Assembly (NCBI GenBank): GCA_023142595.1
Contig: JAGLJF010000024.1
Location: 1 to 52,876, forward strand
Direction: 5' to 3'
DNA from: Minisyncoccota bacterium
Lineage (GTDB): Bacteria > Patescibacteriota > Minisyncoccia > JAHIHE01 > JAGLIN01
DNA length: 52,876 bases
Shown piece after piece: positions 1 through 52,876 of the stretch. How positions within the stretch are numbered: position 1 is the first letter of the stretch; every line of letters starts with the position of its first letter. The notes under the pieces are model-generated. The model was not told the DNA's origin and ran no database searches. It saw only the letters and a program-made list of their open reading frames with translations. The position numbers were made by a program, and so were the translations under genes.

Positions 1-10171: not shown

Positions 10172-10384
10172 ACAGCCTGAAGGCTGGGTTCCACCTAGCG
10201 ACGGAATTAACCCTTCAGGGTTTCAAATCGTGACAAATTCAAACAGCCTAAAGGCTGAATTCCGAATAAAGCGCAACCTCCAAAAACAGCCTAAAGACTG
10301 GGTTCCACCATTAACTCGGAATTAACCCTTCAGGGTTTCAAATCGTTGCAATTTCAAAAAATGAAATCCTAAAGGATAAATTCC
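10172..10384. repeat. REP/BIME-like cluster upstream of the RAYT gene
   Basis: Alternating ACAGCCTRAAGGCTGRRTTCC and GGAATTAACCCTTCAGGGTTTC / GAAATCCTAAAGGATAAATTCC hairpins; six copies. Confidence 0.9.
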
Positions 10385-10412
10385 AAACAAAAAAATATAT
10401 TAAACTCACAAA

Positions 10413-10952
10413 ATGGATTCAAAAATTCATCATCCGCCGCATATCTATCAAGATGATTCTATTTATTTTGTTACAGCCAGAACTTATCAAAAAGAAAAAA
10501 TATTTAACACGGATCAAAAGAAGAAAATCTTGTTTAAAAATCTTTGGAATGAATTCAGCAAAATTGATTACAGATTATATGCTTGGGTAATTTTAGATAA
10601 TCATTATCATATTGAGTTTAAAACTAGGTTAGGCAGGAATCTGAGCAAGGCAATAAATCTTATTCACGGGAGAACGGCTTTTGAAATTAACAAGATTGAT
10701 AATAAAAAAGGTAGAAAAATTTTTCAAAATTATCTGGATTACTGTATTCGCCATGAAAAAGATTTTTATCGTCATTTCAATTATATTCATCATAATCCAG
10801 TGAAACATTAATATGTTAAAAATCAAGAAGATGTTTTTGATTACAAATTTTGTAGTTATAAAAATTGGGCAGAGAAGAAAGGGAAGGAGTGGATTGATTC
10901 TTGCTTCGAAACTTATCCGATTGTTGATTTTACTGCTGGTGGAGAAAAATGA
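10413..10952 (+). pseudogene. REP-associated tyrosine transposase (RAYT, Y1/IS200-like HUH) with one internal stop
   Basis: Motifs YFVTART, AWVILDNHYH (HUH) and YIHHNPVKH. After TAA at 10809-10811 the frame continues YVKNQEDVFDYKFCSY... to TGA at 10950-10952. REP clusters flank both sides. Confidence 0.85.
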
Positions 10953-11080
10953 AATCCTAAATTATACGGAATTAACCCTTTAGGGTTTCAAATCGTTGCA
11001 AATTAAAAATAACAGCCTAAAGGCTGAATTCCATAAAAACATAATTTACCAACCAAACAGCCTGAAGGCTGGGTTCCATA
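10951..11080. repeat. REP cluster downstream of the RAYT gene
   Basis: GGAATTAACCCTTTAGGGTTTC, ACAGCCTAAAGGCTGAATTCC, ACAGCCTGAAGGCTGGGTTCC. Confidence 0.9.
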
Positions 11081-11122
11081 TAAATTTCTTTTATAAATAT
11101 TTAAACCAATAAAACCAAATAA

Positions 11123-11491
11123 ATGAGAAAACAAAAAATAATTTCTATAGTTGTAATCTTAATTCTTTTTGTAACAACTTTATTTTTCGCAATTAATTAT
11201 TCACAAACAAAAAAAGATCTTGACCAAACCAAGCTAACCATTACAAATTATCAAGAAAGTGAGAAAGTTATAGATTTCACTGAGCTTTTTGTTGAAGAAG
11301 TTCTGAATTCAAATGGAGGGGAAATTGATTTTGAAACAAGATTAAAACTAGAAAATTCAGTTCGTGGATTAAATAATGAAGAAATTCTTTCCCAATGGAA
11401 AAAATTTATTGACAGTGAAGACGAAATAGAAGCGCAAGGAATCGTTAAAGGATTATTAAATATGTTGGTTGATGAGATGAGGGTGAAGTAG
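11123..11491 (+). CDS. Hypothetical N-terminally membrane-anchored protein, 122 aa
   Basis: Basic N-terminus, one TM segment, helical soluble domain; followed by a REP pair at 11505-11561. Confidence 0.8.
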   Translation: MRKQKIISIVVILILFVTTLFFAINYSQTKKDLDQTKLTITNYQESEKVIDFTELFVEEVLNSNGGEIDFETRLKLENSVRGLNNEEILSQWKKFIDSEDEIEAQGIVKGLLNMLVDEMRVK

Positions 11492-11630
11492 TGATGAGCG
11501 GAATGAAATCCTAAAGGATAAATTCCCAATTGATGATTCGGAATTTACCCTTTAGGGTTTTATATCGTTGCAGTTTCAAAAAATAAAATACTAAAGAGCT
11601 TGTGCTAAATTTAGGAATAAAATCCGGCTC

Positions 11631-11658
11631 TTGACAATATTTTTAGGTTGTATATAAT
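11631..11658 (+). promoter_or_regulatory. Candidate sigma70 promoter upstream of rpoB
   Basis: TTGACA (11631) - 16 nt - TATAAT (11653). Confidence 0.5.
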
Positions 11659-11917
11659 GAATTTATATTTGAATCCAAGTCAAAATTCAATTTTTATGAT
11701 TTATAAAGTCATCAAGTAAAAGGGGATATTCTTTAATGCCTGCAGTGTTTGCTGTTTAGGCTTGTTTTTGTGTCTTTGAAAATTATTTCTTCTAAATTTT
11801 AGAAATTTTTAATAAAAAAGTGTTCTTTTGTGTTGTTTGTTATATTTAGAGAACGCGCTGATAATTGTTAGATTGTCCAGCGTTGTTTATACTTTTATAA
11901 TTACCATTAGTATCAAT

Positions 11918-12385
11918 TGTCATCCTCAGCTTGACTGAGGATCCAGAATAAACCGAGATAGATGATAATTTAGGCTTGATACAGCCAAAAGATACTAATC
12001 CTAGATTACCGCAGGAGTTTATGCTGAATTAATTTCAGTGCGGGAATGACAAACAAGTTTAATATAATGTATAAAACTATTTTTAAAAAGTATAGGAAGC
12101 GCTGTAAAATCTTATAAATAAACTAATAAATCTTTATTTTTATAATTTGTTTTTTGAGTTAAATCCTAGATTCCCTTCTGCAAGGGAATGACAAAAACTG
12201 CGTTTTCAGGAGTTTCTTAATTTATTTTACTGATAAAAAATTTGTCATTCTGAATGAAGCGATAGCACTGAAATAAATTCAGCATAAACTTCATAAAGAA
12301 TCTCGCGAGAAGACTCATCTTGTGTCAATTCAAAATTCAGCGAATATAAACTCGGGATTCTTCGTCGTAAACTCCTCAGAATGAC
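11918..12385. repeat. Cluster of (T/C)GTCAT-type palindromic repeats in the rpoB upstream region
   Basis: Hairpins at 11918-11944, 12003-12051, 12168-12193, 12243-12304 and 12354-12385, all bounded by GTCATYCY...RGRATC or its reverse complement. Confidence 0.85.
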
Positions 12386-12505
12386 TGTTTGTCTAATGCA
12401 TTTAAAGAATAATACACGGAAAATGACAAAATTACGTTTTTAAAGGTTTTTAAAATAAATATGATAAATTTATTTTCTTAAATAATCAACTTATTTTTAT
12501 AAAAT

Positions 12506-15500
12506 ATGTCAATGCTTACAACCAAAGACGCGACAAGCTTAAAATCAAACAGAAAATTTTTTCATGAAACAAAGGATGTGCTAGACTATCCATATCTTAT
12601 AGAATCTCAGCTTATTTCTTATAATTGGTTTATTGAAAAGGGGTTGAAAGAGCTTTTGAAAGAAGTTTCTCCTATTATCAGTTTTAACAAGGAGATGGAA
12701 GTGGATTTTGTTGATTATTATTTAGATAAGCCTAAATATGACAAAGAAACTGCGAAGAAGAAAAATTTATCTTTCGAGGCACCTTTGAGATGTCGAGTTA
12801 GATTGACTCACAAAAAAACCAACACAAATAAAGAACAGGAAATTTATTTTGGAGAATTCCCGCTTATGACAGAGCGAGGAACTTTTATTATCAACGGAGT
12901 TGAGCGAGTTGTAGTAAGTCAGCTTATCAAATCTCCTGGAGCATTCTTTTCGATTTCTTCAGAAAAAGAAGATAAAAAATATTTTGGCGCAAAAATGATT
13001 CCAACCAGGGGAGCGTGGCTTGAAGTTGAAACAGAAGCGAGCGGTGCTATTTTTGTGAAAATTGATAAAAAAAGGAAGGTAGCCGTGACAGCTCTTATAC
13101 GAGCTTTTGGTGTTGATTCTGATGAAAAACTTTTGGAACTTTTTTCTGATGTAGACACTGGAGAAGTAAAGTTTATTGAAGAAACTATCAAAAAAGATGT
13201 TTCAAAATCTAAAGCAGAAGGATTTATTGAAGTTTATAAAAGAATTCGACCTGGGGATCTTGCTACAGCTGATAACGCTAGACAATTAATTGAAGGAATG
13301 TTTTTCAAATTTGATAGATATGATTTGGGAAAAGTAGGAAGACATAAAATCAATCAAAGACTTAATGTTGACTTGGAAGATACTGTTGAAAACAGAGTAT
13401 TCCAGCCCAACGATTTAATTTTGGTTGTCAAAGAATTGATAAAGCTTAATAATTCTTCAAATGCAGTTGGCGATGATATTGATCATCTTGGGAACAGAAG
13501 AGTTCGAACTGTTGGAGAATTGATTCAAGAAAGATTTCGTCTTGGATTTATGAGAGTTGAGAGAAATATCAAAGACAGAATGAGTACTGTTGATGTGAAC
13601 ACAGTTGTTCCTTCTCAACTTATAAATACCCGACCTCTTATTGCGGTTATTAGAGAATTTTTTATGTCTTCACAGCTTTGTCAATTTATGGATCAAGTTA
13701 ATCCTTTGGCTGAACTTGAGCACAAAAGAAGATTATCTGCTATGGGACCTGGAGGTTTGACAAGAGAAAGAGCTGGATTTGAAGTTCGTGATGTTCATAG
13801 AAGTCATTATGGAAGAGTGTGTCCGATTCAAACTCCTGAAGGACCGAATATTGGTTTGGTGGGACATCTTGCCTTGTTTGGAACCGTGAATGAATATGGA
13901 TTTCTAGAAACTCCTTATCGAAAAGTTAAAAATGGAAAAGTTTCTAACGAGATTATTTATCTTGATGCTACGGAAGAAGAAGAGGCAATTATTTCTCACG
14001 CTAGTGTTCCTTTTGACGATAATACAAAAATGTTTACTCAAAAAGAAGTTCAAGCAAGAATCAAAGGTAGGCCTGGAATTGTTGAAGCTGAAAAAGTAAA
14101 CTTTATGGATGTGTCCCCAAATCAAGCTATTAGTGTTTCAACTTCACTTATTCCTTTTCTCGAACACGATGATGCGCATAGAGCTTTGATGGGTTCGAAT
14201 ATGCAGAGGCAGGCTGTTACTTGTATTATTCCAGATTCTGCTGTTGTGGGAACTGGGCTTGAAAAAAAGGCGGCGGTTGATTCTGGTCATGTTCTAGTGG
14301 CTGAAGATAGTGGGGAGATATTAGAAGTCGATGGAGCTCATATCAAAATAAAGCTTGCAGATTCATCCACAAAAACTTATAACCTTTCGAGTTTTGTTCG
14401 ATCAAATTCTGCTACTTGTATGACTCAATATGCCAGAGTACAAAGAGGTCAAAAGGTCAAAAGAGGTGACGTCTTGGCTGATGGTTCTGGAACTCAAGAT
14501 GGAGAGATAGCGCTTGGTCAAAATTTATTCGTGGCTTTTATGCCATGGGGAGGATGCAACTTTGAAGATGCTATTATTCTTTCACAAAGAGTTGTTGAAA
14601 ATGATAGATTCAGTTCAATTCATATTGAAGATTTTTCTATAGATGTTCGAGATACAAAACTAGGTCCCGAGGTCGTCACAAGAGATATTCCAAATGTTGG
14701 AGAAGATAAATTGAAAGATTTGGATGAAGATGGAATTATCAGAATCGGAGCTGAGGTTCGATCTGGTGATATTTTGGTTGGAAAAATTACTCCAAAAGGT
14801 GAAAGTGATTTGACTGCCGAAGAAAGATTACTCAGATCAATTTTTGGAGAAAAAGCAAGAGATGTTAAAGATACCTCTTTATATTTGCAACACGGAGAGC
14901 AAGGAAAAGTAGTTGATGTGAAGATTTTTTCAAGAGATCAAGGAGACAAGCTTTCAGCTGGAGTGATAAAGAAAATTCAAATAAGTGTTGCACAACTTCG
15001 AAAAATTCAAGTTGGTGACAAGTTGGCAGGTCGTCATGGAAACAAAGGTGTGATTTCGACAATTTTGCCAATTGAAGATATGCCATATCTTGAAGATGGA
15101 ACTCCTGTTGATATCATTTTAAATCCTCTTGGAGTTGCTTCTCGTATGAATATCGGACAAATTCTTGAAACACATCTTGGATGGGCAGCAAGTAGGTTGG
15201 GATACAAAGTCGCTTGTCCGTCACTCAATGGTGTGACTGAAGAGCAGATCAAAGGCGAGTTGAAAAAGGCAGGACTTCCAGAAGACGGAAAGGTTCAGCT
15301 CTTTGATGGAAAAACAGGAAAATCTTTTGAGAACAAAACTACTGTTGGAATTACATATATTATGAAACTGAACCATTTGGTTGAAGACAAGATTCATATG
15401 CGTTCTATCGGTCCATATTCTTTGATAACTCAGCAACCGCTTGGTGGTAAAGCTCAATTTGGTGGACAGAGATTTGGAGAGATGGAGGTTTGGGCGCTTG

Positions 15501-15751
15501 AAGGTCATGGCGCAGCTCATACTTTGCAAGAAGTTTTGACTATTAAATCAGATGATGTACTTGGAAGATCAAAATCTTATGAGTCTATTATTAAAGGAGA
15601 GTCCATCAAAAATCCTCATATTCCGGCATCATTTCATGTTTTGGTAAATGAATTGAAAGCCTTGAGTTTGAGTGTGGATTTGATGGGAGTAAAGCAAGAA
15701 GATGTTGTTGAAGAAGCTGAAGAAGAGATTGAAGATGAAAGTGATAAATAA
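12506..15751 (+). CDS. rpoB: DNA-directed RNA polymerase subunit beta
   Basis: Motifs GTFIINGVERVVVSQL, GDKLAGRHGNKGV and GGQRFGEMEVWALE. Confidence 0.99.
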   Translation: MSMLTTKDATSLKSNRKFFHETKDVLDYPYLIESQLISYNWFIEKGLKELLKEVSPIISFNKEMEVDFVDYYLDKPKYDKETAKKKNLSFEAPLRCRVRLTHKKTNTNKEQEIYFGEFPLMTERGTFIINGVERVVVSQLIKSPGAFFSISSEKEDKKYFGAKMIPTRGAWLEVETEASGAIFVKIDKKRKVAVTALIRAFGVDSDEKLLELFSDVDTGEVKFIEETIKKDVSKSKAEGFIEVYKRIRPGDLATADNARQLIEGMFFKFDRYDLGKVGRHKINQRLNVDLEDTVENRVFQPNDLILVVKELIKLNNSSNAVGDDIDHLGNRRVRTVGELIQERFRLGFMRVERNIKDRMSTVDVNTVVPSQLINTRPLIAVIREFFMSSQLCQFMDQVNPLAELEHKRRLSAMGPGGLTRERAGFEVRDVHRSHYGRVCPIQTPEGPNIGLVGHLALFGTVNEYGFLETPYRKVKNGKVSNEIIYLDATEEEEAIISHASVPFDDNTKMFTQKEVQARIKGRPGIVEAEKVNFMDVSPNQAISVSTSLIPFLEHDDAHRALMGSNMQRQAVTCIIPDSAVVGTGLEKKAAVDSGHVLVAEDSGEILEVDGAHIKIKLADSSTKTYNLSSFVRSNSATCMTQYARVQRGQKVKRGDVLADGSGTQDGEIALGQNLFVAFMPWGGCNFEDAIILSQRVVENDRFSSIHIEDFSIDVRDTKLGPEVVTRDIPNVGEDKLKDLDEDGIIRIGAEVRSGDILVGKITPKGESDLTAEERLLRSIFGEKARDVKDTSLYLQHGEQGKVVDVKIFSRDQGDKLSAGVIKKIQISVAQLRKIQVGDKLAGRHGNKGVISTILPIEDMPYLEDGTPVDIILNPLGVASRMNIGQILETHLGWAASRLGYKVACPSLNGVTEEQIKGELKKAGLPEDGKVQLFDGKTGKSFENKTTVGITYIMKLNHLVEDKIHMRSIGPYSLITQQPLGGKAQFGGQRFGEMEVWALEGHGAAHTLQEVLTIKSDDVLGRSKSYESIIKGESIKNPHIPASFHVLVNELKALSLSVDLMGVKQEDVVEEAEEEIEDESDK

Positions 15752-15780
15752 AATTTAGTTTAGCAATAAATTTTATAACA

Positions 15781-15965
15781 ACAGCCTGAAGGCTGGGTTC
15801 CACCTAACGACGGAATTACCCTTTAGGGTTTCATATCGTTCCTATGCACATCTTTTACAGCCTAAAGGCTGAATTCCACAAAAGCACAATTTCCCAACCA
15901 AACAGCCTAAAGGCTGAATTCCGAAAGTTGCAACTGCGCAATAATATCCTAAAGACTGGGTTCCG
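15781..15965. repeat. REP/BIME-like cluster between rpoB and rpoC
   Basis: Five copies of the RAYT-flanking REP; the start of the cluster has the same order and linkers as 10172-10263. Confidence 0.9.
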
Positions 15966-16006
15966 AATTATATAAAAATTTATATTTAAGCAATAATATT
16001 TAATTT

Positions 16007-19000
16007 ATGTCAAATATAAGCACAAAAGTTGAGGACTTTGAATCAGTCAGACTTAAGATTGCTAGTCCTGAAGAAATTTTGAATTGGTCTACGGGAGAAG
16101 TTACAAAACCTGAAACCATAAATTATAGAACTCAAAGACCTGAAAAGGACGGATTGTTTTGCGAAAAAATATTTGGACCAACAAAAGATTGGGAGTGTTA
16201 TTGTGGAAAATATAAAAGAATTAGATATAAAGGAATTGTTTGTGATAAATGTGGGGTTGAAGTGACAAAATCCATTGTGAGAAGAGAAAGAATGGGACAT
16301 ATTAAATTGGCTGTTCCAATTTCACATGTTTGGTTTTTGCGAGGAGTTCCCTCAAGTGTTGGGCTAACACTGAATATGTCCATTCAAGATTTGGAAAAAG
16401 TCATTTATTTTGCAAGTTATTTGATTATTGATGTGAACGAGGAAGAAAGAAAATCAATTGCAGATCAAATTGAAGGTGAGTATAAATCAAGAGTTAAAAA
16501 TGGAAAAGCTACTCTTACAATACCTGAAATCAATGAAATCAAAGAAGCTCGAGACAAAGCAAAGGAAGATCTTCGAAGTATAAAAAAATTCAAGGTTATT
16601 TCTGAGCTTGAATATAGAAATCTTTCAATGAAATATGCTTCCGTTTTTAAGGCCAATATCGGAACTGAGGCTATCAAGAAAGCGTTGGAAACAATTGATT
16701 TGAAGAAAATTTCCAGAAAATTGGAAAAAGAAGTCAAGGAATTGCCAGAGTCTTCAATGCAAAGAAAAAAGATGATGAAGAGATTGCGTTTGATTCACGG
16801 ATTTATAAAAGCCAGCATAAAACCAGAATGGATGTGTCTTTCTGTTATACCTGTTATTCCACCAGACCTCAGACCGATGGTGCAGTTGGACGGTGGAAGG
16901 TTTGCAACATCAGATTTAAATGATTTATACAGAAGAGTTATCAATAGGAATAATCGTTTGAAAAAACTGATTGAACTTGGAGCTCCAGAAGTGATTTCTC
17001 GAAATGAAAAAAGAATGCTTCAAGAAGCTGTCGATGCTTTGATTGATAACAGCGCCAGAAGAGGTCAAGCAACAATGGCCGCAACTGGAAAAAGAAGACA
17101 ACTTCGATCTTTGGCAGACATGCTTAAAGGAAAACAAGGAAGATTTAGACAAAATCTTTTGGGAAAACGAGTTGACTATTCTGCGCGTAGTGTTATTGTG
17201 GTCGGTCCAACTTTGCGATTAGATCAATGTGGTCTTCCTAAGAAAATGGCCTTGGAATTATTTAAGCCTTTTGTGATGAAAGTTCTTATTGAAAGAGATT
17301 TTGCTTATAATGTTAGGAGTGCCAATAAACTAATTGAGCAAGGAATTACAGAAGTGTGGGGGATTTTGGAAGAGGTTATCAAAGGCAAATGTGTATTATT
17401 AAATCGTGCTCCTACTTTACATCGACTCGGAATTCAAGCCTTTCATCCAATCTTGATTGAAGGCAAGGCAATCCAAATCCATCCTATGGTTTGTAAAGCT
17501 TTTAATGCTGATTTCGATGGAGACCAAATGGCCGTTCATCTTCCTTTGACAGAAGAAGCGCAGAAAGAGTCTAATGAGATGATGCTTTCTTCAAAGAATT
17601 TACTTAAGCCAGCAACTGGTGAGCCAATCGTTACTCCATCTCAAGATATTGTTCTCGGTTGTTACTATATGAGTAAATTTATTGACAAGGCAAAAGGAGA
17701 AGGAAAAATATTTGGTTCTTTTGATGATGCTGTAATTGCTCATGAACTTGGAATGATTGATCTTCGAGCCAAAATTAAACTTCAAAATAATTCGTGGTTA
17801 GTGTCCAAAAAAACGAAATCAAAGGATGTAGAATCTTTTATAGAGACTTCTGTTGGTCGTATTATTTTTAATCAATCGTTACCTGAAGAACTTTTGTATA
17901 TTAACAAAGTTATGGATTCTGGTGCTTTGAAGGCTTTGATTGCTGATTCTCTTGATAGACTTGGAGAAGAAAAAACTGTTCTTCTGGTTGACAGAATAAA
18001 ATCTCTTGGATTTAAATATGCGACTAAATCTGGTTTGAGTTGGGGAATGGATGATGTGAAAATACCTCCTTCAAAGGACAAACTTTTCAAAGAAGGAGAT
18101 AAGGAAATCGACAAACTTCGAGAACAATATGAGGACGGTTTGTTGACAGAAAACGAAAGAAGAGTGAAATCAATTGAAATTTGGAATGACATCAAAGATA
18201 AAATCGGACAAGAAATTCCAGGCACTATCGGAGAGGAAAGTCCAGTGGCATATATGATTAATTCTGGAGCAAGAAGTAATTGGGCTGTGATTACTCAGAT
18301 GGGTGGTATGAAAGGTTTGGTTGTGAATCCATCTGGAGAAACAATTGAACTTCCGATCAAGAGTAGTTTTAAAGAAGGGTTTAATGTGTTGGAATATTTT
18401 ATCTCAACTCATGGAACCAGAAAAGGAATGGCGGATACTGCTCTTCGAACTTCAACTGCAGGATATCTAACAAGAAGACTTGTTGATGTTGCTCAAGATG
18501 TAATTATTCATGAGGTTGATTGTCATGATGAAGAAGGAACAGAAGTTGTAGCAAATGAACATCTTGATATTGGACGAACAATTTCTATGAGACTTAGAGG
18601 GCGAACTGCCTTAAAAGATATCAAGGATCCAAAAACGAAAAAAATGATTGTCAAAGCTGGAGTTCAAATTCATAAAAAAGATGCCGATGCAATTGAAAAA
18701 GCTGGAATTGAAAGAGTTTGGGTGAGAAGCATTATCAAATGTAAGGCTAAAAGAGGGGTTTGTCAGACATGTTATGGATATGATCTTGGAAAGAATAGAC
18801 TTGTGGAAGTTGGACAAGCTGTGGGAATTGTGACAGCTCAAGCTATTGGAGAACCAGGAACACAGTTGACGATGAGAACATTCCATAGTGGAGGGGTTGC
18901 TGGAAAAGATATTACCCAAGGTCTTCCTCGAGTTGAGGAAATATTTGAAGCTCGAGTTCCAAAGGGCAAGGCCTTGATTGCTGAAGTTGATGGAAAAGTT

Positions 19001-19699
19001 CAAGATATTGAAGAGACAGCAGATTCAAGAATTATCCACATTAAATTTAAACCTAAAGTAGAAGAAATTGTTGACAAGGAAAAAGTCGAAGATGTCAAAA
19101 GTTATGTAATTGACAAAGATACTTCAATTTTGGTTAAAAAGGGAGAACTTGTATTGGCAGGGCAACAGCTCGTTGAAGGACATGTTGATATTCATGAATT
19201 GTTTGAATTAAAAGGAGTTGAAGCTATACAAAAATATATTATCAAAGAAATACAACAAGTTTATACTTCTCAGGGTGAAGGAATTGATGACAAGCATATT
19301 GAAATTATCATCAGACAGATGCTTTCTAGGGTAAAAGTCAAAGATTCAGGGGACACAAATTTGCTGATTGGAGATATAATTGAGAAAGCTCAATATCTTG
19401 AAAACAATGAAGCAATCGAAAATGAAAACAAGAAAAATAAGTCTGTAACGGATAAGATTAAAGAAGTTTCAACTGTCGAACAACTTTTACTTGGAATTAC
19501 AAAAGCGTCTTTGACGACAGAAAGTTTCTTGTCTTCCGCATCGTTTCAGGAAACAGCTCGAGTTTTGATTGGTGCTGCTACCACTGGAAAAGAAGACAAG
19601 CTTCGAGGCTTGAAAGAAAATGTAATTATCGGAAGATTGATTCCGTCTGGAACAGGATATTTCAGAAATATTGATAAGAAAGAAGAAAATGCGAGTTAA
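16007..19699 (+). CDS. rpoC: DNA-directed RNA polymerase subunit beta'
   Basis: [12 protein letters not shown] catalytic motif, Zn-finger CYCGKYK...CDKC, and [13 protein letters not shown]. Confidence 0.99.
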
Positions 19700-19768
19700 T
19701 TTAAGATCTAGGAATTAACGAAAGCGACATTATATGATGTCGCTTGCAAATAGAACTTTGCGTAATAA

Positions 19769-19798
19769 AAAAACAGCTCTTGAAAAAAGGCTGTTTTT
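19769..19798 (+). terminator. Intrinsic terminator after rpoC
   Basis: AAAACAGC...GCTGTTTTT hairpin with T-tract; a REP pair follows at 19804-19864. Confidence 0.6.
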
Positions 19799-20024
19799 GT
19801 TTCGGAATCTACTCTTCGTGGTTTCAAATCGTAAACACAAAAAACAGCCTAAAGGCTGAATTCCATATTATTAACACAAAAAATCTTAAAGAATAAATTC
19901 TGTCGAGTGCAATAAAATATCATAAAGAAAGATTAGTTTTTAGTAAAAGGCTACCTTTCTTTTTTTGCCTAAGATGCGATTTTAAGCTATAATGAAAAGG
20001 TAAAAAATAAGGAAAAATAATAAT

Positions 20025-22343
20025 ATGGCAAGAAAAAGAAGAAAAAGAAGAAATTATAATAGATTCTCATTTCGAATTTCTGCAATTGAAATTAGCGATG
20101 AGGTAAAAAAAGATGTTCTGGCGATATTTCTTTTTGCTTTGGCCTTGATCAGTGTTTTGAGCTTTTTAGGTTCGGCGGGAGAATTAGGAGAAAAAATCAA
20201 TTTAGGACTAAAATTTTTATTCGGATACGGATTTTTAATATTTCCTTTAGTCTTGATTTTTTGGGGTTTAAAAATGATAAAATCAGAAGATTTTGCTGAA
20301 AGTAAAACTGCTTTTTTAGGGATGGCTTTAATGACTATTTCTATTTTGACTTTCGTTCATACTTTTTATAATATTGAAGTTGTATTTGAAATTGCAAAAG
20401 AGGGGAAGGGCGGTGGAATAATCGGGGCAGTTTTTGCATGGATGATGCTTATCTTCATGGGCAAGTGGGGGTCTCTGGTAATTGTATTCGCAATGTTTCT
20501 AATTTCGTTGTTGTTGATTTTTGATATATCGTTCGCAGATCTTTTAGGAAGAATTAGGTTTACCAGAAGAGATAGAAAAGGGAATCATAAATTAAATAAA
20601 AAAGAATCAGAAGAGGATTTTGAAGATGAGAACGAAGTCGAGGATGAGGAATATGAAGAATACGAAGAAGATATGGACGAAGACGAAGATAGTGAAATTA
20701 AAATAAACATAGCGGGTCAGCGTCAAGAGAAAAAAGGTATCTTTTCTTCTTTAAGTGAAAAAATTAAGAAGAACAAAAATGAACCCCAATTTTCAGTAAA
20801 AGCTCTTGAAGAAAATGTTGAGAATAATGAAGTAGCTCTTGATGAAGAAGAAAGTGATTTTGATGAAGAGTCGGATGTATCTGAGCAGAAAAAAAATAAT
20901 TGGCAAATTCCACCACTTAGTCTTTTAGATGGAAAAGATAGCGATCCTACAAGTGGTGACATAAAGGGAAATTCAAATATGATAAAAAGAACTCTTTCTG
21001 AATTTGGAATAGAGATTGAAATGGGAGAAGTTAATGTTGGTCCTACCGTTACTCAATATACTCTTAAACCTGCAGTTGGAATAAAACTAAGTAAAATAGT
21101 TTCTTTGCAGAATGATTTGGCATTGACTTTAGCTGCTCGATCACTTCGAATTGAGGCTCCGATCCCAGGAAAATCTCTAATAGGTATTGAACTACCTAAT
21201 CAATCTGTGGCGATGGTTCGATTGAAAAATATGTTAGATTCACAAGAATTTCACAATAGAAAAACTAATTTGAATATTATTCTAGGAAGAGATGTTTCCG
21301 GAAGTCCGATTATAGCTGACCTTGAAAAAATGCCTCATTTGATGATTGCTGGATCAACTGGAAGTGGAAAAACAGTTTGTATTAACACTCTTATAACAGG
21401 TCTTCTCTATCAAAATACTCCTGATAATCTTAAGTTTATTATGATTGATCCAAAGAGAGTTGAGCTTACTCCGTATGACGACATACCTCATCTTTTGACG
21501 CCCGTTATAACAGATCCTGACAAAGCTGTTAATTCTCTGAAATGGTCAATTAAGGAAATGGAAGATAGATATGAAATACTATCTCAATTAGGATGTCGAA
21601 ATATTGAATCTTATAATAATGCCGTCAGAACAAAATATAAACAAAGAGAAATTTTGCCATTTATTGTTATCGTAGTCGATGAACTTGCAGACTTGATGAC
21701 AACGCATGGCAGGGAAGTGGAGTCTGCGATTGTTCGTCTTGCGCAAAAATCAAGAGCGGTGGGAATTCACATTGTTCTTTCAACTCAAAGGCCTTCTGTA
21801 GAAGTTATCACGGGCCTAATTAAAGCTAACATAACAAACAGGATTGCTTTTCAGGTTGCAAGTCAAATTGATTCAAGAACAATTCTTGATATGTCTGGAG
21901 CTGAAAAACTTCTTGGAAGTGGAGATATGCTTTTTCTTTCAGGAGATATGAATAAACCAAGAAGAATTCAAGGGGTATATATTTCCGAAGAAGAAGTGAA
22001 AAAAGTCTCAGAATTTTTGGGCAAACAAAAAGAAGAAGATATCGAATATGATAAAACTATAATAGAAGACAGAAAATCACTCGTTGGCGTATCTGCTGAA
22101 AGTGGTGCTGTTGAAGATAGTTTATATGATGAAGCTGTTAAATTAATCAGAGAATCAAACAAAGCTTCTGCAACTTTTTTACAGAGAAAATTGAGAATAG
22201 GATATTCTCGAGCAGCTCGTCTTTTGGATATAATGGAAGACCAAGGTATTGTAGGTCCTTCAAGAGGAGCCAAACCACGAGAAATTTATGTTGCAAGTCA
22301 AGATGAATATGAAGATGATTCATATGACGAAGCAGAAGAATAG
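20025..22343 (+). CDS. ftsK: DNA translocase FtsK/SpoIIIE
   Basis: N-terminal TM helices, Walker A GSTGSGKT, IVVDELADLM, and gamma domain LQRKLRIGYSRAARL. Confidence 0.97.
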   Translation: MARKRRKRRNYNRFSFRISAIEISDEVKKDVLAIFLFALALISVLSFLGSAGELGEKINLGLKFLFGYGFLIFPLVLIFWGLKMIKSEDFAESKTAFLGMALMTISILTFVHTFYNIEVVFEIAKEGKGGGIIGAVFAWMMLIFMGKWGSLVIVFAMFLISLLLIFDISFADLLGRIRFTRRDRKGNHKLNKKESEEDFEDENEVEDEEYEEYEEDMDEDEDSEIKINIAGQRQEKKGIFSSLSEKIKKNKNEPQFSVKALEENVENNEVALDEEESDFDEESDVSEQKKNNWQIPPLSLLDGKDSDPTSGDIKGNSNMIKRTLSEFGIEIEMGEVNVGPTVTQYTLKPAVGIKLSKIVSLQNDLALTLAARSLRIEAPIPGKSLIGIELPNQSVAMVRLKNMLDSQEFHNRKTNLNIILGRDVSGSPIIADLEKMPHLMIAGSTGSGKTVCINTLITGLLYQNTPDNLKFIMIDPKRVELTPYDDIPHLLTPVITDPDKAVNSLKWSIKEMEDRYEILSQLGCRNIESYNNAVRTKYKQREILPFIVIVVDELADLMTTHGREVESAIVRLAQKSRAVGIHIVLSTQRPSVEVITGLIKANITNRIAFQVASQIDSRTILDMSGAEKLLGSGDMLFLSGDMNKPRRIQGVYISEEEVKKVSEFLGKQKEEDIEYDKTIIEDRKSLVGVSAESGAVEDSLYDEAVKLIRESNKASATFLQRKLRIGYSRAARLLDIMEDQGIVGPSRGAKPREIYVASQDEYEDDSYDEAEE

Positions 22344-22376
22344 TAATTTATATTAGACAATATAATTTATATCAAT

Positions 22377-23189
22377 ATGTCAGCTAAATTCAAAACCATA
22401 AAAGTAAATACGAATACGACAGTAGGGGAATGCTTCAAAAGAAGACGAGAAGAAAATAATGTTTCTCTCAAGGAGGTTAGTGAAAAATTAAAAATTAAAA
22501 AGAGTTATCTTGAAGATCTTGAGGAGAATAATTATAATCAGTTGCCACCAGATGTCTATGTTAAGGGGTTTATAAGAGCCTACGCTGTTCTTGTTGGTTT
22601 TAATGCTGAAAAAATGGTTGAACTGTTCAGCAAAGAGAGGACTGTCAACAATAAAATCATCAATAAAAATAATCCGAAAGAAAAGGTTTATAAACATAGC
22701 AAATTTTCAATTTCAGAATATCTAACCATAACTCCTAAACTGATAACAGTTTTAGTTACTCTGCTTGTGCTATCAGTCGTTGGATATTATTTATGGCATC
22801 AAATTAGTTCTTTTAGTTCAACTCCGTATCTTATTGTTTCAAGTCCAATAGCTGATCAAATATCAAAAGAACCGGAAATGGTAATCGCAGGACAAATTGA
22901 AAAGGATGCAACTTTGAAAATAAATGGCAAAGGTGTTTATGTGAATTTTGAGGGATATTTTCAAGAGACGATAATTTTAAAGCCTGGTAATAATGTTTTG
23001 GTTATCGAGGCTACTAATAGATTTGGAAAAGTTGCAAGTGAGACAAGAAATATAGTTTATGAAAAAAAGCTAGAAGATTTTATCCCATCTGAATTTGAGA
23101 TAAGAGAGAATGAAACGATTGAAGAAGATAATATTTTTCAAAAAGAGGATTTAGATTTTGAGGGAGAAATAGAATTTATTGGACCGTAG
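22377..23189 (+). CDS. rodZ: RodZ-like HTH-TM protein with C-terminal Ig-like domain
   Basis: HTH motif LP.DVYVKGFIRAYA, a single TM, and position downstream of ftsK. Confidence 0.8.
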   Translation: MSAKFKTIKVNTNTTVGECFKRRREENNVSLKEVSEKLKIKKSYLEDLEENNYNQLPPDVYVKGFIRAYAVLVGFNAEKMVELFSKERTVNNKIINKNNPKEKVYKHSKFSISEYLTITPKLITVLVTLLVLSVVGYYLWHQISSFSSTPYLIVSSPIADQISKEPEMVIAGQIEKDATLKINGKGVYVNFEGYFQETIILKPGNNVLVIEATNRFGKVASETRNIVYEKKLEDFIPSEFEIRENETIEEDNIFQKEDLDFEGEIEFIGP

Positions 23190-23302
23190 GGAAAGAATGT
23201 CGACATCTGAAGATTGTCTTTTATTTCGGAGTTCGCTCTTCAGGGTGTAAGGTTTATGGGTTAAAATCCAAATAATTAATAACTAATTTTTAATAAAAAT
23301 TT

Positions 23303-24355
23303 ATGGCAAAAGAAGAAGATAAAAAAAATAATGAAAAAGGTGTAAGTGAAAAAAACGATAAAAGGGAAAAGTTGGTTAATGAAACCTTGGAGGAAATTAA
23401 GACTAAGTTTGGAGAAGGGTCAATTATGAAACTTGGTGAAGCCAAGGCAATGGATGTTGAATTTACTCCAACTGGTTCAATTTCTCTTGATATCGCTCTT
23501 GGTGGAGGAGTTCCTCAAGGAAGAATAATTGAAATTTATGGTCCTGAGGCAAGTGGAAAGACAACACTGTCTTTGCACATCGTTTCGGAGTTGCAAAAAA
23601 AAGGTGGAACGGCTGCTTTTGTTGATGCTGAACATGCTCTTGATCCAGAATATGCTAAAAAAATTGGAGTAAAAACAAAGGACTTGATTATTTCTCAGCC
23701 AGACAGCGGAGAACAAGCTTTGGAAATTGTTGAAGCTCTTGTTCGGTCAGAAGCTGTGGATTTGGTTGTTATTGATTCAGTCGCAGCTTTGACTCCAAAA
23801 GCTGAAATTGAAGGTGAAATGGGTGCTTCTCATATGGGACTTCAAGCTAGGCTTATGAGCCAAGCACTTCGAAAATTGACGGGAATTGTGCACAAATCAA
23901 ATACGACTGTCATTTTCATCAATCAAATCAGAATGAAAATTGGAGTTGTCTTTGGAAATCCAGAAACAACTACTGGAGGAAATGCCTTGAAATTTTATTC
24001 ATCTGTTAGAATTGAAGTTCGTAAATCTGCTCAAATCAAGCAGGGTGATAATATCATCGGCAACAGAGTGAAGGTGAAAGTTGTCAAAAACAAAGTTGCG
24101 CCACCATTCAAAACAACTGAATTTGATATTATGTACAACGAAGGAATTACTTATTATGGCGATGTTCTTAACACAGGTGTGAAATATGGTGTATTGAAAA
24201 GGGGAGGAGCTTGGTATAATTATGGTGAGCAAAAACTTGGTCAAGGATATGAAATCAGTCGAAAATTCCTCAAAGACAATCCAAAAATTGCTAGTGAAAT
24301 TATCAAGAAAATCAAAGAAGAGGTCAAGAAAGAAGTTGAGATTGCGCAGGGATAG
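23303..24355 (+). CDS. recA: Recombinase A
   Basis: [16 protein letters not shown] and [12 protein letters not shown]. Confidence 0.99.
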
Positions 24356-24490
24356 ATTGATAATTTAAGGATTATTTGTTTTTGCTTTATTATTTTTTTA
24401 CATTAATATAAAAAAATGATTGTAACTAAAGAAAAAATAAAAAATATTGCAATTAAAGTTAATGTTCATCCAATCCATATAAAAGTCTAT

Positions 24491-25393
24491 ATGTCTAACT
24501 TTAAAGATGTTTTGATTGAAAATGTTGAAGATGATTTTAAAAGATATGTAGATGAAAATCCAAGACCATTTGTGAAATGGGTTGGCGGTAAAAGACAGTT
24601 GTTAAAACAATTTAGAGATATGGATTTATATCCTCCAGATGATTTCGATCCAAAAACTGCTACATATTTTGAGCCGTTTGTTGGAGGTGGAGCAGTATTC
24701 TTTAATTTACTTCCCAAGAAAGCAATCTTGTCTGATATGAATTTGGAATTGGTGACGACTTACAATGTAATCAAAAATGATGTTGAAGAATTGATTAAAA
24801 ATCTTCAAAAACACAAACTTGAAAATGATAAAGAATATTTTTTGAAAATTCGAGCGCAAAAAATTGAAAAACTTTCTGACACTGAAGTTGCCGCACGATT
24901 TATATATCTCAACAAAACTTGTTTTAATGGAATGTACCGAGTGAATCGAAGCGGAGGATTTAATGTGCCGTTTGCTAATACAAAAAATCCTCTTATTTGC
25001 GATATAGATAATTTGAGAAAAATAAGTCTGGCATTAAAAAAGACAAAAATATTATATCATGATTATAAAAAAGTTTTGCAAAAAGCGAAGAAAGGGGATT
25101 TTGTATATTTTGATCCACCATATTATCCCGTGAACAAAACATCAAGTTTTACAAGTTATACCAAAGAAGGATTCTTGGAAAAAGAGCAGGAAGAATTGCG
25201 AGATGTTTTTGTGAAGCTTCATAAAAGAGGATGTTTTGTTATGCTTTCAAATTCCGACACTCCTTTTATAAATAAATTATATTTTGGGTTGGATAAGAAA
25301 ATTAAAATTCACAAAGTTTATGCGGGGAGAATGATTAATTCAGACGCGACAAAAAGAGGGAAGATTAAGGAGGTTGTTATTATTAATTATTAG
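24491..25393 (+). CDS. Dam/DpnM-family N6-adenine DNA methyltransferase
   Basis: PFVKWVGGKRQL, YFEPFVGGGAV and YFDPPY. The ORF is open from 24416; ATG 24491 is the likelier start. Confidence 0.93.
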   Translation: MSNFKDVLIENVEDDFKRYVDENPRPFVKWVGGKRQLLKQFRDMDLYPPDDFDPKTATYFEPFVGGGAVFFNLLPKKAILSDMNLELVTTYNVIKNDVEELIKNLQKHKLENDKEYFLKIRAQKIEKLSDTEVAARFIYLNKTCFNGMYRVNRSGGFNVPFANTKNPLICDIDNLRKISLALKKTKILYHDYKKVLQKAKKGDFVYFDPPYYPVNKTSSFTSYTKEGFLEKEQEELRDVFVKLHKRGCFVMLSNSDTPFINKLYFGLDKKIKIHKVYAGRMINSDATKRGKIKEVVIINY

Positions 25394-25396
25394 TAC

Positions 25397-26452
25397 ATGA
25401 AACAAGCTATTAAAATAGAATCAGTTGATTTATTCTGTGGAATAGGTGGCTTGACTTATGGTTTACAAAAATCAGGTATTAATGTCATTGCTGGTGTTGA
25501 TAATGATAAGACATGCAAGTTCGCTTATGAGAGAAATAATAAAGCACCGTTTATTAATGCGGATATAAAACAATTTAATTCAGAAAAAATAAAAAAACTT
25601 TACAGTAAAGATGCAGCCAAAGTTTTAGTTGGCTGTGCACCATGTCAGCCATTTTCATCTCATACATATAAAAATAAAAGTAAAAGTTGTGATTCAAGAT
25701 GGGATTTATTAACATATTTTGGAAAGATTATAAATGAAACCCTTCCAGATGTCATCTCAATGGAAAATGTACGAGGTATCGTAAAAACAGATATATTTAA
25801 AATGTTTTTGAGTGTGCTTGAAAAAAATAATTATCATGTTGATTATAAAATAGTATATATTCCTGACTATGGGGCTCCACAAAATAGAAGTAGATTAATT
25901 TTATTAGCTTCTAAGTTAGGAGAAATACAAATACCAAAACCAACACATACAAAAGATAAGTATATAACTGTAAGAGATGTAATTAAAAATTTACAACCCA
26001 TTAAGGCTGGTCAAGTCTCAAAAAATGATTCATTACATAAGGCAAAAAACCTTTTAGATATTAATTTGCAGAGAATAAAACAATCAAAACCAAATGGGAC
26101 ATGGCGTGATTGGGATAGAAAATTATTGCCAACATGCTATCGAAAGGAAAGCGGACAAACCTATTCGTCTGTATATGGTCGTATGGATTGGGATCGTGTT
26201 TCTCCGACTATAACAACGCAATTTTTTAATTATGGATCTGGGCGTTTTGGACACCCGACACAAAATCGCGCGCTTTCTTTAAGGGAGGGAGCTTTATTAC
26301 AAACATTTCCAGAAGATTATGATTTTGGAGAAGTAAAGAATATGACAACAATATCAAGACATATTGGAAATGCTGTGCCACCTGTATTAGGTGAAGTTAT
26401 TGGCAGAACTATTAAAAAACATTTAAGTAAATATTATGGAAGAACAAAATAA
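25397..26452 (+). CDS. C5-cytosine DNA methyltransferase
   Basis: DLFCGIGG, GCAPCQPFS, MENV, PQNRSR and IGNAVPP motifs. Confidence 0.95.
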   Translation: MKQAIKIESVDLFCGIGGLTYGLQKSGINVIAGVDNDKTCKFAYERNNKAPFINADIKQFNSEKIKKLYSKDAAKVLVGCAPCQPFSSHTYKNKSKSCDSRWDLLTYFGKIINETLPDVISMENVRGIVKTDIFKMFLSVLEKNNYHVDYKIVYIPDYGAPQNRSRLILLASKLGEIQIPKPTHTKDKYITVRDVIKNLQPIKAGQVSKNDSLHKAKNLLDINLQRIKQSKPNGTWRDWDRKLLPTCYRKESGQTYSSVYGRMDWDRVSPTITTQFFNYGSGRFGHPTQNRALSLREGALLQTFPEDYDFGEVKNMTTISRHIGNAVPPVLGEVIGRTIKKHLSKYYGRTK

Positions 26453-28085
26453 ACCATTCCAGTTTGAAATTTCTCTAAGTATCTTGAATCATTTAGGTAG
26501 AAATTTGTATAGAAATTTTATCACAGTACTTGGCGAAGCAATTTCAAATTCTTGGGATGCTGATGCAGAGAATGTATGGATTTACATTGATAAAGAAAAT
26601 AATAATTTTGTTATAAAAGACGATGGAATTGGAATGAGTGCAAGTGATTTTCAGGATAAATTTTTAACAGTTGGATATTCAAAAAGAAAAAAAGGTGGCA
26701 TGAAATCGCCATCTGGTAGACCTTTTATTGGCGCAAAGGGAATAGGTAAATTGGCGTTACTTTCTTGTGCAGGAAAAATAAGCATTATATCAAAAATACC
26801 TGATTCTAGTTATGTAGGTGGCGTGATAGATAATGTTGGTCTTGATAATGCAATTAAAAAAGAAATGAAGCCAGACCAATATTCACTGAAGGAGGTAAAT
26901 TTAAAATTATTTTATTTATTTACACAGGAACATAAAAAAGGAACGATAATTTATTTTGAGAAGACAAAAGAAAATGTTAGAAATACAATCCCGTATTTAA
27001 AAAAGCTTATAGCATTATATTTTAGATTTTCTTTAATTGATAAAAGTTTCAATATCTTTGTAAATGACGAAAAAGTAACGCTTGATGACTTAAAAGATTT
27101 ATCAGAATCAACTGAATTTTTATGGAATATTAATAGTCTTCAAGATCCTTATATAGAAACTTTATCAGTACTTGAAAATGAACCAATTAATATTGACAGT
27201 AATTTAAATATGAAGGGCTTTATCTCTACGGTAAAAAAACCGAGAGATTTAAAAATTTCCGGAACTGAAGAAAAGATCGGGATTGATTTATTTGTAAATG
27301 GAAGATTAAGAGAAAAAGATTTATTAAAACACATACCAACAGCTCGAATTGTAGAAAGCTATATGTATGGTCAGATACATTTTGATGAATTAGATGCAGA
27401 CGGTAGGGATAGATTTACTAGTAGTCGTGAGGGTGTTGTTGCAAGTGATAATAAATACCAAATACTTCTGAAAGGACTAAAAAGTATAATTATTCCACGA
27501 ATATTGGATGAATGGGATGAGCTCCGTTTGTCCAGAAATAAGGATGGTGACGATGAAAATACACGAAAAACAAAAGAGGAACGAAGAGCCAGTAGTCTAT
27601 ATAACTTATCATCAAAAGATTATACGAAAGAAGGAAATGCTGAAATAAAGAAATGGATAAAGGAACTACAATTAGATGCAGAGTTTAATATTCCTGCTTA
27701 TGTTAATTGTTTTTTGTCAGAGAATATTATTCGAAAATATATTAAAGCAAGGAAAGTACCGTTAACCGCTCCTGCGGAAACTGAAATAAATGAATGGAAA
27801 CCACGTGAGCAACAGCGTAAATCAGAAGCAAATATTAGTTTTGATATTAGAGAACATGATGATGATCTAAGTTATTTAGGAATGGATTCTTTAGCAAAAG
27901 TTGTTGACAATAATAAGCACCAACAAGGCACTGCCTCTCTTGTGCGAGATGCAATTGAATTTAAACCAATGAGAAATGCGGTTGGACATACTGGACTGTT
28001 GACTGAAATTGCTAAGCAGAGATTAACATTAGTTTATGAAAATATAAAAGGACGATTAAATACATTATTGAATCAAAATAAATAA
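26436..28085 (+). CDS. GHKL (MORC/HATPase_c_3-like) ATPase with a C-terminal RxxxxH motif
   Basis: EAISNSWDA, DDGIGM, GAKGIGK and GT GHKL boxes; MRNAVGH near the C-terminus; overlaps the 3' end of the C5 methyltransferase gene. Confidence 0.85.
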   Translation: MEEQNKPFQFEISLSILNHLGRNLYRNFITVLGEAISNSWDADAENVWIYIDKENNNFVIKDDGIGMSASDFQDKFLTVGYSKRKKGGMKSPSGRPFIGAKGIGKLALLSCAGKISIISKIPDSSYVGGVIDNVGLDNAIKKEMKPDQYSLKEVNLKLFYLFTQEHKKGTIIYFEKTKENVRNTIPYLKKLIALYFRFSLIDKSFNIFVNDEKVTLDDLKDLSESTEFLWNINSLQDPYIETLSVLENEPINIDSNLNMKGFISTVKKPRDLKISGTEEKIGIDLFVNGRLREKDLLKHIPTARIVESYMYGQIHFDELDADGRDRFTSSREGVVASDNKYQILLKGLKSIIIPRILDEWDELRLSRNKDGDDENTRKTKEERRASSLYNLSSKDYTKEGNAEIKKWIKELQLDAEFNIPAYVNCFLSENIIRKYIKARKVPLTAPAETEINEWKPREQQRKSEANISFDIREHDDDLSYLGMDSLAKVVDNNKHQQGTASLVRDAIEFKPMRNAVGHTGLLTEIAKQRLTLVYENIKGRLNTLLNQNK

Positions 28086-28089
28086 ACTT

Positions 28090-28324
28090 ATGCAAAAAGA
28101 TTTTAATAATTTTATTTCAACTCTAAAAAACTCAATTAAAGCTTAGAATTATTTTGTTAATTAGGAAAAAGTTTTTAAGAATAATTCTAAACAAACTTAA
28201 TTATCTTCTTGGTAAAGAAGATTTGAAATCAGAATTTAAAAGATTATACAAAAGTAATCTAGATATTGTAAAATCCTTTCTGTTTTTATTAGCGGTAAGA
28301 GAAAAAAATAAAAAAAGAGTATGA
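28090..28324 (+). pseudogene. Remnant of the N-terminus of a DpnII/MboI-type restriction endonuclease
   Basis: MQKDFNNFISTLKNSIKA*NYFVN*EKVFKN, then a frameshift to ILNKLNYLLGKEDLKSEF...IVKSFLFLLAVRE. This matches the DpnII-family pattern as recalled; not searched. Confidence 0.7.
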
Positions 28325-28374
28325 AAAATATAAACGATGTGATTCAAAATACTTAAATTATTCAGAAAATAGCT

Positions 28375-28986
28375 ATGCAAAGAGATTTATTAAAAAATCT
28401 AGAGGTTATTAGATGGTGTTTTTGTGGTATTACAGAGAAAACTACTATTATTACCTCAAATAAAGAAGAATTAAAAAAAGCAAACATTAAAGAAAAGTTG
28501 TGGGGCAACTCAATTATGGGCACAGAAAGTAATAATCAGTGGACAACAAAACTTTGCGAAGAACTTGTTGAAGAAGCTTTAATTATGTTAGGACGAAAAA
28601 ATGTTAGAAAAACGATTCAAAAAAGTGGTATGTTAAGAAAGAAAAAATATAGTCCAGATTTAGAATGTGATGATTTTGTTTATGAAGTAAAAGGTAGAAG
28701 CTGGACTACAACAGGAACCGCAGGAGAGAAAATTTTAGGAGTACCTTTAAAATATGGAGAAGTTCCGAGATTATATGAAAAACCATTACAAATAGTTTTA
28801 GTTGGGTATCAGGAATATGAGGCAAGAGATGGTTTTCAGTTTGGTGATTTGCTTGATCCAGACGAACAAACGGATGAATTAAGGGAAAGTTTAGCTTTTT
28901 ATAAAGATAATGATATTGAGTATATTGGCTTTACTGATATTTTAAAGAAAATAGGTTTTTTAGAAGATTGTTGGAAGAAGAAATAG
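28375..28986 (+). CDS. Putative PD-(D/E)XK endonuclease
   Basis: E...PDLECDDFVYEVK motif; located inside an RM island. Confidence 0.65.
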   Translation: MQRDLLKNLEVIRWCFCGITEKTTIITSNKEELKKANIKEKLWGNSIMGTESNNQWTTKLCEELVEEALIMLGRKNVRKTIQKSGMLRKKKYSPDLECDDFVYEVKGRSWTTTGTAGEKILGVPLKYGEVPRLYEKPLQIVLVGYQEYEARDGFQFGDLLDPDEQTDELRESLAFYKDNDIEYIGFTDILKKIGFLEDCWKKK

Positions 28987-28987
28987 C

Positions 28988-29040
28988 TGTGGATAACTGT
29001 AAACTAAATAGTTTACATATGTTTTAAAATTTGTTATAAT
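28988..29040 (+). promoter_or_regulatory. Promoter with overlapping inverted-repeat operator and adjacent DnaA-box consensus
   Basis: TGTGGATAA at 28988-28996; TGTAAACTA-AA-TAGTTTACA at 28998-29017; TTTACA - 17 nt - TATAAT (29035-29040); ATG at 29045. Confidence 0.65.
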
Positions 29041-29044
29041 AATT

Positions 29045-29263
29045 ATGTTAGAAGAGGAAATAAAAAAAAGAATGCTTGATAAAAAGATTACTGCTATTGA
29101 TATTTATAGGCCACTAAAAATTAATAGAGTTAATTTTTATAAAGCAATCAAAACTTCTAACCTAAAAAACAAGTCCTTAAAAAAAATTTTAAATTTTTTA
29201 GAGCTTGAAGTGAAAATTAATCTTTATAACAAAAAAAATGAAAACGATAAAACCAAAAAGTGA
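29045..29263 (+). CDS. Small XRE/HTH-like regulator
   Basis: 72-aa basic protein with an HTH-like pattern (ITAIDIYRPLKINRVNFYKAIK...SLKKILNFLEL). Confidence 0.6.
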   Translation: MLEEEIKKRMLDKKITAIDIYRPLKINRVNFYKAIKTSNLKNKSLKKILNFLELEVKINLYNKKNENDKTKK

Positions 29264-29531
29264 ATTTTATTCGGAAATTTATTTTGTAGATAATTCTGAA
29301 CATTTAACGGAAAAGCAATGGGATAATTTATTAATGGTGGGAAATAAAAATTGGGATAAATATTTTATACCATTTAAGACAAAACGAGAGTATGAAATTA
29401 TTAAAAATGTAAAATTAACAGAGTTCGAATTAAAAGATGATATGTTTAAATATATTAAAAGACTTAATTCACATTCTGTTTTAAATTTTTCCCTTGAACA
29501 TGAAAAGCCCTTTCTTCTTGAGTTAATTTAA
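29238..29531 (+). CDS. Hypothetical protein, 97 aa
   Basis: ORF coupled between the HTH gene and the methyltransferase gene. Confidence 0.6.
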   Translation: MKTIKPKSEFYSEIYFVDNSEHLTEKQWDNLLMVGNKNWDKYFIPFKTKREYEIIKNVKLTEFELKDDMFKYIKRLNSHSVLNFSLEHEKPFLLELI

Positions 29532-29535
29532 AAAT

Positions 29536-30288
29536 ATGACTAAAAAAGAAATAAAGTTACATCCAGATGAATTTGATTTAGAGTGTTCGACAGTCTGGTC
29601 TTTTCCAAGGCGTGGGAACTGGGCTACTCATAAATCTGATTGGCGGGGTAATTGGGCGCCAGAAGTAGTGAGGAATTTGATTTTGCGTTATTCAAAAGAA
29701 AAAGATCACATTCTTGATTGTATGATTGGCGGTGGGACAACGGCTATTGAGGCGAAAATTTTGAATCGTCATATAACATGCATTGATGTAAACGAAGAAG
29801 CATTAGAGCGAACAAAAAAGTCGCTGGAGTTTGAAGTAGAAAATAGTTCAAAGCAAAGAATAAAAAAATGCGATGCTCGCAAGATGACATTTATCAGAAA
29901 TGAAGAAATTGACTTTGTCCTGACTCATCCACCATATGCGGATATTGTAAAATATAGTGAAGGAAAAAATGATGAAGATTTGTCTGGAATTCACGATATT
30001 GATGCGTTTTGTGATGAGATTGAAAAGGTGGCGAAGGAATTATATCGAGTTTTGAAAACTGGAAAATATTGTGCGATTTTGATGGGGGATACTAGGCGAA
30101 AAAAAATGTATCAGCCACTTGCCTACAAAGTTATGGAACGATTTTTGAAGCAGGGGTTTGAATTGAAGGAAGATATAATCAAAAAACAACATAATTGCAA
30201 AGCGACTGGTTTTTGGGTAAATAAATCCAAAGATTATAATTTTCTTCTGATTATGCATGAACATTTGTTTGTGTTTCAGAAGAATTGA
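29536..30288 (+). CDS. N4-cytosine/N6-adenine DNA methyltransferase
   Basis: TVWSFP.RG.WATH, ILDCMIGGGTT (SAM-binding) and THPPY (catalytic). Confidence 0.9.
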   Translation: MTKKEIKLHPDEFDLECSTVWSFPRRGNWATHKSDWRGNWAPEVVRNLILRYSKEKDHILDCMIGGGTTAIEAKILNRHITCIDVNEEALERTKKSLEFEVENSSKQRIKKCDARKMTFIRNEEIDFVLTHPPYADIVKYSEGKNDEDLSGIHDIDAFCDEIEKVAKELYRVLKTGKYCAILMGDTRRKKMYQPLAYKVMERFLKQGFELKEDIIKKQHNCKATGFWVNKSKDYNFLLIMHEHLFVFQKN

Positions 30289-30308
30289 GTTTGTAAATAA
30301 AATACCTT

Positions 30309-30346
30309 AAAAAAATATACCGATTTTAAAGTCGGTATATTTTTTT
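30309..30346. terminator. Bidirectional intrinsic terminator
   Basis: AAAAAAATATACCGA-TTTTAAAG-TCGGTATATTTTTTT between convergent genes. Confidence 0.8.
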
Positions 30347-30364
30347 GTTTGATTCGCAGAATTG

Positions 30365-30592
30365 TTATTTTGCGATATATGGAAGGAGCCCCATAAATCT
30401 TGCTCTTTTGATTGCATTAGAAATTTTTCTTTGATGCTTTGTGCATGCCCCGGTTCTCTTTGGTGGCATAATTTTTGCACGCTGAGAAATAAATCTTCTC
30501 AGTGTCTGTGGGTCTTTATAATCCACATCTCTCTCTTTTTCAATGCAGAAAAGACATTGTTTTTTCTCTGTTAAATTATTTTGATTGTTCAT
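30365..30592 (-). CDS. rpsR: 30S ribosomal protein S18 (Cys-containing form)
   Basis: CLFC...VDYKD...[16 protein letters not shown]...AIKRAR. Confidence 0.97.
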
Positions 30593-30614
30593 AGATTATT
30601 ATAGATTATTTTAT

Positions 30615-31085
30615 TTAGAAGGGGATGTCTTCAATTTTAATTTCATCGTCAGAAGATGGGTTATTGTTTGGAGCGTCTTCTTTTGAGCTTTGATTTGCAT
30701 TATTTTGTTCAAAGCTAGACTCTTTAGCTGGGTAAGAAGATCCGCCTTCTTGACCTCTGGCTTTCGGTCCCATTTGCATATTTTCAGCGATTATTTCAGT
30801 TTTGGATCTCTTAACTCCATCTTGACCATCCCAAGTTCTGGTTTCGAGTCTTCCTTCAAATAATACAATTTGACCTTTGACGAGATATTGTCCGCAAATT
30901 TCGGCAAGTTTTCCCCAAGCAACAATGCTGTGAAATTCTACTTTTTCTTGTTTTTCTCCACTATTATTGTTCCAAGTTCGATTAGAAGCAACGCCGATTG
31001 AAGCTACGGTTTGCCCACTTGGAGTAGTTCTTGTTTCAGGGTCTTTTGTAACCCTTCCGATAATTATGGCTTTGTTGAAATTCAT
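30615..31085 (-). CDS. ssb: Single-stranded DNA-binding protein
   Basis: NKAIIIGRVTKDPE...; C-terminal DIPF. Confidence 0.98.
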   Translation of the reverse strand: MNFNKAIIIGRVTKDPETRTTPSGQTVASIGVASNRTWNNNSGEKQEKVEFHSIVAWGKLAEICGQYLVKGQIVLFEGRLETRTWDGQDGVKRSKTEIIAENMQMGPKARGQEGGSSYPAKESSFEQNNANQSSKEDAPNNNPSSDDEIKIEDIPF

Positions 31086-31114
31086 ATTTTTTAGTTAGTT
31101 TATAAATTATAAAT

Positions 31115-31915
31115 CTAAATCATTGTGTCTTCAAGAATTTCATCGAGCTTGTCTTCAAGATCTTCAAGTTTTACTTTAGGTTTTTTCTTGCTAGCTGATT
31201 TTTTATCTTCCTTTCCGTCTTCCTTAATTTCCTTTTCTTCTTTTACTTCCTTAACTTCTTTCTTTTTTGGAGTTTCGGCCTTATCTTCCTTTACTTCTTT
31301 TGAAGTTTTAACTTTCTCTTCTTCAACTTCTATTTTTTCTTCATCAACTTTCTCGCTTTTTTCTTTTTCTTTCTTTATATCTTCTTTTTCAACTACAACT
31401 TTTTTCTTTGTTGTTGTAACAGGAGATTTTTCCTCAGCTCTCTCAGCTTTTCGCGTCTTTCTTTTTTCTTTGTCAGCTTTTTCTTTGTCAGCTTCTTTGT
31501 CTTGTTCAGCTTTTTTTCGCGCAAATAATTTATGTAATAATTTCAATTGTTCTTCATTCATTGGATCTGCTTGAAGAATGAAGTGTCTGATTATCGTTTT
31601 GCTCATTTTCAGATAATAATCAATTTCTTTAAGACTTTTTTCTTCAGCACTAAAATTAAAAAGACAATAGAATCCAAAACGATTTTTTTCGATAGGATAG
31701 GCTAACTTTTTTTTGATAACTGGAATGTTTTTCAGCTCTTCGGACCCTTCTTCTTTTGACATTTCAGTTTTAGACAAAAAAGGATGATCAAGTAGTGTCA
31801 CAAGTTTTTTTGCTCCCATTTTTTCAATCTCTTTTTCAACTTCTAAAAAAGTAGATTTGATTTCCGCACCTGTCATATTTGATGGCAGGATATACAATAG
31901 TTCGTAATTTTTCAT
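31115..31915 (-). CDS. rpsF: 30S ribosomal protein S6 with internal insertion and long Lys/Glu-rich tail
   Basis: MKNYELLYIL, KKLAYPI and IIRHFI; rpsF-ssb-rpsR gene order. Confidence 0.92.
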   Translation of the reverse strand: MKNYELLYILPSNMTGAEIKSTFLEVEKEIEKMGAKKLVTLLDHPFLSKTEMSKEEGSEELKNIPVIKKKLAYPIEKNRFGFYCLFNFSAEEKSLKEIDYYLKMSKTIIRHFILQADPMNEEQLKLLHKLFARKKAEQDKEADKEKADKEKRKTRKAERAEEKSPVTTTKKKVVVEKEDIKKEKEKSEKVDEEKIEVEEEKVKTSKEVKEDKAETPKKKEVKEVKEEKEIKEDGKEDKKSASKKKPKVKLEDLEDKLDEILEDTMI

Positions 31916-32076
31916 TGATTAGTTGTTATATTTATTAAATTTGTGTAATTTGACACAAAAAAGACAGATATATATGGACCTTTGGATGTATTTTTATACA
32001 CCATATATCTTTAAGTACTTATAAAATAGCACAGAGCTTTGGTTTTGGCAAGTAGGAACTTTTTAAAAACAAAAAA

Positions 32077-32264
32077 GTCATTCTGAGCGAAGCGAAGAAT
32101 CCCGCAGTTAGTTTCGTAAAATTGTAATAAATACAGAAAAATTTGTTTATTACGAGAGTTTGATTGCTGGAGCGGGTTTGCAACCCGTTCCTTTTGTTTT
32201 TAAGTTTCATTATAATTAGTGAAGTAAAAAAACATTTTGAGAGCTGGTTTGAGAACCAGCTCTC
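32077..32264. repeat. Palindromic repeats of two types
   Basis: GTCATTCTGAGCGAAGCGAAGAATCCC at 32077; GGAGCGGGTTTGCAACCCGTTCC at 32169; GAGAGCTGGTTTGAGAACCAGCTCTC at 32239. Confidence 0.7.
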
Positions 32265-32315
32265 GCACAAAGGTAATAAAATTAAAAGTTAAATAAGCTG
32301 TGATTAAATAAAAAT

Positions 32316-32495
32316 TTATTTTTTAGCAATAATTATCATTTTTTTTATTTCATATAAACAAACAGCAAATAAAAATGGTATTGATTTGATTCCAATAAAA
32401 TACCATATAATGCCAAATATTAATGTATAATATATTAAAATCGCTACTGGATTTTCATCTAGTTCTTGATCTATTTTGTTAAAATTTTTTGTCAT
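32316..32495 (-). CDS. Small hypothetical membrane protein, 59 aa (not in the ORF track)
   Basis: Translated by hand: MTKNFNKIDQELDENPVAILIYYTLIFGIIWYFIGIKSIPFLFAVCLYEIKKMIIIAKK*. Confidence 0.45.
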   Translation of the reverse strand: MTKNFNKIDQELDENPVAILIYYTLIFGIIWYFIGIKSIPFLFAVCLYEIKKMIIIAKK

Positions 32496-32549
32496 AAACT
32501 TTATAGTTATTTATTTTATTAAGTTAGTTTTATGTGAGTAAAATGTTTC

Positions 32550-32660
32550 TGTCATCCTGAACTTGTTTCAGGATCTTTTATGCGTTAGGTTTTGTCTTCA
32601 TTTATTTCACAAAATTAGATGTAATAGGATGGTAGATTCTGAAATAAATTCAGAATGACA
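32550..32660. mobile_element. REPIN/MITE-like element of about 110 bp (subfamily 1)
   Basis: Inverted GTCAT hairpins at both ends; interior is similar to 40953-41062. Confidence 0.7.
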
Positions 32661-32688
32661 TTTTATAACAATCTAATAATATAGCAAT

Positions 32689-33759
32689 TTATATTTTAAA
32701 TTCAATTACATCTCCATCTTGCACGATATATTCTTTGCCTTCAGTTCGCAAGAGTCCTTGGTCAATGGCATTTGACATCGAACCGGAATCTAATAATTTC
32801 TGCCAATTAATAATATTGGCGCGAATGAATTTTTCTTCAAAGTCTGAGTGAATTGCGCTGCCTGCTTGTGGGGCAGTGGAATCTTTTTTAATCGTCCAAG
32901 CATGAGTTTCAATTTTTCCTGTAGTAATATAAGTTATTAATCCAAGTAGCTCATAGCAATTTTTCACAAGGTCATCAAGACTGGAAACATTTTCATCAAG
33001 ATCTGTTTCATTTTTAAATTCTTGTACTTCCTCAGGTGACAAATCCATTAGGTCAAGTTCAAATTTGATTGGAATAAATAATTTATTTTTGATTTCTGGT
33101 AAAATTGAATTTTCTTCAATTTTTTGATCTTCGTTCACATTAACAACATAAAGAATTGGCTTGTTTGTGAGAAGTTGCAGACCTTTGATAACTTTTTTTT
33201 CATTTTCGCTTAGCTCAACGCTATTAGCAAATTTTTCATTTTCAAGAGCTAGTTTATATTTTTCCAGAACATTTTGAAGCTCAATTGCTTCCTTTTTTCC
33301 TGCTCTTACATCTCTTTGAATTTTTAATAAGCCCTTATTTATTGTTTCTAAATCAGCTAAAATCAATTCAAGATTAATTGTATCAATATCATCGCTAGGA
33401 TCGATTTTACCACCAACATGAATGATGTTTCCGTTTTCAAATCCACGTACAATATGAACAATCATATCGACTTCACGAATGTTGGAAAGAAATTTGTTTC
33501 CCAATCCTTCTCCCTTATGAGCATCTTTGACAAGTCCTGCAATATCTACAAACTCGATTGCAGTTGGAATGATTTTCTCCGTTTGTGAAAATTCAGCTAG
33601 CTTGGCTAATCTTTTATCGGGAACTTTGACAATTCCGACATTGGGGTCAATGGTACAAAATGGATAGTTTGAAATATCAATTTCTTTCTTGGTTATTGTT
33701 TTGAAAAGAGTTGATTTACCGACATTCGGCAAGCCTACAATTCCTACTGAAAATCCCAT
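32689..33759 (-). CDS. ychF: Ribosome-binding ATPase YchF
   Basis: GIVGLPNVGKST, NYPFCTIDPN, DIAGLV and EGKEYIVQDGDVI. Confidence 0.98.
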   Translation of the reverse strand: MGFSVGIVGLPNVGKSTLFKTITKKEIDISNYPFCTIDPNVGIVKVPDKRLAKLAEFSQTEKIIPTAIEFVDIAGLVKDAHKGEGLGNKFLSNIREVDMIVHIVRGFENGNIIHVGGKIDPSDDIDTINLELILADLETINKGLLKIQRDVRAGKKEAIELQNVLEKYKLALENEKFANSVELSENEKKVIKGLQLLTNKPILYVVNVNEDQKIEENSILPEIKNKLFIPIKFELDLMDLSPEEVQEFKNETDLDENVSSLDDLVKNCYELLGLITYITTGKIETHAWTIKKDSTAPQAGSAIHSDFEEKFIRANIINWQKLLDSGSMSNAIDQGLLRTEGKEYIVQDGDVIEFKI

Positions 33760-33792
33760 GGTATTAGTATTAAATAATTAAGTTTTATTTTC

Positions 33793-33969
33793 TGTCATTC
33801 TGAATTTATTTCAGAATCTTTGTTAAATTAGATTTTAGCTTATACTATCTACACAATGCTTTTAGGTATAATACATTCGTTGTTTTAATTTATTTAACAA
33901 GCAGTCAACAATTTATAGGCTAGTTTAAGTGTGATAGAAGGAAGATCCTGAATCAAGTTTAGGATGACA
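33793..33969. mobile_element. REPIN/MITE-like element of about 176 bp (subfamily 2)
   Basis: Terminal GTCAT hairpins; interior is similar to the reverse complement of 38823-38997. Confidence 0.7.
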
Positions 33970-34128
33970 GAATTTAGATATATTTTATCAGTAGACTAGG
34001 TAATGTCTGCGGGAATAATAGTCCCTTATTCTCTCCTAAAGCTTACTTTAAAATCTTAGTTAGGTCAATTTAGATTAAAATATAAACAAAAAAAGAAGGA
34101 ATGAATAAACCAGTGAATGAATGGCTTA

Positions 34129-34341
34129 TTAATCCCTTCTAACTAGAAACGCTACGGCTAATAGCCCAGCTATGGCGAAGATAGCCTCGAATCCTGGCTC
34201 GTCGCTTTCTGCAGTGCTTGTTTCCGTACTATTGATTTTTGTGATATTCGCATTTTCTTCCGCTGTGACATCTGTTGCTGTCGCAGTTGTTATTGTTAAT
34301 ATCAATATTATCAACAATACTATTGATGTTTTTATTTTCAA
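34129..34341 (-). CDS. Minimal secreted protein with archaeal PGF-CTERM sorting signal
   Basis: Signal peptide, T/S/E-rich linker with N-I-T and N-S-T sequons, then PGFEAIFAIAGLLAVAFLVRRD. TTG start preceded by GAGGAGAGAGGA. Confidence 0.8.
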   Translation of the reverse strand: MKIKTSIVLLIILILTITTATATDVTAEENANITKINSTETSTAESDEPGFEAIFAIAGLLAVAFLVRRD

Positions 34342-34480
34342 TTTCCTCTCTCCTCTTGGAATTTTACGATATTATAAAGATTATCATAATATATCACTCT
34401 GTCAATATTAATTATAATTTGCTCTTCCAAAATCTTATATTTCTGCTATAATAAAAGCATAAAAAATTAATAAAATAACT

Positions 34481-35563
34481 ATGATTGACTATTTTGAACA
34501 ATTAAACCAAGCATTGGGTATGTATACAGGAATAACAATTGCTTCGTATATTGTGGCAATACTTATTCTTGTCGTCTTTTTTATTCTAGCTCAAATCACA
34601 AATTTTCTATTTAATAAAGTATTCAAGGTTTTGACTGCAAAAACAAAAAATAGTACTGATGATAAAATAATGAAAATATTGAATATGCCGATATTTTATT
34701 CGGTCGTTCTTTTTGGTGTTTATCAGTCTTTTAGTTATATTGGTATATTGAGTAATTTTTCAGATGATTTTTCAAGAATTATAAAATCTTTTGCGATTAT
34801 AATCTGGATTTATGCAATATCAAAGCTTGTTAATGTAATAATTTCTGAAATTGGATTTAAGTTTGCAGAAAAAACAAAATCCACTCTTGATGATGAACTT
34901 ATGCCATTGTTTCAAAAACTAAGCAATATTGTTATTATTTTTGCTGGAGTAATGTTTTTGCTTAAAATGTGGAATATTGATATTACACCTCTTTTGGCTT
35001 CGGCTGGTATTATGGGTTTTGTGATCGCTTTTGCCGCTCAAGATACCTTGGCTCATTTATTTGGAGGAATTTCTATTTATTTTGACAAACCTTTTCGCGT
35101 AGGTGATCGTATTCAATTGGATAGCGCAGAATATGGAGATGTTTTGGAAATTGGAATCAGATCAACGAGAATCAAGACCGTTGATGAAACAGTTATTGTA
35201 ATTCCTAATAGTATAATTGCAGGTTCCAAGATCATAAATTATAATCAACCAGCAGCAAAAATTAAAGAAAAAATAATCATAAAAGTTGCATATGGGTCTG
35301 ATGTTGATAAAGTTAAAAAGATTCTTTTTGATATTATGAGAGAAATAGATGAAATTGAAAAGGATCCAGCTCCTGATGTTTCGCTTACTGAGCTTGGAGA
35401 CTTTTCCTTAAATTTTTTGATTGTAGCATGGGTTGATAGTCCTAAAAAGAAATTTACTGTCAAGACCAAGATAAACGAAGAGGTTTATAATAGGTTTAAT
35501 AAAGAGGGTATAATAATCCCTTATCCAACGCAAGATATATATTTAAAAAATAATAAAAAATAA
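34481..35563 (+). CDS. mscS: Small-conductance mechanosensitive channel
   Basis: FAAQDTLAHLFGG..I.FDKPFRVGDRI, IGIRST and IPYP; extended -10 TGCTATAAT at 34444-34452. Confidence 0.93.
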   Translation: MIDYFEQLNQALGMYTGITIASYIVAILILVVFFILAQITNFLFNKVFKVLTAKTKNSTDDKIMKILNMPIFYSVVLFGVYQSFSYIGILSNFSDDFSRIIKSFAIIIWIYAISKLVNVIISEIGFKFAEKTKSTLDDELMPLFQKLSNIVIIFAGVMFLLKMWNIDITPLLASAGIMGFVIAFAAQDTLAHLFGGISIYFDKPFRVGDRIQLDSAEYGDVLEIGIRSTRIKTVDETVIVIPNSIIAGSKIINYNQPAAKIKEKIIIKVAYGSDVDKVKKILFDIMREIDEIEKDPAPDVSLTELGDFSLNFLIVAWVDSPKKKFTVKTKINEEVYNRFNKEGIIIPYPTQDIYLKNNKK

Positions 35564-35566
35564 TAT

Positions 35567-36778
35567 ATGCAAGCAGTAATATTGGCGGCTGGAAAATCTA
35601 CTAGGACCTATCCTTTAACTTTGACTCGTCCAAAACCTCTTTTGAAAGTGGCTAACAAGACAATTATTGAGCATAATCTTGAGCAACTTTCTGGACTTGT
35701 TGATGAAGTGATTATTGTTGTTGGTTATAAATCTGAAATGATAAAAGATTTTCTAAATGATAAATTCGGAAAAATTAAAATCAAATATGTTGTTCAAAGC
35801 GATGTCATTGGAAATGCCGATGCTTTGAAGCTCGTTGAAAAAGAAATCAAAGGAAAATTTATTTTGATGTTTGGTGATGATTTATATAGCAAAAAAGATA
35901 TTAAAAATCTTCTAAGATTCGACAATGCTATTTTAGCTCAAAAAGTAAAAACCCCCGAAAACTTTGGAGTTTTGAAAATAAATAAAAATATTTTTTGTGA
36001 AGTTGTGGAAAAGCCAAAAGAGTTTATTTCGGATTTGGTAAATATTGGTTGTTTTGTTTTTTCCAAGAAAATTTTTGATGTTTTGTCTGAAATTAAACTA
36101 TCGTCAAGAAATGAATATGAACTAACTGATGCTTATAACTTGATGGCGAAAAAACATAAGATATATGTGGTTCAGGTAGAGGATTATTGGCTTCCAATTA
36201 CATATCCGTGGAACTTATTAGAAGCAAATGAATATATTATAAAAAATAGTAAGAACAGTAAGAATAAAAAAGTTGTTATTGAACAATTTACGACTGTCGG
36301 TAAAAAGGTTTTTGTCGGTAAAAATACTGTTATTAAGTCTGGTAGCTATATTGAAGATGGGGTGATAATTGGTAATGATTGTAAAATAGGACCAAATTGT
36401 TATATTCGTCGATATTCAACAATTGGAAATAATTGTCATATTGGGCAATCTGTAGAAATTAAAAATTCGATTATAGGAGACGATTCAAATGTCGCACATC
36501 TTTCTTATGTTGGGGATTCTGTTATTGGAAATAATGTTAATTTTGGAGCAGGGACCGTCGCTGCGAATTTAAGACACGACGGTAAAAATGTTAAATGTAT
36601 GATAAATGGTAATTTGGTTGATTCGGGCAAAATGAAATTAGGTATTTTAGTTGGTGATAATTGTAAAATAGGAATAAATAATTCTTTTTATCCGGGAGTA
36701 AAAATTGATTCAGGATTTATGACATTACCAAGAGAAGTGATTAAAAAAGATTTAATACAAAATAATTTTAAACAATGA
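35567..36778 (+). CDS. Bifunctional sugar-1-phosphate nucleotidylyltransferase/acetyltransferase (archaeal GlmU-like)
   Basis: AVILAAGKSTRTYPLT..RPKPLL, hexapeptide repeats, and HLSYVGDSVIG..VNFGAGT.AANLRHD. Confidence 0.88.
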   Translation: MQAVILAAGKSTRTYPLTLTRPKPLLKVANKTIIEHNLEQLSGLVDEVIIVVGYKSEMIKDFLNDKFGKIKIKYVVQSDVIGNADALKLVEKEIKGKFILMFGDDLYSKKDIKNLLRFDNAILAQKVKTPENFGVLKINKNIFCEVVEKPKEFISDLVNIGCFVFSKKIFDVLSEIKLSSRNEYELTDAYNLMAKKHKIYVVQVEDYWLPITYPWNLLEANEYIIKNSKNSKNKKVVIEQFTTVGKKVFVGKNTVIKSGSYIEDGVIIGNDCKIGPNCYIRRYSTIGNNCHIGQSVEIKNSIIGDDSNVAHLSYVGDSVIGNNVNFGAGTVAANLRHDGKNVKCMINGNLVDSGKMKLGILVGDNCKIGINNSFYPGVKIDSGFMTLPREVIKKDLIQNNFKQ

Positions 36779-37401
36779 AAATAATTCTAGATTTTGACGA
36801 CACTATATTTAACACGTTTCGAGTAATGCAGGAGTTTCGAAAAATTTTTAATCGTCTCGGTTTCACAGACGATGAATTTTGGAGTGCTTATCAGCAATGC
36901 AAGAATAATATTAACGATTTTAATCCTGATATTTTTTTGGATATAATAGGAAAAATAAGGCCTTGCGATAAAAATAAGGCAAAAGAAGGTATGCAAAATT
37001 TAACCGAAAAATTTAGCAATTATATTTTCTCAGATTTTTTTTGTTTTTTAAACATTGCAAAAAAAGAAGAATTAATTCTTCTTTCGCATGGTTTATCTGA
37101 TTTTCAAAAAAATAAGATTGAAAAATCTGGTATCATTCCATATTTTAGTGAAGTCATTATTACTTCACGGGACAAGGCAGAAGACATTGAAGAAATCAAA
37201 AATAAATATAATGAGAAATTAATTTTTATAGAAGACAAAGCTGAGAGTATTGATAGTGTAAAAAAGAGATTGCCTGAGGTTACAACAATGAAAATAATAA
37301 GACCACAAGGAAGACATATCGAAAGAAAATCAGAATTAACGAATTATATAATTCAGGATTTATTCCGACTTGAGGATATAATCAATAATTTAAGAGATTA
37401 G
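36775..37401 (+). CDS. HAD-superfamily hydrolase
   Basis: ILDFDDTIF motif I and FIEDK motif IV. Confidence 0.85.
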   Translation: MKIILDFDDTIFNTFRVMQEFRKIFNRLGFTDDEFWSAYQQCKNNINDFNPDIFLDIIGKIRPCDKNKAKEGMQNLTEKFSNYIFSDFFCFLNIAKKEELILLSHGLSDFQKNKIEKSGIIPYFSEVIITSRDKAEDIEEIKNKYNEKLIFIEDKAESIDSVKKRLPEVTTMKIIRPQGRHIERKSELTNYIIQDLFRLEDIINNLRD

Positions 37402-37404
37402 TTT

Positions 37405-38769
37405 ATGATAAAAATAGATGAATCAATTTTTAAGGCGTATGACATTAGAGGGATTTATCCTAGCCAACTAGATGAGAAAACTGCCTATGAGCTTGGAAGA
37501 GGATACGCAACTTTTATTTTGAAAGAAAATTCAAAAGCAAAAAATATTGTTGTGGGATCCGATATGCGAATTTCATCGCCATCATTAAAAAAAGAATTAA
37601 TCAGAGGAATTATTGACAGTGGTTTAAATGTAATTGATGTTGGGCTGGTAAGCACGCCCACATTTTATTTTGCAGTTGGTTTTTATGGTTATGATGGTGG
37701 AATTCAAGTTTCGGCTTCTCACAATCCAAAAGAATATAATGGATTCAAAATGGTTAAAGAAAAATCATTACCAATTAGCAAGGACACTGGAATCATAGAG
37801 ATTAAAAATATTATTTTAGATGGCAGTTTTGTAGAGTCAGAGAAAAAAGGAGAAGTAATTGAAAAAGAAAATGTTTTAGACGATCTTGCAGCTGATCAAT
37901 TTTCTGATTTAGACATTTCAGGAATTAAGAAATTTAAAATCGTCATTGATGCTGCAAATTCCATGGGAGCTCTTGATATGGAGGAATTTTTTGAAAAAGT
38001 TCCAGCTGAATTGGTTAGGGTTAATTTTGAACTTGATGGAAATTTTCCATCTCACGAAGCAGATCCTCTTAAGGAAGAAAATCTTGAGCTTCTGAAACAA
38101 AAAGTAATTGAAACTGGAGCAGATTTTGGAATTTCGCCAGATGGTGACGGAGACAGATATTTTTTCGTTGATGAAAAAGGAAATTCTCTGAGACAGGAAA
38201 TTCTCAGAGGCATTATGGCACAAATTGAACTTTCTGATCATCAAGGGGCGACAGTTTGTTATGATATTAGACCAGGAAGAATTACAAAAGACATGATTGA
38301 TGAAATGGGTGGAAAATCAATTATTACTCCGGTTGGTCATTCTCTCATCAAAGAAATTATGATTAAAAATGATGCAATTTTCGGAGGAGAATCATCGGGT
38401 CACTATTTTTATCGAAAATCTTATGGAACCTTTGAAATGCCTTTTGTTCTCGTTGCAAAATTTTTGAAGTTTCTTTCTGAAAAAAATGCACCATTCTCAG
38501 AAATTGTGAAGCCATATAAGAAATATTTTCATTCAGGGGAAATAAATTTCAAGGTTGATAGTGTACAAGAAAAAATGGAAGAAATTGAAAGAATATATGG
38601 TGATGGAAAAATTATTAAACTTGATGGAGTTACAGTTGAATATCCTGATTGGTGGTTTAATCTACGTGGATCAAATACAGAACCAGTAATTAGACTAAAT
38701 CTTGAGGCAAAAACCAAAGAAATTATGGAAGAAAAAGTGAAAGAGGTGTCTGGCGTTTTAAAGAAATAG
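37405..38769 (+). CDS. Phosphomannomutase/phosphoglucomutase
   Basis: FKAYDIRG, SASHNP, DGDGDR and GGESSGH. Confidence 0.96.
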   Translation: MIKIDESIFKAYDIRGIYPSQLDEKTAYELGRGYATFILKENSKAKNIVVGSDMRISSPSLKKELIRGIIDSGLNVIDVGLVSTPTFYFAVGFYGYDGGIQVSASHNPKEYNGFKMVKEKSLPISKDTGIIEIKNIILDGSFVESEKKGEVIEKENVLDDLAADQFSDLDISGIKKFKIVIDAANSMGALDMEEFFEKVPAELVRVNFELDGNFPSHEADPLKEENLELLKQKVIETGADFGISPDGDGDRYFFVDEKGNSLRQEILRGIMAQIELSDHQGATVCYDIRPGRITKDMIDEMGGKSIITPVGHSLIKEIMIKNDAIFGGESSGHYFYRKSYGTFEMPFVLVAKFLKFLSEKNAPFSEIVKPYKKYFHSGEINFKVDSVQEKMEEIERIYGDGKIIKLDGVTVEYPDWWFNLRGSNTEPVIRLNLEAKTKEIMEEKVKEVSGVLKK

Positions 38770-38822
38770 ATTTTTGTTATTGTAGATGTTATTTGATTTG
38801 TAGACAGAATCTTCTTAAATTC

Positions 38823-38997
38823 TGTCATCCTGAACTTGTTTCAGGATCTTTATTCTCTTATGTTTAAACAAGCCTATAAATCACTAGTTGTATATTATAG
38901 AAAGCATGATTATTATACAGGATATCAAAAGTATTGTGTAAATAATACAAGTTAAATCTTAATTTAACGAAGATCCTGAAACAAGTTCAGGATGACG
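38823..38997. mobile_element. REPIN/MITE-like element of about 175 bp (subfamily 2, inverted copy)
   Basis: TGTCATCCTGAACTTGTTTCAGGATCT...AGATCCTGAAACAAGTTCAGGATGACG. Confidence 0.7.
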
Positions 38998-39038
38998 AGT
39001 TTTTAAGTAAATAAATTATAACAGTTAATTGAAAAATT

Positions 39039-40025
39039 ATGATTGGAGCAATTTTATGTGGGGGATATGGAAAAAGACTTAAGCCTTTGACCGACAATGT
39101 GCCAAAACCGCTTTTAGAAATCAAGAATGGTTATACAATTTTAGATAAGCAAATCCTGCAATTTAAATATGCTGGAGTAAACAGAGTGGTTTTACTTTGT
39201 GGGCATTTGCATGAAAAAATTCAAGAGAGGTTTGGAGAGAAATGGAATGGGGTTGAAATAAATTATTTAATTGAAGACGAACCAAGAGGAACTTTGTATG
39301 CTATCAATAATTTGATGGAAAATTTTGATTCTGATAATTATATTATTCGAAATGGAGATGTTGTTTGTGATGCAAACATCAAGGAGATAATTGAAGAACA
39401 TAAGAACCAGATGATTATGTATATTACGCCACTTGTTTCTCCGTATGGAATAGCGGAATTATCAGAAAAGAAAATTATTGGATTTAAAGAAAAGCCAGTT
39501 TTAAATCATTATTTAAATGCAGGAATATATATAATATCAAAAGAATTAAAGACTCTTATTTCGAAATACAAAGAGGGGTCAATTGAAGATTTGATTTTTC
39601 CAGAGATAGCAAGGTCCGGATTAATGAATTATTACAAGGAAGACGTTTTTTGGCAGTCAGTTGATTCTATTAAGGATCTAAAAAGGGTTAATGATGAATA
39701 TAGCAACAAAGAGGATAAGCCTTGGGGATATGAAAAGACGATAGTTTTAACTGATAAATATTTAACAAAAGAATTGTATCTTATGAAGAATGAAGGAACA
39801 TCTCATCACAAACATTCTAAAAAGGATGAGACCATGCACATTACTTCTGGTGAAGTGTTGATTAAATTTGATGATAAAGAGGTTAGTGTGAAAAAGAACA
39901 AGACGATTAGAATAGAACCTTGCACTCCTCATAAAATATTGGCATTGGAAAATACAATTTTGCAAGAATACTCAACACCTCATCCTAATGATACAATTAG
40001 AATAAAAGATAAATATGATAGATAA
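39039..40025 (+). CDS. Sugar-phosphate nucleotidyltransferase fused to a C-terminal cupin (mannose-6-phosphate isomerase-like)
   Basis: GAILCGGYGKRLKPLT..PKPL; KPWG...SHHKH.KKDETM...H cupin motif. Confidence 0.88.
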   Translation: MIGAILCGGYGKRLKPLTDNVPKPLLEIKNGYTILDKQILQFKYAGVNRVVLLCGHLHEKIQERFGEKWNGVEINYLIEDEPRGTLYAINNLMENFDSDNYIIRNGDVVCDANIKEIIEEHKNQMIMYITPLVSPYGIAELSEKKIIGFKEKPVLNHYLNAGIYIISKELKTLISKYKEGSIEDLIFPEIARSGLMNYYKEDVFWQSVDSIKDLKRVNDEYSNKEDKPWGYEKTIVLTDKYLTKELYLMKNEGTSHHKHSKKDETMHITSGEVLIKFDDKEVSVKKNKTIRIEPCTPHKILALENTILQEYSTPHPNDTIRIKDKYDR

Positions 40026-40323
40026 TTTTACGACAAGCATTATATTAAAAAGAGCAAATGTTTCTATAATTAGCTATTGTTTGTATCCTTGACAGGAACT
40101 ATTAAATATAGTAATATTCTTATTAAGTGTGTAATAATTTATACAAAAGCAATGGCAGTTAGATTTCGACAAAAGAATATTGAATTTCTCACCCCTTGTT
40201 TTTCTATTTTGAATTCGTTACTCATAAAAAGATAATCTCAATAAAGAGGTTATTTTTTTATGGGCAAAAAAATGTTCATTTACAATTTTATCAATACAAA
40301 AACAAAAAAAGGAGGATGAGTAG

Positions 40324-40563
40324 ATGTTATTTTTAGGAATAGATAATAAAGGAGTGGAAAATTTAATTCAAACACCGGGATATGAAGGGAGTATTACTAG
40401 GGTAGATGAAATATATCCAAAGTTTGCAATTTTATGTCATTTGACTTGTGAAGGTTGTTGCCATTATCAAGATTTTGAGTGTTGTAATAAAGAGAATATT
40501 GTAAATCAAAATTTATTTTTAATTCAAGTAGCTTCTAGAAATTTATTCAAAAAAGAAAATTAA
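40324..40563 (+). CDS. Small Cys-rich hypothetical protein (CxxxCxxC)
   Basis: Strong SD GGAGG; CHLTCEGC motif. Confidence 0.6.
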   Translation: MLFLGIDNKGVENLIQTPGYEGSITRVDEIYPKFAILCHLTCEGCCHYQDFECCNKENIVNQNLFLIQVASRNLFKKEN

Positions 40564-40595
40564 TTAAAAACAAATATATATTGGAGGGAAATAAA

Positions 40596-40811
40596 ATGCA
40601 GGTTATGATAAATGGAGAGTTGGCGATTATCTGTGGTGCAAATAGTATATTTACAAGAAGATCTTTGCACAAAAAAGACATAGTCATCTGTGGAGGTTAT
40701 TGCGTGACATGTGATAATCATTCGCAAAATCCTGGATGCAAAATATCAGATATACTTTTGCAAGTGTGTTCCAAGTATTGGAATCATATATTAGTAATAA
40801 AGGACTATTAA
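40596..40811 (+). CDS. Small Cys-rich hypothetical protein (CxxxCxxC), probable paralog of the preceding gene
   Basis: SD GGAGG before ATG 40596; CGGYCVTC motif. Confidence 0.6.
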   Translation: MQVMINGELAIICGANSIFTRRSLHKKDIVICGGYCVTCDNHSQNPGCKISDILLQVCSKYWNHILVIKDY

Positions 40812-40952
40812 ATTTTAAAGTCCTTTCTTTTTATTTTATATAATATTTTTGTAATTTAAAAAACTCAAGTAAGACTTAAAAAAATATTCTAGGATTGGTG
40901 TACATAGTGATAGTAAAGTATGTCATGCGTTGAAGTGTCAGAAAATATAATC

Positions 40953-41062
40953 TGTCATTCTGGACTTGATTCAGAATCTTTTATGGTGTAGGTTTTATTT
41001 ACCTATAAATCATAAAATTAGTGGTAGTAGATGATAGATTCTGAAATGAATTCAGAATGACA
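40953..41062. mobile_element. REPIN/MITE-like element of about 110 bp (subfamily 1)
   Basis: Same ends as 32550-32660 and a similar interior. Confidence 0.7.
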
Positions 41063-41335
41063 ATCTCTATGTGGGTAAAATAAAAGGACATTGTCGTTAA
41101 TTAATGCTTCTGAAACAACAAAAAGCTCCAGTCAGGAGACTGGAGGAATCGCTCTTTATTTCACAAAACTATATTTTTTCAAATCCTGTAATGACAAGAA
41201 ATCTGTAAACTATATTATGCGAGACTTGACCAGCCTTTTAAACCTCCTAACCCCCCTTGTCAGGGGGAACGAGACTTAATTAATTTATAGAGCTCTCAAT
41301 CGTACCTCATTTCGAGATGACAAATGTGGTATTTT

Positions 41336-42418
41336 CTACAAAGTAACTCCGATTTTTTCTTTCACTTCTTTCATTGTTTCTTGGGAGATTGCTCTTGCTT
41401 TTCCTGCTCCATCGGTCAAAATCTTTTTAACTTCATCTGGATTTTTTTCAAGCTCTTTTCGTCTTTCGCGGAAAGGTTTGAAGTGATTGGCGATATCTTC
41501 GGTAAGTGCGTCTTTTAATTCAGAGAATTTTATGGTTTGATTCTTAAATTTTTCAGTAAAGTATTGTTTATGTTCATCGCTTCCGAAATTATTTAAAAGA
41601 AGAAACAAGTTACTAATACTCAGTCGATCCCTGTTAAGTTCTTTGTTTTCATTAGAATATGAGCCTGCTTCATTCATTAATAGTAAATACAATTCACTTT
41701 CGTGCATGCCACGATTAAAAAGATTTTTTATATTAGTTATATCACCTGAAACCGCTTTCCTCATCTTTTTATTTATAACCTCTGGCTCGTCATTAATTGC
41801 AATATAGGATTTTGGTCCGCCTGATTTGCTCATCTTTTTTGTCGGGTCGGTGAGGGACATAATTTTGGGAGTCTCGGTGATCAAGTCTTTTGGTTCGGGA
41901 AAAGTCTTGCCGAATTTGTTGTTGAAAAATCTGGCGATTTTTCGAGTCAGTTCAATATGTTGAATTTGGTCTTGTCCAACTGGCACAGCAGAAGACTTAT
42001 ACATCAAAATATCAGCCGCTTGCAAAACTGGATAATCAAGAAGTCCCATATTAATGTTCTTATCTTGTTGTTGAGATTTATCTTTGAATTGTGTCATTCT
42101 TTGCAATTCGGCAAGGGGAGTGACAGTGTTGAAAATCCAAGCTAGTTCAGTGTGCTCGGGAACTTGAGATTGCACAGCGATGGTACATTTTTTTGGATCA
42201 AGTCCAATTGCCAAAAAATCAAGAGCCAAATCCATAATTTGTTTTTTCTTTTCTTCTGGATTATATTCCCCTGAAATGGAGTGATAATCAGCAATAAAGA
42301 AAAAACATTCATATTCGTTTTGTAATTTCACAAAATTTTTAAGAGCTCCAAGATAGTTGCCAATATGCAACTCTCCCGAAGGCTGAATCGCACTGAAAAT
42401 TCTTTGTTTTTTGATCAT
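41336..42418 (-). CDS. trpS: Tryptophan--tRNA ligase
   Basis: QPSGELHIGNYLGA, YPVLQAADIL, VPVG.DQ..H.EL and KMSKS. Confidence 0.97.
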   Translation of the reverse strand: MIKKQRIFSAIQPSGELHIGNYLGALKNFVKLQNEYECFFFIADYHSISGEYNPEEKKKQIMDLALDFLAIGLDPKKCTIAVQSQVPEHTELAWIFNTVTPLAELQRMTQFKDKSQQQDKNINMGLLDYPVLQAADILMYKSSAVPVGQDQIQHIELTRKIARFFNNKFGKTFPEPKDLITETPKIMSLTDPTKKMSKSGGPKSYIAINDEPEVINKKMRKAVSGDITNIKNLFNRGMHESELYLLLMNEAGSYSNENKELNRDRLSISNLFLLLNNFGSDEHKQYFTEKFKNQTIKFSELKDALTEDIANHFKPFRERRKELEKNPDEVKKILTDGAGKARAISQETMKEVKEKIGVTL

Positions 42419-42444
42419 GGTTTTATTATTATATATTGAAAATT

Positions 42445-43263
42445 TTAACTTTGTTTTACTAGATTTTTAACTTTGTTTACATCAATTCTTTGATTATATG
42501 CTTTCGTATTTATTTCTTCTTTATTGACGCTTCCTTTTTTCAGCGATGTGCTAACGATAGCACCATTTGCAAATTGAAATATTGTTTTTATATTGTTTTT
42601 ATCAACTCCGCTTCCTGCGATGATTGGAAAGTTTCCAATTGATTTTCTCAATAATTTTAATTCTTCGACATCTGGTTGTTCCCCTGTCCAATTTCCCGTT
42701 ATAATAAGTGCATCGGAATGATTTTTAATCGCTAATTTTGCTGAATTGATAATGCTTTTGTCTGATAATAATGTTGAATGTTTGACATGAATGTCAGTTA
42801 GAATTGCAATATTTTCAGCATTGATTGATTTTTGAAATTTAATGATATTTTTTGGTTGTCCTTCTATTATTCCGCAATCTGTTTTTACTTTATCAATAAA
42901 TACTGGAATTCTAACAAATTGAAGATTAAGCACTTTGGCAATAGAAAGTGAAGTTTGATAATCATTCCATAATACACTAATACCCAAGGGTAACTTAGTA
43001 GTTTTTCTGATTTTTTCTCCAAGAAAAGTCATGGCGGATATTATTGGTGGATCAACGAATTGTTTGTGTGGTATGTCGTAATTATTTTCTATAACTATTC
43101 CATCAATACCTCCATTTTCGAAAGCGGATAAGTCTTTGAGGGCATTCCTTAGAGCAACTTTAAATCCTGGAAAATTATTATAACTCAAAAGAGGAGGGAA
43201 ATGAATTACTCCTATGATTATATTATTATTATTTTTGAATATTTTGTTTAATTTATTTTTCAT
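42445..43263 (-). CDS. BtpA/SgcQ-family TIM-barrel protein
   Basis: IIGVIHFPPL, IENNYDIP, DIHVKH, IITGNWTG and GSGV. Confidence 0.88.
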   Translation of the reverse strand: MKNKLNKIFKNNNNIIIGVIHFPPLLSYNNFPGFKVALRNALKDLSAFENGGIDGIVIENNYDIPHKQFVDPPIISAMTFLGEKIRKTTKLPLGISVLWNDYQTSLSIAKVLNLQFVRIPVFIDKVKTDCGIIEGQPKNIIKFQKSINAENIAILTDIHVKHSTLLSDKSIINSAKLAIKNHSDALIITGNWTGEQPDVEELKLLRKSIGNFPIIAGSGVDKNNIKTIFQFANGAIVSTSLKKGSVNKEEINTKAYNQRIDVNKVKNLVKQS

Positions 43264-43291
43264 AATTTGAGTATATCACAGGTTGTTGATT

Positions 43292-43322
43292 AAAAAAAGA
43301 GGAGGAATTTGCGAAATTCCTC
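43292..43322 (-). terminator. Intrinsic terminator after trpD
   Basis: Minus strand GAGGAATTT-CGC-AAATTCCTC followed by CTC and T7. Confidence 0.7.
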
Positions 43323-43324
43323 GA

Positions 43325-44476
43325 TTATTTTGGCAAATATTCTGCTATTTTGAGCATTTTTTTATATGCCTCGCCACTATTTTGTATTTGTTCTGCTATC
43401 TGATAGCATTCTTTTAAATCGTTGGATTTTTCTCCAAGATAAAATAAAAGAGCTGCGTTTGCCAGAACCATTTGTAGTGGAGCTCCAGATATTTCTCCTT
43501 TGAGAATTTTTAAAGAGAATTCTCCTTTACTCATATTCTCAGGAGGAGAGATAGAATAATGACTTACAGGTTTTAATCCAAAATCTTCTGGATAAAGTTT
43601 GTATTGTAAAATATTTTCTCCTTTAAGTTCCGTTACTAAGGTTCCTTCCTTACAGATTGAAAGTTCATCTACACCTTCATTACCCACAAGACCTCTTACA
43701 AATAAAGCGTGCTGCATATTTGTTATATTTTTCTTGTTAAGAATCAAATATGCTTCTGCTATAATTTTTGGATCAATCAAGTGATTAACTCCTAAAACGC
43801 GTCTAGTATGTAATTTAGGATTTAGAGGATTTGTGATTGGTCCCAGAATATCATTCATATGTGGTAGCATTGCAATTTTGTGCGTTTGCAGATGAATATG
43901 TTTGTAATTGGGATCAAGCGCTTCGGTGTATCCGAAGTTATGAGTTTCTAAACATCGTTCAACTTTATTTTTCAATGCCATTGTATCTATTCCACAAAGT
44001 TCCACAAAGTCAGAGCTTCCATGTCTGCCTTTATCTGCATTTGCTGGAGAACCGTGCTTTAGCATTGGAATATTTCCTGCAGATGCAATTAATGCTGCAA
44101 TCGTTGATACGTTGGCAGTTGTAACTAAATCTCCTCCCATTCCGCAATTATCCATTGCATACGAAACTTTTGGATTTAAAAACCCTGACTTGGATTTTTC
44201 AATATCTTCTTCAAAGATTGCCGCACATATTCCAGCAATTTGTTCAGAAGCATTTCGAGGAAGTATGTGTTCATGATTTTCTCCTTGATTTTTCCAATCA
44301 TATGTCGCTTTTGTATGAAGAGCACATAGTGCAGAAATGCTTTGAATTTTTGCTAAAGCATTATCACCATTACACCCTTCAAGCGCATAGATTCCTAGCT
44401 TATACCCTTCTTTAAAATTAAGAGGTATATTTCTATAAGCATGCTCTTTCAGAAAATGTTTGATATCTATTGTCAT
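43325..44476 (-). CDS. trpD: Anthranilate phosphoribosyltransferase-like protein with divergent N-terminus
   Basis: DNCGMGGD...NVST, KHGS...GSSD, LGPITNP, G.DELS and VLANAA. Confidence 0.8.
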   Translation of the reverse strand: MTIDIKHFLKEHAYRNIPLNFKEGYKLGIYALEGCNGDNALAKIQSISALCALHTKATYDWKNQGENHEHILPRNASEQIAGICAAIFEEDIEKSKSGFLNPKVSYAMDNCGMGGDLVTTANVSTIAALIASAGNIPMLKHGSPANADKGRHGSSDFVELCGIDTMALKNKVERCLETHNFGYTEALDPNYKHIHLQTHKIAMLPHMNDILGPITNPLNPKLHTRRVLGVNHLIDPKIIAEAYLILNKKNITNMQHALFVRGLVGNEGVDELSICKEGTLVTELKGENILQYKLYPEDFGLKPVSHYSISPPENMSKGEFSLKILKGEISGAPLQMVLANAALLFYLGEKSNDLKECYQIAEQIQNSGEAYKKMLKIAEYLPK

Positions 44477-44534
44477 CTCTTATTGCCTCCTTTTGTAAAG
44501 AACATTTTAATTTTTATTTGTATTTTTGAGAAAT

Positions 44535-44765
44535 AAAAAAACTCCTCATCTTTGAATACATAAAAAGAATTATGTATGCAAGGACGAGAAGTTTCCCGTG
44601 GTGCCACCTTGATTGTTTTAAGTTTCTACTAACGAAAAAATCCGCTAGTAAAACGGACCTAAAACCACTTTACCGACTCTGACTCTTGCAAGAGCAAGAC
44701 GACATCAGCTTATCCCATGATTACGGGGGAAACCGGATTTCCACTCAAATTTTTTCGCAGAAATC
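44535..44765 (-). promoter_or_regulatory. T-box riboswitch leader (antiterminator and terminator clear; Stem I extent approximate)
   Basis: Minus strand CAAGG-TGGCACC-ACG...CGT-CCTTG antiterminator at 44579-44611; overlapping terminator CTTCTCGTCCTT...AAGATGAGGAG-TTTTTTT. Confidence 0.8.
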
Positions 44766-44963
44766 ATCCTTTCGCAAGATGCGAAGAAACTAGACCCAAC
44801 CCCGAACAACAAATTCGGGATCTAGTTTATGGATTTTGTGATTATGCAAAGAACATTTATTACTGCGATAAGAATAACATATATTTTTTTTGTGTCAAAT
44901 AAAAAATATAAGTGGCGAATAGTTTTGCTTTTTTTGCAGTTTGAATCAGAATTTTTTATATTG

Positions 44964-44992
44964 CAAGAGACGCAACAGTGCTGCGTCTCTAC
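44964..44992. repeat. Intergenic GTAG-type REP
   Basis: CAAGAGACGCAACAGTGCTGCGTCTCTAC downstream of rnj. Confidence 0.75.
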
Positions 44993-45015
44993 AAGCGAAT
45001 ATTGTTAGAATAGTT

Positions 45016-46851
45016 TTACACTTCAAGTATAACAGGTAAAATCATTGGTCTTCTTTTGGTTTTAGTAAACAAAAATTGTCCAATTTGATCTCTGATATTA
45101 TCTTTCACATAGGACCAATTTGCACTATGCTCTGGGGCAGTTTTCTTGTTTACAATTTCTGCAACTTTCGTTTTTGTTTCTTGAATAAGTCCAGTTGACC
45201 CTTTCATATAAATAAATCCTCGAGAAATAATATCTGGCGAGCCGACAATTTTTCCAGTTTTACTATCGACGATAATAATTACAGTGAACATTCCATCTTC
45301 GCTCATTTGTTGTCTGTCGCGAAGAACGACATTGCCAACATCTCCAACTCCAAGTCCATCAACCATAACATAGTTTGCTGGAACTTTTTCTCGTGAAATT
45401 ACTGCTGAGTTTCGAGTCAATTCTGCCACTGATCCATTTCCTAAAACAATTGTATTTGCTTTTGGGATGCCAACTGTTTCTGCAATTTGAGCATGCAACT
45501 TTAACATAAAATAATTTCCATGAATTGGAATAAAATATTTTGGTTTAATAAGATTAATCATCATTTTCAAATCTTCAATCTGCGCATGTCCTCCAGCGTG
45601 AACATCCATCATTTTATAATGTACGACATTTGCGCCTAATCTATAAAGCTGATCTTTGAGACTTTGTACAGTTCTTTCATTACCTGGAACAACTGAAGAA
45701 GAAAAAATCACTGTATCATTCTTTTTAATTTGTACGGACCTGTGTTCTTTATTTACAATTCTCATTAATACCGCATTTCCTTCACCTTGCGCTCCCGTAC
45801 ACATCAATGAAACTTTGTCATCAGGATAGTTTTTCATTTGTTCTGGTCTAATCATCGTACCTTTTCTGATTTTCAAATATCCTAATTTATTTGCAATTTC
45901 AATGTTTGTTCTCATACTATATCCATCAACAGCAACCTTTCGCCCATATTTTTCGGAAATAGTAATGATTTGTTGAATTCTACTTATAAGTGATGAGAAA
46001 GTCGCGGCAATAACTCTTCCTTTTGCTTTCATAATGACATCGTCCAGAGTTTTTTGAATCTCTTGTTCACTAATTGAATATCCTGGATTTTCTGATCCTG
46101 TACTGTCTGACATCAAAAGCAAAACATTTTGTGAACCAAGATTAGCAATTCTTCCGATGTCTGCTGGTTTGTCTGTAATCGGACTATTGTCAAATTTGAA
46201 GTCCCCAGTATAAACAATAACTCCTTCTGGGGTGTAGATTGCAAGTCCAAGTCCGTCAGGAATACTATGGTTTACATGGAAAAACTCAACTCTGAATTTC
46301 CCAAGATTAACCTTACTCTCAAAATTAATCACTTTAATGTTGAGTGGGTTAATATTTGGATAATCTTCATGTTTTTTCTTAATAATCCCAGCAGTAAGTG
46401 CCGCTGTATAAAGTGGGGGGTTGCCAATTCTTGGCATAATATGAGGTATAGCTCCAATGTGATCCATATGTCCGTGAGTAATAAAAACTCCTTTAACATT
46501 CTTTTCCTTTCCCTTCAGGTAGTTGATATTTGGAATTATATAATCAATTCCTGGCATATCTTCTTCAGGAAATTGAAGTCCCATATCAACGATAATGATG
46601 TCGCCATCATATTCGAAGAGCGTCATATTTCTCCCAACTTCCTCAAGTCCTCCGAGAGGAATAACTCGTAGTTTAGTCGTTTTTCTTTGTTGTGTTACTT
46701 TTGTAGGATGTGCCAAAGGTTTTTGTTGCTGTGTAATAGGTCTTGTGGGATTTGCTGTTATGGGTTTTTTTCGTAGCACTATTGGCTTTGAAGAAAAGAG
46801 AGGGCGTCTTTTTGGTTGTATACTTGTATTATCTTTTTGTATCATATTCAT
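45016..46851 (-). CDS. rnj: Ribonuclease J
   Basis: PLGGLEEVGRNM, ITHGHMDHIG, HAGGHA and RRPMILPV. Confidence 0.97.
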   Translation of the reverse strand: MNMIQKDNTSIQPKRRPLFSSKPIVLRKKPITANPTRPITQQQKPLAHPTKVTQQRKTTKLRVIPLGGLEEVGRNMTLFEYDGDIIIVDMGLQFPEEDMPGIDYIIPNINYLKGKEKNVKGVFITHGHMDHIGAIPHIMPRIGNPPLYTAALTAGIIKKKHEDYPNINPLNIKVINFESKVNLGKFRVEFFHVNHSIPDGLGLAIYTPEGVIVYTGDFKFDNSPITDKPADIGRIANLGSQNVLLLMSDSTGSENPGYSISEQEIQKTLDDVIMKAKGRVIAATFSSLISRIQQIITISEKYGRKVAVDGYSMRTNIEIANKLGYLKIRKGTMIRPEQMKNYPDDKVSLMCTGAQGEGNAVLMRIVNKEHRSVQIKKNDTVIFSSSVVPGNERTVQSLKDQLYRLGANVVHYKMMDVHAGGHAQIEDLKMMINLIKPKYFIPIHGNYFMLKLHAQIAETVGIPKANTIVLGNGSVAELTRNSAVISREKVPANYVMVDGLGVGDVGNVVLRDRQQMSEDGMFTVIIIVDSKTGKIVGSPDIISRGFIYMKGSTGLIQETKTKVAEIVNKKTAPEHSANWSYVKDNIRDQIGQFLFTKTKRRPMILPVILEV

Positions 46852-47010
46852 TGTTTAGTTTTAAGTTATTATTCTGAATAATGTCATGCCGAATTTATTT
46901 CAGTATTGATTCAGAATTATTGTTGTTTACGATTTAATGTTTTTTTTATTGTGTCCATGTTGTCTAATAAATGGAACTTGCTCTTTAGAGCCTTATAAAG
47001 TTTCGTTTAT

Positions 47011-47113
47011 TTAAGAAATCCTGAAAAATGAAGTTTTTGTCATTCCCTTGCAGAAGGGAATCCAGAATTTAATTCAAAAAACAAATTATAAAAATAAAGA
47101 TTTATTAGTTTAT
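47011..47113 (-). repeat. Dispersed repeat of about 100 bp, inverted copy of 12118-12220
   Basis: Near-identical AT-rich flank plus the hairpin GATTCCCTTCTGCAAGGGAATGACA. Confidence 0.85.
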
Positions 47114-47303
47114 CAAAGCTTCCTTTATAGTTATTTTCTTGAAATCCTAAAGGATAAATTCCGTCAGGATAGTTAGAAATTAAATTTTTTGGGCATAATA
47201 AAAATGCGTTTATATTTTTTCTAGATCTGATTATTATTAATTAAATTTGAAGATTATAAATAAATCATTGTGAAGAATTTGATTTACAATCCGTAAAAAG
47301 ATG

Positions 47304-47387
47304 TGCCGGAGAGAGGACTTGAACCTCCATGGGATTACTCCCACAGCGACCTGAACGCTGCGTGTCTACCAATTTCACCACCCCGGC
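47304..47387 (-). tRNA. tRNA-Leu(CAG)
   Basis: GCCGGGGTGGTGAAATTGGTAGACACG-CAGCG-TTCAGGT-CGCTG, long variable arm, GGTTCAAGTCC...CCGGCA; CCA not encoded. REPs at 47141, 47434 and 47521 flank it. Confidence 0.96.
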
Positions 47388-47661
47388 TAATTCATAACTG
47401 ATAATAAAGAACTTGTAACTATTAATTGTTAGCGGAATTTTTCCTTTAGGATTTTATTTCGCATTTGTGATGGTTTTTTGAAGTTATGAATTACTGTTTA
47501 AAAGATGGAATTAATTTTTTGAAATCCTAAAGGATAAATTCCATTGTTTTTCTTGACATATTTTAAAATTGTGTAAGAATGTCAGTAGTTTCATTAGTGA
47601 AAATAAATTGTCAAAATGGTAATTTAGAAGCGAGAAAATAATTTTAGGAGTGTGTAAAATA

Positions 47662-47988
47662 ATGAAATCAGAACCAACTGAATATTATATAATAGTGGTT
47701 CATACAGATTCAAATAGTTTACCCGTTAAAACAGAGAAACATCTCATTCTTAATGAAGAAATTAGAAAAGCTACAATAAATGCATATCTTTCTGCAAGAG
47801 GAATTGGAAAAGTAATTTTTACAGGTACAAAATTAATTGAAATTAAAGGAGATTTATTACCATGTTCTGTATGGTGGACATATAATTCCACTGAAATAGA
47901 AAAAGAGGTAATTGATTTAGTTCTGGGGGTAATCAAAGAAGTCTCTGGTAAAATACCGGGTCGTTATGAAGTAAGACTAAATGCATAA
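47662..47988 (+). CDS. Orphan hypothetical protein
   Basis: AGGAG upstream of ATG 47662 (ORF open from GTG 47650); TTGACA at 47553. Confidence 0.65.
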   Translation: MKSEPTEYYIIVVHTDSNSLPVKTEKHLILNEEIRKATINAYLSARGIGKVIFTGTKLIEIKGDLLPCSVWWTYNSTEIEKEVIDLVLGVIKEVSGKIPGRYEVRLNA

Positions 47989-48037
47989 GGTGAAAATGAA
48001 AAATATTTTTTGGTCAGAGAATAATCTGGCTATTTTT

Positions 48038-49348
48038 TTATTCCCCAATCTCTCCTACAATCCCAAAAATATTTTCTTTACTTTTTTCAACTCCGGGTTG
48101 ATTGCATGGATTCACTTCTCGGAGTAGGGCAGAGTAGAATGTGACATATTGAAAAAATGCCATAAATTGTCCAATTGTACGTGGAGAAACTTCTTCAAGT
48201 TCAAAATTAATTGCTGGGATTTTATTATCTATAACATCTTGCCAAGTTCCTTGAAATTCTGCTTTGATAATTTCTTCAAGTGAGATATTATTTAGATCTT
48301 CAAGATTTAGATTTCGACAGGCAATATTTTTTAAATCTTTTTCAATTTCAATTTTTGCTTCTTTATTAGAAAAATTTTCAACTGTGAGAAACAGACCAAC
48401 AGAGTTTTTTCTTCCTGAGATTAATCTTTGCAAAGTGTGGTGTTGATTTTCTGGCGCTTCGCCTCCGTAGATTGTTTGTCCTAGGCCATTTTTACAAACA
48501 CTTTCATGAAAAAGCTGAACAATTAGTTCAAAAAATCCAGACAGTTTTTTTGAATAAATTGATAAGAACAAGTCAGTATATCCTAAATTCTCAAGTTTGT
48601 CAAGAGTAATGGCAAGTTGCAAAGCCGGATTGCCCTCAATTGATGGTTCCATAGTCCCGCAGGGCTGTGGAACCGCATGTGTAGAATCTTGCATTTTGGG
48701 ATCCACAGGGCTATCGCCACTATGGAACCCTCGGTTTATATCACACAAAGAATAGATTTCTTTTCCACCTTTGATCATTTCTTCTGTATCAATTCCCACA
48801 ATTTCAGCTGTCGTCAGAGCTGATTCTGTTAGTCCTGTGAAGCGATCTGTAATTTCAACTTCAGGATAAAAAGAAACATTAAGATTTTTGATTTTTCTGA
48901 TTTGGTTTAATGTTCCGTCATTATCTTCAGTAATAACCAAAAGGGGATAATCGGCAAAGGCAAAATAGTTAGCGAGAACTTGAATTCTTGTTCCTGACTT
49001 GCTTGTCAAAATCACAAGCGTGTCTTCTTTTTTACATTTATTTCGAAGTTCAGCAATATAATCTGGATCTTCAGTGTCTAGTAAAAAAACATTTTTATCG
49101 CTCATATTTTTGAGCGCGCTATAAATTCCACGAAAATTTGAAATCGCTCCGCCATTTCCTTCTACAATAATATTTTTCTTATCTTGATATTTTTCTCGCA
49201 GAACTTTTAGTTTTTCGAGATCTGGCGTATATTTTGCAAAACGAGGAGTCGGTGTATTTTGAATTTTCTCAATCTTTTCTTCATATCCTTGTAGGTCTGA
49301 ATTGACTGAAGAGTTGTTGAGATTTAGTTTGAATTTTGAATTTGTCAT
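48038..49348 (-). CDS. pgi: Glucose-6-phosphate isomerase-like (SIS fold), divergent, with palindrome-derived insertion
   Basis: GNGGA, SKSGT, QLFHESVCK.G.G, NQHH and VNPCNQPGVEKSK. Confidence 0.8.
   Translation of the reverse strand: MTNSKFKLNLNNSSVNSDLQGYEEKIEKIQNTPTPRFAKYTPDLEKLKVLREKYQDKKNIIVEGNGGAISNFRGIYSALKNMSDKNVFLLDTEDPDYIAELRNKCKKEDTLVILTSKSGTRIQVLANYFAFADYPLLVITEDNDGTLNQIRKIKNLNVSFYPEVEITDRFTGLTESALTTAEIVGIDTEEMIKGGKEIYSLCDINRGFHSGDSPVDPKMQDSTHAVPQPCGTMEPSIEGNPALQLAITLDKLENLGYTDLFLSIYSKKLSGFFELIVQLFHESVCKNGLGQTIYGGEAPENQHHTLQRLISGRKNSVGLFLTVENFSNKEAKIEIEKDLKNIACRNLNLEDLNNISLEEIIKAEFQGTWQDVIDNKIPAINFELEEVSPRTIGQFMAFFQYVTFYSALLREVNPCNQPGVEKSKENIFGIVGEIGE
48645..48730. repeat. Inverted pair of palindromes inside pgi
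   Basis: GGTTCCATAGT-CCCGCAGGG-CTGTGGAACC at 48645-48674, and an opposite-strand copy GGGTTCCATAGT-GGCGATAGCC-CTGTGGATCCC at 48698-48730. Confidence 0.8.
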
Positions 49349-49538
49349 AAAATTAGATTATTGGATTTTTCCACTCTGTCTCGATAGAGACTTATCAATG
49401 TTATTTATTCGTTCTCAAGAGAGTGTAAAATCAAGTATTGATTGACATATATTTTATTTGTGATAGGTTTTAGTTAGTTTTGATGAAAATTAATTGTCTA
49501 AATAAAGGCGATTAGTATAAATATGGGAGGAAAATAGA

Positions 49539-49970
49539 ATGAGAGATAACAGATTTCTTATTGTCGCAGTAATGATATTAATAGCTACTCTTGTGACATT
49601 GGGAAATATATTTGAAATTAGCTTTGCGGATATGGATCTTTGGGCGTTATTGTTCTTGATATTATTGATCTCGGTAATTTTTGGTATTGGATATGAAGTT
49701 GGTGAATCTGAAGGACGGGATAAATCCGAAGGTATGGCGATGAGTATAGCTAAATTGCCAGATGATTCATATAGAGTTACAAGAAAACCTAGTTGTATTC
49801 ATAGCAATAAAACTGGAATATTTTGTGCCATCAGAGTAGTCTTATTCGATGAGTCAGAGTTTAGCTGGGTCGAAATCACAGAAGATGATTTTCCGGCAGA
49901 GAGATTATCGGAGGTAAAAGCACACACTACTATTAAAGTTAAAAATGGTAAGATAGTAAAAGTGTGGTGA
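49539..49970 (+). CDS. Orphan two-TM hypothetical protein
   Basis: SD GGGAGG; two N-terminal hydrophobic segments; TTGACA at 49442. Confidence 0.7.
   Translation: MRDNRFLIVAVMILIATLVTLGNIFEISFADMDLWALLFLILLISVIFGIGYEVGESEGRDKSEGMAMSIAKLPDDSYRVTRKPSCIHSNKTGIFCAIRVVLFDESEFSWVEITEDDFPAERLSEVKAHTTIKVKNGKIVKVW

Positions 49971-52876: not shown

Follow-up and report, generated by a model that had tools for sequence, protein, structure and literature searches.

An orphan, cargo-less PGF-CTERM mini-gene with an archaeal-type tail conserved in one family of CPR bacteria

A bacterium of the CPR encodes a 70-residue protein that consists of a signal peptide, a short stalk and an archaeal-type PGF-CTERM tail, and the gene is conserved in the bacterial family to which the genome belongs, in which it stands as an orphan, unaccompanied by archaeosortase. 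To our knowledge PGF-CTERM has been treated as an archaeal signal that is always accompanied by archaeosortase A. The reading that we favour, with modest confidence, is that the product is an uncleaved, C-terminally anchored surface micro-protein that is specific to this lineage and conserved in one CPR family. The gene lies in the window, by which we mean the whole stretch of DNA that was analysed (52,876 nucleotides), and which corresponds to the whole contig C17 of genome G000 (1.04 Mb in 74 contigs, 98.3% complete, 0.7% contaminated, GC 31.5%). The relevant features are as follows.

34129..34341, minus strand: mini PGF-CTERM gene, 70 codons plus TAA stop, TTG start; taken from the list of open reading frames, product over the HMM cut-offs
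34276..34341, minus strand: putative signal peptide, residues 1-22, with K-rich n-region, hydrophobic core and A-T-A cleavage-type site; assigned by inspection
34201..34275, minus strand: linker, residues 23-47, acidic and Thr/Ser/Asn-rich with two N-x-S/T sequons; hypervariable
34132..34200, minus strand: PGF-CTERM tail, residues 48-70, with PGF at 34189-34197, transmembrane helix and RRD
34345..34356, minus strand: Shine-Dalgarno purine run, GGAG core 8 nt before the TTG; assigned from sequence
34378..34405, minus strand: putative sigma-70-type promoter, TTGACA at 34400-34405, 16-nt spacer, extended -10 box TGnTAATCT at 34378-34386
34481..35563, plus strand: mscS-type mechanosensitive channel gene, divergent neighbour; family named from reading of the ORF sequence
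32689..33759, minus strand: ychF (ribosome-binding ATPase), co-directional downstream neighbour; named from reading of the ORF sequence

The putative signal peptide has an 18-residue hydrophobic core, with a best 12-residue Kyte-Doolittle window of 3.4. The linker that follows has neither a predicted fold nor a domain match in Pfam and NCBIfam searches and carries the sequons N32-I-T and N37-S-T; by our own estimate, made without calculation, two sequons in 25 Asn/Thr/Ser-rich residues is about what composition would yield. P49-G50-F51 abuts helix 52-67, which is closed by R68-R69-D70 and the stop codon, and the hydropathy of the C-terminal 15 residues is 2.9. A preliminary description of this DNA, made from its letters alone, had listed signal peptide, linker of ~25 aa, two sequons, PGF, transmembrane helix, RR and a strong Shine-Dalgarno sequence, and proved right on each of these points. 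In the public gene call, P0001 (58 aa), translation begins at the TTG of residue 13, inside the ORF, by which most of the signal peptide is lost; it exemplifies how public gene calls can shorten such mini-genes. We prefer the longer start since the Shine-Dalgarno run and the N-terminus are conserved in orthologs: a GGAG/GAGG-type run was found a few bases upstream of the start in 13 of 18 orthologs, when the 25 nt upstream were read by eye.

Both promoter boxes align in nine of the 11 orthologous intergenic regions with a spacer of ~16-17 nt, G014 and G002 being different, and the 141-nt region between mini-gene and mscS is identical at 135/141 positions between G000 and the same-genus genome G003. 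A generic promoter scan placed a weaker site at 34383-34411 and, over 33600-34600, returned 7 sites versus 5.5 in shuffles, which is no excess, so the promoter call is based on its conservation across genomes. The genes around the locus were read from their ORFs as bacterial (SSB, S6, YchF, MscS), and an Rfam scan of the window identified one tRNA only, at 47304-47387, and nothing near the mini-gene. Readings of the product as a holin or a bacteriocin were dropped, given a housekeeping context without phage or immunity genes.

The window protein scores 41.2 bits with PF18204 (PGF-CTERM; cut-off 18.8, E 1.4e-10) and 31.9 bits with TIGR04126 (cut-off 24.5), by which the PGF-CTERM assignment of the preliminary description was borne out. 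A six-frame scan of the genome with TIGR04126 gave 32.6 bits at 34135-34197, and G000 carries a single PGF-CTERM gene. Among 14 control genomes the TIGR04126 cut-off was passed by two, Haloferax and Methanosarcina, and by none of the bacterial controls. It was reached in 0/400 other genomes drawn evenly across the phylum, one of which showed a weaker match (E 5e-4) within a 588-aa frame. Matches to EntV and YxzE were far under their cut-offs and were rejected. The S-layer model NF041431 aligns with residues 17-69 at 32.2 bits versus a cut-off of 600, and TIGR04216 scores 17.3 bits versus a cut-off of 400; both align over the last ~55 model positions only, and a Pfam search for the S-layer domain PF07752 gave no match in the window protein.

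An ordinary bacterial C-terminal membrane anchor could in principle resemble PGF-CTERM by convergence or chance, which would agree with the shortness of the model (23-28 positions) and with the weak, sub-threshold TIGR04126 matches seen in 11/14 control genomes at E up to 1. We regard such a coincidence as very improbable, however, given a score of twice the Pfam cut-off, a tail that shares 22/23 residues with an archaeal tail, the lack of any hit over the cut-off among the 400 phylum genomes, and the fact that the consensus of 20 orthologs is itself a PGF-CTERM.

The longer database matches are proteins of 380-890 aa that combine PF07752 S-layer domains with PGF-CTERM, one of them being named Candidatus Methanoperedens. 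The confirmed loci in GTDB species (n=10) include Methanosarcinaceae, Methanoperedens (three), Methanothrix and Methanolobus, and other confirmed loci are labelled "uncultured archaeon" (two), "Methanobacteriota archaeon" (one) and "Bathyarchaeota" (one MAG). The closest tail is found at locus L050 of a Methanosarcinaceae MAG, with 22 of 23 residues identical including the RR ending. The nearest look-alikes are the tails of Methanosarcinales-type proteins, in agreement with the earlier call of a genuine archaeal-type PGF-CTERM. At the DNA level only 48 of 66 bases are identical between the window tail and L050 (18 differences). That 22/23 residues but just 48/66 bases are identical indicates that the archaeal origin is old and that the likeness to L050 has been kept by selection at the protein level rather than by recency. 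A profile derived from the CPR sequences matches tails in 141 of the 151 genomes of L050's class, and nearly all of these end frames of 650-730 aa.

Cargo-less forms exist in archaea as well. Two ORFs of 74 and 77 aa in archaeal genomes of L050's class, G749:C268 and G675:C109, resemble the window's in that they are made up of a signal peptide, a stalk and a PGF-CTERM (PF18204 29.5 and 32 bits) with no domain in between. They differ in that their Thr-rich stalk is longer and purely Thr/Ser/Pro-rich, that their genomic context is another one, with DUF1328 genes adjoining, and that both genomes encode ArtA. When 1.84 billion representative proteins were searched with the profile, 891 matched at E up to 0.001; of the 146 best matches that were newly listed, 84 have at most 110 aa, and 62 of those 84 begin with Met and a hydrophobic N-segment. 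Judged from these sequences the cargo-less build is a class of its own that occurs in archaea and is common in metagenomes. As such a class exists, the CPR lineage may have adopted a whole mini-gene, and as cargo-less mini PGF-CTERM genes exist in archaea no internal deletion is required. The data are best explained if the C-terminal half goes back to the end of a Methanosarcinales-type archaeal surface protein, with its stalk and anchor, or else if a whole archaeal mini-gene was taken up; the capture is best dated to the time when the family described below radiated, or earlier.

Family f1, the window's CPR family, comprises 24 genomes. As synteny anchor we used ychF (found in 32/32 genomes of the order). 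Its upstream 1.5 kb was read in 23 family genomes; G019 was left out since its contig ends there. An ORF of the mini-gene type lies upstream of ychF in 19 of these 23 genomes, in most of them beside a divergent mscS, and an mscS-type N-terminus adjoins the locus in 16/23 according to a pattern search, usually ~140 nt from the mini-gene. The family ORFs have 45-90 aa and open with a hydrophobic segment, which a short hydrophilic linker joins to a C-terminal helix that ends in basic residues; the ortholog of G004, at 17% identity, is a doubtful member. Carriers include genomes with a YchF as low as 71% identical to that of the window. The region upstream of ychF lacks the ORF in G013, G016, G018 and G023, and G013 has a full-length match to the family profile on a different contig.

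The family profile made from alignment A1 gives its highest score to the window ORF (72.7 bits, E 2.1e-20), which has the size (50-90 aa), signal, variable linker, conserved helix and mscS/ychF location by which the f1 mini PGF-tail genes are defined. When the profile was run against a 200-genome sample of the class, full-length matches were restricted to f1 and found in four of its six sampled genomes (G007, G012, G013 and G014); the match in G018 and three matches outside f1 concern the N-terminal signal-like part only, inside larger ORFs. TIGR04126 matches at E up to 0.001 were obtained in 6/23 other family genomes, 1/4 sister-family genomes and 0/33 further relatives, with one match per genome in the relatives that have any. 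The ortholog in G003 is exactly P0003, which NCBI labels "Candidatus Pacebacteria bacterium" (filed under Minisyncoccota, formerly Patescibacteria/CPR). The NCBI pipeline already names one ortholog "PGF-CTERM sorting domain-containing protein", so the bare PGF-CTERM match was already on record. As a separate observation, relative G017 has a second PGF-CTERM gene, which encodes a multihaem cytochrome and would likewise point to gene flow from archaea to CPR.

Continuity of the assembly was confirmed by contigs of 855 nt and 909 nt from runs X1 and X4 (Logan), which span 33793-34647 and 33796-34704 with zero differences. Since these runs may be the source sample, the synteny across genomes serves as the independent argument against a chimera. 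The window DNA is present in four runs, all labelled cold seep metagenome and all from a single study that may itself be the source, and no RNA run was found to contain it; one further run, belonging to a different study, shared only 0.15 of the words and was not counted as evidence.

Selection was analysed on alignment A1, which holds 20 orthologs. Its majority consensus is a PGF-CTERM domain, and PF18204 recognises 12/20 orthologs at E up to 0.01. Between pairs of orthologs the helix is on average 44% identical, the N-segment 25% and the linker 10%, and the best-conserved positions all map to the helix: E52 (15/20), F55 (16/20), A56 (17/20), G59 (17/20) and L60 (15/20). Between G000 and G003 the tail shows dN 0.04 and dS ~1.0, with two non-synonymous and 10 synonymous differences over 23 codons and a dN/dS of ~0.04. 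In the linker 45 of 76 aligned bases agree, a level that does not exceed that of neutral sites, and in the signal segment 49/66; for comparison, ychF shows dS 0.46 and 91.5% identity between the same genomes. Given the tail dN/dS and the ortholog identities versus a linker that evolves at about the neutral rate, the helix is the constrained part. The linker appears to be constrained, if at all, in composition only. A lipobox with Cys replaces the A-x-A site in G001 and G017, and G002 has a lipobox-like sequence, which supports export of the N-terminus.

The signature tripeptide follows another pattern. The PGF columns have P in 13/20, G in 10/20 and F in 10/20 orthologs, and the tripeptide, when the alignment was read by eye, is intact in 7/20 (G000, P0002, G003, G001, G010, G009 and G021). 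The remaining orthologs show P-R/K/D-F, P-E-W, S-G-Y, P-G-P or loss of the motif. To judge from this alignment, the archaeosortase signature is being lost across much of the family.

Codon composition was considered as a possible mark of recent import. GC3 of the tail is raised in G000, at 11 of 24 codons versus 4.6 expected from the codon use of the locus (z 3.4); against genome-wide codon use z is 2.4 for the tail and 1.9 for the linker. It is raised in 0/18 other orthologs, including G003, the tail of which differs at 2/23 residues, and being confined to G000 this mark was set aside. The raised values of linker and tail, together with the alignment of NF041431 to residues 17-69, would be the arguments for a recent horizontal transfer, a chimeric assembly or a piece of an archaeal S-layer gene that is decaying as a pseudogene. 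We give such an event little credence, as sequence data already contradict it: the locus is syntenic in 19/23 family genomes, contigs of two runs cross the gene and both flanks with no difference, tail dN/dS is ~0.04, promoter and Shine-Dalgarno run are conserved, only 48/66 bases agree with the closest archaeal tail, and the NF041431 score is far beneath its cut-off of 600. Of the earlier proposal that the DNA was acquired from an archaeal host or neighbour, the archaeal ancestry holds on account of the 22/23 residues, and recency does not, in view of the synteny and the DNA divergence. Its further suggestion of an internally deleted remnant fails on the purifying selection on the tail, the conserved promoter and Shine-Dalgarno run and the existence of archaeal cargo-less genes, and the chimera that it had raised as a concern is contradicted by the two contigs and the shared gene order.

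HMM searches of draft genomes, which is the sense in which absence of enzymes is meant here, were performed for the processing machinery. In G000 neither ArtA (TIGR04125) nor Exosortase_EpsH (PF09721) nor TIGR04178 was matched at E up to 1, and the TIGR04178 cut-off was reached in 0/24 family genomes. Rce1-like/CPBP protease, rhomboid, sortase and STT3 (PF02516) are absent from G000 at E up to 0.01. As positive control, the ArtA model detected ArtA in 5/5 archaeal look-alike genomes, in four of them over the cut-off. Weak TIGR04178 matches do occur in relatives (E 0.003-0.09); of six such loci two (L010 and L011) were examined, and since both turned out to encode antiporter-like membrane proteins of ~440-450 aa, these matches are not considered archaeosortases. 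The search for an archaeosortase or exosortase and for other PGF-CTERM genes that the preliminary description had advised has returned no enzyme and one PGF-CTERM gene in G000, and the genome, which it had taken as CPR-like, is that of a CPR bacterium without a match to TIGR04125, PF09721 or TIGR04178.

From these data we propose the following course for an uncleaved surface anchor. A strong sigma-70 promoter that belongs to the gene would drive its transcription, and translation would start at the TTG behind a strong Shine-Dalgarno run, as sequence and conservation suggest. The product would be exported by Sec and its signal peptide removed after A22. The PGF-type helix would then stop transfer and remain in the membrane of the bacterium, leaving RRD on the cytoplasmic side, as expected from the positive-inside rule. 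The tail would be neither cut nor lipidated, since neither an archaeosortase nor another known sorting protease is encoded. The mature peptide would have ~48 residues, with an ectopeptide of ~26 residues that is acidic, Thr/Ser-rich and apparently free to drift. The helix probably makes a specific intramembrane contact, since it is constrained in sequence at E52, F55, A56, G59 and L60. Candidate roles are that of a surface coat, of host contact or of a partner of a membrane protein. What counts against an uncleaved anchor is that in G000 the PGF motif and the entire tail are perfectly archaeal-like.

In a preprint by Haft (bioRxiv 10.1101/2023.06.07.544157), a sequence-specific, highly conserved helix is taken to mean that an intramembrane protease recognises it, and by that argument the conservation of the helix keeps two alternatives with processing alive. 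The first is that the tail is a working sorting signal, cleaved by an unrecognised f1 enzyme that is unrelated to exosortases. The helix is indeed conserved in sequence and not merely in hydrophobicity, and orphan sorting signals have been matched to new protease families at a later date, as was the case for the myxosortases according to the same preprint (bioRxiv 10.1101/2023.06.07.544157). We nevertheless deem this unlikely, as each genome offers a single candidate substrate, G000 lacks all five of the known families of sorting enzymes that were searched for, and the signature tripeptide has decayed in most orthologs.

The second alternative is mimicry across domains, in which the archaeosortase A of an ANME/Methanosarcinales host would bind or process the peptide when it is presented or delivered. 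As a decoy or inhibitor, the peptide might weaken the anchoring of the S-layer where the two cells touch; alternatively, it might become lipid-anchored to the host. The tail, identical at 22/23 residues to a Methanosarcinaceae tail, with S-layer proteins as the closest long matches, is in line with this, as are strong purifying selection confined to the tail, a bacterium that has no archaeosortase of its own, and the presence of the window DNA in metagenome runs from cold seeps, all of one study that may be its source. Patescibacteria that are attached to or parasitic on methanogens are also on record (PMC9600506, PMC9763046, PMC12281837, PMC10936435). Since the PGF tripeptide is intact in 7/20 orthologs only, with R, K, D or E in the place of G or no motif left at all, next to a helix that is still conserved, the idea of a decoy or inhibitor is weakened. 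The PGF motif is needed for ArtA processing in Haloferax. Moreover, ArtA acts within the membrane, so that the helix of its substrate would have to reach the membrane of the host, which would call for a delivery route. We hold mimicry in general to be improbable. Its explicit form, in which f1 keeps the S-layer signal of an archaeal partner in cargo-less shape and engages the ArtA of ANME/Methanosarcinales as a decoy or as a lipid-anchored attachment substrate, is a decidedly speculative proposal; if true, the tail sequence would also be a readable clue to host identity.

The closest known system is that of PGF-CTERM and ArtA, as in the S-layer glycoprotein of Haloferax volcanii. The window protein shares with its substrates the signal peptide, a Ser/Thr-rich linker with sequons, the PGF-helix and the C-terminal basic cluster, and passes both curated cut-offs (TIGR04126 and PF18204). 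Unlike in that system, the organism is bacterial and has no ArtA or exosortase-family gene, f1 has one substrate per genome versus many, the protein carries no folded cargo, there are two sequons but no STT3 oligosaccharyltransferase (AglB type; PF02516) in G000, and the PGF motif decays in most f1 orthologs. With the S-layer proteins of Methanosarcinales type (PF07752; P0010-P0018 and L050) it has in common the last 23 residues, which are 95% identical, and an acidic or Thr-rich stalk before the tail, whereas those proteins have 380-890 residues with S-layer domains that the window protein lacks, and the tails are identical at 48/66 bases only.

A third comparison is with MYXO-CTERM and JDVT-CTERM as they stood before the discovery of their enzymes, namely a tripartite C-terminal signal with a conserved helix and no known protease in the genome. 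JDVT-CTERM occurs, like the f1 mini-gene, about once per proteome (bioRxiv 10.1101/2023.06.07.544157). These signals have an invariant Cys and a co-occurring Rce1-like protease, whereas the window's tail has no Cys and G000 has no Rce1-like gene. A literature search, with subscription journals outside its coverage, brought up no paper in which PGF-CTERM or archaeosortase is connected with Patescibacteria or CPR.

The present case is that of an orphan PGF-CTERM which has become fixed and is conserved in a bacterial family without archaeosortase, reduced to signal peptide, stalk and anchor. It may serve as a natural experiment on the role of the PGF-CTERM helix when this is left uncleaved. It would also be a dated trace of gene flow from archaea to CPR, in a lineage that comes from cold-seep metagenomes. 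Cargo-less mini PGF-CTERM proteins appear to form a widespread class, given the 84 short proteins among the 146 newly listed best matches. For the family itself, the mini-gene provides a testable candidate for a marker of host contact or host identity, in a group the hosts of which are almost all unknown.

The intergenic regions on either side of the gene for the 70-aa, cargo-less PGF-CTERM protein (the mini-gene) contain the following features of the window.

34342-34480: divergent promoter region, 141 nt, between the mini-gene and mscS
33790-33972: inverted-repeat element, arms 33790-33840 and 33922-33972, between the mini-gene and ychF

The divergent region is identical at 135 of 141 positions between the genome of the window and its same-genus relative G003, despite a dS of 0.46 at the synonymous sites of ychF. 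This degree of constraint exceeds what a pair of promoters by themselves would require. An Rfam scan of the window gave no match in the region.

The arms of the inverted repeat show 71% complementarity, and the G003 locus lacks the element. Summed depth in the cold-seep metagenome runs was 820-1820x for the left arm and 210-345x for the right arm, with flanks at ~8-65x, and in many contigs from these runs other short inserts bridge both arms. Across the 1.04-Mb genome blastn-short found 75 matches of at least 20 nt to the 35-nt arm, mostly as inverted pairs spaced 100-400 nt apart. The element looks like a member of a dispersed, MITE-like family of palindromic repeats.

Two loci in relatives differ from this arrangement.

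L026 661-1489 (genome G009, same family): putative nucleotidyltransferase/HEPN-like gene pair, named from reading of the sequences
L008 (G027:C34, sister family): 75-aa ORF with N-terminal hydrophobic segment and a P-G-T tail variant

The putative pair of G009 interrupts the interval from mini-gene to ychF. The sister-family ORF adjoins a PHP-domain polymerase-like gene and the ychF-mscS context is absent there, therefore the mini-gene may have moved or been separately acquired in that family.

Cargo-less mini PGF-CTERM genes were also found in two Methanosarcinaceae-class archaeal genomes, and a cargo-bearing protein in a further genome of the CPR family, G017.

L075 4593-5463: archaeal mini PGF-CTERM neighbourhood
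L076 4080-5070: archaeal mini PGF-CTERM neighbourhood
L066 8797-9966 (G017:C49): multihaem cytochrome c, 389 aa, with C-terminal PGF-CTERM (PF18204, 27.3 bits)

Both archaeal contigs share a three-gene neighbourhood: next to the mini-gene lie genes for a small membrane protein of the DUF1328 type and for a repeat protein of ~96 aa, rich in Lys and Ala, that has no Pfam match. The cytochrome gene is surrounded by purL-type and CoA-biosynthesis genes on a contig of 33.7 kb, and its GC content is 0.43 versus 0.34 for its locus. The gene appears to be either a second import of archaeal type into this CPR family, this one with a cargo, or part of a mis-binned contig.
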